NCBI GenBank assembly: GCA_046563655.1
Contig: CM102288.1
Coordinates: 2,604,001-2,668,000, forward strand
Direction: 5' to 3'
DNA: 64,000 bases
DNA from: Yuukianura sp. NJ FZ-2021
Lineage: Eukaryota
In this document: one piece after another, positions 1 through 64,000 of the stretch
Position numbering within the stretch: position 1 is the first letter of the stretch
How the letters are laid out: every line of letters starts with the position of its first letter
Translations under genes and position numbers: made by a program
Notes under the pieces: generated by a model
Databases searched by the model: none
Told to the model about the DNA's origin: nothing
What the model saw: only the letters and a program-made list of their open reading frames with translations

Positions 1-3000
1 TCACCTTCTCCAGAAACTAATGGCAAGGGAAATGGTACACAAAAGCAGACCTTGGGAACTCCAGTATCTACGTCAACCTACAATTCTGTGAGAATGAAAC
101 GTGGAGACTCGACGCGTGCAAGTAAAAAAGCAACAAGAATTAAGAACTGGTCAGCAAGTCTAGAGGAACTGTCTAAACAAATCAAATTCCCTGGAATAAA
201 TAACGACTGTGCCGAGTCTGTGATGAACTTGAGTTGTTGTGCTACCATCAACACACCAAGTACAGAATCCACTATGCCACCACCACCAAATCTCACCCCA
301 TCCCCCAGTGGGAAAGCTGAGGTCACGACCTTGAAAAGCTCCTCGGGAGGAAAACCAGGCAAACCAGTGCCGTTGCCAAGGAAAAGCGTGAGTGAAAGTG
401 GATCGGATCTTGTGACCCCGTCAACCCCTAAACCTGTTCCGAAAGTACGAGCAACTAAATGGGGAACGTCGTCGGATGGCGGGAGTTTGGGGGATGGCAA
501 TAAATCTACGAGTGGCGGTTCGAGTGATGTGCTTACGGCAACATCAAGTGAAGAAATGCTTCTGGGTCATGACCCAGGCGAAGACGACGATCGTGACACT
601 TTAGTATCCCCTGGAGACCATGGCTACACTAGAAAGGTAACGAACGAAATGCTGGAAGCGCTGTTTGCGCTGATTTTGGTGGGGAACGTGGTTGACTGTC
701 TGCTTTTTCCCTCACTTCATAAAGATAAAAGAGAGGAAATCATAGGACATAAAATGGACTTTTCTTGATTTTTATGGTGAATCGACACAGGGAATCTCCG
801 TCTTTCTTTCATTTCTTGCTGCTACCAAGGCAGAAACGACTGGAGGAGATGAAAGAGCGGAGAAATGAAAAGGAGATCAAAATTGTTTCTATTTTAGTAC
901 AGTTGGAAAGTGGAAACCTAGTTTTTTGGGAAACTTTTTTTTACTATGGGTTTTCTTCGTCCTTTTTTACACGGAAATTTCGGGGTTTTGTGGTGTGTTA
1001 AAATGAAAGACTTTCTTTAGTCATGAAGCTTTTTCTCTTTCCCTCTCTGTCGGTGGTGTCCTCTAGGGACGCTTGTGTGATTAGATTAACGTTTGTTTTT
1101 GTAAAAAGAAAAAGTTAGGAATGGTACGGGCCAAAAAATTGGGCATTTTTTTTTAAAGGAAGTGTGGCATTTTGAACGAAAACCGCTTTTTTGGCGGAAT
1201 TTTCTTCACATCTTGTTCATCCATCTTTTTTTTTTTTGGCTGAATTTTCTTCACCTTGTTCATCCATCTTTTTTTGGCGGAATTTTCTTCATCTTCAACT
1301 TTTTTTTTTGGCTGAAGCAACTCATTTTCATTTTTATGAATTTGAGGTGTGTGGAGAAACTTATCAGGAATTGATCATTTTAGGGTTTGTCAAAGAAAGT
1401 TGTTAACGCAGGGAAAAAGTGATGAGATATTCAACAAAATTCTGGCAAGGAAAAAGCGTATGAGATAAAAAAAAGTTTTTAAAGTAGTTTTTCAAGTTTC
1501 ACATGGTGAGAAATGAGCATTTTCCTGAAGAGAAATTCAATTTTTATCAATTTTGGAAATTTTGTTTTGATAAAACTGCTGGTGGTGCTGAGAGCATTAC
1601 TTTGATGTGTGAAAAATGTTGTTGAAAAGTTTAAGCGTTGTTACTTTGAATTTGTGGATGGATTTGGTGGGAGATGAAAAGAGAAATTGAAATTTCAAGA
1701 GAAAGTGGAGAAAGGTTTTAAAATATTGCGTAGGTTTTAATTCTGAAATGGAGAAAAGTAAGTTTTTGATTTTTTTTTGTTTCTTAGGCTTTTAGAACAG
1801 ATTGTTTTAGTTTTTAGAAAAGAGAAAGTGTAAAAGAATCTTTGCTTTGTGCTGAAGTTGAATCGATTTGAACTAATTGGGGACACTGTTTGGTGTTTTG
1901 TTTCTTTTGTCCTGTAACTTTGTTATACTTGAAAAGTTGTTGTTCTGCGGGGCTTAAATTCCTATTCTTGAAGGTTTCTAGTAGTACTACTTTTCCTTTC
2001 TGTTGTTAGTTTTGTTCAACTTTTGTCAAAAGTAATTGGACCTTCTACTGAACTACTTCTTCTGAATAGACTCCACGCTGGGGGGAGTGAAGAGTTTGTT
2101 AAAAAGCAAAAAAAAAGTGAAGTAGAAAGTTGTTAAATGTGAACAAATTGGAAGTTTCGAGGAAGATTTTTCTTTTGAGGGAACAAAAAAAGCAGGATAC
2201 AATTTTTGACAGTTTTTGGTTTCTTTCCGAAGATGAAGAAAGATTGATGGCTAAAAAAGAAAACATGACGGGAAAAATTGCAATTTGAATTTTGGAAATT
2301 TAGATTTTTTGAAAATGTAAACTGTAAAGTCCGACAATTTTCTCTTTCTTAGTAGAGAAAGTTTGGGAAGTTGGATAGAGTAATTTTTAGAAAGATTGAA
2401 AAGGTGTAGAAATTTGGAAATTTCTGTTCTTGGTTTTTCAAAAAATGTATAAAACTTTTTTTCATTGGTTGGTTGCTTCCAGAAAGCGTAGGATGTGTTG
2501 CGGTTTTTGAAAATTTGAAAATAAGTTACAAAAGAGGAAGATTTTGTGGATTTAGCATGACGGATTTACGGTTAGTGTGGCGGAAGGGTTTAGTTAATTC
2601 GGACTAAATTCGTCTGAGTATTTACGCTCGAGGTATAACTTGTTTTTGTCTAATTTTAAATTTCTTTCATCAGTTTTATGGAAGTAAGTGTTCTGAAAAG
2701 TGCCAACAGGGATTTTGTTTTGGTTAGTTAGAAGATTAATAATCGCGCTTGTTTACACTACATTTGTTTAATTAAAAACCTCAACTCTTTGTTGTTTTAG
2801 ATTTGTGGTGATAATCCGGACGTCAGAAACATAATTACTTACTTTTCATTTCAAAAGTTGAGTTTTGTCAGGCTAGTTACATAATGGAATTGTATAAACT
2901 TCATTTTTTTTTTCAAAGTGAAAGTAAACAGTGAAAGTCTATGCAGAAAAATGCAACGGAAATTGAAATCTAGAGGGAGGAGAAAGTAGCTAGTCAGCAA

Positions 3001-6000
3001 GAACTGACTTTTTGTTTGCTCCTTTTTTTTTAACTTTTTAACAAAAATTTTAAATCTGGGTTTCCGTTGGTGGCTCTTGGCTGATTTAGTAGAATTTGAG
3101 ATTCTGATTTGGGTCGTATTTCTTGGTAGTAGCCTACGGGAATGGATTTATGTGGAAGTTGGGATATAAACTAACTTAAAGAGCAGTAGAACATAACCTA
3201 ACCTAATGTAGAGACTAGCCTAAGTTTAACATAACCTGATTCAGACTAGCCTAACTTGAACTTAAGCCGAAGGGGAAAAGAGAAAGTGCGGAGGAGAGAG
3301 AAAGCAAAGCGGTCTGCCTGTTCTGCATCTCTGAAAGAATTTGCTCATATTTCACTATGCTAATTAACCTAATGTCTTTTCTTTTTCGTTTAAAACCGGG
3401 AGAGAGTTTAGTGGTTGAGCTCAAATATACATTTGAATTCAAACCTTGTTGTTTTTGGGGGGTTTTTAGATTTTAGATTTTTAGAAAAGCCGTGAGAATT
3501 TAGTAATTCTGGTGGAATACGAAATATTTTGAAAGTAAAAAGAGAAATATCGGAATTTAATAACAAATGGAATGAGATTACATGGAACTGTGAAAGCTTT
3601 CTCCATGCCCGTCCTGGGGCTTAAAAGTTTTCAACTAGGATTCAAAATTTAATTCCATGTTGGTCTTACGCGAATTACAAAAACAAAGTTTTTTGTGCTG
3701 TTTTGTTACTTTTACAGACGAAAGAGCACGAAACTGCAAAATTTGTTGTGTTGGATTTATGTTTGTGTCTCACTTTTGAAAGGAGGGAGAAGAGAAAGTG
3801 TGAGAAAATGAAATTTGGGCATGAGAATTATAGGTTTTGTGTTTGGCACAAATTGGTTTTTGAATTGAGATCGAAAGGCACATTTCGTCGTTTTGTTGTC
3901 AATCTGAGTTAGTGGGGTAGGAGTGAATTGAAAATGAAAATGAATTGGAGGTCGACTTGATTAACTCTGAACTGAATTACATTTAATTTATGACGATCAA
4001 GTGACCGTGATTAATTGAAACGTATTGTAATGGTTTTTGGATTTTAGGCTGTGTCTCTACCTTGAAATTGATTTCCTAACCTTCACGTTAGGAAAAATTT
4101 AAGCCTGAATTTTGGCAGTTACGCTCCTGGCTTGATTTACATTTTGCAATTTTTTCTTTCTTTGTTTTGCACACAAGTGCATTGAAAAGTTGCGTGTTTG
4201 CGTTTTTTATTGTAACTTGGTTTAAGGTTGAGTTTTTGTTGCGAGTGGAAAAAGTAAGTCGAATTGGTACACTGAATACTGATATCGGTAGTAAAAAGTT
4301 GGTAAATTGGGAGAGGCATACCGTAAATTTCCGAATAGAGGTACGGAAATTTACGGTAACCTCGTAACACATAGTATGAAGTATGAAGTTCCGTTAAAAC
4401 TGTGGGCGGATGCTGTTTATCTTGTTACTGAACAATCAGAGTCAGTGCCACACATTTCCTAAAAGTTTGAACTTATTGTAACGCTAAAAAGTTGAGTTGT
4501 TGTTGGCAGAATGATTTGTGATGTCTATGTGTGCAGAATTTTGGCAAACTTTTTTTCTCGTGTCTCTGAGCATAGCTTTTCCTTGCATGATGGATTATGA
4601 ACCTCTCCCGTCGTCATGATCATAATTTTATGGTGAAACAAAAGAGTTTCAAGTTGAATGTTACTTTTGCTAAACGCTTAATGCTCAAAGCCGGTTTGGA
4701 AATTTATAAACGAGGCTAAATGATTTGCAAGGCTAAATTTTGGGAGTTGAAAAAAACCAAAAAGTCGGTCGTAATCGTAAAGGTTGACCGCTCGCTACTG
4801 ATTCTGTTACAAAAGATTTTGATTACGGTTTACAAATGTGAAAATTTTGCAAAACGAAACAATTTTTTGCCAAATAGCTATGAAACATGTTATGGTTTTG
4901 AGTTAAGAAATTTTGATATTTCATAGGGAGTTGTTGTAATTTTTACGGATTTGGGATATAATGGGTTTATCAATGGAGGGCGTGGGAGAGTGAGGCCAAG
5001 ATTTCCCACGACTGCTAAAAAAATGAAAAAAAGTTGATTGTTCCTTTGTTCTGAAAAAGTGGACACTTTTCCCATTGTTTTCAAATTTTACCACGTCTTT
5101 TGTGATCTTATGGCTTTTTGTTAACTAAACTTTACTTTAAGGTTAGGTTTAAGTAGTTAGGTTGGTGAAACCGTGGAAAGGAAGATCAAGCGTCTTTGAC
5201 TTTGTGTTTTTTTTTATTTATGAACTTTGAAATTTAAATTTGGAAAGAATTATTCATAGTCACGCTTTTCGTTTCGATGGTCGTCGGCTCTTGTGATTTT
5301 TTGGGGGAATTCTTGTCAGTTTTTAGTTTTTTGGGGAGTGTTTTAAAATTTTAAGTTGTGGTGGATGTGAAAGAATCATTGTGTTGAATAATTTTTTTTT
5401 CGAGGAAGATGAGATTTAATTTCCAACCTGCTGGGCTGGTAGAGGAACCACCTACCTCTTGGGGGAACAATTTTTTAACAGTGCAGATTCGTTTCAATTG
5501 AAGTTTTTAGAGGAAGTTGATCTGTTAGTATTGTTTGTTGGGCTGGACGAGAGAGAAGTGAGTTGTGCAAAAAAAGTTTGCAATTTGAGTGATTTGATAG
5601 GGATAGGGATAGGACGCTGTCATTATTTTGGCAAATTTAGCTTCCTTTTTATTTGTGAACTACTAGAGAGCAATTTGTGAATTGTGAAAAGGATGTTTTT
5701 GATTTAAAAGTTGTCATCTATGTGCTTTGAGTTACTTGTTAGCAAGTATAAGGACAATTTGAAGTTTGTGGATGCTGTCATCGTCACGGTGGTGGTACTG
5801 CCGTGGGAGTGGAAAAAAGTGTTGTTGAATTGCGAATTATTTTTGGTGGATTTTATTCAGTTGTTTGTTAGACGAGGTTCAAAGTGATGGTGGGAGCGTT
5901 CAGCAGAACACAAATTTTAGTAGTTTATTTTTCATGAAAAAATTTGAAATGGAAAAGTGAATAGAGAGTTCGATGAACTGAATTTGTGATTTGCGAGTTT

Positions 6001-9000
6001 TTTCTTTTGTTTGGTGGAAAATTGGCGAATTTGATTGGGAGTTTTAACGAGAACGAAAATTTGGTTGCTGAAATAGACGGATGTTCGATGCTGTTTAGTC
6101 GATTTGGAAGCTATAAGGTCGTAAGTACGATTTTCTGAATTTTTGAACTTTCGGAAATTTTGAATTTGAATTTTGATGATTTGCAATTTTGTGAAATAGT
6201 CTATTTAAATTGAATTATTGCCTTAGTTATGTGAATTTTTTGAAACGAGTTGCTAGGCGGAAGTCGTTTTGTTTTTATGATCAAAGTTTTGTGAAAGTGA
6301 ATCAGTTGGAGAGATTTTTATTACTCAATCAGAGTTTTTTTTGAAAGTTGTAAATTTTTAATTGATGTTTGATTTTGATTTGAATTTGCAGGAGTCCGTG
6401 CTAGTGACGAGGAATCGGTTTGAGTCCCCTGAGGCTGTGGACGGAAGAGTCGGTGACAGTGTCACCACTAGAATGAAGCCTAAAGAAATCCGTCGCTCGT
6501 CACCCGTTCAGCTCATGAAGCAGTCAGGCGACAACCCACGGAAACCATCCGTTGATGAGGTTCCTATTCGTCCACTGTCTGAACATTGGGCAGAGTACAT
6601 GACTTCTGAGAAGCGATTCTACTACTACAATAGTCTCACGGGAGCTACGAGCTGGAAACCACCGAGACTCACTGGAGGATCAGCGATTCAGCGACGGACT
6701 GGAAGTGGAGGCGGTGGAGACAACCTCAGTTCCCTGGAAAATAGTCACTCCAGCCTCATTCTGGATTCGTCTGATGTCAGTGAAAATAACAACCATTTCA
6801 GTATTTTGAGAGAAGAAGACTGTGAGGGAACTGGGACCAGCACGAACAAAGTCCCGAGTCAGGGACAGCTTCCGGTTCCCGTGGGATGGTCTTATGTCTA
6901 TGACGGAACGACGGGTCAAGGCTACTATGTCCATGAAACAAGTCCAACTAGGGTAAATTTAACTTAACTTTGTGCTTGACCGGAAGTGGAGCCAGGTTTG
7001 GTCAGACGAGGTCAAGTCAGTCTGGCCTAACCTGACTTTTTGGAATGAATGTTGGGAAAATATAGTTTTCAGTTTTAAAGTTCAACTTTTTTGAAAGAAT
7101 GCTGAACAAAAGTGCCTTTTACTTCTAAAGTTTACCTTATTTTGAAAATCATTTCAAAGAAATTTTGAAAATGATTTCAAAAAATTCTGAAAGCGGGATG
7201 TTGAGTGTTTACTGAATGGAGGAGTCGGTTAAGTAGCTTAAAAGTGTTTGATGAGAGCTTGTTTTTGTTGTGGTAATGCTAATAACTGCAAGTGTACTTT
7301 AGTCTAAAGATGATGAATGTGGTTTTATTTGCGATAACTGTGTGTTTTTGATGTTTAGTTTTTGAAAAGACTTTGATGTGCATGTGAACTTTTTAATGTT
7401 ACAAAGTGCTTTGAAATCCGAATGACTCAGTTAACCAAAATCAGGCGATTAGTTCATACATTTAGGTTTCTGCATTCCCACACACGAGGGGCTTTCCTTA
7501 AAAGCTAAAACAAAATGCTGAATGCATACTTGCTTGTGGTACCTTAAGAAATAGTGATATGTGGTTTACGTAGCTTACGTCCTGTGGAGGTCTTAAGGGA
7601 GCAACTAATTAGTAATTTAGTTAATTTGAAAGAGTAACTATAGGTGGGAGGGTGGGGGAATTTAGTGCAAAAAGGACTAAAAGTTGCAACTTAAAAGTAA
7701 ATTTTGATTTAAAGAGAGGCACAAACACAGTTACAGTGATTTGTTGACAGGAAAAAAGTGATAGGAGGAAGTGCTCGTGCTTTTACTTTTGAGTGTTTAG
7801 TGGTTTTGTATGGGAAGTAGATCGGTAGAAATTGTTAGCTAAGCATAGAAATTCGGTATTCCAAGTAAGGTTGAACTTTAAGTGTAGGTTTTTGGGGTGT
7901 TGCATAAAATTCTAAAAAGTATACTTTGACGAGGAAAACTTGTTTTGATTTTGAGGACATCACCATATCTGTAGGCAGTTTTGAGAGTTTAGCCCACAAT
8001 TGAAGCTTTTTGTATTGAAATTATTGTAGTGATTTTGAATTGAAAAGTGCTCTAGTTTTGTCCTATCTTTGAGGTTAATCAGCTACAAAAGTCTAGTAAC
8101 GTAAAGTTAACTTTGAAAATGGCTAGTGGTGGAGATTGGAGTATCGGACGTGGAGTAGGGAGTAGAGCTACAATTGCCGTAGTTCCATCTCTGCGTCGAT
8201 CCATGTCAGAAACAGATCTACGTGGAGTGGCAGAACTTGTGAAAGCAGTGGTAGTTCCTCAAAACGTAAGTGCTAGTCCAGGAGAGTTTCGATTTCGAAG
8301 TAGTTTTAAGGGCAGAAAGACTAGAAGTAGAAGGGAAGTTGGTCATTTGTGGACCAGAAGCTTGAATCAGTGTCAATTGAGTTCAATTAAGGCCAGAGGA
8401 AGGACTATGAAGATGCTGAGAAGTAGTCGGCGCAAGGGGATTTGGGAGTGGTTGACAAGTATTAGGTACTCAGTGGAGACAGAGGACGAGGAAGAGGAGA
8501 TGTGTAGTAAGGGAGAGGATTGGAACTACTTTGAGAGACTGGCGGGGTCAAGTTTTGGCAAAAGGAAAAGTGAGGTCAAGGGGTCATCAGTGTCAGACTC
8601 GTCAGAGGATTTGATGAAGCGGATTTCCCCGGAAGCTGCGGCTCTACTCAGAGAGATTCTGCGTGGAAGTAGTTGGGAAGATTTGGAACTTAGGCAGGGA
8701 GGAGAGGGGACTCAAGGGCGGAGGAAGTGCTCTTGTTGTGTGGCGGAGAGAGGAGATGAGGGGTCAAAGGTCACGGAAAACCGGAAGGGCAGGCCCACTG
8801 GAGTACTGGCCTGGGAGCACTTGATGCACTGGGCAGAGTGTGATGCTGCTGACGAACATGAAGATGAAGTTGTTCAGGATCAAGAAACTGGAAGTAGTGC
8901 TACGAGTCCAGTTCCAGGACAAGCGGAAGAACCGAATTCGGAGGAGGTTAATACCCTTGCTTAATTTTCAGTTTTTGGGACTTAGGATTAAGAATTTTTC

Positions 9001-12000
9001 GGGTGAAAATTAGAATTTTTAAGGATTTTATTATCAAAAGGTTTTGTATAACTAGAATTTTACTGTAGAATTTTGGATATATTTGATTGAGTTCAGTTTG
9101 AACTGAAGGATTTGCAAACACCGGATTTTGCGGAACACCGGAATTTGCAAAATCTAATTCAAAATTTTACAATTTCCCAAGGGGCTTGTACTATTAAGTT
9201 TAGCTTTACATAGAATTTTAAAGTGTTCTCGTTACTTAAGTGTGTTGAATTCAATTTTTTGTTTGCATTTACATTTGTATTTTGAGGACGATTGAATTCG
9301 GATTTTTCTATTTTCCTAAGCTAAACTAGACTGAAACGGTGTGTCTGTTTGAATTTGGTAAAATGTTTGTGTGGTTTAGTAGATTTTGGTGAAAGTGGAA
9401 AGTACTAACGGAATTTGTGTTTCTTTGTATTCTTTTTCCTAACAGTGGCTGAGTTCCCAGGATCCAGAGGGGAAGATTTATTACTATGAGGAGCACAGTA
9501 CAAAGTCGAGTTGGTTTCTTCCGGTACCCGGGATCTCCTTCAATGATTCCGTAAGAGCAACTGTCTAACCTAACTATACATTAGTGCTCTAAACTTTTTT
9601 TAGAGTTGGTTTCCCAGCAGCAGCTTAGATATTACCTCCAGTTTCCAGTAGTCGTCACATATCCTGTGAGATTCTTCGCAAAAGTGGATAGAGAATTTAA
9701 TATAAAAGTTTTTTTCCGCTTTTCCAAAGAATTTTCAATAGCGAATCCAACATAATGGAAAAAGAGATGGCGGATCAAGAGGCTTTTGATCTCTTTTCAA
9801 TTATGTTGGAAAATAAATATTGATCAGAGAGGACAGCCAGACAGGATCAGGAGTTTACTTTTTTTAGATGAAATGAAAATGTTATGTTTAAATGTTTGGA
9901 ATTTTTAGTCGAAGTCGACGACGTCGGATAGTCTAGAGAGAAGTAGAGATGTGTCGCCCAGGGGCATGGGAGGAGGCATGCCTGATGTCATCACGACCAT
10001 TCCGTCACCCCAAATGGGGTCACCAAGTTCAGTGAAGAAGAGACATTCCGTAGGAGATGCAACTGATCGGTTCAAAACGCGCTCGATGCTGATCTTACCA
10101 GATTCAAGGTGAGTTATAACCTTAACAAGGTCGTCGTGATAGCACGACCAACTAAAGAGCGGGAATATCGTCAAAATGATCTTTAAGTTTAACGACGAGA
10201 TGCTGCACGGAAATCGTTTCGTGCTTATCTCGCAAAATTTTAGGAAAGGTTGGCGAAATTTTACAAAAGATTTTTTTTTGTGAGAGAGTTTTTATGCGAA
10301 ATGGAAATTTTGTGGAAGTTTCCTGCTCAGTGGGGCAGAATTTTTTTGGGTTTTGAAAATTTTTGTAACCTGTGGCATTTCGAAGATTTTTTGACATTTT
10401 TTTTTCTCTTTAGGAAGCAAGAGAGTACAAAACTGGGAAGTTTGCCACGGAGTCACAACCAAAAGTCAATTTGGAGCTCATCGAAGGATGAGGAGACATG
10501 GATTACAGTCATACGAGAAGGGATACTAGCTCGGACCAAAATCACTGAAAATGGAAAGAAAGTGAGAAAGAATTGGGCACAAGCCTATGTAGTTCTCACT
10601 GAAGAACATCTTTCACTTTTCAAGGATGAAAAGAGCTTCGTAAGCTTTACACTTTTTCACAAAATTCCATTTCTCCGTGCTTTAAAACCTATTTTTTATG
10701 TCTCTTTTTTAAAAAAGAGAAAGACTCGTGTGAAAGAAGAAGAGAAAACAAAAAGTATTGGACATTTTGAAACCCTATTTTTATCATTTTCTGAGACATA
10801 AACAAGAGAAGAGAGAAAGTTGTGGATTCTCATCGATTCTTTGTGGGTTTTGGGGAAACGTGGGTTTATATGTTTTTCGAAATGAAATTCCTGTCAGTTT
10901 CTTCGTTTTTTTTAGAAGAAAAGAAACACGAGAAGAGGAGATTTTCGTTTTTTGCGTTTTTTTTTGGTGAAAGCAGGCAGCCTGAAAGAAAGTTTGAGAG
11001 AAAATAAAGTAGAGGGATATGGACAAGTGATGTTTATTGTTTTTTTTTTCTTTATGATTCCTTTTGTTTCGTTTTTTGTAACTTTGATCATGGTTTTGTA
11101 TTTTTTGTGTTGCAGGGAAGCAAGAAATCGGAGATGGAGATTGAATTGAGTGGTTCTACGGTAGACTGGAGTGTGGACAAAACGAGTCGGAAACATGTTT
11201 TCCAATTGAATACTTCCACTGACCTCCAGATTTTATTTCAAGCTGAAGAGCCTGACACGGCGAGACTGTGGATACAGGACATTCAGGAAGTGATTAAGCG
11301 ACAGGTACGTGACCTAAGCAGAAAATAAATATTGAGATAAAGTCCCTACGCTTGTTCAAACTGAAACTTAACACTTCCGTTTTGTTCTATTTCTTTGTGT
11401 AGCCAGTGAGAGAGCTTCTAAGACTGAGATGTACAAGTCCGGATCCCTATATGGACAGTGGTGTAGTTGGAGAAAAGAAGGGGTCACGCCTTGGAAGAGC
11501 CAAGTCCACTAAACGTGAGAAAATGAAAACGGAAATTGCTTTTTTACTTTTTCTTTTGTGTTTTTACCTCTTTTCTCTCCTTTTGTTGTTTAAAAAACAG
11601 TGAAAATTACCGGAAGTGTTGAAAATTTAACATCAGAGGAGAAGAATAAAATTCGTGCTCAACTCAAGAAATTCTTCAACAGACGTCCGGCCCGGGAGAG
11701 TTTAGTTAAAAAGGGGATTTACAAAGGTAAGTCTACCCGTTTTTGAAAATTGTTTTTGAACAAAAGGAAGTTTTCGTTTCTGGTATTTAAATGGATGAGT
11801 GATGAGTCCCTAGTGTGTTTTACAATGAAATTCGAAACCTTTTTCACTTTTTGTTGTGGAAAGTTAAAGTTTTCGAAAACAGTGGTTTCATGTTTCCACT
11901 TTCCAGCTTGCGGATTTAGCCGCTTTGTTCATTTTTAATGAAATTTTTTAAAATAGTTCGCTCTTTTTTTAGACGAAGCTGTTTTCGGATGTCATCTGGA

Positions 12001-14347
12001 AAAGCTATGCGCACGGGAAGGGAAACAGGTTAGTTTTTTAGCAGTCACATTTTGCCAACACGTAGAAACGCGGTCAAGTCAAACCCATCAAACTTGATTT
12101 TTATGTTCGTGTCATGGGGTCGCATTAACGAAAAATTTCAAATGACGTTCAACAGCGCTAATTTTTTGGAATTTTAACTTTCGAATTGAATTTTGAAATT
12201 GATTTTTTTAAATTAATTGTTTAGGTTCCTAATTTTGTACAAGAGGCTATTACGGCTATAGAGAGCAAAGACGAGAACATGAAGACGGATGGGATTTATC
12301 GAGCTTCAGGAAATTTGAGCCAAGTTCAAAAAATTCGTTTGCAAGTGGACCAGAACAATTTGTCGTGTTTGTACCAAGAGGAGGACGTACACGTTTTAGC
12401 AGGAGCCCTCAAACTATTTTTTAGAGAGATGCGTGAACCCCTTATCCCATCGGATCTCTTCTCAGAGGCTCTCACTGCCACGAGTAAGTTGTCATTTTTT
12501 TCATTCTGCTTTTTCTTTTGTGGAAAACGAAGAGGCTCTTACGAGAAGTACTGGCAGTACAACGTAACTTAACCTTAGCCATCCTCTTGGCAGTAAGGAG
12601 GAAAAGATTGGACCAAAGTACAAGGTTGAATGGATTTCCTATTAAAGTGTCACAGTCGTCAGAGGTGTCAACTTTAGTAACGGTTCGTGGATCTTTGGCG
12701 AGCTCATGGCCTCTACGAGAACGAAAGTGTTTAGAACTTGGTGCTTTTTTGATAGTAGTGCACAATAGAACCAAGGTTGTATCACAAGGGGAACGAATTG
12801 AACAGCATTTTTACTTTTTTGGAAAAAAAGAGAGAGAAAAACTGATGTTCTGCTGAGATTTTTTTCTGTACTAAATTTTTTTGAAGGCTTTTGGTTGAGC
12901 GGTTGTCAATGAGGAGCAGAAGTGATTTGCTAGCAAAAGAAAAATTGATGATGACGAAGGAGATTTTGAAAAAAGAGGAAAAATGACACAAAGCAATTTT
13001 TGTGTTATGTTTTGGTTTTTTAGAGAGGCCAATTTTCTGCACCATTTCGACTGTGCAATTTGCTACGTTTCCTGTTTTTCTGCTGACGTCAAAAGTGTCA
13101 GTTTTCATTTTTTAGTGATTTTGAAAGAAAAAAATTTGAGTGGTTATTCTTTGAAAAAACGAAATGATGCTGCTTTTCCTTTTTTCTGGTTGTACTTTTT
13201 ACTGTTAGGTTCACTTCATTATAAAACTGAAACAGAGAGTTGGTGCAGTTACAGGAAAAAAGTAACTTTTTTGAATGAAAACTCATTTTGAACTGTTTTG
13301 AGTGTAAAGTGATATTTTGTCAATTTTTCCTTCGAAATGACGTACATTTGAAATGAAAAATTGGGCTTGTGATGCAGCATAATTTTTTTTTCTCTCCAAA
13401 ATTGAAAATCTCGATTTCAAATTCATCCTGTTGTACTTTCGGCGGAGGCAGGAAAGGTCTTACTACTTTCCTTTTTGGATAGTTTTATATATGTTTTTGG
13501 AAAATTCATGTTTTTATGTATGTTTTTTTGTCGAAAAAGTTTTGTAATGACAGTGCGTGCAGAGATGTTGGTTCGTGTTTTGAAGTGAAAGTGGGAACTT
13601 GACAGGTTGGATTGAAGTTGGAAAATGAAATCAGAGGGAAAGCGGAGAGGAAAGTTGTTAACCTAATAGAAATTCTGGACTGACTCAGAATTCACTTCCC
13701 TTTGAGAATCGTTTTCATAAGTGTAATTAATCTTTTCAACTTTAATTATTCCTATACTTTCCCTCAAGGTTTTCACTTGAGCACGAGACGGGACAAATTT
13801 TAAGTAATTCTTAATTGATTGAGTTGGGAGAGGCATATTATGATTAAGTGTGGGGTTGAGTGAATTGGGAGTGACGCGGGAACTGTTGCGTCGTAATGAC
13901 CTTGACCTTGAATAGGAATTTGAAAAAGACGGGAATTTTTAGCGAAATTATGCAGAATGGGGAGAATTTTTTGTAAGAATCTCTTTTTATAATTTTTAGA
14001 TACACAGAGCAAGAAGGATAAAATTTCAAAGTTTCGAGACATTGTTGCAAAGCTGGGGAAGCCAAATCGAGCGACGCTGCATGCCCTGCTGAAGCATTTA
14101 CTAAAAGTGTCCGAAGTGAGTGCAAACTAATTAATTAGTATAATGTTAATTTTATAATTAATAATTTTGTTTTTTTTAGTACTCTGAGTACAACCGAATG
14201 CTCATTCCGAATCTCGCCATTGTTTTTGGTCCAACTCTGATGTGGCCGGCAACAGAGTCAGCGAACATGGCTATTGATTTGATGCAGCAGAACTTTGTTA
14301 TTGAAGCACTTCTACTTGATTTCGAACTCATTTTTGAAAAGCGGTGA
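1..14347 (+). CDS. ARHGAP12: Rho GTPase-activating protein, ARHGAP12/15/27/9 family (WW x3, PH, RPEL-like, RhoGAP); 5' part lies outside the window
   Basis: Phase-compatible GT-AG exons: <1-636, 6392-6952, 9446-9550, 9909-10108, 10414-10639, 11116-11304, 11403-11514, 11601-11726, 11973-12028, 12225-12483, 14000-14115, 14180-14347 (TGA). WW: HWAEYMTSEKRFYYYNSLTGATSWKPP. PH: REGILARTKITENGKKVRKNWAQAYVVL. RPEL-like: LKKFFNRRPARESLVKKGIYKDEAVFG. GAP: DGIYRASG (arginine finger), LAGALKLFFREMREPL, NRMLIPNLAIVFGPTL. The symbol denotes the family, not a specific vertebrate paralogue. Confidence 0.93.
1187..1317. repeat. Short degenerate tandem repeat (~40-bp unit, about 3 copies) in a RhoGAP intron
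   Basis: The unit tttt-ggc(g/t)gaattttcttca(ca)(t/c)cttgttcatccatc is repeated with variable T-runs. Confidence 0.8.
4319..4358. mobile_element. Minimal inverted-repeat element (Tc2/pogo-like MITE remnant)
   Basis: Sequence reads TA-CCGTAAATTTCCG-aatagaggta-CGGAAATTTACGG-TA: a perfect 13-bp inverted repeat flanked by TA on both sides. CCGTA ends with TA target sites resemble Tc2-type elements. Confidence 0.45.
8119..8946 (+). CDS. Probable alternative first coding exon of the RhoGAP gene (276 codons, low complexity)
   Basis: A GC-richer open frame inside a RhoGAP intron runs from ATG 8119 to GAG|gttaat at 8946 in phase 0, compatible with the phase-0 acceptors at 9446 and 9909. Confidence 0.6.
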
Positions 14348-14855
14348 AAGTGAAATGACTAACTTTAGAAAAAAATCGGGAGATTCCACATTGTCAAAAT
14401 CAGCGCAAATTACCAAACAACCGCTCCGCCCAGTTGCATTATGCCAAAGAAATTTTTGAAATACGTTTCTTTTGTTCTTTTTTTCTTCTTGTTCCTTAAT
14501 CTTCCTATTTTAGTTAGTAAGAAGTGCCTATTTACTAATGGAAATAGACAACGCAAAATCAGTATGTGATATACAATCACACCGCCTTTCCAACCAAAAG
14601 CAACATAATCTACTAAATAGAAATAATTGCATGCTAAATGCTAATTTAAATTAAAAAAATCTTCGAAATTATTACCAATTTTGAGAAAGTTATTTCGAAC
14701 TTTTGGTGCAATCTGATCATCGCCTCGTTGAGGAATACGTTTTGCATTTTTATATTTTTGGGTAATTTTTTTTTTCAAACAATATTTCTAACTATGCTTT
14801 TGAAATTATTTTTTCGTTGTTTTGATTTTTGTTCTTGTTTTGTTTTAGATTAGTT

Positions 14856-17800
14856 TCATTTGCTGCCTTTTCGAACGCCTTTGGCGTCCCCACCTCCCGT
14901 TCCAGCGTCACCTGAATTCTTCTTACTGCCTTTACGCCCTTTCAAAGCGTTGGCACGACTCGGCTGGCGAGCTGGTGGGGGCGGTGGAGCTTCCTCTGCC
15001 TCTGCTGGAGCTGCCACTGGAGCCACCTCTTCTTCAGCCTCATTAGCCTCATCCGGAACTGGAGCTGGTGGGGCTCCTTGATTCTTCAAGTACTGCTGGA
15101 GATCCAGGATCTCCTGATTGAGATCAACTGGAATGTTGGCATCAGAGAAGAGACGATCAGACCAAAGTGATGGGTCAATGTTCAACGTAGGACGGTAGGC
15201 TTCAACTTGATCCAGCAGTGTATTCGGATAGTCTGGAGAGAAGTACCTGGAAAGAAAGAAGACAGCTTGAGAAAGTTTGGAAGTTGGAGAGTGGTGGTGA
15301 CATTTTGTTGTCGCCTTACTTGACAACTTCTTCAGGGAAGCATTGATTGATGAGCTGTACAAGAAGAAGAAGAAGGTGAAAACTTTTTTTGGTAAGTTTG
15401 GCAGAACTTATTTCCACTTGTACTTTTACTACATGCTGGTAGCTACTACCTGAATGTGTTCTCGTAAAATTGGATCTTCTGTTCCAGGCCCATTGAGGAG
15501 TTGCTGAAGTTTTTGAAGGCCAGAGGACGTGACAAAGGCACGACGAGCAGACGGATCTCGTGGTAGAATCTGCGTTGAGACAGAACAGAACAAATGAACA
15601 GATTCACTTCGATTACCTAACCTAACATCTATGCTGAACATAACTTCCTATGCTACATAACCGAGCTTCGTAGGTTCGCTGTACTCTCTGAGGGGTAAGA
15701 AACTGATCACTCCTGTTTTAAATTCCTTGGGTTGAGTCGTAGTGGCTAAAGGGAAGACTTGACTTTCTGTTTCCAGATAAGTTCTCTGGGTAAACGTGAG
15801 AAACATTTCAAGGAAGAAGATTTGCATGAGGAGATTTAGAGGTTGACAGAAACTACTGGATGCTGGGGACTCTTGGAACTGGAAAGACTAATTTCCCGTA
15901 ATGTAAAACAATTGGATTGGTTGTTTTCACTTGAGCGACAACGAGAAAGTTTTGGTTGTGTCAAGTGAAAGTTTAGTATGGAGGCGTGACTTTCTCTCCA
16001 ACTTGCTACTAACATATATTTTTAAAACTTTGCACGGGAACTCATCATCTACTGCTAACTTCAACAAGCCAATTCCATTTTGCCAAAAACGAAGGAACGT
16101 GTTCAGAATTACCAAAACATCCGGGTACAAATCCAAACACTGTGCTTTAAAAAAGAGAGCAAAAAAGTTTTATGTTTTCTTAAACAAAAACAATTCCCGA
16201 CCGTTCCGGTGTCTCTTTTCTGCGTTTTAACTCTTTTTTAAAAGTTACGAAAGCTTTTGGTTACGAAATCTAGCTTTCGTTTTGTAGAACTTCTTATGAG
16301 AAATTTTGCACAAAAAGTTTAGAAAATCTCAAAAGTTTTAAAAATTTCCACTTTTTGTTTTCAAGTTTTTGTTTCGCAGAATCCAGAAAATGTCTAATTT
16401 GGGAGATACGGCCCTCCATACCGGAAATTCATATGTTGAACCATGCTGTAGATGAATGTAAAAAGGATTTCAACTTCCGTACCACTGTGTATCTCCAACC
16501 TATTGTTTTCGTTTGACCTCATTTCAAAATTCAGAGGCCATAAGTGACAGAGGTCACACCTTCTCTCCTTCCTCTTCCTAAAAATAATTAAAATCCAATT
16601 TCTATTTTCAGCTTAATGGAGGGAGTAACTAAACAACACCAAGAAATGATACACGGAGCTCCCAAGGTGTGTTTTGAACTACTTTTGTCGTGTTAATGAG
16701 CCTCTCCTGTGGATGTCAATTAATTTGTCTCTTTTTGGCGCGTGTTTCTTTCTAGGTGAAAACTGTTAAAGGCGTGTGGTGTTTTCTCTGGGGAAAGTGC
16801 CAGGCGACGACAACCGGAAGTCAGAGGCCACACTACGTCGTGCACGATGCTTTTTACTTTATGTTCCAGAAGTGGGCAAAAACCTAACGTTAAGCGAAGA
16901 CATCTAAAAAGGCTTTCAAACTTTCTAATCAGGGCTGTGCTCGGCCTTCCAGAACGAAAAACCTGTCAGGAGAAGCTGGACACAAGGACATAACCTGGAA
17001 GCAAGTCAAAGTGCGGTCAAGTTTTCAACGTGACATGTGTAGGCGGTTTTCCTGTGGACGTCTATCAAGTGTCAACTGACCTCTGGATTCTGTCTCAAAA
17101 CTTATCGTGACAAGGATCAAGCGAAGTCGGAGTTCCGGAACCAGACTTTTAGAAAAAACGAAACAGCAGAAGCTTTTTTCAAAATTTTGGCTCCTGATTT
17201 CAGGTAAGTTTCAACAAATAATTCCTGTCCAAAAACACTTCACTTTTGCGGTTTTATGACTCATTTGAACATTTGCAATTTGCAAAAATTTTGCAAAAGC
17301 AAACAGCGTCATCCTTCCAAAATCCCAAAATAACTTTACGTAAACTAGAACGCTAGATTTGAACTTTTCGGATTTTGAATTTATTAATAGTCTAACACTT
17401 CAGAGTTCTGAGTTCAGAAATGACTTCAGCGTATGGGAACTTTCAAATTATTCTAATGTTGATGGATGAGCTCGATCGTTAAACTTTAAGTGCTCATGCA
17501 CTCTTTTTTTTCGAAAAACCGAAATCGAAAATTCCAAATTTTGAAAAATTCTTTGAATTCTATCGGTGATCTGTGTACTACCCAAAAAGCGTCATGCGTC
17601 CTCTGGTAATTTTCCATGTTGCGAAAAATTTTTGCACAGAAGTTCAATGTTTCAATTCCAAGTGCCAAAAAAGGCAAACAATGAAATCGAATCAGCAAAC
17701 AATAAAGAGAGATTGACGTACAAAATCACCTGCACTCGTCCTTTTGCAATTTTTTTGCGAATCGAGTGACTAAATTTTTGCGAAACGCACGTAAGTTCAG

Positions 17801-20800
17801 TTTACGTCTCTTATGACCTCTGTAAGTAACATAACGTCAGAAACCGGCAAACGTCAAAACCCTCATGGGTCGTTCGTTAGGCAGTTTCCGTTCTAACAGA
17901 ACCAATTACGCCTTCAATTCATTTTATGTGTCACTTAACTTCCAAAATTTCCCAATTTTTACGGCAAAACCCCAAACATCAATTACATCATCAGCCTTAA
18001 GCGTCAACAACGATTTCAATTTGGAAATGGTCAACATAAAAGTTAATATTTTCATAACTTCATAAAGTTAAACTTTAGATAGTTTTGCAAATAAAAGATT
18101 TTGAGTGGTCCTGTCTGAAGTGGTTTGCACTGGACCAATTTCACAACGATGACAGACACTCAATTTGTTCAAAATTGCTCAATTCAATTGAAAATGCAAA
18201 CAGATCAATCCAATTCTAAAAAGAGCCTTCAAATTTCCAAAAAATAAAAATATAAACCAAGCTGAACTAGTTTTTGAGTCACAGAAATGACGCATTTCCC
18301 TACCACGACCGGTCGTTAGTCGTTCCAATTTCCGAAATAGACAAGAGACAACTCAAAAAAAATTCATGAATTGCACATTGCACGCTTTTCACACGAGCAG
18401 GACACGAACCTAGTTTGAGGTCATGACAAAGTTTGCGTTAACAATTTTTGCAAATTGCAAATTTCAGATTTTCGCAAAGTTTAACTTTTGAGAACCCTTG
18501 AAACGCTGAGTCATTGCATAACAAAAGATGAACAAATTTCAAAATTTGAAGACATTTTCAGAACATATGCCTCCGCCGTGTTCCAAAATCATATACTTTC
18601 AGCACACTGCTAATGAGAATCATGAGCGTCATTAATTGACGTCAGTGGTTAGAACAGTTCCTTCACTTTAGTAAAGCTGATGGTTCCTAACCTAAAAAAA
18701 AAGTGAAGTGGGGAGGATTCGAACACCTAACGTAAGGCAAAACCTTAACATTATCTTAAGGCTTAAGCCATGTGTGAATCCAAGTGTTTCCAAGTGACAG
18801 GACGCTCTTCAGTTCTCCATTACCTTCCAAACACAAAACAGTTTCAGAAGTGTCAAGTACTTCCAGTAGTTCAGTCTACACACAACAGCAGAAGTAGCAG
18901 CGCTAGTTCAGAAAAACCTAACAACACAAGCCACTTTTCAGCCTCAGTTAAGGAAAACCTAGCAGGGGCCCTTGAAGTCTCAGAAAAATCCGGAGGATTT
19001 GATTGGAGCAATTTCCAAAGTGAAACTTTCTACGACTTTTACCAAAAAACGTTCCGGAGAGGAGCCCTTAGCCGCTGTTCCCGCAGTCACCGTCACCTTC
19101 CAAGCCTTGTGACTCTAATCTACTCATACGGCACAAATTCTACTACAAATACTGCCAGTACTTCTCAGAACTCCCGGGATCGTCACCTACCGTCAATAAA
19201 TTGTGCTCTAATACCAATTACTACTTGTGAGGAACCGATATTGAGCACGTCCGTTCCAGCTCCTACTAATAATCGTGACCTTCTGTTCTGTTTCTCCGAG
19301 TCAAATTCTAATTTAAAACGTGCTCCACCTAAATCTCATTCTAGGTCACACTCCACAACACGGTTTTCAAGGAACAACCACCGCCGTGACCGCGACTGTG
19401 GAATACCTTCACCTCATTCTGTTCAAACCGAAATTCAGAACAGAATCTCCTGCCTACACGTCAAGAATCTCACATTTTCAACGGAACCAACTAATTAGCT
19501 GACTTGCATCCGACAGAGGAACAGAAGCGTCAAAAATCGTGACTTTACCACCAGCAGTATCGATTTCAAATTTCGAAAATCTAAAATCAATCCTGTTCTA
19601 ACTCTGGTGTAAGTATCTCGTTTTGAATTTTTTAAGCATCTTTTGAACTTTTTTGAAATTTTTGTGTTTTGGAAATTTTCAGGTTTTTTGAGACAAACTT
19701 TTCAGAATGATGACCTCGCCACTTTCGTCCTACTCTGCCCCAACTGGCGGTTCGTTGAGGTCACCACAACAAGTGACCATCACTTCCCGTCTATCTACTG
19801 CTGCTGCTACTGCTGTCAGTAACGACAAGGACATCGGAAGTATTATTACTACTGCCAGTACTCCGTCCGCCATGAGACAGGAACTGAGTCACCCAATTTC
19901 CTCACTTTCTACAACTCTAGAGAAATGTACAATTGGAAAACAAGTTTCAGTGGACAATGGAAGCCCTCAACCCGTCATTACTCTGACAGCAATTCCGTCA
20001 TCTATTGTCCCACCTTCCGGTGGGACTGCTACTCCGCCCGTCATCACGACGTCAACGGCCTCACTTAAAGAAGTGATGCTTCAGAAGCAAAACAGTCTTG
20101 ACGTACCAAAAGATGACATCAGAAAACTTGCAGTCTATCCGCGCAACAGCTCTTCAACTTCACTAAATGACTAATTTTTTGCTAAAACTTTTTTTTTCAT
20201 TCCAAATTTTAAACCTTAGAAATTCAGCTAACAATCAAATCGTTATTTTAAGGGCGGGGCATCCTGTTGCCAAAATTTGGCAAAAAGCATTTCAAAATAG
20301 CAAACTATTTTGCCAATTCTGAACAAGTTACACAAAAGAGATCCACAAAAGCTAGAATTTGCCAACTCTAGAAGTTATTGTTTAGGAACTCAACAAAAAA
20401 TGTAAACTAAGGATGTGTTGACGCAAATTGAAATTTCGAACTTTGTCGAAACAAGTCGTGGGCTAAGTTTTTGGACTTGAATTGTTAGGCTAATGGCGAT
20501 AATTGTATTGTATAATAAAGCAATTGTGTTTTTCTAGGACCTTAAAGCAATAGAGTGTGAAGTATTTTTCACACGTTTCACTTGGGTGAACTCTATTTGT
20601 TATGACGTTAGAGATGTAACCATTCTTAGAATCTAAAGTTAATGTTTAAACTTAACCTTTAAAATTAAACCTTAGCTTACCTTGGAGTACTGAGCCACGA
20701 CGTACTTCAGAATGTTGGGTGGGGCAGTACTTAGCAGTGGAGCGACGCAATCCAAATCTTCTATTTTGAACAGAAACATTTTCAAGGCCGTTTTTGATTT

Positions 20801-22687
20801 TTCTTTCACTTCGTCACTGCTGCAAGGATCCATGTAGATCTGTTTAAAAAAAAACGAATTTTTAGAAATTTTGATTTTCAAAAATAACATTATTGGATTT
20901 ACATTAAGGATTTTGGGAAGCATTCCACACATGGATACTGATCGAGCATGTTCAGCAGAATGACCTGAAGAAACAAACCAAATCAACGATCAACTAAATG
21001 TTCACTCAATATTTTTCGAAATTTGGTTTGTTCCAAAAAATTTTTTAAATGCAAGATGGGTTTGCATGTCAAATTGTACGAGCGATATGGCCAAGTGCCC
21101 ATGCTGAAGCAGCAGCCACATGTCCGGTGGGACTTCCTGCGTCGTCTAGTGCCATTGACAGTGCGTCGGTTCCCTGTTTCCAAATTTTCAAATTTTAGAA
21201 AAATTTTCAGAAAATTCTAAGCTGAATTTTTTTTTTTGAAAACTATCGCTTTACCTGAGACTGGATAACTGACATAGCCAGTTTGGGATCGTGAGCTGTA
21301 AAAAACGAAATTTCAGTAAAAGCATTGAAATCTAATTCTCCAATTTTTGAAAATTTTAAAAAATAGCGAAAATTTTTAACAATGAAAGTGTTACCAGCGA
21401 TGTAGCCCAAGCACATGATTCCGGGTAGCTTGCCGTCACCTTTGTTCCGGACTATCGTGTTGACCAAAACGCCTAATCCACCGGCTTCCACAACAATCGT
21501 AGCAGTCTTACAAAAAAAATGACAAATTTTAAGACTTTTTTTTTGAAATTTTGAAAGAATTTCAAAAACTTACATCTGGAGTGTGTTTCACAATTTCCCG
21601 GATCAATCCGGCTGCAGCGCGTCGAACATGTTCGTCTGTGTGTCCGCAGTATTTGAGTGCCAATGGAACCACTCCCGCTTCCAGAACAATTTCAGTCATC
21701 TGCAATGAGTGCTTGGCAATACTTCCTAAGCAATTCAGAGCTTGGCGCTGAAAGAAGGTCAAAGGTCAAAGTAAATTTTCATATTTTAGAAAAATTTTCA
21801 CAAAATTCTTTAGCTCTTACTTGAAGTTTTGGATCGCTGGAGTCGAGGGACTTGACCAAATGAAAAATGGCTCCAGAGTCAATGACGGTTTGAGCCGTTT
21901 CAGGTGAATGTTTGCAGACATCGCTTAAAGCGCTTGCAGCGACACCGCGGACACTCACTTCCGGTTCTTGCAGACACAGGATCAAAAGCGGTACAGCTCC
22001 AGCTCCAATGATGCTGTACGCAGACGCCAAGTCGTGGCGAGCGATGTAACCACAAACCCATGCAGCCGCTTCCTAAGTTTTCAAAAAACAAACTCTTACG
22101 TTTAGAAACACAAAATTTCAATCATAGAAATTTCACCTTGACTCCGGGATCAAACTCTTCCAGCGATGCCACGATGAGGTCCAATCCACCAATGTCAATC
22201 ACACTCTTGCTCAACTCGGCCGAATGACGAACGACGCTTCGAATGGCCATGAGAGCAGTTTTCTTCAAGTATTTCTGAAAACAAAAACAAGATAATAAGA
22301 TTTTTGAAAATTTTGTGAAATGTTTCTTACATTTGTTGTATTCATGTTGAAGTAGAGTAGAATCCGAGTAATTTCTTGCTTGATCAACAGTTCAGCGATT
22401 TTCGGATCATGACTAGCCAGACGTCCAAGGCCAAGAGCAGCATTTTGTTGAATCGCTTGTGAACTGTCTGTGAGGAGATTGCGCAGAAGAACAACAGCTC
22501 CTTGTTGAATCAACTGCTGAACACATTCAGGTTTCAGCGACAACTCAGCCACCGTTGCAGCGAAATTGTTTCGCTGAATCCGGTACTGGTCAAAAACTGA
22601 AAAAAAAAGTATCAAATTAGGAAATACTGAAGTAAATTTGAACAATTTGTCAATTCGTATCGTACCCGATTGTATACTTCTTGACAT
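14856..22687 (-). CDS. SPAG6: Sperm-associated antigen 6 (PF16; armadillo-repeat central-pair protein)
   Basis: N-terminus MSRSIQS|VFDQYRIQRNNFAATVAEL; ARM repeats AIQQNAALGLGRLASHD, GAVPLLILCLQEPE, ALNCLGSIAKHS, KLPGIMCLGYIA; C-terminus APPNILKYVVAQYSK|ILPRDPSARRAFVTSSGLQK...LINQCFPEEVVKYFSPDY. Introns are short except 15570-20680. Confidence 0.95.
19707..20174 (+). CDS. Nested Ser/Thr/Pro-rich protein of unknown function (155 aa), antisense within the SPAG6 intron
   Basis: ATG-to-TAA ORF with coding-like GC content. A likely 5'-UTR intron precedes it (donor gtaagt 19609, acceptor ~19682 or 19705), and AATAAA follows at ~20513. Confidence 0.55.
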   Translation: MMTSPLSSYSAPTGGSLRSPQQVTITSRLSTAAATAVSNDKDIGSIITTASTPSAMRQELSHPISSLSTTLEKCTIGKQVSVDNGSPQPVITLTAIPSSIVPPSGGTATPPVITTSTASLKEVMLQKQNSLDVPKDDIRKLAVYPRNSSSTSLND

Positions 22688-22863
22688 AATGACAACGACG
22701 GACAATATCAGTTTTTTGGAAAAGGTCACTCAGCAAAACAGATCAGAGGTCAAGAAAAAAAAATTGCACTAAAAATAGCACAAGAAAAAACGAAATTGGA
22801 AAAGTAAAAAAGAACGAACATGTTTGGCTAAAATTAAAAAAAAAAACTTGTGGTAGTAAAACG

Positions 22864-22877
22864 GTTGTCATGGGAAT
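22864..22877. promoter_or_regulatory. RFX X-box between the divergent SPAG6 and TTC25 genes
   Basis: The minus strand reads ATTCCCATGACAAC, matching the degenerate X-box consensus RTHNYYWTRRNRAC, about 180 bp upstream of the SPAG6 ATG. Confidence 0.65.
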
Positions 22878-23350
22878 GTCATCTTTTTCAAATTCTTGAA
22901 TTAATAATTAATTCAATGTGTGAATTAGTGAATTTTTTTTGAGAGTTCATATGTTTGATTTATACAATAATAAGTGTTTCAATATTACTTGCTGTTTGTG
23001 AGTTCAGGCCCGAAGAGTTTTCCTCTCTGCCGTTCCCGAGTTATGAATTTTCAAAGTTTTCAAAATTTGAATTTTAGTTTTCATTTTTTTTAGTGTTAGA
23101 AAATACTTCATGTTTTTCTGGCTCGAAGAGTTTAGCTTCCTGTCGCTTTCCATTCCAAAGTTATGATTTTTCGAAGTGTTTGATTTTTTGAAATTTTCCG
23201 AAAGAGATTTCACATACTACCTCAATGCTAAAATTTGGCGAGAACAACTCGTGATAGAATAAAATAAATTTTTTTTATTCTGAAAAAAAGTTAATAATTT
23301 TGACGCCATATGAAAAATTAGTTAGTTTAGAATAAATCAAAATGTAAAAA

Positions 23351-23652
23351 CTAATCCTGACTTTTTCCAAAAGTCCTTCTGGAGAAAGTTAGAAGGTGTG
23401 ACGCTATTTTGAAAAATCAATATTTTGGAATTTTATAAATTTCCATAAAAAAGGAAGATGCACTTTAGTGAATTTGTTAGCCTAATCCTGACTTTTTCCA
23501 AAAGTCCTTCTGTAGAAAGTTATTAGGTGTGCAGCTGTTTTTAAAAATCAATATTTTGGAATTTTATAAATTTCCATAAAAAAGGAAGATGCACTTTAGT
23601 GAATTTGTTAGCCTAATTCTGACTTTTTCCAAAAGTCCTTCTGTAGAAAGTT
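23351..23652. repeat. Tandem repeat, 131-bp period, ~2.3 copies
   Basis: The unit beginning ctaat(c/t)ctgactttttccaaaagtccttct starts at 23351, 23482 and 23613. Confidence 0.9.
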
Positions 23653-23960
23653 TCTGGTAAAGAGTTTCTATCCCTTTCCGTTTCCTTTTCGCTGGTTTCT
23701 CTCCAGGTAGACATAATACTGCTGCTAAGGGTTTTTATGAGTTTTCAGTGAAATTTTCACGTTTGTTTGTTTGGACAAAAGTTTGTTATGAAAACTGTTT
23801 GGACAAAAAATGTAGAAAAAAAGGACAGATCCGGAACAAATCAAGCAAAATAATTTTAAACAACACGATTGTAAAGTTTTCTTTTTATTTTTAACTTTTG
23901 ACAATTTTTTTCAAAATTAAAATTTAGTACAACCTGCAGTAACTTCTGATCTGAGTCAAA

Positions 23961-26054
23961 ATGATGCTGGGTGCAAATTCGGGAGCCAAGAAGCGGAAGC
24001 GTCGACGATGTCCAATTCCAAAAACGACTTTTACGACGTACATGGACGAAGGGCTCATGCATTTTCGACAAGGTTCATATCGAAAAGCACTCTACTGCTA
24101 TGATCGAGTAATGCAAACTAACTTTTGTTCAAAAAATTTGCCAATTTTGTTCAGTTTTGTTCAATTCCTATTTTTTTTTTCGTAAAAAGGCTCTCGAGCT
24201 CCAGCCTACCCACCGTGGCGCTCTTGTTGAGCGTAGTCAATGTTTTCTGAAACTCGGAGACGCCGAGACGGCCCGAAGAGATGCCGAAACAGCGTTCAGT
24301 TCGGGTGACCCCAAAGTGACTTACCTGCGCGGTTTGGTCCAGTACGCAGAAGCGTTGTTTGCTCTCGGTCTGTTTGAAAAGGCTTTGATCCAGTTCCACC
24401 GTGGTTATCGTCTAAGAAGAGACCTGGACCTGTTTCGAATCGGAGTCCAGAAGTGCCAAGAGTCCATCCGAACAGCGATTCAGAATCATTCTGGCACACA
24501 GATTGAAGATCTGGATGAAATACTTCCGCTGATCAAAGCTATGGAGGCTTTGGACAATCGTAAAACTTAAAATTTCAAAAAAGTTGCAAACTTTTCACAA
24601 AAATTGTGAACTTACCCCAGCTTTTCTTTTGCAGCGAGGAACCAACACTGTTGCATCCGTCCAGACGCAGATGACGTCGACAAGAACGTCAAATTGAAGC
24701 CGCCGTCAAAGGCCCGTGCACGTTGGGTGGCTCGAGAAGTACTTGGATCCATGTATCTGGACATGGAGTACTTGAAGAAGTTCCTTCGACGTCAAGACAT
24801 CAAGGCAGACCAAGGTTAATCTAATTAATCTAACATTAAATTAGCCTTAAACCTAACTTTTAATCCAAACTTTAGGTTCAGCACCAGTGCTGCGTCAAAA
24901 TGCCACCGAAGCACTCAACTACCTCAAAATCCGTGAACAATTTTGGAAACAGCAAAATCCAATGTATTCGCGAAAGTTTGGACTCAACTTTAACAATGAC
25001 GTAAAATTTCATTTTTTTAAAAACATATTTTCAAACTGAAAAACAGTTTTTGAAAATACTTTGAAAATACCCAGGTTGTGCTCCACTATGAACAACTTGA
25101 AAGAGACAGACAAGAAGCGTCTCGGAGAATCAAACAGGATGCTGCTGAAGGAGCCGTTTTGAAAAACATTTCACTGATTGAACATGGTATTCCGCTTTCC
25201 ACTAAACATTTTCAAAAAACTCTTTTCGAAATTCAGTTTTTTCAAAATTTTACTTCACTTTGTAGCACTGGAGATTGGACGAGCTCACGATTGCCAACTG
25301 GAATGCGACCGAACGCTGCGTCAAATGAAAGAAATCACTACGACTCTTCTTCCGAGGAAACCCGAACTTATGTGCCAAGTTCTCCATTACAAAGGACTTG
25401 CGCATTTGCGGCTCAAAAACTACGATTTGGCCATTGACACTTTTGGACAAGAGCTGGACATTGCCGTTAAGCACAAAATGAACGACATTCGGTCACGAGC
25501 GATCGATCACCTCGGGAAATCTTATGCACTGAAACAGTCTTACGCTGAAGCTGCTGATATTTGGGAAACTCGTTTAGCGTTATGCAAAGCTCCACTGGAC
25601 AGAGCTTACTTGTATCATGAAATTGGGCGTTGCTACCTTGAAATGTTCAAATTGGACTTGGCTCGTTACTATGCAACGAATTCATACGATGAGGCAATGA
25701 AAATCAAAGATTGGATTTGGGCCATGAATGCCAAGATCCTCAGTGGCCAAATTGAGTGTAAGATTCTCCGAAATTTCGAAGATTTTAAATTTTCAGGGCA
25801 ATTTGAAAGTAAAGTTCTAAATTTTTTTTTTAGTGAAAGCCAAAAACATGGAATCAGCAGCAACCCACTTCTACAAAGCAGAGGAATTTGCAATGAAGTG
25901 TGGAAACAATGGAAACGCTTCGCTTCTGCGTGAAGCCCAACATTGTATCAAATTGTTCCTTGAAAAACAGGCACAACAGGACGCTGAAAATTTGCTCAAA
26001 GCGCAGGATGAGGAGGAAGAGGACCACGACCATCATTTAATCCCCGCAAATTAA
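23961..26054 (+). CDS. TTC25: TPR protein TTC25 / outer dynein arm docking complex subunit 4
   Basis: TFTTYMDEGLMHFRQGSYRKALYCYDR|ALELQP...LVERSQCFLKLGD...AEALFALGLFEKALIQFHRGYRLR...FRIGVQKCQESI; EQFWKQQNPMYSRK; RSRAIDHLGKSYA; LYHEIGRCYLE. Multi-exon; the exact start codon is uncertain. Confidence 0.9.
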
Positions 26055-26217
26055 CGCCTGCAACTTTTCAAAATTTCAAAAACCTCAAAAAGTTACATTT
26101 CAGTAAAGCACTTTGCACTTTACAATTTATTTGAATAAATTAGTTAAAAGTGGGGAGAAGTAAAAGATCACGTAGGCATTCGTTCAGTCGTGCTAAGTTG
26201 TCGCCGGAGGTCAAAGT

Positions 26218-26716
26218 TCAAGCTCGCTGTGCATTCGGAGTAGTTTCTGTTGGAACTTCGGCTGAAGTTGGCTGGGGTGGTGGGACTGAAGAAGGTGGGA
26301 CTTCGCTGTATTTTGGTGGAGTAGGTTGCGTCGGAGGAGGCGGAGTCATTCGTTGTGTTTGCGGCGTATCATCGAAAATGTCGTCGATGTAGAAGTCGTA
26401 AGTAGGGCAGTGGTGGGGTACTGGTCCGCCGAATTCTTGGCCACAGCATGTGTAATAGTAAGTGTGAGGACCGATACCGGGACCGTATCGGTGAAAAACG
26501 ACGTGAGTGGGATTACCATACATGTATCTGCGACGACGACCATCTGAAAAAGTCAAAGGTCATAGGTCACACGTTGGCATCGCCTGAAAAGTAGTAAGTA
26601 GAGTATGGTATTTTCGATTTTGAAAACTTACACAGGAAAGGGAACGTTGCTGACCAGTAAATCCAGAAACACAAGTAGAAGATTAACATCCAAAGAAGAA
26701 ATGCAATAAACAACAT
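26218..26716 (-). CDS. Small single-pass membrane protein with a PPxY motif (WBP1/VOPP1/PRR7-like architecture)
   Basis: A hydrophobic exon MLFIAFLLWMLIFYLCFWIYWSATFPFL splices in phase 1 to YGRRRRYMYGNP...YYYTCCG...TPPPPTQPTPPKYSEVPP. The layout is TM, basic stop-transfer, then a Pro-rich tail with PPKY. An additional upstream exon is possible. Confidence 0.6.
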
Positions 26717-27180
26717 CTTTGATTTTTCCTAAAAAAAGCGAGTTCAAAAATTTTAGAGCAGACACTTTAGAATAAGTTGTGCTGCAAATCTAAGCCATTA
26801 CATAGCAAAATATCCCTTAACACTGTTTGTGCTCCTGTTTTGGTAAGTGGTTGTGAGCGCATGGTTAATTTATCTTTCTAATGCGGTTAACCTCTAATGA
26901 AGGTTAGGATTAGGATTAATTAAGTTTTGTTTTTAATTAGAACAAAGTTACGACTTTTACGCTAGAAAATTTCCAAGTAAATAGCCATAAGGCCGTCAGA
27001 AGCGTCATCCGATTTGCGCCGGCGTGGCGCGAAAAGCAGAAACTGCTTGGATGAAACAAAGACAAATGTCACTGACCTTTGTTCAATTTTTTTTGTTTCT
27101 ACATCAATTTCGGAAATTATTCAAATCTCGATTAATTGAAGAAAATTTAAGAATTGCGAACCTGGATTGACTGATTCAAG

Positions 27181-27767
27181 ATGAATTTCATTCGAGCTGG
27201 AGCGATTTTGGGACGTTCTGGACCGGTAAGCTAAGCTTAAGGTGTTGAAATTATAGTTAATTGAAAAGCGAGTTTACGACGGTAAATTAGGATTTCATTG
27301 TTTAGATTAGTTTGATTTAAACTGATATCATTTTTAAGTCTGGTCGTGTACGTACCGCTGGTGCTGGTAGTCGGTTGATTCATCTCAGCTCTGGATCAGC
27401 CGAGAAGTTTTCGCCTACCAAGGTCAAGTTAGACAAGGGACGAGAGGTCAAGTGGTGGTAACTTAACAATTACTTAACTATCAATTAACATCAACCTAAA
27501 GTAGGTTGTTATTTTTTAATATGAACGTGCAGTTCCTGTGGACAAACCAAGACCAAACCATTCTGTGATGCTTCATCAGCCTGCAAAGGGAAACCAGTTC
27601 TGTTCAAAGCAAATGAGTCAAAGGTCAACACTTTTCATTCTTCAAAATTTTAGCAATACAAAGCATATTGTAGACGTACTTGGTTGTACTTTCAGGACTA
27701 CGTTTTCTGCAACTGCAAGCAATCGAAGAACAAACCGTTCTGCGATGCAACTCACGCAAAACTCTAA
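27181..27767 (+). CDS. CISD3: CDGSH iron-sulfur domain protein 3 (MiNT/Miner2), mitochondrial; absent from the ORF track
   Basis: Exons 27181-27225, 27339-27457, 27533-27623, 27696-27767. Arg-rich, acid-free presequence MNFIRAGAILGRSGPSGRVRTAGAGSRL. Two CDGSH-type motifs: WCSCGQTKTKPFCDASSAC and FCNCKQSKNKPFCDATH. Confidence 0.9.
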
Positions 27768-28175
27768 ACGAACCCGAACAAACAGAAAATCATAAATACT
27801 AAGAAGCAGTTGAACCGATTAACAAAAATCACGCACAATCAGAATTTACCAGAAATTTTCAAAATCCAAAAATCATTTTACCTTTCTGAATCCTATTTGC
27901 GACAAAAGTATTTTCATTTACCTTCCATTTAATTCAAGTAACCGTCCAAGATGGTACAATATTTACATTGGTAAAGGTAATTTTTACAATAAATATTCAT
28001 TTGAACTGCCTTAAACCAATTGATCACCGAAACTAATTGATTTCGAATAAGGCAGAAGAAGCGAGCGGTGCGAGAACTAAAAATAAAGTGGATCTATTGG
28101 GTAGTTTTGTTTTTTCTTGGGTAATTCCTATTCCGTTTTTTCACTTTTTCCAAAAAATCGTACATCACCGATTTT

Positions 28176-30498
28176 TTAAACGTTGACGCGAACAGTAGTT
28201 GGTGTAAGGACATGGGCATGAATCCAGTCCAAAGCGAATCGTACAATGCTAAACCTCAATCGCTTCAAAAATGTACGAATCAGAGTAAATTCCAACTTGA
28301 CGGCCTCTGATGACGTCTGACAAAGGAGCTTCGTTGTCAAAGTAAGAAGCCATTGCATGATCTGCGAATCAATTAAGTGATAACGTTAACAAAAATCTTA
28401 AGTTGTACTGTAATCCTTAACTTTAAAAGAAAACTTACTTCTGAATCCGGAATTCGATCCGACTCTGTAAAGAACCAGCGAGAAGGAGCCCAGAGGTAAA
28501 TGTGACAAATCGTTGCAGCGATTTCCGCTGATAGACGCTCTGCTGGTTTGACCTTCAGTAAAGAATGGACCAAGTCGTTAATCAGCGGCGGGACACTACT
28601 GATTACCGGTAGTTCCTCTTCCGTGTACGTTCTGGAATCCAGAGTTCTCTTCTCGCTGGACTGATTTCGTCTACGAACAAACGGGTTTTGTTCTCCGAAG
28701 ATTTCATATGCAATGGCTCCGACACTCCACACATCTGATTTTGCGTAAGAAATCTTCTTCCAGCTTCCTGGATTGGCTCCAGATACTTCTGGACTACAAA
28801 AAGATTTAAAACGTCATAAAGTTAAAACGTTAAGCCAACGAATGTGACAACTTACGCCATCAGAGCTGCATTTCCACCACGATCTGTCTCAATACTTGGA
28901 AATGGAAGGTAAAGACCGTGCGACTTGTCTGCAAGGCAGCAACCAAAATCCGTGATGACAAGGTGTGGATAACTTTCGTCATTGGATGTTGATAACAAAA
29001 GATTGTCAGCCTTGAGATCCCTGGAGTCAAACAAACGTTAAGAAAAAACATGAAAGTGATACGATGACGTTGGCATTCACGAAGTTACCTGTGTGCAATT
29101 TCATTTGCGTTCAAATGAGAAACTCCTTCGAGTAACTGCGTCAAAAGTAAAATCCTGTTTCTCAGTTTCAAATCCGTGTGGTGTAGCAGGTATTCATGAA
29201 GATTCGTGTCGTAACTGAAAGCAAATCATAATCGATTAACTTGAGTTTGAGTAGATGTTACAATTGATCAATGAATTCAGATTAACGTACCGTTTCATAA
29301 CAAGGAACAAACTCATGTTTCTGCCAAGTCCATCTTCATTCAGTCTCCGAGGAAGTGCGTCTGGGTACTTTTCAAGTGATTCTGATAACAACGGGACTTG
29401 ATCCGTAAAGACGTGGGAAATATCAATGATGTTGGGATGCGGGGGACAGCGATTCAGCCTCGAGAGTTCACTGTGTACAAAAAATGATACCAATTTAACA
29501 TGATGTTGAGAGTGTTACAAGCAGGAAGTGATAGAAAACTGGTAAAACCTTTTGGAAATATCTCCCAGTTGGTCAATATTCCTTGCAGGTACAATTTCTT
29601 TAGCCATAGCACGCAGGATCATGGCAGAATTAGATTCGCAGTAGAAGTTGAACATCATCTTCACACCAAGAGGATACGACTCGTTCACATCCGATTTTGT
29701 TCCAACAGGCAAGTCCTTCCAGCGCGCTGAATAGACTGCAGCAGATGATCCCTGGGCAATCAACGGACCAAATTCCAAATTGTCTACAGACACAGAGTTG
29801 AAGGACGATGAAGATGGCTCAGCTTCCTCGGGTGACAAATTGCGTTGTTTCGTTTCAAATGACTCCTGTAGCAAGAAATACAGAAAGAAATCACCTTTGG
29901 ATCTACATGAAGCATTCCTTGGTCAAACTTACCCTAATTTCCCAGCAGATTCCTTCAAATTCGTTCTCCTTCGTCAGGACTCCAGCTCCGGAAGCCAGTG
30001 ATACTCCCAGCAAAGCGAAGAATGGACGAGCGTTGTTGGCTTGCAGTAACTGTTGACTTGCACGTTCCTGAAGTCCAGCATTCATCGAATTGGTTACACG
30101 CCGCAGAACGTTATCCACAAATATTCTCCTGTCCCAAAAAAGGAAAGACAAGTTACCCAACCGTGATAAGTTTCATGTTTCAGACATCATGGATCACTTT
30201 AACATTAAAAATTGAAGACAAACATGTTAGCTCGTCTGTCAAGTCACCTGTATTGGTTTTGAATCCCTTGCCCAATCCATTCCAAAGTTCCAGGATTCGG
30301 ATTCTGTGTCCTCGGAAGCGGCGGCAACACTTGATGAAGTCCAGTTCCAGCAGCAGTTGAAGTAGTCGGCCCTCTGCCAGGATTTATTCCGACGATTGGG
30401 TCTAATTTCCCCAGAATTGGATTTTTGGTATAGAATCCCTCAAAGTGATAACGGAGAAGAGCACGACCATGTCCAATTATACGTTGGATGATGGACAT
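28176..30498 (-). CDS. PINK1: PTEN-induced kinase 1, mitochondrial Ser/Thr kinase
   Basis: Presequence [127 protein letters not shown]-terminal extension [11 protein letters not shown]. Confidence 0.96.
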
Positions 30499-31201
30499 GT
30501 CGTAGAATCGAAAAAACCCTGGATGTGAAACCACTGATGTATTTGTTGCTCGCAACAGAAGTCTATTCATGACTCTCTTTTTCACTTGATAACTTCCGGG
30601 ATTCGATCAATTGTAGCCCCAAATTCTCCACTATCAAAGGCAGTTCACATCGTTTTGTTGACCTGAAAGACAATCAAACATAAAACATAACAACGGCGAT
30701 ACATTTTCCCTGTGTCAATATTTAAATTCAATTAAATCATCCCATTTAAACGTAACTTCCTCAGCACTTACCAATTTTTCGTCAATGTCGTAGTTGATTT
30801 ATCCAATTCTCTCCTGGCTTTTGACGCACCAGAATCGTTGAAAACGTTCCGACCTGTCGAACAATAAAGGTCAAAGGTGTGACACAATTACAACAACAAA
30901 CGAGCTAATCAAAAATTAATTAGTTTTTACCTACCTTTTCACTGAAAAATAAATCAGAAAAGAAAACTGATGTGCAAAAAATTGACAGAAAAAAAAACAC
31001 AAGGAAAAAATCTATATTTTTTTTTACAATTTCAACTCCCCGCGCTCTTTGCCTTTAGCCGATATGAAAAACCAAAGCTCTCTACTCGCGTCGACAGTAA
31101 AATTGTAACTAAAAGTTAATTTTAAAACCTCAATTTAGTTAAGTTAACTTCGTCTAGTGAAGTTTTGACCCAGTTACCTAATATCGGATCGCAACTCGGC
31201 C

Positions 31202-31217
31202 CCAGTTACGTAACTGG
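31202..31217. promoter_or_regulatory. Perfect 16-bp palindrome containing a PAR-bZIP-type site upstream of PINK1
   Basis: CCAGTTACGTAACTGG; the core GTTACGTAAC matches RTTACGTAAY. Confidence 0.35.
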
Positions 31218-31713
31218 TCATAGCACAATAATGCAATAATGGTCGCCAAATTGTAGACTACGTTTACGTGAGATTGAGATAAAACGAATGCATTTATGTA
31301 ATTTGTAAACGATTAATACTCTAACTAACTTAGGGATAAGGATTACAATACTTTTGCTAAACTTATGCTTGACAATTAACAACTTGTTCTTTACAATTAT
31401 TGACTTTTGAGACACTTTGCGATTTGAAGGGCAAGGAATGAGGATAAAGGGATGAACAAGGAAATGAGGGCAGTTGAAGTAATATCGAACGATGTAATAC
31501 AATTAGTAATTGACTTAGAGTTGAAGACTAGATCCAGCGATTGTGCAAACACTTCTTGAGACATCCACACCAACATGTCCTTGACCAAACTGGGTTAAAA
31601 TGGAAATGCGGGTTTATGTAAATGCAATTGAACAATTGAAGAAAAAAGTTGGTTCTTGTCTTGTAGCCCAGCAAACCCATGACCTTCCCGATCACTTCCA
31701 GTACCCGTATTGT

Positions 31714-34700
31714 TCATTTGACGGGAAAATCAGGCCAACTGTCGAAATTGATAGAACAAAATTAACCAAAACGTCTTACCAAAGTAGGAATTTGTAATCA
31801 ATTCGTAGGATCTTACTAGTTGATGTGGTATCGATGCGTAGTGCCTTCAAACAGTCTATCCAACCAATTGGGCAAATTGTCTAGCAGATGAGAAGTGAAC
31901 AAAATACTTGGTGGATGAGAATCAGAAGTTGTGACATGGAGCTGGAAGAAAAACAGAAAAGACTAAAACATTTCATTTTTAGTAGTCTTTACATTGTAAA
32001 ACGAACATGAAAATACTTTGTAACAACTTACTTCCGGCCTCCTGCTCTCAACGTCCGAAGTCTCTTCATCCGAGTCTTGATCTGAGTCGAATCCAAGAAA
32101 TCCACCATTTCTGTATCCACCGGTAGAAGAACGCTGGCGCTAAAACCAAAAGAAAATCTCTTTCACATGCTAATCCATGAAATACTATGACCTCTCACCT
32201 TTATTGCTCCTCCAGGAAGTGCGGCATGAAAGACGCAAAAGTAGCGTCGATATCCATTCAGTGACAACACCGTACCCACACAGTTCCGAGGATTGATGTT
32301 GAGGTTTCTCTGTTCAGTGAGGCTAAGCAACAGAAGTTCCTTGTACCATCTGAGTCCACCGCCTTTATCCACATGCATGAAACCAAACTGCAGAGATTTG
32401 TTCCTGCAAAACAATCGGGGATTAGTAACTTTAAAACGATAATCAAAACACTAAGTTCTAAGTTATACACTCACTTTCGATAAGGCCAAATACATCGCTG
32501 AAACTTTGGCAGAAGTGAACCTTTGGTTTCAGCGTCGAGCAGCAGGATTAACGTCCGGCACCCTGGCTTGATCAACTTCACCAATCCATTGTACGTTTCA
32601 CTTCGCATGTCATGCAATTTCAATTCAGAATTATTGAACAAGTGACTTGATCCGCTTCCCGGAGTTCTAGAACCCCCTGAAGGGTGAGTCGAGCGTCTTG
32701 GCGTTGTTTGGCTGGTCGGATTCCGTGGTGGTCGATTTTCACTTGAAGCTCTCGCTTTGGCAGCAATTGATTCCTCTTCTAGGCGTCTGGAAAACGAAAA
32801 AACATAAATTCCATTTCATTTCCAATTTAGTAAAACACTTCTCAGAAACTTACACTAAATAGGCCATAATAAATCCTCCAGCGACAATGAAGAGAACTGT
32901 TGCGATGAGTGAAGCTGCTTGAATAACAGTATCTCGTGTCAAGTGTGTCCTGAAGAAGTCCACCGTCAAAGACAGCTTTTTTAGCACCTTTGACAGAAAA
33001 CTCTTTGCATGTTCGTCCGTGAGTTCCTGAAAATAGACGAGTCATTTCATTTGTGGAAGAACTGTGCATTTTTGAAATTTAAAATAAAAAATGTAACCTT
33101 GAGCTCAATGAGATGTGCTAGAGGCTTCTTTTCGTTTAGAAGTTTGAAGAGTGTTGACTCCAATTTTTGACTGGAGATATTGGACCCATCCCACTGCATC
33201 CATTCATATGCTCCGCGAGACACGTCTTGACGCCACAGTATTATTAAGTTCTGGTTTTCCGTTTTAACACCTCCTGCAAATCAATTGAAAATTAGTTCAT
33301 TAAACTTCATCGTTTCACTGTCAGCGTCACCCACTTCACTTACCATACACAAGCGCATTGAAAAACTCTCGCTGCCTGTCCGGAAAGACATGAGCAAAAC
33401 GTACACGTGGTTGGACCCATTTGATGGCAAATTCCCGCAGAGCATTCCGTCCTTGTACTGAATTCTCCGTTTCTAGTAGAAGAACGCATAGGTGACGTCG
33501 GTAAACTGAAGACTCGGTGGGACAAATTGCATCCATCACAGCCTGAGTTCGGAAATTAAGATTATTCGAGGACTTAAAAACTTCATTGACTAAAAAGTAT
33601 CTCTAAGTGACCTGTGAGGAGAGTCGTGGTAGAATGAGGAACTTGTTGTTTTCTACAAGGTCCTTCATGAGATTGTATGGAATATCTGCCATGGACAGAG
33701 ACGCTGCTGGTTTTAGCGTTTCCTTGAACACCATCATGCAGTCCACTGACTTTTGAACGCCAAAACGGGAACGGAGAGTTGAGTCTGAAGGGAAGATGTA
33801 CCTAAATGAAAAAAAAAGTTCAGATCAAAATACTACTCAGATGGTGCTGAAAAACGTTGAAGTTTACCCAAAGGCAGCTCTTTCACGGTATTGAAAGGCA
33901 AGGAGTGAGTAGCGAAGTCTGACTTTGTTTCCCATTCCAAAAATTAGGACCCTCACACGATTGTCAGTCCATGAATTGAGGAAGATTTGAACATTGCTGT
34001 CATCAAGAGTGTCTATGAGGTCCGGTGGCATATGAGAACGAACAAAACCTTCAAGAATAGTTTAATTTTAGGATTAGCTTAAGTAATTACTTTGTAGGAG
34101 TCCATGTTTCTATGTCTTACCAATTACTTTGGTAGAACTTATGGCAGAGTCTTGGTAATGGAACGGATAACCTTCAATGAGTAATATCTGCAAAAAGAAA
34201 GCAACAGTTACATTCAATTCAAATTGTAGAAATTGAATAGCAGTTGAGTAGTTCAAAACATGACTCACTACAGAAGGCACCGCTGACACGCCCATTCTCC
34301 TTGCGACAACACGCTCACGCTCACCATGAACAGTAATCACGTCCATCTGAAAATGAAAACGGTGAAGATAAGTTGGTTAAGTTGAATAAAATGTCAAGTT
34401 ATCCTTACGCCAATTGATTGAAGTTCTTCCGTCACTGTTCTCCATGCTGGAGCTGCTCTAGCTGCATCAAACCAAAAAATATTTCATTACCATTTGAACT
34501 TACTTCGAAATTAAATCAAGTAAAGACGTACCACAACTCATGCACCAATCTTGATAAAAAAGAATGAGTTGAGGAACTGTGTTCGATTTGGGAAGCACAG
34601 TCTGGTCAAAGGTTCTGGAAATCAAAGATAAATCAAAATACTTCCAATTTAAAGTTAAGATTATCTTCGTAGAGTCACTTACTTGGAAGTGACACTTTGC

Positions 34701-35306
34701 TTGTGAAGAAAGGAGATCCCATCTGAGAATGGGAAGTGAAAGGAACCACCAGTGGCAAAGTTGAAAACATCATCAAAAGGATCAAAACGATTATTAAAAG
34801 TTGCAGTAAAGTCACGACGGTCAGAGTAATCATCATCTTGAATTCCCCGTTGGTCATACAGCCGCCGTCGCTCCGGATCAGACAGGAGCTGGAAACATCA
34901 AAGAAGAAAACATTTAAGATTTAACATTCCCATTGATATTTTGACTTTAGTCTTCCACATTTACCTCATAAGCTTTGTTAATTTGGACAAACTTGGCTTG
35001 TGCATCTGGAGCTTTATTCTTGTCAGGATGCCACTCTTTGGCTAGTTGCTTATACGCTCTACGTATATCTTGAGGACTAACTCCTCTCGAGACTCCAAGT
35101 ATCGTGTAAGGGTCATCCGGAGAAGTTGACGATTGGAGGCCAGTGACAACGACAACGGAATGGGTCCAGTAGTACAGAATACATACAATGAGCAGCAAAT
35201 TGACTCGACTTGGTAAGAGCACTGATAAAGAACTGGAGTATTCGAATCTTCTTCTATTGTGGTGGCTATGTTGATGACCAAACGATGAAATTCCCGTTGT
35301 CTCCAT
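31714..35306 (-). CDS. DNAJC16: DnaJ homolog subfamily C member 16 (signal peptide, J domain, thioredoxin-like folds, TM)
   Basis: J domain DDPYTILGVSR...YKQLAKEWHPDKN; Trx-like FYQDWCMSC; DAICPTESSVYRRHLCVL; WYKELLLLSL...INPRNCVGTVLSLNGYRRYFCVFH; C-terminus LPNWLDRLFEGTTHRYHINY|WPDFPVK* with the stop at 31714-31716. Confidence 0.93.
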
Positions 35307-36206
35307 TGTGGTGTGGTCCGAGGGTTGATCTAGGTTGAGGTCAACTGGAGACTTTGGGATGCCACCCTGTCACTCCCGTCGACTTCTACACCACGGTAGT
35401 CACTCCATCATGACTTAATTAGCTAATTAACTTAACTTTTTGAACAAATTAAAATCTAGGTCATTGAAAATTCCTGGACTGATTCACCTTTCCAAGGGAA
35501 AGGAATTGTCCAAAAAAGTTTGAAATATTTTTGAAAAAAAAAAATCAATACGTGCCGTTTGACTTTGGCGCTTTTTTGTTTTGTTTCTCAGCGTTGGCCA
35601 CGCTGAGACTTTTTGAACGTGATGCTCTTATGCACATGAAATTAAAAATTTCAAAATTTCAGTTTTTAATTTTTCCAAATATTTTTTTTTAGCATTTCTA
35701 CACACAATTTGCAAGCGAATTTCATTGCTGAAACTAGTACCTAAGCCTTTTGGAAACTCAAATGAAGTAAATTTTAAAATTTTCTGATACAAATTCAGTT
35801 TTATTTCTAATTAAATGTGGAATTAAGTAAATTTAAAATACGGAAAGATTTTAACTCAATTTCGAAATATCGAAATGAAAAGAAACACGTTTATGAAAAA
35901 ACATGTTTTTCCTCATTATTTTATCATTGTTAACTTTTTCTTTTCACTTTTCCTTTTTTAAGGCTTCTTTCTCAGTACTCAGAACTTAGAACTGAATTCC
36001 CCAGATGAAGAAAGTGAACCGAAGAAGCGATTGCGTCTGTGGAACTTCTGTTATAGTAGAAATGGACAACTGCGGAAGCAGTGAAAGTGAAACCGTTTTG
36101 GAGGTAAGAGGCTGCGATGAAACGCTGTTTCCCTGTGCGTCTAGATTCTGGAAGTTCCCTTACCTTTCCATTGCATCACAATTGATATCCTTCATTCAGT
36201 TGCAAA

Positions 36207-38210
<2,004 letters not shown>

Positions 38211-38400
38211 CCGGAACAGACAAAACATTGCGGCCGTTGACACTTGCACTCCTGTTTTGAGAATTTCGACGCTGGAATGGCCTTCAAAAAATAAAACGAC
38301 TCTTATTTGTCCATTGTCTAAAGTTTCACTTCCACTTTCATTTTTAAATGTTTGTCACTTTCCAATTTTGGTTCTCAGACTCAGTCATTGTTTGGCTTGC

Positions 38401-40324
38401 ATGGAAGTAGAAGTCATGTATTTCTTAAATTTTGGAGCTCTTGTGCTAGTTTTTCAAATTCTAGAATTTTCAGTCTCCGCAAGTTCATATATACAAACCA
38501 TTAGCAAAAATGAAGCCTTCATGGTAAATATGGACGATGAGTGTCACAGCGGAGTTCTAGCTTTTCCGACTGCACAGAAGCTCGATTGTGTCTGCCTCAA
38601 TGGAATGTAATTTCAAACGTTTGGATTTAAAAACATCTCTTAAAAAACAGTTTTGCTTTGATTTGGCTTAAATTTTGATTTCAGCTACTCGTTTCTGCAC
38701 TATCACAAGAATTGTTCATACGATACGACATGGATAACTCGAGCAGGACAAGATCATTGCCTCGAAATGGGAAAACTACAAAAAGTAACAACTAAATACG
38801 ATTTCTATGCACGATGGTTTCATTTTTGATTGAATACTTGTTAATTCTCTTAGTTTAACCGCATTGAACTCCTAATTTCAAATGCTGGAAACGAATCACT
38901 GACAATCGTAGACGGCAAGTTTCACTTCGTCAAAGGCCGATATAACCGAACTTTTGAAAATCCAGAAGTCCGTAAGGGTGATACGCTCGTCGTCACTGGA
39001 ACATGGTCACTCGTTACTGAAGAACAATCTACACTCTGCGTAAATGCCCTGCCCGACCACTACTGTATCTATCGCTACATTCCAAAATTTGCAACACTTC
39101 GACCTGGATGTCACGGACAAGGCAAACGACAACTGACGCCGTGGAAGTGTCTTCTTGCAAACCGCGCCGACAGTAAGCCGAAAAATTCGAAACTTTAAAG
39201 TTTCAAAAAAAGAAATTCCTTTTCAAAAACAACATTTTATTAACTTTTTCAGGTATGGCCAAAGGCTGTCCAGGAATCAAACGTCATATGGTGGCTAAAC
39301 GCGAAATAACACCGGACGCTCCAAGTTTTATGCCAGCTCTGTACTCAATGGCTCCTCCATTCAACGATACTCCACCGACTGAGCGTGACGAAGACTACGG
39401 TTTGCAAGGTGCCAAGGGCTCAGAGCTAATCAAAAACGAAATCTGGAACTACTTGACCCAGGAAACTGCAAATATTTTGGCAGACAAGAAACTTGCGACC
39501 GAAACAGTCTATGTTACTCCGGCTTTTGATGTACTCCAACTTAGTAAAAAGATTATGGCCAAAAGTTGTCCCCAATTTTATGTCAACTCGAGCCACTGGG
39601 ACATGGCCGTCACCAGTTTCATTGCAATTCAACAAAAGGCGTTCAAATTCCGTGAAAGTCTGATTGACCTGGTGGAGTACAAAAGAATCAAGGACACTTT
39701 GCAGCGCTGTTTGGCCAATATCACTGAAATTCCGTTTATTCCGCCAAATGAAACTTGTATCGATGGTGAAACCGTTTTGGTAAGCTTTTCAGAACTGAAA
39801 TTTGAAAATTTCCAAATTCTAGACTTTTTTGAAAAATGATAGACACTGGAAGAGGGAATGTACTACGCACATGGTGAAGTTCAAACGATGAATATCATAA
39901 TTGATCAAATGTCGACTCAGAACGAACCGTTTATCGAAACTGTTTGGAAAATTTTCGTCCATGTACATTCCCTATGTTTCGAATATTTCAAAAGCAGTCG
40001 GATCAACGACCATCATCGGTTTACCGAACTCCTCATGCAGTTGTTCACCAATGACGTTTGGGATATATGGTAACTTTTGTTCAAAATTTTCAAATTTTTA
40101 GAAAAAAAACGCATTTAACTTCGAAACAAAATTTTGTACTGCTTAATAGGATGAAAGATGGTGACGGCAAGAACTACGAGTTGAAAAAAGACGTCTACGC
40201 AGGACTACTTGGTGACGCTGTTAACTTGATGTCTCGCGTCGACTACTGCGCATGGTTCCCACGGTTTGAAGCCAACTACCCATGGGATTTGATTCGACCC
40301 AAGCAGAAAGCATCGCAAACGTAA
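38401..40324 (+). CDS. Uncharacterised secreted Cys-rich protein A (paralogue of 45788-48843)
   Basis: Signal-peptide-like MYFLNFGALVLVFQILEFSVSA (ATG at 38401 or 38416). Six phase-compatible exons: ~38401-38606, 38684-38784, 38854-39172, 39253-39779, 39843-40069, 40150-40324. No recognisable domain. Confidence 0.75.
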
Positions 40325-40643
40325 CAAAAAATTTCAACTTTTTCCGTTTTGTGTCAATTTTTCAATTTGTATTCCCGACGAGCTGCAATTATCTTTTAGT
40401 ATTAACATTTGATCTCAGTTTTAAACAGTATTTTTCTAAACAGGCGCAGAAAACGTTCTATTTTTGGAAATGGCGAAGGAACTTGTGCTTCAGCAATTGG
40501 TGACTTCAAGTGCGATTGATTTACTTGTGATTAATAATTACTCTATAAAAATAATTAAATTAAACTTCACTCTAAATAAAACGAGGAGAAAGTTGCAAAC
40601 TTCTCCAAATTGGTTTGTGTTTTTGACGTACTTTAGTTATGCG

Positions 40644-42678
40644 TCACATGCGGTTAACCATTTCAAATGTGCTGTGTCCATTGGATGAGCCATTGGGCGC
40701 TGCGGCCTTGCCAGCCTGTTCAAGGGCAAGCGTCGACGCTGAAGTTTTGAGTTGTTCGACATATTCATAGCATGATACCCCCAATTCCCCCTGATCCAAG
40801 CCTCCTCGTTCGACGTCTATTTCAGCCCGAAGACTCAAGCCAGGAATTTTGTTCATGAGGAACAGAAGAACCAGAGTGACTACAAATGACCAAGCAAGGC
40901 CAGCAGCGCTGTCAGCGATTTGAATTGGAACTTGCATCCAGTGACTGTCGAGCCAACCTCCAGCGATTTCTTGGCCATCCAAAATAGCTATGCTTTTTTG
41001 AGCAAAGACGCCTGTCAAAATGTTTCCCACGATTCCCCCAACCTGAAATAAAATGATTTATAGTTTGTATCCAGTTGTTTTTGGGTTCCGAATTCCGATC
41101 CGATGCGGAATACAAGTTTTCAAGCGATTTTTGTTTAAATTTAACACTTAGCATAGTTTGGAGTAATGTTGTCACATTCTCTTATTACCCCATGGACAGC
41201 AAAAACGTCCAAAGCGTCGTCGAAATGCAGAAGCCCCTTTAGTTTCATTGCCAAGTTGCAACAGCAGGCCCCTACGACGCCGAAAACAACTGAAGATGCT
41301 GGTGACACGAATCCAGACGCAGGCGTAATAGTAACCAATCCTGAAACGGGAGGTCAAAGTTCAAAATTTAAAGCAATAACACACAGGAGTTACTGTGGTG
41401 TGGCTTACCTGCTACGACACCGCAACAAAACGCCAAAGGTGAAAACTTCTTCTCATGTCTGTAGTCCAGCAGAACCCAAACAATTCCACCGACGCAAGCA
41501 GCCAAGTTGGTTACTACACAAGCAAAAATGGCTCTCGGAGAAGCAGCTAGAGCCGAACCGCCGTTGAAACCGAACCAACCGAACCAAATCATCGTAGTTC
41601 CCAACACAACATTGGACATGTTGTGTGGTTTCGACTCGCCTTTGCCATTTTCATCGGTACTGTCCGCATCGTCGTCACGGTGGCCAAGAATGATAGCATA
41701 AGCTGAAATTCAAAAGATTCAATTTGGTTGGCACAAATTTTGTAGAAATTTTTCAAAATTTCAAAAATAGATTGGTTTAAATACCCAAAGCGGCAGCTCC
41801 GCTTGAGATGTGGACTGGAGTGCCTCCAGCATAGTCCAGTCCACCCATCCGATTGCTCCACCCACTATTTAAAACAACCAATCACAGAATTTGTTTCGTC
41901 AATGTTAATTTGCCAGTTGATTAGCTTGCTAACCTGGGATTCCATGTCCAACAAGCGATGAAATCGTACACAAGTGTCGTCCACAGAAAAATGAAAACGA
42001 TTGTCGGAAGAAATCGGCCACGTTCGGCAGCAGCTCCGATTGCCAGTGCTGGCGTAATTGCAGCAAACATTGCTTGGTAAATGCAAAACAAAATGTCGGG
42101 GATTTTGTCGGAACCGATTGCGGGGTCAATTGAAACTCCCGTAAGAAAAGCATGATCAAAATTTCCAATGATCAGGTTTGCCGAACGACTGAATGTCAAC
42201 GAGTAGCCAAAGAGGAACCACTTGAAATCCAAAAACATTTGAAAAGTATTTCAAAATTTCGAATTTTCAAAAAAACTGAAAAATTTTTCCAACATTTACC
42301 TGAATGAATACAATGGCAACTGACCAACAACTGAGCATGATGAGGGAGAGAGCGTGTTTAGTTTTGGCCATTCCACTGAAAATGAAAACAACAACAAAGT
42401 TAATTAGCCGTTGTCACTTTTGATCTGTTTCATGTCACGCATGACCTCCTGTGACCTTACCTGTAAAAATATCCAACTCCAGGAATCATTAGGAAGACAA
42501 ATGCTGTTGACACTAGAACCCAACCAACATGTCCAGCATCGTAGTTGAAAGGCGGGGCTGTTGGTGACACTACAGTCAAATTTTGTTGTTCAAAAGAGAT
42601 TTCCTTTGAACCAGGCGTTGTTGTCACTCTCAGGTCACTCACGTTGGTCGCTGCCAGTGCCAGGTCACTGATGTTCAT
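40644..42678 (-). CDS. amt: Ammonium transporter, MEP/AmtB (Amt2) type, 7 exons
   Basis: FLMIPGVGYFYSG; FCIYQAMFAAITPALAIGAAAERGR; FLWTTLVYDFIACWTW; GLDYAGGTPVHISSG (His1); WFGWFGFNGGSAL; GLVTITPASG; FDDALDVFAVHGVGG (His2); C-terminal GLDQGELGVSCYEYVE. Confidence 0.95.
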
Positions 42679-44569
42679 GATCTCGTTTTTCAAAATGTCA
42701 ATTTCTCTTAAAATTCACAAAACTTTCGAACTAGAAAGCACTTTGCGTACGTTGATTTGAAAAACTGCACAGAGGCTTTTGCAGAAAACCTGTCCCAACT
42801 TTGTTGTTTCTTTTGCAAGTTTTAACGCAGGAAGTGTCTTGAACGTGATTGTTGACGTGATTGCTGAGCGTGTCGCGTGATTTTAGCAATCAAGATGCGA
42901 AGACAGGCAGAAAACAATTATGAATGACTCTCACAATCAGTAAAAAGTCTCACAAATCTTCTTTTGTAGATTAACTCAATTTTTTCCATTTGCTAAAATA
43001 GGACTTTTGTCTCTTACTCCTACTAGATGACTTTTATCCTTGTGTGAGCGTTAGTGTTGTGTAATTGATCTGAATTTTGTGTTGCAATTCCTATTTGTTA
43101 TGCATCTTTTCTAAAGACTAGCCTTCACAAAAGTAACCAACCTTGACAAGACTTGAGGTAGGAAGCAACGTAAAAATAAACACGATTCAATTTTTCCTAA
43201 AAACGTTACAGACTTCACTTACAACAGGATGTTCCAGAGGAAAAAATAAACGTGAATTGCATTGAAATTAGTTTTTAAGTTAGTTTATATGTGAACAGAA
43301 AATCCAGCCAATATAGGAAATAGAGTCCGTCGTTAGGCTGGTTTTTATCACTTTCCAATTGTTTTTCGATAGAAGCCTAATTTCTGTAATTAACTTTTCA
43401 CGTGCATTGAAGACTAAGTTAGACAGGTTAGGAAGGAACAAATGAATTCAGCAGGATCTCTACTATAATGACTCTGCGTGATGTTGAAATTTGAAACTGA
43501 AATTGTTCAGATGAAATTGCAACACTTTTAGTAATAGAGAGATCTTCAAAACCAATTTTACAATTTAGTTTTTAGTAAATTTTGCAATGGAAAAGGAACA
43601 AAGGAGACCGTCATGCAAATTCAAAGGACAAAAGATTTTGGCCAGAACAAAAGATTTTTGTTGCGACTAATGCTTGTTTCAATGCAACATTTTAAAGCAA
43701 GGTTACTAAAATAGACGCGCTGTAAAAAACTGGAACTACAAACTAGAAGGTATAATTTGACTCATCATTTTGGCACTTATAGAATTGATAAGTTGATTAT
43801 TGGTGAGAGGATTACTGAGATTTTGTAAGAGATTTGAAAGTTAAAGAAATTTTTAACATTGTGTTCCAATTTGTCACGTCATTTAGCATTTAATTTAGCA
43901 TTTTAGTAGGCGAAAACTTAAACGTATAAAAAAAAACAGCAGACAAAAACATTTTTTTGTCTAAATTTTTGTTATATTTTCCCGCCGTATAAAAAATGGT
44001 TTCTTTCAGCTAAACCAGTTTTTCCGGAAAAAATAATTAAAATTTTTTATTTGGCGGCGAATTGTAGCTACAAAAAATCAAAGTTTTTTTAAAAGTTTTT
44101 ATTGCAATGCTGTTTTGCAATATATCAGTACAAGTTAATACTTTTTAGCGTTATTGTTGATGGAAGTGAGAAATAGTTGTTTTGAGTTCCGTTTTCTAAT
44201 TATACGTTCTATCCTTCCATCTTTAGCCGTTAAATAAACACCATTCACAATTAGGTGACTCAGGTAAATTTACGTGGAAATTTGGACTTAAAATGTACAC
44301 AGAAAATCCTGGAGCATTAAATTAGCATTGTCGCAATCGCTAACCTTCTCAAATTGCAAATTGAAGTTACATGCAGACATAGAATGTTCTAGCTGCAGTG
44401 GAAATACCCTTGCTTCTTGAACTGTTTTAGCTAATTATGAACAATTCAGCTGAAATGTTAAGTCTAATTGTTCAATTTTTAACTTGGGTTTAAAAGCAAC
44501 TGCGAAATTAAGTTTATTTCAGTTCACAATTTTCTGTAGACTGCAAATACATTATTTGAAAGAATCAGA

Positions 44570-45378
44570 ATGAATTCAGCAGCATTTGTTTTGTTGGTTT
44601 TTGGAGCTACTGTAGCGTATGCTGGCATTTTGGACAATCACGCCGTTTACAAAATTTCGAACAAAGCGGATGGAGGGGTAAGGACGAAAAAAGATTTACA
44701 TCTGCGTCTTTCATCAGCAGGAAATTTCAAAATTTTGAGAAAAACTGAAAAAGCTATTCAAATTTTTAGGTTTTGTCACTGAAGGACATCGACAGTTCCA
44801 CCGTGTACTTGTACTCAGATCGGGATGCTGCTACTCAGAAATGGCGTGCAAAGAAACCAAGTAAGAGATTAATATAATTTTCGGTTAATCTATTTCATTT
44901 CGAAATTTTGATTTTGGAAACCTGTTTTTTAATTTGTTTTTCTATTTTTTAGCTCTCATGCGTTCAGAATGGGAACTGAAGCCAACGTCCGGTGAAAGCA
45001 ATGACTTGGCCTTTGATTCATCGGCTGGCAAAGTCCAAGCTTTGGTATGCAATGAAAAACATTGTTTTTTGGCCACGTTTCAGGAAATTTGAAACGTGAT
45101 TTCGAAATTGTTGAAAACTTTAGCCAACAAGTGGAGATTCCAAGTACTGGCACATTAGTTCCTACGGGGAAGGAGCCTTCCAGGTCAAGCACTACGCTAC
45201 AAGCTTGTGCCTTACCAGTCAAGGGTAACTGTTTCTCTAAATTATTGAAATTGAAAATATATTAATTATTTCACATTTTACTTTTAATTTTCTTTTATTT
45301 TTTAGATTGAATCATAAAGTTACTCTTCTCGCTTGTACCGACTCTGTGCAGCAACAGTGGCGATTCAAGGAACTCTAA
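44570..45378 (+). CDS. Small secreted ricin-B/beta-trefoil lectin-like protein
   Basis: Exons 44570-44677, 44770-44860, 44953-45044, 45124-45224, 45306-45378. Signal peptide MNSAAFVLLVFGATVAYA. Three subdomains end in QxW-like motifs (ATQKW, SKYW, VQQQW). SLCLT...VTLLAC forms a Cys pair in the third repeat. Confidence 0.75.
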
Positions 45379-45787
45379 ATAGTAACTATGACCTTTGACC
45401 TTCAAGCATTTATTTCCAATCAGAAATTCTTTGCGAAAAACACGCTTCAAATGAATAAAGTCCATGTGGAAAATGAATTAAGTAATGGCTACTGAAAATT
45501 GGAAAAAAAAACTTATAAAATTGCTCCATTTTTTTCTGAAAATCAAATTTCGAAATTCCATACTTCGAGCTGGATCCTTTTTGCTTCACAATGTCCTTAG
45601 TATTTTAGATTCTTTTGTTTCGTTTTAAAACAATGAGCTCGAAAGTTTATAATTGAACAAAACTTCTTGGACTTTTTAAAACAATGTGAAAGTTTTTTAA
45701 CAACAAAATGTTACTTTCGTTTTTTCCCCCCAACCACTTTGTCTTCTGAGCATTTTCGGCTTCATTTGAACGCCAACGTTTTCTAGA

Positions 45788-48700
45788 ATGGGGAGACTAA
45801 AATTTCTGGAAATTTCTTTGGTCACTTTTGTTATGGCTACTTCCGCCAAGACCGCGAATAGAGACAATATCTGGAGTTCATTCAATGGACCATCAATGTC
45901 TCCATTGACATCTGAATACGTAATCAAAGACCGGAAACAAACGAAAAACCACTCGTCAATTGAAGTATTTGACCGATCAGGAATGGAGTTTTGTGACGGG
46001 CCAACCAGTTTTACTGCCAGTAGAACTGAATGCAAGTATGGCTACCTCTTCGGACCAAGGATTCCGCAGTGTTTGTGCTTCAGGGGCTTGTAAGTTCCAA
46101 TTTTCAAAAATCTGATATAACAAAACTCCCGATTTTGAAAAATGAAGCTTAATGCAAGTACTGATATTAGAAAACGAATTTTGTTGCAGATACCGAATGA
46201 TTCTTGACGATTGTTTCGAAAGCGACGGTCTTGCTGAAAGTCAAATTTGTACAAAACCGTTTGACACGCAACGCGAATCCGGTGCAAAAATTTACACGGT
46301 TCAAATTACGCAAGAAATAAACTGGGACCATACGCACGTCGTTTGTGAAAAGGAAGAGCGCGCAGGCGTCAAAATTTGGTCAGCAACAGCACTCCACGGA
46401 AACGTCAAAACTGTCAGCGTAACGCTTCCGGCCGAAGAACCTGATTTTTATGTCATCAACGGCGTAGCATACATGGTTGACGTTGCAGCAAATCGACAAG
46501 CGATCTGCGTTGAACAGAACTACGTCAGCTCCTTTAAACAAGACAAGATTTGTCGATACTTTCGAAACGACAATGACGCATGGCGGACAGAGAAGGCCGT
46601 AGAAATTACAATTCGATATGACAAGTGCCCACCAAATTCAAAACAAATGATTCCATCCGAATGCTTTCCGTCACAACGGGAAGGATCATGTAAGTACAAC
46701 AGCGACCGTGCAAAACAAATTTTGAAACTTTTTAAACTAAAAGGAACAAAATTCGAGCAAAATTGGATACGCTTCCATCAACAAAAAATCCATCGACTCA
46801 AGAGATTTAAAAAAAATCGGTCGAAAACTTCATGTTCGATTATGCACTTTTTTAAAGCTTAAAAATACTTGAGGTTGTTCTGAATTTATTGGCGAAGAGA
46901 TTAGCTTTCTAACGCATTTCGTTCAAAAGATATGAGTTTTTAAAGTTTTTGAATTTTAAAATTTTTTGAGAAAGATTTATATGGGGAAGCTAAAGGTTCT
47001 GCTTTGGAAACTGTCCGGAGCTATGCGGGGATCGTACGGTCCAGAAAGGCTCCTCGCCTTTCTCAACTTTTTTTCCACTGGCGGCATTCCCATACAAAAG
47101 GCAGGTAGAGGACGATTTCCTATCTACCTCTTTGCTTCGTATAATACCCTATCTCAAACCTCGAAAAATTCCCAGTGCACTTTCTGAATCTTTTCCCTTG
47201 CAAAACACACACCAGCTGACGCAGCATTCTGTCAACTTGTCGCAAGTGCTTCAAACGCTGCAAACCAACGCAAACCAAACAGCATCGCAAGCAAATATTT
47301 ATTAGCGTCTTCTAAACGTTTTCTAAACGATTTTTTTATTCTGTTCTAGAAACTTTGTGCATGATTTTAGTTCTTTATCGGCTTACGCCGTAACAACTTT
47401 GTGTCGCAGCATAACTGATACGTCTATTTCTAAATTTTCAGCGGAATGCGAGCTGCCTTGTGGCAAACGAGACGTTTCGAAGCCTCCAGTACCGAATACC
47501 GCTGGAACGACGGCCTCTGACGCAGTTGGACTGACAAGCCGTGCAAAGTTAACGGATCCATCGAATGCGAATCTCATGGCACCGTTACCCTTTGACGACA
47601 ACTCCTTATCATCCGATGCTCCATCAGATATCCGCTTCGACAACTTGTTCCTGGATAGGAAAATGCTTCAGTATCTCGTCGTATCCAACTTGCGTGATAT
47701 TCCACCTCTTCCGCCGCTTCAACCTAACCGAACTTTTGAACTCTTTGATCGTCTTGCAACGATTACGAAAAGCTTTTGCCCTGAAGTCTACGTTCATCCT
47801 ACATTTATTGACTCTGTCCTGGAACTTTTCAAGCTCATTCACGTCGGCGGAAGTCGTGGAAATCTGACGTATCCTGAAACGATTAACGAAGCGGACTTCA
47901 ACTGGACACGAGACATTCTGGACAAGTGTATCGGTACGGCCATTGCCAAACCAATCACCCTAACCCCACAACCAATCGATGAGGGTCCTGATCCTCAGGA
48001 TCCTCCGGAAGGTGACGACCCCAAAAAGCCGAAGCCGAACGTCACTGAGCCCTGCGGAGACGACAATGGCAAGGTAACGTCAAGGTCATTTTGCTGACAC
48101 AAGCTTATTAAACGACATATTCATTGTATTATGACAATGTTTTGTTAATGTAGCTCTGGGGCTACTGTCCCGAGGGCAAGTGTGACATTCTGCATGCCAA
48201 GGAAGTGAAACCGCACAAATCCAAGACCGAAGGAATTCTCAAGGAAAAGCACTACGTTCCAGAATTGGCCTGGAACATACTGGACATTACGCAGGCAATT
48301 TGCTTCGTGGACTTCAATTCCTCGTACAGAATGTTCCACATTGTTCAGCAAGCGGTCGAGCATCTTTTTACTGACCAAATTCGAAATCTATGGTAAACAA
48401 AAGAACAAAAAATGTCAGAACTTCATAATTTTTAAAAACTTCTTTGTATTCAAGGAATTACCCACCTTATAACGACCCAGCGTCAAAGGTCAAGGCACAA
48501 CTTCTAGGCGTAGACGCAGATGAGCAAATGTACAATTTGGAAATATGTACTGCCAGTGTCTACGACCTTGTGAAAACCGGACACTTGAGGAAGTATGGAG
48601 ACAAAGCCACGACTCTGGTCAGGCTCAAACGACCAGATACAGAAATAACGTCTCTAAAACGAAAAAAGTAGGTTTTTTTTTTAAATACAATAACTATTCT

Positions 48701-48843
48701 AAAAAAAGTTCAAAAACGAATTTCTTACCTTTGCTTTTAGACGAGCTGCCAAAACGAAGTCAATTTCCGCAGGCGTCGATGCCTACTGCTTAATGAAGAG
48801 CAAAGATTGGAAGTACCCTGAATCTTGTTTTGGCAGAGATTAA
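45788..48843 (+). CDS. Uncharacterised secreted Cys-rich protein B (paralogue of 38401-40324)
   Basis: Signal-peptide-like MGRLKFLEISLVTFVMATSA. Exons ~45788-46089, 46190-46689, 47442-48073, 48154-48392, 48455-48667, 48741-48843 (ends ...KYPESCFGRD*). Confidence 0.75.
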
Positions 48844-49235
48844 CAAATTAGTTATGAAATTCAAACTAATTAACAAAATTACGAACGAAACTAATTACAT
48901 CTCGTGTTACATTTCAATCAAGTAAAATTCTAATCGGTTCCTTTCAGCACTTTTTGTTTGAAAAACATGTTTGGGTTGCCTGTTGATTACAAACTTTTTT
49001 CCATTTTATTGAAAAGATTGTGAAAACTGAATTCCCGGAAGAAGGTCTGGAGCTGCCATTTTGGAAGTTTAAGTTAAACTTTTAAGAATTAATTTGAGAA
49101 ATCTTGAATTTAGCAGCCGATTAGTTTCAGTACAACTTTTAAGTCAAATCGTTTGAAGTTAGTAGGAAAACTTGGATATTTTCTGTACTTTTTTTTTGTA
49201 ACTTGTTATAAAATTGGATGTTGAGCAAAATGTGG

Positions 49236-52200
49236 TCAGAGAATGTCCGTCTCACTAGACAAATTCAAATTAGCGAGACTTTCTCCAGACGGCACTGGAG
49301 AGGCAGCCCCAACGCTGCCATTGTTTTGATTAGAATGCTGGGGAAGCCTTCCCTGGCCTCCACCCTCACCGTTGGCACCTTTGACACTCTTTTTATCCTG
49401 AAGCATTTGGAGACGGAGATATTGGTCTTGCAGCATCTTTTGTTTTCTTAGCAATTCTTGATGTCGTTGACTCAACTTGTCTTCACTTCCACTGCGGCCA
49501 TCTTGTGAATTTAGACTTTCCGTGGAATCGGAGTCGATGGCTGCCAAATGTGGGGATATCAGTGGAGAGTTTTTGGAAGAAGAGCGTGGTGGTGGTGGTG
49601 GTGGGACTTTGGTGGGTTTTGGTGGTAGGGGCGGATGGTGTCGAACAGGAGATCCACCAGATTCGGTTGATGGATATGACGGGAGTCGTTTGGGTGGATC
49701 AGGCGGATTGAGCCGATTTCGTTGAGCTGAAGGTTGTTGTTCATTGAGTTCATCTAGCAGTGCATCGAGTTGGTTTTCTGGGGCATTTGTAGGTGCCGGT
49801 GAGTTGGGGGTGACCATGAACCATGTCGCCGGAGAACTTGGACTTGCTGTGGCGGCGGACATGTTGAATCCGGTGTTCTAAAATTAACAAAAACGAAGAA
49901 TTAGTACAGAGTCAATTACTAAAAAAATAAGTATTTTCAACTTTTACCAAATTCAGTTACTTTTCCTTGAAAAACTAGTATTTAGCGAATTACAAAGTTT
50001 TGATTATGATTAGTACTTACAACTTACCGTCAAAAATTACAAAATTTTCAAAAAGAACTTACGTAACTGAATTTGGAGAAATTGACATTTTTTTTGTATA
50101 AACAGGAATGTTACGAAACTTTTAGGGATGCAGAAGATGCGTAATTTTTTAGAAGTCATTCGTCAAGCTCTGACAGAGAAGCCATGCAACTAAACACTTA
50201 GAAAATTAATTAAAATTCAGCCAAACTAAAGATTCTATTAAAATTGAAAATCTAGAAAACTAAAATCTAAACTCAATTTTAACTAAACTTAAGATTCATC
50301 CAACAAACTTAACAAACTCGTGCAAACATACATGCATTAAAAAATGATCCCAAGATCACAAAAAACTTTGACTGAAAAAATTGTCAATTTTTATAAATTT
50401 TTGAAAGATAGCAAAAAAGATATAATTGTGTTTACTCTGTAATTACTTGTCTGAAGTGTGAGCTCCACTTCCAACCTTGTTTCTACGAGAAAAAAGAGAA
50501 AAAAAGAAAAAATACACATGTCTACTACGGAAAGGCGATCTAAAACTAAACTAAATAAACTTTCTTAATTGAAGTTTTTCATTAAAAGTTTTGTGGTAAA
50601 AAAAAAGATTTTTGGCTAAAGGCAGCTGCGGCAGTGGCAGTTCGAGGAAACTTTGATCAAAGAGCTCAAAATTTCGGAAAACGTTTAAAAAACTCAGTAA
50701 ACTACTTTTTAAAATACTGATTTAGTAAACTAGGTTGGTAAAACATTGACTTCCGTCAGGAACTATAGAATGAAGTTAGTTTGGAGTAACTTTTTTTTAG
50801 AGTCTTCTTCAAAATCTCCATGCAACTTTAGTAGGTCTACTAGTAGAAGTAGTAGTAGGGCGTGTTGATGAGGAGTATGACAGAAGAGAAGGAACTGGAG
50901 GACGATTGGTCCGTAAAGACACGGAGGAGAAGCGATTTGCGCTTACCCGATTTAAAACTTTATCGGTAGGAGTTGACGGTGAAGGTGATGTCAGCGACCG
51001 TCCTGAATCTGTAGAAGAAGGCAATCGCTGTTCTTGCACTGACGCCAGTCTAAGAAATTTCGAAAATTCGACACATAACTTTAGTCGTAAATATAGATGC
51101 TTGTTCTTTCCGAATCGAACTACAAGATTCTTTACCGCACCTCTTCAATGTTACAAGCGTTCCAGTAAGCTTTTTGCAGCGTCGCAGCGAACTTTCAAGT
51201 CGATCAGGCTCATCCTTTAAAAATCTTTCTTCCGATACCATTCTGTCCATTTCAGCGCCAAGCTGACCTCTCATCGATTCCTGCAGCGCTGGAAACCTTG
51301 CCTTCAAATCCGCCACCGATTTACTAAAAAATCAAATTCTTTTAAGGTTTGACTGAATTTTTCAAAAAATTGAAAACAAGATTTAGAAAGTCAAAATTTT
51401 GACTCAAATGAAGCAAATTTTTTCTCATCCACATGAAAGCTTCTCTCTCTTACCTAGATTTGCTAAGTACGAGTGCCATATTTTCCACATCCGACATATT
51501 CACTCTCGTTCGTTTATTTATAACGTGACTTCTCAGTTCTTCCACCGTTGTTTCCAAATCCCTGTCCAAAACAAAAAACGAAGAGGGTTAACCCAAACAT
51601 AAAACATTACACGCACTAAAAGTCACTCTACACAAAATATAGTGCGACAAAAAGTGAAAATATCTTACGTCAAATCCTTATCCAATTTGAGCATCTCCTG
51701 CCGGTATAAATCTTCCTCCCGTTTCAACCTCACTTTCTCTCGATCTCCTCCAGCCATCCATTGATCGCTTCCAGCTAATGTAACCACTCTACAAAATAGA
51801 AAATAAAATAGTGTAGGTACCAGAACTTGACGTTTCTGTTAGTCCAACAAAAAACTTCTTGCCAATAGCAAAAAATACCAGAGATGAGGAGAACCGAACA
51901 TGCAAAAACCACTTTAGGAAAATTAAACTCACTTGAAGCGTAGGAAAGTATCCCGGAGTGTTTCTCTGACAGTATGAGCCTGAGCTTGAACATTCCTCCG
52001 CAGTATCCGAACATCCGACTTCAGTTCTTTGGCTTTCTTTTGAAGATTCCGCAGTTGGTTGTACATTTCCGGACTTAGCTCTGCAAACAAAACTGAAGCT
52101 GTATGTTATGCATATTTACACATTTACAACCCCCAATTTGACGTTTCAGCCCACTCCACTTTTCAAACCACCAGCGTCTGTCTCTTTGGCCACCAAAAGC

Positions 52201-55200
52201 CTGCTTTTTACCTCTGCCACTGCTAGCGGCGTAATTCCCATAGTGTTTCTCATATCCATTTCCAGTCACTGGAACTTGAGACGCTGCAACAGTTTGTTTT
52301 CCATGAGGACTGGAGGAAGCACCAGGAGCTGCAACTAATCGATCTGAAACTTCAAAAGGAAAACCGAATAAACTTGTGAATCATTTTCCAGACAGCGTCA
52401 CATTGAGACCTCACCCTGAGACATTCGTGGTAAAGTGGAGGATTTGATAGCTGGTTTGGATGGTTTCTCCACTATTTTTTTTTTACCCCGAGTTAGTTTT
52501 TGAGGTCAAATTTTATATGAGAGTGAGTAAGCCAAGAAGAGAGAAAGAAGAAAGCCGCAAAAGTATCAAAGAACAAAAATGAAATTTAGATTCGACATGA
52601 GCTGCAGCCACCACATTGTAATCGGAAGCACAAGATTGAATATTAAAGCCAACCCATTTTCTAAATTCACAAAATTTAAAAAAATGCATACCAGGATGTA
52701 GCCCTGCTGGCGAATACACTTTTGATAGATCTGGAGGATCGTCACTGAAGGAAACGGATTTTTCTGAAAAAAAGAAAGAAAAGAAAGTAAAATCAATTTC
52801 GAAATCTATCAAAAATCCAAATAACGTTCTGAAATTAATTGACCTTTTCCAAATTTCGGATGTGCGAGAACTTTATCAATTGGATTTGGCGGACGTTCAT
52901 CTAATAAAACAACAGAAATTCAGTTTTTAGAAATTCATGAAACTTCTTATTCTCGGTCAGTTTTTAGCAATTTGAGGTAAGGATTGGAAAAAATAACAAA
53001 TCAAAGCAAAAAGCAATGGATTAGAGCAACTCACCTGGTAAAGACGCTGAACTTGAACTAGAAAGTTTATCAGTATCATCTGCTGGAGGTACAGACAGAG
53101 AAGAAGACAAATAAAAAACAGACAAAACACAATTAAGGATTTACAAAAGCCCCAAAGTAAAAATTAGTAGACGCTGGTGGTGGTTAATCGATTAACGCTA
53201 TAAAAAACAACTACACCGACACAAAGTAAACAGACAAAAGAAGAAAGGCCGTTCGGTTGTTCGTTCACCCGTTTTTTCAAAAAATTCAGCTTTCACTTAC
53301 CTCTGAAATCTCTGCTGGGAATGTAATCCCTAGCCTGCACCAAACTGTAATTCGTAGCACCAACATTTCTTGGAAGCGTCGCTGCCTGGATTCTTGAGCT
53401 GGGTGTTGCTGCGAGTGGCACGGGAGTCAAGGCTTTTTGAACCAATCCAGTCAAGTTTGCTAGCTGCCTCTCCATATGTTCCATTCTAAACCGAGATTCT
53501 TCATCAATTAGAACAGAAGGCGTCACACTTCCGGATCTTGAAGGCGGTGGGTAATAGTAAGGATCTTCACTAATGTATCTCTCCGGTGATGAAATATAGC
53601 CTGCCGTATCTGTAAAAGTGTCAAAGAAACAATTTAAACTACCACTTTTCCCCGCCATATTTTATATTTTGACGTGAAATTGTGCCCTAACCTGCACTGG
53701 AGTAAATGTCCCCTCCAACCCTGGCTCTTCCATCCGCGTAATGTCCAATAGATGGCGGGAAGGAAGTTGACCTCTCTTGACCTGCACTGTTGATGGGCCC
53801 TCTCGAGGTGGCATAAACCATGTTAGGAACTGGAGCTACAACGCCCGCTGGTGTTCTCTTGACTAGACCATAGGCTGGCACGGTGTTCCTCTGTGGCTTC
53901 GGTGGTGGAAGAGTTGAATTCGGTCCTGTTTGTACTGCTAATCCAAATCCAAAATTAATTTTTCAATTTTAATTTGAAAGCTTAACAAAATAGAGCGGAT
54001 CTTTGTGGTTTCCGGAATGTTACATTACCTGATTTGGCAGGAACTGCGACCAGTGGTGAGTAAGGACGACCTCTCGGCAGTGTAGCACCAACCGGGTAAG
54101 CGTATGGGGCAAGATACGGACTTTTGTTACCCTGAAATTAACAAACACAATTAAAACTTCAGCAGTTCCAGTTCCAGTTAGCACAAAAAAAAAAACTATC
54201 CAAACTTCATTATTTTCCAATTTTTGAAATGTTTTCGCAACTGTTTTTTCTGCACAACTTCTCCGCGCTAACGCTTGCTATCGTCATATGCATAGCAAGT
54301 GCCGAGCGTCACGAAACTGCTTCTCCTGAATTCTGGACAAAACAGCACGGTCACAGCGGTCCACCTACATATCGACGACAAGTGACCAGTTCTCAAGCAT
54401 TTCAGCCGTACATTCACGCTAAACCTACTGCCAGCACACCACCAAGCAAAATACAAAAGGTTTTGTCACAAGTCGAAGAAACTTTGCGACATGAGGACAA
54501 CTGTCGTCTGAACAAAATCAAGCTAGCTCAACTGGAATCTGCTCAATACATTGAGTACGCCGTCAATTTTCCACCTCTCAAACAATTTCATTTCTGTCTC
54601 TGGCTCAACAGCGTCAGCCTCACCACGGAACATACCCTATTCTCCTATGCCGGTAACCGATATTTCCAATTTTTAAGACTAGGTTAGAGCTAGCTTCCAG
54701 CAAATTGCCAAGCATTTTGAGACGAGAACACAATTAAATTCAAAACGAGTTTAACCTTTCTTATAGGAAAGCAAACTAATTTGAGATACTTTAGCCAACT
54801 TTCTAAAATAAGTTTTCCATCTGGAGTCTATGTCCACAATTTCCCATAATTTTTGTTCTAAATGTTTCCGCAGTTCCTAGAAATCCTGACATGATCACAA
54901 TGTGGATCTCTCCAATCCAGAACCAAACTGGATTCCACTTGGTCATCAACGGTCTCAAAGTATATAACCTCAACTACGTCGTTCCCACGGGAAAATGGTT
55001 TCACATATGTCAATCCTGGAATGGACTCAACGGTCATTTCGAAGTATTCGTCAACGGAATTTCTGTAGGAGATGGCTACGGTCCTCCCAAGGTAAAAACT
55101 GGCACCAGTCCCTCCACAATTCTTTTTCAGCGACGCATGGTTTCCAGTTCTTTGTGATTTTCAATTTGCAAACCAAACGCCGCCGGGTAGCTCTCAATCT

Positions 55201-58200
55201 CTTTTGATCTTTTTTCCAACAGTTGATTGGATTTGAAGTCCCTGGTGGCGGTCGGCCCGTGACAGGGCAAGTCCAAGACTCTGCATGGAACGACGTCCAT
55301 GGTCGTAGACAAGGCGTTCAGGGAGAGGTAAGAATGGAATCCATTTTAAGCTTTAACAAAACTCTTCTTCCGCTCCGAATCCACACTTCCGCTTGGAGGA
55401 AAGCTGGGCTACAGTGGTTTCCTCTTGGTCGGCCAAGGTTTTCTGCAGGAGCGAGTTCCAGCACCACCGCAAACATACAAAGACACACAAAGCTTTAAAA
55501 TTGGTTTTGATTTTGGCAGATTACTCTATTTGAAATGGATGATGCGGCCCTAGGAGTTGGTGCGAAGGGCTCTGCAACGCTGCGTCCACTTCAAACTGAC
55601 TGTCTCCCTAGACGGACTGGAAATCTCATCTCGTGGGGAAAGGCTCACTTGAAACTATTTGGCGGAGCAGAGATTTATGGGGTTTCTCCAATCTGTGCGT
55701 CTTTTCCGGAATAAGCGATTCAATTCCAACGAAACCTAAATTCTTATCAAGAATATCTGCCACAATCCTTAAATCCTAATAAAACAGCGATTCCGCTGCT
55801 GACCTCTGACCCAAAACCTAATTCAATTACAATTAAACTCACTTTTAGTAAAAGATCAACCATTATTACCAATTTCGCAGGCAAAAGTCTGGCTTTCGGA
55901 AAATTGATCAAAGACATTTTTGGAACTGCAAAACAGCAGTTTTCCATCCATAAAAACTTCTCCAAGTCCAAACATGGGAACTGCCTTTCAGATCTTTCTG
56001 TTTACCAATCCATTTCCAGCCTTTGTTGACAGATGCCCCTATAAAAGTCTTTGAGCTCCATTTCTAAAACAGTCTCCTCCATTTTAAATACTACTTCATG
56101 TGAACTTCCTCAGACGCTGGAATCCCATTTAATTCCAGAAGCGGAACAAGATGAGCAAAAAAAATCCTAGAGCCATTTGAAAACTAGAACTTTGCAAACA
56201 TTTTCATTTTCCCCCCTCACTCCCTATAATAACAAACGAAATTTATACAAAAACATCACCAGTTTCACTCTTTTGAGTAATGTGAACCACGTAATGTGAT
56301 CTGACAGCAGAAAGACTTTAAAAGTTCAAACTCAAGGCCCCATTATTTATGTAATCCAAACTGGAAAAAGATCTTAGCGCGTGGAACTGCTCAACCAGGA
56401 GTAATGTTATGCCCATTAAAAACATACCTTTGATTTATGGATGTGTTGGTGTTGAAAGTCAGAATCAAATTCGGGTTCACTAAAGTAGGACTGATCCTGG
56501 TCCCATCCTGGTCCTGGAACGGCTCCATTTCCATTCACATGAGGCTCAAACAGTCGTAGCACCGAGTTCCCACGAATGTCTCTACAACATGACACCACAC
56601 CAACAAAATAATTAATGAGTGGATTCTCTACTTCTAATCTGATCATCTTTTGCTACGCTAAGCACAACCGGAAACTTATTACTGCCAGAGCAGAACATAT
56701 TATGTGAAAATGCTGAGAAAACTGAAAAAAATTGATGTTATCACTCCAGAAAAAACGTCGCCAAGGACCAACCCTTGACCTTTTCAAATCAAGTGCCGTT
56801 ATAACTCCAATTCTTTCGAAATTGGACACAAAATTGATCAGATTTTGAAATATTTTTTGGAAATTCCATTTTGTTTTTCATGCTTGAGTTACCTCAGATC
56901 CTCCAATTCGTAGAACATATCTTTGGAAACGTCATGGATGTACACTTTGGAATTCATAACATCCAAGTATTCCAGTGTCAGTTGCTTTGGAAAAGAGCGC
57001 ACAAAGAGAGCCTTCACTGTATCCATTGAAGTAATTTCTAGAATTCAAAAAAATGACAGTTCAATTTTCATCTTGCCCCCTGTCGCTCAAGCGTCAGTCA
57101 TCTGTCATCTCAACTAAAAAGAAGTTACCATTGGGAAGGAGTGCTCTCTTGGTCTCGCTCCGGTATTGTAAAAATACGAGTCCTGAAAATAAAGACACGA
57201 AAATCAGCGAATTTTACAGACATAACATCGTAGAGGGGGGCTGAAGACAGTGTCAATTGAAATGCAGATAGGGATGCCCCTGGAGCTAAAAGTGAAAACC
57301 GAAACGAGAGCAGTGCCGTTAACCTACTCTATTTTTTCCGTAGAACGCTTTATCACTTCCTTGCCATTTTTATTTACATGTCTTTATCAGAACGAAGGAC
57401 TCAATACCACTTCTGGTTCTGCCTAGTTCTTGGTAAAACCAGTAGGGAATTGAGCACCTCAAATCAGGCAATTTTATGGCTCGGATCATTGAGATTCATA
57501 CACAACTTATCTGTAAACGGTAAATCGCTTTGCAACGACATATTACCTAAAGGTCTCTCGAGCGTTTTTGAAGGCGTGCGGACTACAGGAAGAGAGCTGC
57601 GACACTTCCCTCCACGTCGGAAACCAGTCGACGACGTTTCAGCTTCAGACATGATACTGAAAAACCAAAACAAAGTACAAATCAAAACTAATCAGGACAA
57701 AAGTGCTTTATTGATTTTTGCTAACGAAGTTAAATGAATGATTAACGTACCCCGGATCATCATCGAAGAGGGTTGATGATGAAGGGGTTCCTGACGGCTG
57801 ACGACCAAACCCTCCTCGTGGTCCCTGCAAAAAGTAGCAAAACATTTTAGACATGTCACGCGATCAAATTATACTAAAAATATTGGCGCTTATTCACTGC
57901 TGAATTAATCATTTGGAATTGCTAATAGAATGGAACTTCTAACTGGGTCTGCGTGTCAAAAAATCAAACCAAAAATTAACTAAAAACAAACCTTGGGCGT
58001 TTGGTCATAGAAAAGTGAACTGGAATTAGTCAATTGACGTCTAAACAAATTAGGAGGAGGTTGATGCTGCGGTTGCGGAAGCACTTGCTGACGTGGCAGC
58101 ATCACAGGGAGTGTTGATGGTGGCCTAGGTCGTGTCGGATATTGACTACCCGGAGGGACTAGTGCTCGAGATCCAGACTATTTCAACAAAATAAATCAAA

Positions 58201-58580
58201 ATAATAAGGTAAAAACATAAATCATAAACCAAAAAAAACAACAACAAGCGCATTGTGCAAGAGCAAGGTAAATAGAATACTACTGGGTAGGTGCAAGACC
58301 AAGATCTAATCAGGAATTGACATACTTTATTTTATAACTACATAATCGGTGAAAAAGAAACCAAATGGCGGAAAAAACTAACACTAAATATTCGCGAACC
58401 GTCGCGGAGTGTCGGTTACGACTCGATACTTAAGTTTTAGATTAATCTAAGATTGTTCGGTTAATTGCAGTTAGAAAATATGGATTGTCTTTAGAATTCG
58501 GGAACTCACCTGACTGTCCATACTTCCACCGACGAGTGCTTGGAGAAAGAGTCTTGACTTGCTCGGAGGTTTAGAACTCC
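49236..58580 (-). CDS. CG32809: CG32809 / SRCIN1 (p140Cap) / KIAA1217 (Sickle tail) family adaptor with AIP3-like and coiled-coil regions; 5' exons unresolved, probably further right
   Basis: LFDDDPG|IMSEAETSSTGFRRGGKCRSSLPVVRTPSKTLERPLG|LVFLQYRSETKRALLPN|EITSMDTVKALFVRSFP...MFYELEDL|RDIRGNSVLRLFE; SRSGSVTPS...RMEHMERQLANLTGLVQKAL; EERFLKDEPDRLESSLRRCKKLTGTLVTLKR|LASVQEQR; RHQELLRKQKMLQDQYLRLQ. Confidence 0.9.
54229..55714 (+). CDS. Secreted pentraxin-domain protein (b6-like), nested antisense in intron 54132-56426 of the CG32809-like gene
   Basis: Signal peptide. Exons 54229-54652, 54874-55091, 55223-55327, 55520-55714. Motifs FPPLKQFHFCLWL...HTLFSYA, pentraxin signature KWFHICQSWNG, EVFVNG, VPGGG..VTGQVQD, GEIT, GNLISW. 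Confidence 0.88.
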
Positions 58581-61500
58581 CTGTAAAATCAGACAAGAAA
58601 CAGTTTTAGATTACCATGATTGATGATGATGATTTATGATAAAGTTAAGGTCTCTAGCTAATGGTAGAACCCAGTAGGAGAGGAAGTAGCTGAGTTTGTT
58701 GACATTGGGTTCTGGCCAAGAGTTCAAATAGTAATCAGACCAAGACTGTCATCGTCGTCTCACCCCTTTCAACTAATCAAGACTCCACTTTCTTCCATGT
58801 CACTCTTGCAATCAATCGTAACGAAACGATACACCGTTCTTCTAATCAGTAATACAACAATATATGGCCGATCATGTGTCAAGGTTTGACCTTATAGCAC
58901 TTGGGCGACAAACAATTAGTTAACTTAATGACATGCCTTTCATTACAAACCGAGAACCGGGATGTGATACAACTTATCACCGGAAGTCAACTGTCAATGT
59001 TGACAGCGTACGGACGGCGACTGTAAAGTTTTTCCGTCAGCTGTCCATACTCCATTTCACTAAAAAGGCCCCACCCGTGACTATAGTCGCACTAATACTG
59101 CCAGTACAAACAACTTTACAAGCTGTTCCGTGTCCTCACCCAGTAGTAAGTACTGCCCGGACGGAGATCAACTAATACGACCATGTCACGTCACTTCGTC
59201 GAACGACCCACCCGTAGTGGTGTCACCATGTCAACTACGTTTTTTCCTAATGCCACTCCACGGATCCACCCGGAGGGACTCAAGATCCGAAGGAAACTGA
59301 TGAATCCTGAGATCTCTTCTGTTTGTTATTCTCTTCAAAAAACCGAACGTTTATGTTGAAGACGAGGAGGGAGGCGGAGGAGGAAGTGTCCGGATTTCGG
59401 TCTTTTCGGATCGATATTGCGGGCCACAGCCCTCCCGCTACTTATACTTCAAAAGACACTCCAGAACCAGCCTACCACTTTATAACATGCGGGGGACATG
59501 GACCCCTTCCAGGAAAATGAACTTCAGTACTAAAAGATTCCCTCAACCAAACAAAAGAATTCCTCCAAAATGATCTTCAAAAAATTTGGGAACAAGAGAC
59601 GCGCAGAGGAGATCAGAAGAATGAAATGGGCCACTCGGCTCCACTTTTTCGTCAAAAACGCTTTCGCCATTTTTACAAAAAATTCAAAAACTGTTCCGGA
59701 TCTTCCAGCACTTGTCTTTTATCCTTCATATTTTTCAGAAATGATCAAACCGGGAATCCAATCCAAATATGTCGAAACAATGTCCAGGAACAAGATACTT
59801 GTCCAGCATCCGCAGTACCCTTCCCTCCATATAACTTTTTGTGCAATAACTAACCTAATGTACGAAGCCAAAACTCAGTTTTCTCCAACTACTACTTCTG
59901 TTAATTCGAATTTGTCTACTTTTTTTAAACAAGAAAAAGCCGAATGTTTTGTGTTTGTCCGAATTCTCCGAATTTTGCAAATGAAAAATTTCGCAAACAC
60001 GCACACAGTTTCGTAATATTAAAAAACGCCCTTCGAAATTGAATCTCCTTGTCGTGTCACCGGCGGCTACAAATTTTAGCACTCCGAGTTGCAAAAATTT
60101 TGTTCCGTGTTGCAAAAAGTGACAACTGAATCAACACACACCTCAGTGCATGATTCACACCACTTTGGGATTACCTTGTGGACACACCTTACTTTTCCTG
60201 AATCCTAATCCTGAAGTGGTGCTAAAGTAATGGAATGCTTAGTTATTTGGATCCCTCACCCTAACAATGTTAGGTTATGTTGACGCACGGTCCGTTGGCA
60301 CACTAGGCACTCACTACCTTTAGCGTTTTGACTAATGTATTTGTGCAAATTGTGGAATTGGGGTTATCTGAAGTGAATAATAAGATAAACAGACACTTCT
60401 AGTCACTACACAGACCTAGTGCAGATGAAGATGAAAGTGAAATGAAGGATGATGGGGAAGTTGGTTTATGGTGTTGCCAAAATGCTAAATGTTTGCATGC
60501 CCCCAGTATATTTGCTCACAAAAGTACTCTGATCCTCCCGTTATCCGCTATTATACTCAGGGTGTAACGGCAAAAGGCACAAATTCTAATTAAACTAAAG
60601 TGTGAAACAGGGTTCAAAAATTAAACTGAAAGCAGAATTGTTTTTCAACTTGGCTGTCTGCAATTTTGACAGTTTATGGCCATTGTTCCATAAAAAGTTC
60701 CTGGAAGGTTCATTCCAAAGAGCAACAAGGAAACACAACTTTTGCAAATCCACATTCACCTTTTAGCATTTAGATTTGCACGCTCGTCTTAAATTAAGCC
60801 TCACTTCCCTACTTAAGGTACCAGGACGCTTCAGTCCGGAAGTTTCCGAAACGGTACGGTATTCTATACATTGTTGTGCTGAAACCGATACCGGATACGT
60901 CCTAAACCGAGGTCAAAGCTTTTGTAAAGTAAAAAGAAAAATTTGTAAAAAGAAATTAGCGCCTGCAATAAGAGGACGACCGTTAGCTACTTTTTTGCAC
61001 GGTCCCGTAACCCTCGTGACCGAAAATTGGCAAACTTATGTTTTTATGGCCAATTTTCATGTCAGAACTAATTCACTGATCAGTTTTTGCTGAAGCGTGC
61101 AAAATTTTGAGACTGCGCGTCCCCGGGGCTCGTAATGTCACTTTGACAAATGACTTTTATAAAACCGTAAGCGTTTCTTTTAAATTAAAGTAATTTACCC
61201 TGCTGGTTCGATTTTTGCAAAAAGAACCAGTTGCAAAATACCATAGATAATGGCAAGAGCATCTCTGGCTTTAAAAGAATATCTGCTATCAAAGCGGTTT
61301 AGTAATTTTGGCAAAAAAAAATGTGCAAATTGCACATTTGAAAGTTTAAGTTGTGGCGCAGAACATAACTCTGACGTCATCTGAACCTAAGTTAATCCTT
61401 CAACTGACATAACACTTAAGAGATTTAGACATTTTCTATCCAAATCTCTTGTCAAGTCTGTCACTTTTACTTTAGAAATTAATTTAAAACAAAATTTGAA

Positions 61501-63693
61501 AATTTAGATTAACAATTTTTGAAAACTTGTCAAAATGGAACAAATTCGCCAGATAACTTTATTTCAGAGTTTCTAGGCTACCAAATACCCTCCAATTTTT
61601 CTGCTGGTGTCATACCTTAATCTTATGAAGCTTTCACTTCAATTTCGACAGAAAAGCTTTCAAAAATTTTGCACAAATAGTCAAAAAATTTTTCGTAAAA
61701 TGTGACACTTTTTTGTCATTCCATTCCATGTTCGTATGATTAGATTACGCTAGGCGTTGTCACTTTGAAGTCCCATAGTCCCATTCGAAACAGAAAAGTC
61801 AAAAACGTAGACTAAACTTTTCCTACTCATGTTCGAAAAAAGTTCAAAATACATTCCATTTTCTGTGACACGAATGTTTTTGAAAAAGCTACTAATTACC
61901 GCCCCCTAGTCTCTAGTTTTTCATTTTGCAAAATGAAGTGCCAGTAAGTCTCCGCTTTCCCTATGTTTGTCCTTCCTATTTTCTATTTACATAATTCAGG
62001 AGGCAAGGGAAAGAGACATAATAGGATGAAATTTTAATGTTCAACAGATCTCCAAAACCAGTTCCAAGTCCCCAAACCTAACTTTAGACTGTACAAGAGG
62101 CCTTGTACAAGTATAACTTGAAGGACTTCGTTTTTACTCCTTTGGCAAAGGGACCCTGGGCCCTTTGTTCTCTTCCTTAAGACCTTCTTTTCCCAAAGTA
62201 CAAAATCTATAATTCAGTGCGTGTAGAATAAGGAAGAAGAGGCTCAAAAAGAGGACAACTGGGTCATAAATTATGGTCGAGCAAAGCTTCCAGTTCCAGG
62301 TTTTTCCAGCGCTTCAGCGTTCCAGCCAAGAAGCTGAAACTGGAAGTACTGGCAGCATCAGGGCTAGCCTAGGGAGCCTTCTTGTAGGATTTGATGATGA
62401 GGCAAGGGCCCTTCGGGAATAGAAGGGGCCTTATTCCTAATTGGGAAAGTTGATGGAGAGTTTTTAGGTTTTGCAAAACCGAGTACAAGTCCGCGAGTTC
62501 GTAACTCACAAGCTGAACTGTACAAAAAAACAGTAATGCGAAATGCTAAGGCAAACAAATTGGAGAATGTAAGGCAGGGATCATCCCTTCACATCCGTCA
62601 TAAGTCTACAAGTCTACCTTTTCACCATAGCTTTTCACAAACTTAAATTCTACCTTTATACAATCTTGTTCCAAAGTAACCAAAAAAAGAGAAAAATTGC
62701 AAGCATCAGTAAGTTTTAGTTGAAGAAAATTTTGTGTAAAAAGAAAGTTTTTCAGAGTTTTAAACTTTCACTTGAGAGATTTCAATCATTATCATTCAAT
62801 GATTCAAACCAGCAGAAAAAAAAACATCCTTTTCCGTATCACTTCGCTTTTCAATTCAGAAAAAAGAAAGTTCCAGCCTAGTTAGTAAATTCGACAAAAA
62901 AAAAATCAATTCGACAAAAAACAGAAAAAATGTAGAAAAAAAAATCTTTTTAAACTGTTTTTTCTTCTTTTGCAAAACGCTAAACGAAACGCTAAATTTT
63001 TTCTCAAAACGCTTTCCGCAAAAATTTCAAAATTTCATAAAAGTTAAAGTATAAACTATAAAGTTACTGTCGCGTCGTGTATTAATAGAATTATAGAATT
63101 CAGCGAGAACAAATTTTTTATAAAAACACTTTCTCTGTAAAAACTGAACTGGTGTTTGACGACAAGTCTTTTAAAAAAAATTAAAAAACTAATGTGGATT
63201 ATTTCTTGGAAAAAAAAATAGAGTAGAATTTTTGGTTCTGAGAATCAAAAATCTAATTTTTTTTTGAAACAGAAAAAGCCATCATTCCTTGCAGTCCTCT
63301 GGACTTTTTTTAAACTTTATAAAATTGATTTCGTACAGCTCTTTTAAAATCCTCGAAATTGTTGAATTCACTTGTAACGCTCAGCACAGCACTAGCTAAC
63401 TGAAGTTGCGAAAAAACTACTAATTATTCAAATCTATTCCTGCAAATTCAGAGTCACGTTCTCACACGTCCTTTTTCTAGAAAGCAGTTGCTAGAGCGAA
63501 ACTAGGTTTTCCAGCGCTAGCTATCTAGTTAGCGCTGTTTTTTTATCCAACGCTTCTGTTGCTTCCTCTAAAAGCCCAGCACGTAGACAACCCAAAAACC
63601 TTGCAGCATGGCCCACCCATGATACTAACTTACTCCAATTCCCTTTGTATGTAGACTAAAAAACGACCAGTGGAACACTCCCTGGAGATCTCC

Positions 63694-63706
63694 GTTGCTA
63701 AGCAAC
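63694..63706. promoter_or_regulatory. RFX X-box-like palindrome
   Basis: GTTGCT-A-AGCAAC: two inverted RFX half-sites. Confidence 0.4.
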
Positions 63707-64000
63707 TCAGCTTCCAAACACTAATGTCACCCTTAATCTTCACTTCCTCTTTTCAAAAAATCCAAAATCTAAAGTCTCTGTTTTTCTAAGCCACCCACCG
63801 CATGACATGGCTCGAGGCAATTTTCTACTTCCAAAGTCTCACACCTCCTCAGTCCTAAAATCCTAATTATTTTGAATTTCAAAACTTGGCGCTTAGAAAC
63901 ACTTAGGAGTCATTAGGCGGAAGGCTATTAGGGCCAATTAACCTCAAAAACTTTACAGGTGAGTCAGGCGGAAATGAAGTTCAGAAAATTAAACAAAATT

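Follow-up and report, generated by a model that had tools for sequence, protein, structure and literature searches.

An intron-bearing Mep2-type ammonium transporter gene of probable fungal ancestry in a springtail genome

The gene at 40644..42678 on the minus strand of the window, by which we mean the whole 64-kb stretch of DNA that was analysed, very probably codes for a functional ammonium transporter of the Mep2 type (MEP clade), is resident in a springtail (Collembola) genome and is of fungal ancestry, having come from a fungus into an early ancestor of springtails or hexapods. As judged from sequence, the transfer is probably old, the gene domesticated and its product functional. According to the passages of PMC4814505 that deal with distribution, the MEP clade otherwise occurs in bacteria, archaea, fungi and plants (as AMT2); fungi have nothing else, and animals generally have AMT and Rh proteins. 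The original prediction had proposed a fungus-to-animal transfer, which is supported, but the gene is common to springtails of two orders and is therefore not confined to this genome.

The coding region runs from an ATG at 42678-42676 to a TGA at 40646-40644, exactly the limits first given for it, and its seven joined exons form a 1506-nt frame with no internal stops and a product of 501 aa. The six introns had been predicted to be of the GT-AG type; all six indeed begin with GT and end with AG, and they measure 68-146 nt. The parts of the gene are as follows.

40644..42678, minus strand: Mep2-type ammonium transporter gene from start to stop codon, 7 exons, 501 aa, with PF00909 on exon translations
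42461..42678, minus strand: exon 1, with the N-terminal extracellular tail, three N-x-S/T sequons (N2, N12, N33), TM1 and GVGYFYSG (aa 67-74)
42376-42460, minus strand: intron 1, 85 nt, GT..AG
42300..42375, minus strand: exon 2, starting in phase 2, with K-T-K at the position of the ICL1 RxK motif
42221-42299, minus strand: intron 2, 79 nt, GT..AG
41934..42220, minus strand: exon 3, with YQAMF, which holds the first Phe-gate position, and ACWTW, which holds the Trp of the binding site
41865-41933, minus strand: intron 3, 69 nt, GT..AG
41785..41864, minus strand: exon 4, with LDYAGGTPVH and the first pore His (aa 212, codon 41812-41810)
41703-41784, minus strand: intron 4, 82 nt, GT..AG
41409..41702, minus strand: exon 5, with the ICL3 loop, which has an acidic insertion specific to the window (DDDADSTDENGKGESK), and the second Phe-gate region WFGWFGFNGGS
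41341-41408, minus strand: intron 5, 68 nt, GT..AG
41189..41340, minus strand: exon 6, with DVFAVHG and the second pore His (aa 368, codon 41194-41192)
41043..41188, minus strand: intron 6, 146 nt, GT..AG
40644..41042, minus strand: exon 7, with the last TM helices, the cytoplasmic C-terminal region (Arg441; ERGGLD, i.e. ExxGxD, at aa 447-452, 40811-40794; Tyr461), the arthropod-type C-terminus ...NRM and the stop

All the strings previously picked out as typical of fungal Mep permeases, namely MIPGVGYFYSG, YQAMFAAITPALAIGAAAERGR, WTTLVYDFIACWTWNP, DYAGGTPVHISSG and the tail PGLSLR...GLDQGELG...YEYVE, are present in the spliced product. When exon translations were compared singly with Pfam, three of the four tested (the gene has seven exons) matched PF00909 (Ammonium_transp, profile length 399), far beyond chance: exon 3 with E 3.9e-19 (profile positions 48-136), exon 5 with E 1.8e-25 (167-260) and exon 7 with E 1.6e-13 (313-396). 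The N-terminal exon translation had no Pfam match. In the homologues P0001, P0028 and P0063, the same family matches across profile positions 2-397. Exon 3 is the best conserved, with 76-77% identity to the Orchesella and Mortierellaceae proteins. Alignments to four homologues contain three to five gaps each, none of them at a splice junction, and tblastn found no second transporter copy inside the window.

The residues that define the transporter can be read off by alignment, through the Orchesella homologue P0001, to the Mep2 structure of Candida albicans (5aez). Both pore histidines are present as first noted, at aa 212 (GGTPVHISSG) and aa 368 (DVFAVHGVGG), and they correspond to His188 and His342 of CaMep2. 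In the parts of PMC7048316 that concern the first position of this pair, His marks the Mep2 type and Glu the Mep1/Mep3 type; His212 assigns the predicted protein to the Mep2 type rather than to Mep1/Mep3. The functional residues of CaMep2, as given in sections of PMC4852598, include Tyr49, which bonds His2, and Arg415, Glu421, Gly424, Asp426 and Tyr435 in the C-terminal region. By way of P0001, Tyr49 (GVGLL-Y49-SG) is matched by Tyr72 at the end of TM1 (GVGYF-Y72-SG), equivalents of Arg415 and Tyr435 are kept together with ExxGxD, and the C-terminal region is complete (L-R441-AEIDV-E447-RG-G450-L-D452 ... SC-Y461). The expected N-terminal tail with NxS/T sites carries its three sequons at N2, N12 and N33. 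Overall, of the 93 alignment columns in which 47 fungal rows do not vary, the protein keeps 91. The ICL1 motif RxK is absent, the protein reading A-K-T-K (KxK), a conservative Arg-to-Lys change; R-x-K is what the displayed fungal rows show, and the other arthropod copies have R-S-K, apart from the Folsomia paralogue P0172 with T-S-K. No Npr1 target Ser could be aligned (Ser453 in the autoinhibitory region of CaMep2): the tail past Tyr461 contains Ser/Thr (KTSAST) and does not align with the fungal region. In a crude hydropathy scan the peaks overlap and give no clean count of TM helices; the 11-helix trimer architecture is inferred from the colinear alignment to Mep2.

Relatives were taken from the best 120 matches or 150 representatives per search, many of them unnamed. 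Among the matches listed, the closest to the spliced protein are those of the springtails Orchesella (672 bits), Folsomia (669 bits) and Allacma and of the fungus gnat Bradysia (664 bits), followed by Mortierellaceae Mep proteins, of which that of Linnemannia scores 658 bits, with 68.4% identity across 437 aligned residues. The springtail and Bradysia copies are 63-72% identical to the window protein, the nearest being the partial Allacma protein; they are likely orthologues or paralogues of the window gene. The named animals among 120 + 120 listed matches and 30 looked-up representatives were the three springtails, Bradysia and a bdelloid rotifer, all with Mep-type proteins, and that of the rotifer nests apart from the arthropod clade. 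No animal AMT-clade sequence appeared among the 120 + 120 listed matches. Among solved structures the best match is Mep2 (C. albicans, S. cerevisiae); Amt-1 of A. fulgidus and AmtB of E. coli rank lower. For P0001 the scores are 403 bits for Mep2, 274 for Amt-1, about 250 for AmtB and 27 for Rh50 chains.

Maximum-likelihood (ML) trees were built from two data sets, which contained no animal AMT-clade or plant sequences. In data set 1, the six arthropod sequences form one clade (support 100/99) that joins the Mortierellaceae (97/88) inside a fungal clade of 54 rows (97/89). In data set 2, the arthropods lie within three nested fungal clades (SH-aLRT 98, 98 and 99). The 17 rows of the Mortierellaceae crown group together at 100/100, and the arthropod clade falls outside that crown. 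A grouping of all fungi without the arthropods was rejected by the AU test in data set 2 (dlnL 48.7, p 0.018), a modest value that comes from a re-sampled second data set with a 'quick' tree, better rooted than the first. In the more poorly rooted data set 1, placing the arthropods outside all 51 fungi (p 0.23) was not rejected. Nor were their placement outside the 48 inner fungi in that set (p 0.426) and outside the Dikarya, Mucoromycota and Zoopagomycota rows in data set 2 (p 0.348); a relative of the Mortierellaceae is thus a candidate donor, and the sister position of the Mortierellaceae is not secured by these tests. Harpellales/Asellariales gut fungi were considered as donors and are not supported: in a thin sampling, the sole Harpellales protein (Smittium P0201) has 45% identity, a long branch and a place apart from the arthropods. 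The earlier reading of the product as a fungal MEP-type protein is borne out by Mep2 as best structure, by Mortierellaceae Mep proteins as best non-animal matches among those listed, by the nesting in the trees and, in data set 2, by the AU result above.

The arthropod copies share derived traits. At a position where all 47 fungal rows have Gly, all six arthropod rows differ, and a C-terminal [RK][LM] ends all five complete arthropod proteins (four of four complete springtail and Bradysia database entries among them), whereas 2 have it among 143 other homologues with a length of 430 aa or more. Since the gene is common to springtails of two orders, the transfer is old and lineage-wide; it dates at least to the Symphypleona/Entomobryomorpha split. 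Bradysia nests beside Folsomia, with which it shares the terminal peptide xVEQSR[LM]; forcing the five springtail rows together, with Bradysia outside, costs 30.5 lnL and is not rejected (p-AU 0.081).

The gene has arthropod genes on both sides, and its surroundings include the following features.

38854..40324, plus strand: host gene of a family without Pfam match, tail to tail with the transporter across a 319-bp spacer (40325-40643)
37622..37885, plus strand: homeodomain exon of a paired-like homeobox gene (PF00046, E 2e-23)
28221..30130, minus strand: multi-exon PINK1 kinase, best match Orchesella dallaii PINK1

A Pph13-like homeobox gene and PINK1 had both been named as neighbours beforehand; Pfam confirms a paired-like homeodomain gene and tblastn PINK1. 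One PINK1 exon is 60% identical to that of Orchesella; this exon and the tree of the transporter itself are the grounds for assigning the window to a springtail. Three pairs of successive PINK1 tblastn pieces are ~50-57 nt apart, as would fit short introns. The O. dallaii transporter homologue and PINK1 each lie on a 2,597,894 bp contig, most likely the same one. A DnaJ gene is also found within the window. A CG32809-like neighbour had been named as well; Pfam gave no family for the two directly flanking genes, as for 10 of 13 tested ORFs overall, and in Protein Atlas the neighbouring gene at 39255-39839 reached a best score of 0.87, below a useful level. The composition of the transporter gene resembles that of its host: GC3 is 0.462 vs 0.385-0.493 in 11 host ORF sets, its RSCU correlates with that of the pooled host ORFs at r 0.68 (0.13-0.65 for host genes among themselves), and pooled intron GC is 0.31, with flanks at 0.31-0.33. 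Read contigs, mostly <1.3 kb with none spanning the whole stretch, cover the gene in 30 of 30 bins in three runs of one sample, and in 29 of 30 at low depth in a run of a second study (empty bin 40604-41070). One of them (40169-40676) joins the 3′ end of the neighbouring gene to the last exon of the transporter. Word depth across the gene is similar to that of the flanks, the window is gap-free, and the homologues in Orchesella, Folsomia and Bradysia lie on Mb-scale contigs. A horizontally acquired gene that has become part of its host genome is characterized by physical linkage to native genes, by introns and composition like those of the host, and by a phylogeny of the donor type, and the locus shows all three.

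Simple contamination had been argued against from the outset, and the linkage and composition data agree. Fungal DNA wrongly attached to animal sequence might be expected, given that fungi are springtail food and that identity to Mortierellaceae proteins reaches 68%; against this, mean identity to this nearest sampled fungal group is only 65%, and the sequence sits in an arthropod-only clade with derived traits of its own. The arthropod genes on both sides, the host-matching codon use and intron composition, the read contig that reaches the neighbouring gene, the even word depth in one gap-free window and the Mb-scale contigs of the homologues likewise speak against contamination or misassembly. 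Arthropod neighbours, host-like codon use and read-contig linkage together make contamination very unlikely, and we give it hardly any credence. A silent or decaying relic of a transferred gene is a highly improbable reading as well: the KxK in place of RxK would fit it, but the 501 codons are open, the seven exons are joined at canonical splice sites, the protein retains 91 of the 93 positions that do not vary in the fungal rows, and orthologues from two springtail orders still share about 66-72% of their residues.

Two further explanations concern the history of the gene. The ancestor that animals share with fungi might already have had a MEP-clade gene, which was then kept only in springtails (and Bradysia), with loss in other animals. 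The placement of the arthropods outside all fungi that survives in data set 1 would accommodate this, as would the deep fungal and outgroup branches, which are long and poorly placed; yet the better-rooted set rejects it. Identities point the same way: arthropod proteins are 63-65% identical to those of Mortierellaceae, about as close as Mucoromycotina are to Mortierellaceae (64%; Dikarya 57%, chytrid 44%), and far closer to them than chytrid, sanchytrid and malawimonad proteins are (44-48%). Among the named matches listed, the animals are the three springtails, Bradysia and the rotifer that nests elsewhere, the distribution described in parts of PMC4814505 has AMT and Rh only in animals, and many independent losses would be required. 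We therefore regard vertical inheritance as distinctly improbable. Separate transfers from related fungi, one into the lineage of this springtail and Allacma, one into that of Orchesella and Folsomia, and one into Bradysia, would agree with the Linnemannia score of 658 bits, which nearly equals those of the other arthropods (664-672 bits), and with the depth of the two arthropod sub-clades. However, the arthropods form one clade with no fungal row inside it in trees of 266, 60 and 51 rows, and both the loss of the fungal-invariant Gly (six of six) and the [RK][LM] end (five of five complete proteins) are common to them, so that this too is improbable.

For the preferred reading, a single old transfer followed by domestication, we propose the following course. 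The donor would be a fungus related to Mortierellomycotina, by the ML trees, and the recipient an early springtail or hexapod ancestor. After transfer, the gene would have gained spliceosomal introns, host codon usage and the arthropod-specific C-terminus, and vertical descent would have carried it through the springtails from then on. Homology with Mep2 and AmtB, whose structures are solved, suggests that the protein forms a trimer, each subunit having 11 helices and an external N-terminus. The outer Trp/Phe site would recruit NH4+, which would be deprotonated, and NH3 would pass through the hydrophobic twin-His pore, whose gate would be the C-terminal region on the cytoplasmic side, with its Arg, ExxGxD and Tyr. 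Given the H/H pore, transport is predicted to be electroneutral, as in Mep2. The most likely physiological use would be the movement of ammonia across an epithelium, for excretion or nitrogen-waste handling in a soil hexapod. A more elaborate scenario, in which a soil fungus resembling Mortierella gave the gene to hexapods in a single event around the time when springtails arose, [RK][LM] serves as a sorting or anchoring signal, the protein provides an electroneutral path for NH3 excretion in animals that are not known to have Malpighian tubules, and an isotomid-like springtail later passed the gene to a sciarid gnat, is tentative and, taken as a whole, rather unlikely.

Genes of fungal origin make up an unusually large share in springtails, as described for Orchesella cincta and Folsomia candida in portions of PMC4987106 and PMC5490193; for O. 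cincta, the former gives 253 transferred genes, 30.4% of them of fungal origin, and the beta-lactam genes of Folsomia are among the transfers reported (PMC5200902, in part). The string 'ammoni' is absent from the main texts of the O. cincta and F. candida genome papers, and 'ammonium' from two Folsomia supplements. The literature searched on ammonium transporters and horizontal gene transfer with Collembola, Folsomia, arthropod/fungi, springtail or Bradysia contained no paper on this gene (the tables of PMC13342648 being outside its scope). A conserved, intron-bearing Mep2-type gene in two springtail orders breaks the AMT/Rh-only rule for animals, and the list of springtail transfers, mainly secreted enzymes, is extended by a membrane protein that transports a central nitrogen metabolite. 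It also offers a natural experiment on how a transporter regulated by a fungal kinase is rewired in an animal, and on the use of electroneutral transport in the ammonia excretion of soil hexapods, while the copy in Bradysia makes one ask whether genes have moved between soil arthropods.

Compared with the fungal Mep2 transceptors (C. albicans 5AEZ, S. cerevisiae 5AEX), the window protein has the same H/H pore, Tyr49 equivalent, ExxGxD, Arg, Tyr and sequon-bearing N-terminal tail. It differs in its animal host, in KxK for RxK, in a tail that cannot be aligned with the Npr1 site and autoinhibitory region, in an ICL3 loop that has the acidic insertion and lacks the fungal-invariant Gly, and in a C-terminus that reads [RK][LM] as in the arthropod copies. 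The Mortierellaceae Mep proteins (Linnemannia elongata 'ammonium transporter 2', P0004/P0005) are the closest non-animal proteins among those listed and the ML sister group (97/88), whereas the window gene is host-like in structure and codon use, and the arthropod clade lies outside their crown. The entries named 'ammonium transporter 1' or 'ammonium transporter 1-like' in Orchesella dallaii (P0001), Folsomia candida (P0063/P0172), Allacma fusca (P0054) and Bradysia coprophila (P0028) belong to the same clade and show the same loss of Gly; the window protein differs from them in its longer N-terminal tail and its ICL3 insertion. Animal AMT proteins (Anopheles AgAmt, Drosophila Amt) and Rh proteins are of the same superfamily (PF00909 for AMT) and presumably share the task of moving ammonia, but belong to a different clade, as set out in parts of PMC4814505. 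Finally, other fungus-to-arthropod transfers are events of the same kind with springtails as recipients too; the reports on them centre on carbohydrate-active enzymes and secondary metabolism.

The transporter gene of the window, at 40644-42678 on the minus strand, very likely encodes a fungal-derived, host-integrated and probably functional Mep2-type ammonium transporter, as judged from sequence comparison. Its model, checked by script, was derived from the splice signals and open frames:

42678-42461, minus strand, transporter exon 1
42375-42300, minus strand, transporter exon 2
42220-41934, minus strand, transporter exon 3
41864-41785, minus strand, transporter exon 4
41702-41409, minus strand, transporter exon 5
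41340-41189, minus strand, transporter exon 6
41042-40644, minus strand, transporter exon 7

All six introns (85, 79, 69, 82, 68 and 146 nt) are of the GT..AG type, and the spliced frame of 1506 nt has no internal stop and encodes 501 residues. The original prediction had named the same interval, whose ends are exactly the stop and start codons of the gene, and had counted six GT-AG introns; the spliced protein contains every string that it quoted. Of four exon translations tested (from seven exons), three separately matched PF00909, at successive positions of the profile (48-136, 167-260 and 313-396 of 399; E 3.9e-19 to 1.6e-13), and the N-terminal exon translation had no Pfam match. In local alignments of the spliced protein with four homologues, the 3 to 5 gaps per alignment all fall away from the six junctions; thus, the predicted gene model is supported by homology.

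Among solved structures, P0001, the Orchesella dallaii homologue, scores best against Mep2 of C. albicans (403 bits) and S. cerevisiae (378 bits), with A. fulgidus Amt-1 (274 bits), E. coli AmtB (about 250) and Rh50 (27) lower; exon 3 likewise gives its top scores with the two Mep2 proteins. Residues were mapped to C. albicans Mep2 (CaMep2) using the alignment of P0001 with 5AEZ and a multiple alignment of homologues. The two predicted pore histidines are His212 and His368, which align via P0001 with CaMep2 His188 and His342, and the anticipated NxS/T sites are found as three sequons in the N-terminal tail. In addition, the TM1 tyrosine aligns with CaMep2 Tyr49, and the C-terminal region retains the conserved arginine (R441), the ExxGxD motif (E447-G450-D452) and the tyrosine (Y461). 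Excerpts of PMC4852598 describe the roles of these pore, Tyr49 and C-terminal residues in Mep2, while excerpts of PMC7048316 assign His at the first pore position to the Mep2 type and Glu to Mep1-like proteins, and report that in oocytes Mep2 is electroneutral and Mep1 electrogenic. Across the multiple alignment, 91 of the 93 columns invariant in 47 fungal rows are kept in the window protein. We take the strings YQAMF, ACWTW, LDYAGG and WFGWFGFNGGS as the counterparts of the Phe gate, Trp148, Asp160 and Trp212/Phe215/Ser219 of E. coli AmtB, respectively. The alignments show a Mep2-type pore and gate intact in the predicted protein.

When exon 3 was searched against longer proteins, 570 of 809 candidates passed E 0.001. 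Among the best 120 of these 570, Orchesella dallaii ranks first (77%), followed by many Mortierellaceae proteins at 76%, and the named animals are four: Orchesella dallaii, Bradysia coprophila, Allacma fusca (partial) and Folsomia candida. For the spliced protein, the scores are 672.4 bits with Orchesella, 669.4 with Folsomia, 664.5 with Bradysia and 658.2 with Linnemannia. When P0001 is the query, the best fungus (673 bits) falls clearly short of Folsomia (763) and Bradysia (738), and a second Folsomia paralogue scores 585 bits. The two Folsomia paralogues (P0063 and P0172) are 71.5% identical and sit on separate contigs of 7.05 Mb and 1.24 Mb, which indicates a duplication post-dating the transfer. 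The public-database homologues are labelled only 'ammonium transporter 1(-like)'.

A search of 50% representatives yielded 21,125 relatives at E 0.001. The 30 named among the 150 matches listed include chytrids, a sanchytrid, a blastoclad, Smittium and Dikarya paralogues, as well as three non-fungal protists, one bacterium and one bdelloid rotifer. Two plant-labelled proteins look fungal and are probably contaminants in plant data: P0176 (Anthurium amnicola) groups with Gigasporaceae (FastTree 0.937-0.997), and P0194 (the fern Adiantum nelumboides) shares a 90% cluster with a protein of the basidiomycete yeast Meira miltonrushii. The rotifer protein (P0198, Didymodactylos carnosus) is Mep-type, 49% identical to P0001, and falls inside Dikarya, next to Meira and Rhodotorula, two basidiomycete yeasts (SH-aLRT 93), which looks like a separate fungus-to-animal transfer. 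Its 695-aa model also carries EFR3 domains and probably represents two genes fused by annotation.

In a FastTree analysis of 266 rows, the six arthropod rows (window protein, Orchesella, Allacma, Bradysia and two Folsomia paralogues) form one clade with support 1.0, followed outward by Mortierellaceae, Entomophthora with Ramicandelaber, Mucoromycotina, Glomeromycotina, Dikarya and deeper fungi. IQ-TREE (LG+C20 PMSF) applied to data set 1, comprising 60 rows and 482 columns, recovered the arthropods (100/99), arthropods with Mortierellaceae (97/88) and an enclosing 54-row fungal clade (97/89). Within the arthropods, the window protein pairs with Allacma (99/86), its nearest relative and a member of Symphypleona, and Orchesella and the two Folsomia rows, all Entomobryomorpha, group with Bradysia (100/99). 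The Bradysia copy (P0028), on a 15.2-Mb contig, is nested within the springtail clade next to Folsomia (91/59); it could have reached the fly from a springtail, be an old hexapod gene that other lineages have lost, or result from faulty assembly.

An origin outside Fungi was weighed with AU tests. In data set 1, constraining all 51 fungi together was not rejected (dlnL 15.3, p 0.23), and neither were constraints uniting the 48 inner fungi (dlnL 3.35, p 0.426) or the five springtail rows without Bradysia (dlnL 30.5, p 0.081). Because its outgroup consisted of only three long rows, the root of data set 1 is weak, and data set 2 was therefore built: 51 rows, including 8 outgroup rows (malawimonad, Hexamita, Paratrimastix, a bacterium and four metagenome rows), 8 deep fungal rows and Smittium, with redundant Mortierellaceae, Mucoromycotina and Glomeromycotina sequences left out. 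Its quick tree places the arthropods (SH-aLRT 99) inside nested fungal clades of 14, 24 and 34 rows (98, 98 and 99). Separating the 36 fungal rows from arthropods and outgroups costs 48.7 lnL and is rejected, at a p-AU of 0.018 that is modest and comes from a second design with a quick tree; a constraint that unites only the 27 inner rows (Dikarya, Mucoromycota and two Zoopagomycota) withstands the test (p 0.348). The predicted fungal Mep affinity is thus borne out by nesting in both data sets, which contained no animal AMT-clade sequence, and by the AU test in set 2 but not in set 1.

We read the trees as placing the probable origin of the gene within Fungi, with the best-supported position beside Mortierellomycotina and the donor lineage not statistically fixed; a donor close to Mortierellomycotina has about an even chance of being correct. 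The percent identities agree with an origin within Fungi: 65% between the window protein and Mortierellaceae, and, from Mortierellaceae, 64% to Mucoromycotina, 57% to Dikarya, 44% to chytrid or sanchytrid and 48% to malawimonad.

The gene resides in an arthropod genomic context. The window has no N, and two of the predicted animal neighbours were recovered: PINK1, an exon of which best matches Orchesella dallaii (60%; insects 35-47%), and a homeobox gene with a homeodomain exon (PF00046, E 2e-23). A tblastn search with the Orchesella PINK1 protein recovers the gene as six pieces in collinear order; three pairs of adjoining pieces are about 50-57 nt apart, a spacing that suggests short introns. 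Pfam further identifies a DnaJ gene, a TPR ORF and a pentaxin-like ORF; the direct neighbours of the transporter have long open exons and no Pfam family:

38854-40324, plus strand, direct neighbour
46146-48097, plus strand, direct neighbour

The composition of the transporter is host-like: GC3 is 0.462 (0.385 to 0.493 in 11 host ORF sets), its RSCU shows a correlation of r 0.68 with the pooled host ORFs (0.13-0.65 when host genes are compared with the remainder), and intron GC is 0.31 (flanking non-coding DNA, 0.31-0.33). Five DNA read runs from two studies contain the stretch. Read contigs from three runs of one sample cover 30 of 30 bins, the gene and its flanks having similar word depth, and the second-study run covers 29 of 30 at low depth. 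One contig (40169-40676) joins the 3' end of the neighbour gene to the last exon. At 46675-47141, word depth rises about 20-fold in four of four runs (6358 vs. about 250 in run X1) with many loose ends; the downstream neighbouring gene probably has a repeat of high copy number, or part of a transposon, within it or next to it. The Orchesella dallaii records place the homologue and PINK1 each on a contig of 2,597,894 bp, a hint that their linkage is conserved. The window is therefore most likely springtail DNA.

Two features common to the arthropod proteins appear to be marks of a single, old origin and domestication. At the start of ICL3, the 47 fungal rows share an invariant glycine that is replaced in all six arthropod rows. 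The C-terminus is [RK][LM] in each of the five complete arthropod proteins (NRM, ERL, SRL, HKM and SRM) but in only 2 of the 143 other homologues with 430 aa or more; 59 of these 143 end in V. Folsomia and Bradysia have the terminal xVEQSR[LM] in common. Speculatively, the [RK][LM] end might be a PDZ-type or other sorting signal.

According to excerpts of PMC4814505, fungi have MEP-clade genes only and animals in general have AMT and Rh. Excerpts of the springtail genome papers give 30.4% of 253 transferred genes in O. cincta as fungal in origin (PMC4987106) and about 30% of transferred genes as common to F. candida and O. cincta (PMC4987106, PMC5490193). 'Ammoni' is absent from the main texts of both papers and 'ammonium' from two supplements of the Folsomia paper; our literature search for horizontally transferred ammonium transporters in springtails, arthropods and Bradysia found no report, and a metazoan HGT compendium supplement might list the gene. 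The case would add to the fungus-to-springtail transfers already known a gene family that animals are not believed to have. The original prediction's observation is confirmed, and its interpretation as a fungus-to-animal transfer is supported by the trees, the AU test on data set 2, host-like introns and composition, arthropod neighbours and read linkage.

By analogy with solved homologues, the protein would form a trimer with its N-terminus and three sequons outside, capture and deprotonate NH4+, pass NH3 through the twin-His pore and gate the pore by its C-terminal region. Its physiological role may be ammonia handling across an epithelium. Springtails excrete ammonium and are not known to have Malpighian tubules; we give excretion, as against uptake or sensing, as much credence as doubt. 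In closed Mep2 the pore is blocked by ICL3, and the altered ICL3 and C-terminus are candidates for rewired gating in the animal. Compared with fungal Mep2, the ICL1 RxK motif is K-T-K in the window protein, and ICL3 carries a window-specific acidic insertion, DDDADSTDENGKGESK (aa 225-240, window 41620-41680), at a site where the remaining arthropod proteins and the fungal ones have 6-8 fewer residues. The tail after Y461 does not align with the Npr1 site of fungal Mep2; Npr1 is a fungal kinase, and therefore the animal would gate the transporter otherwise or leave the pore open.
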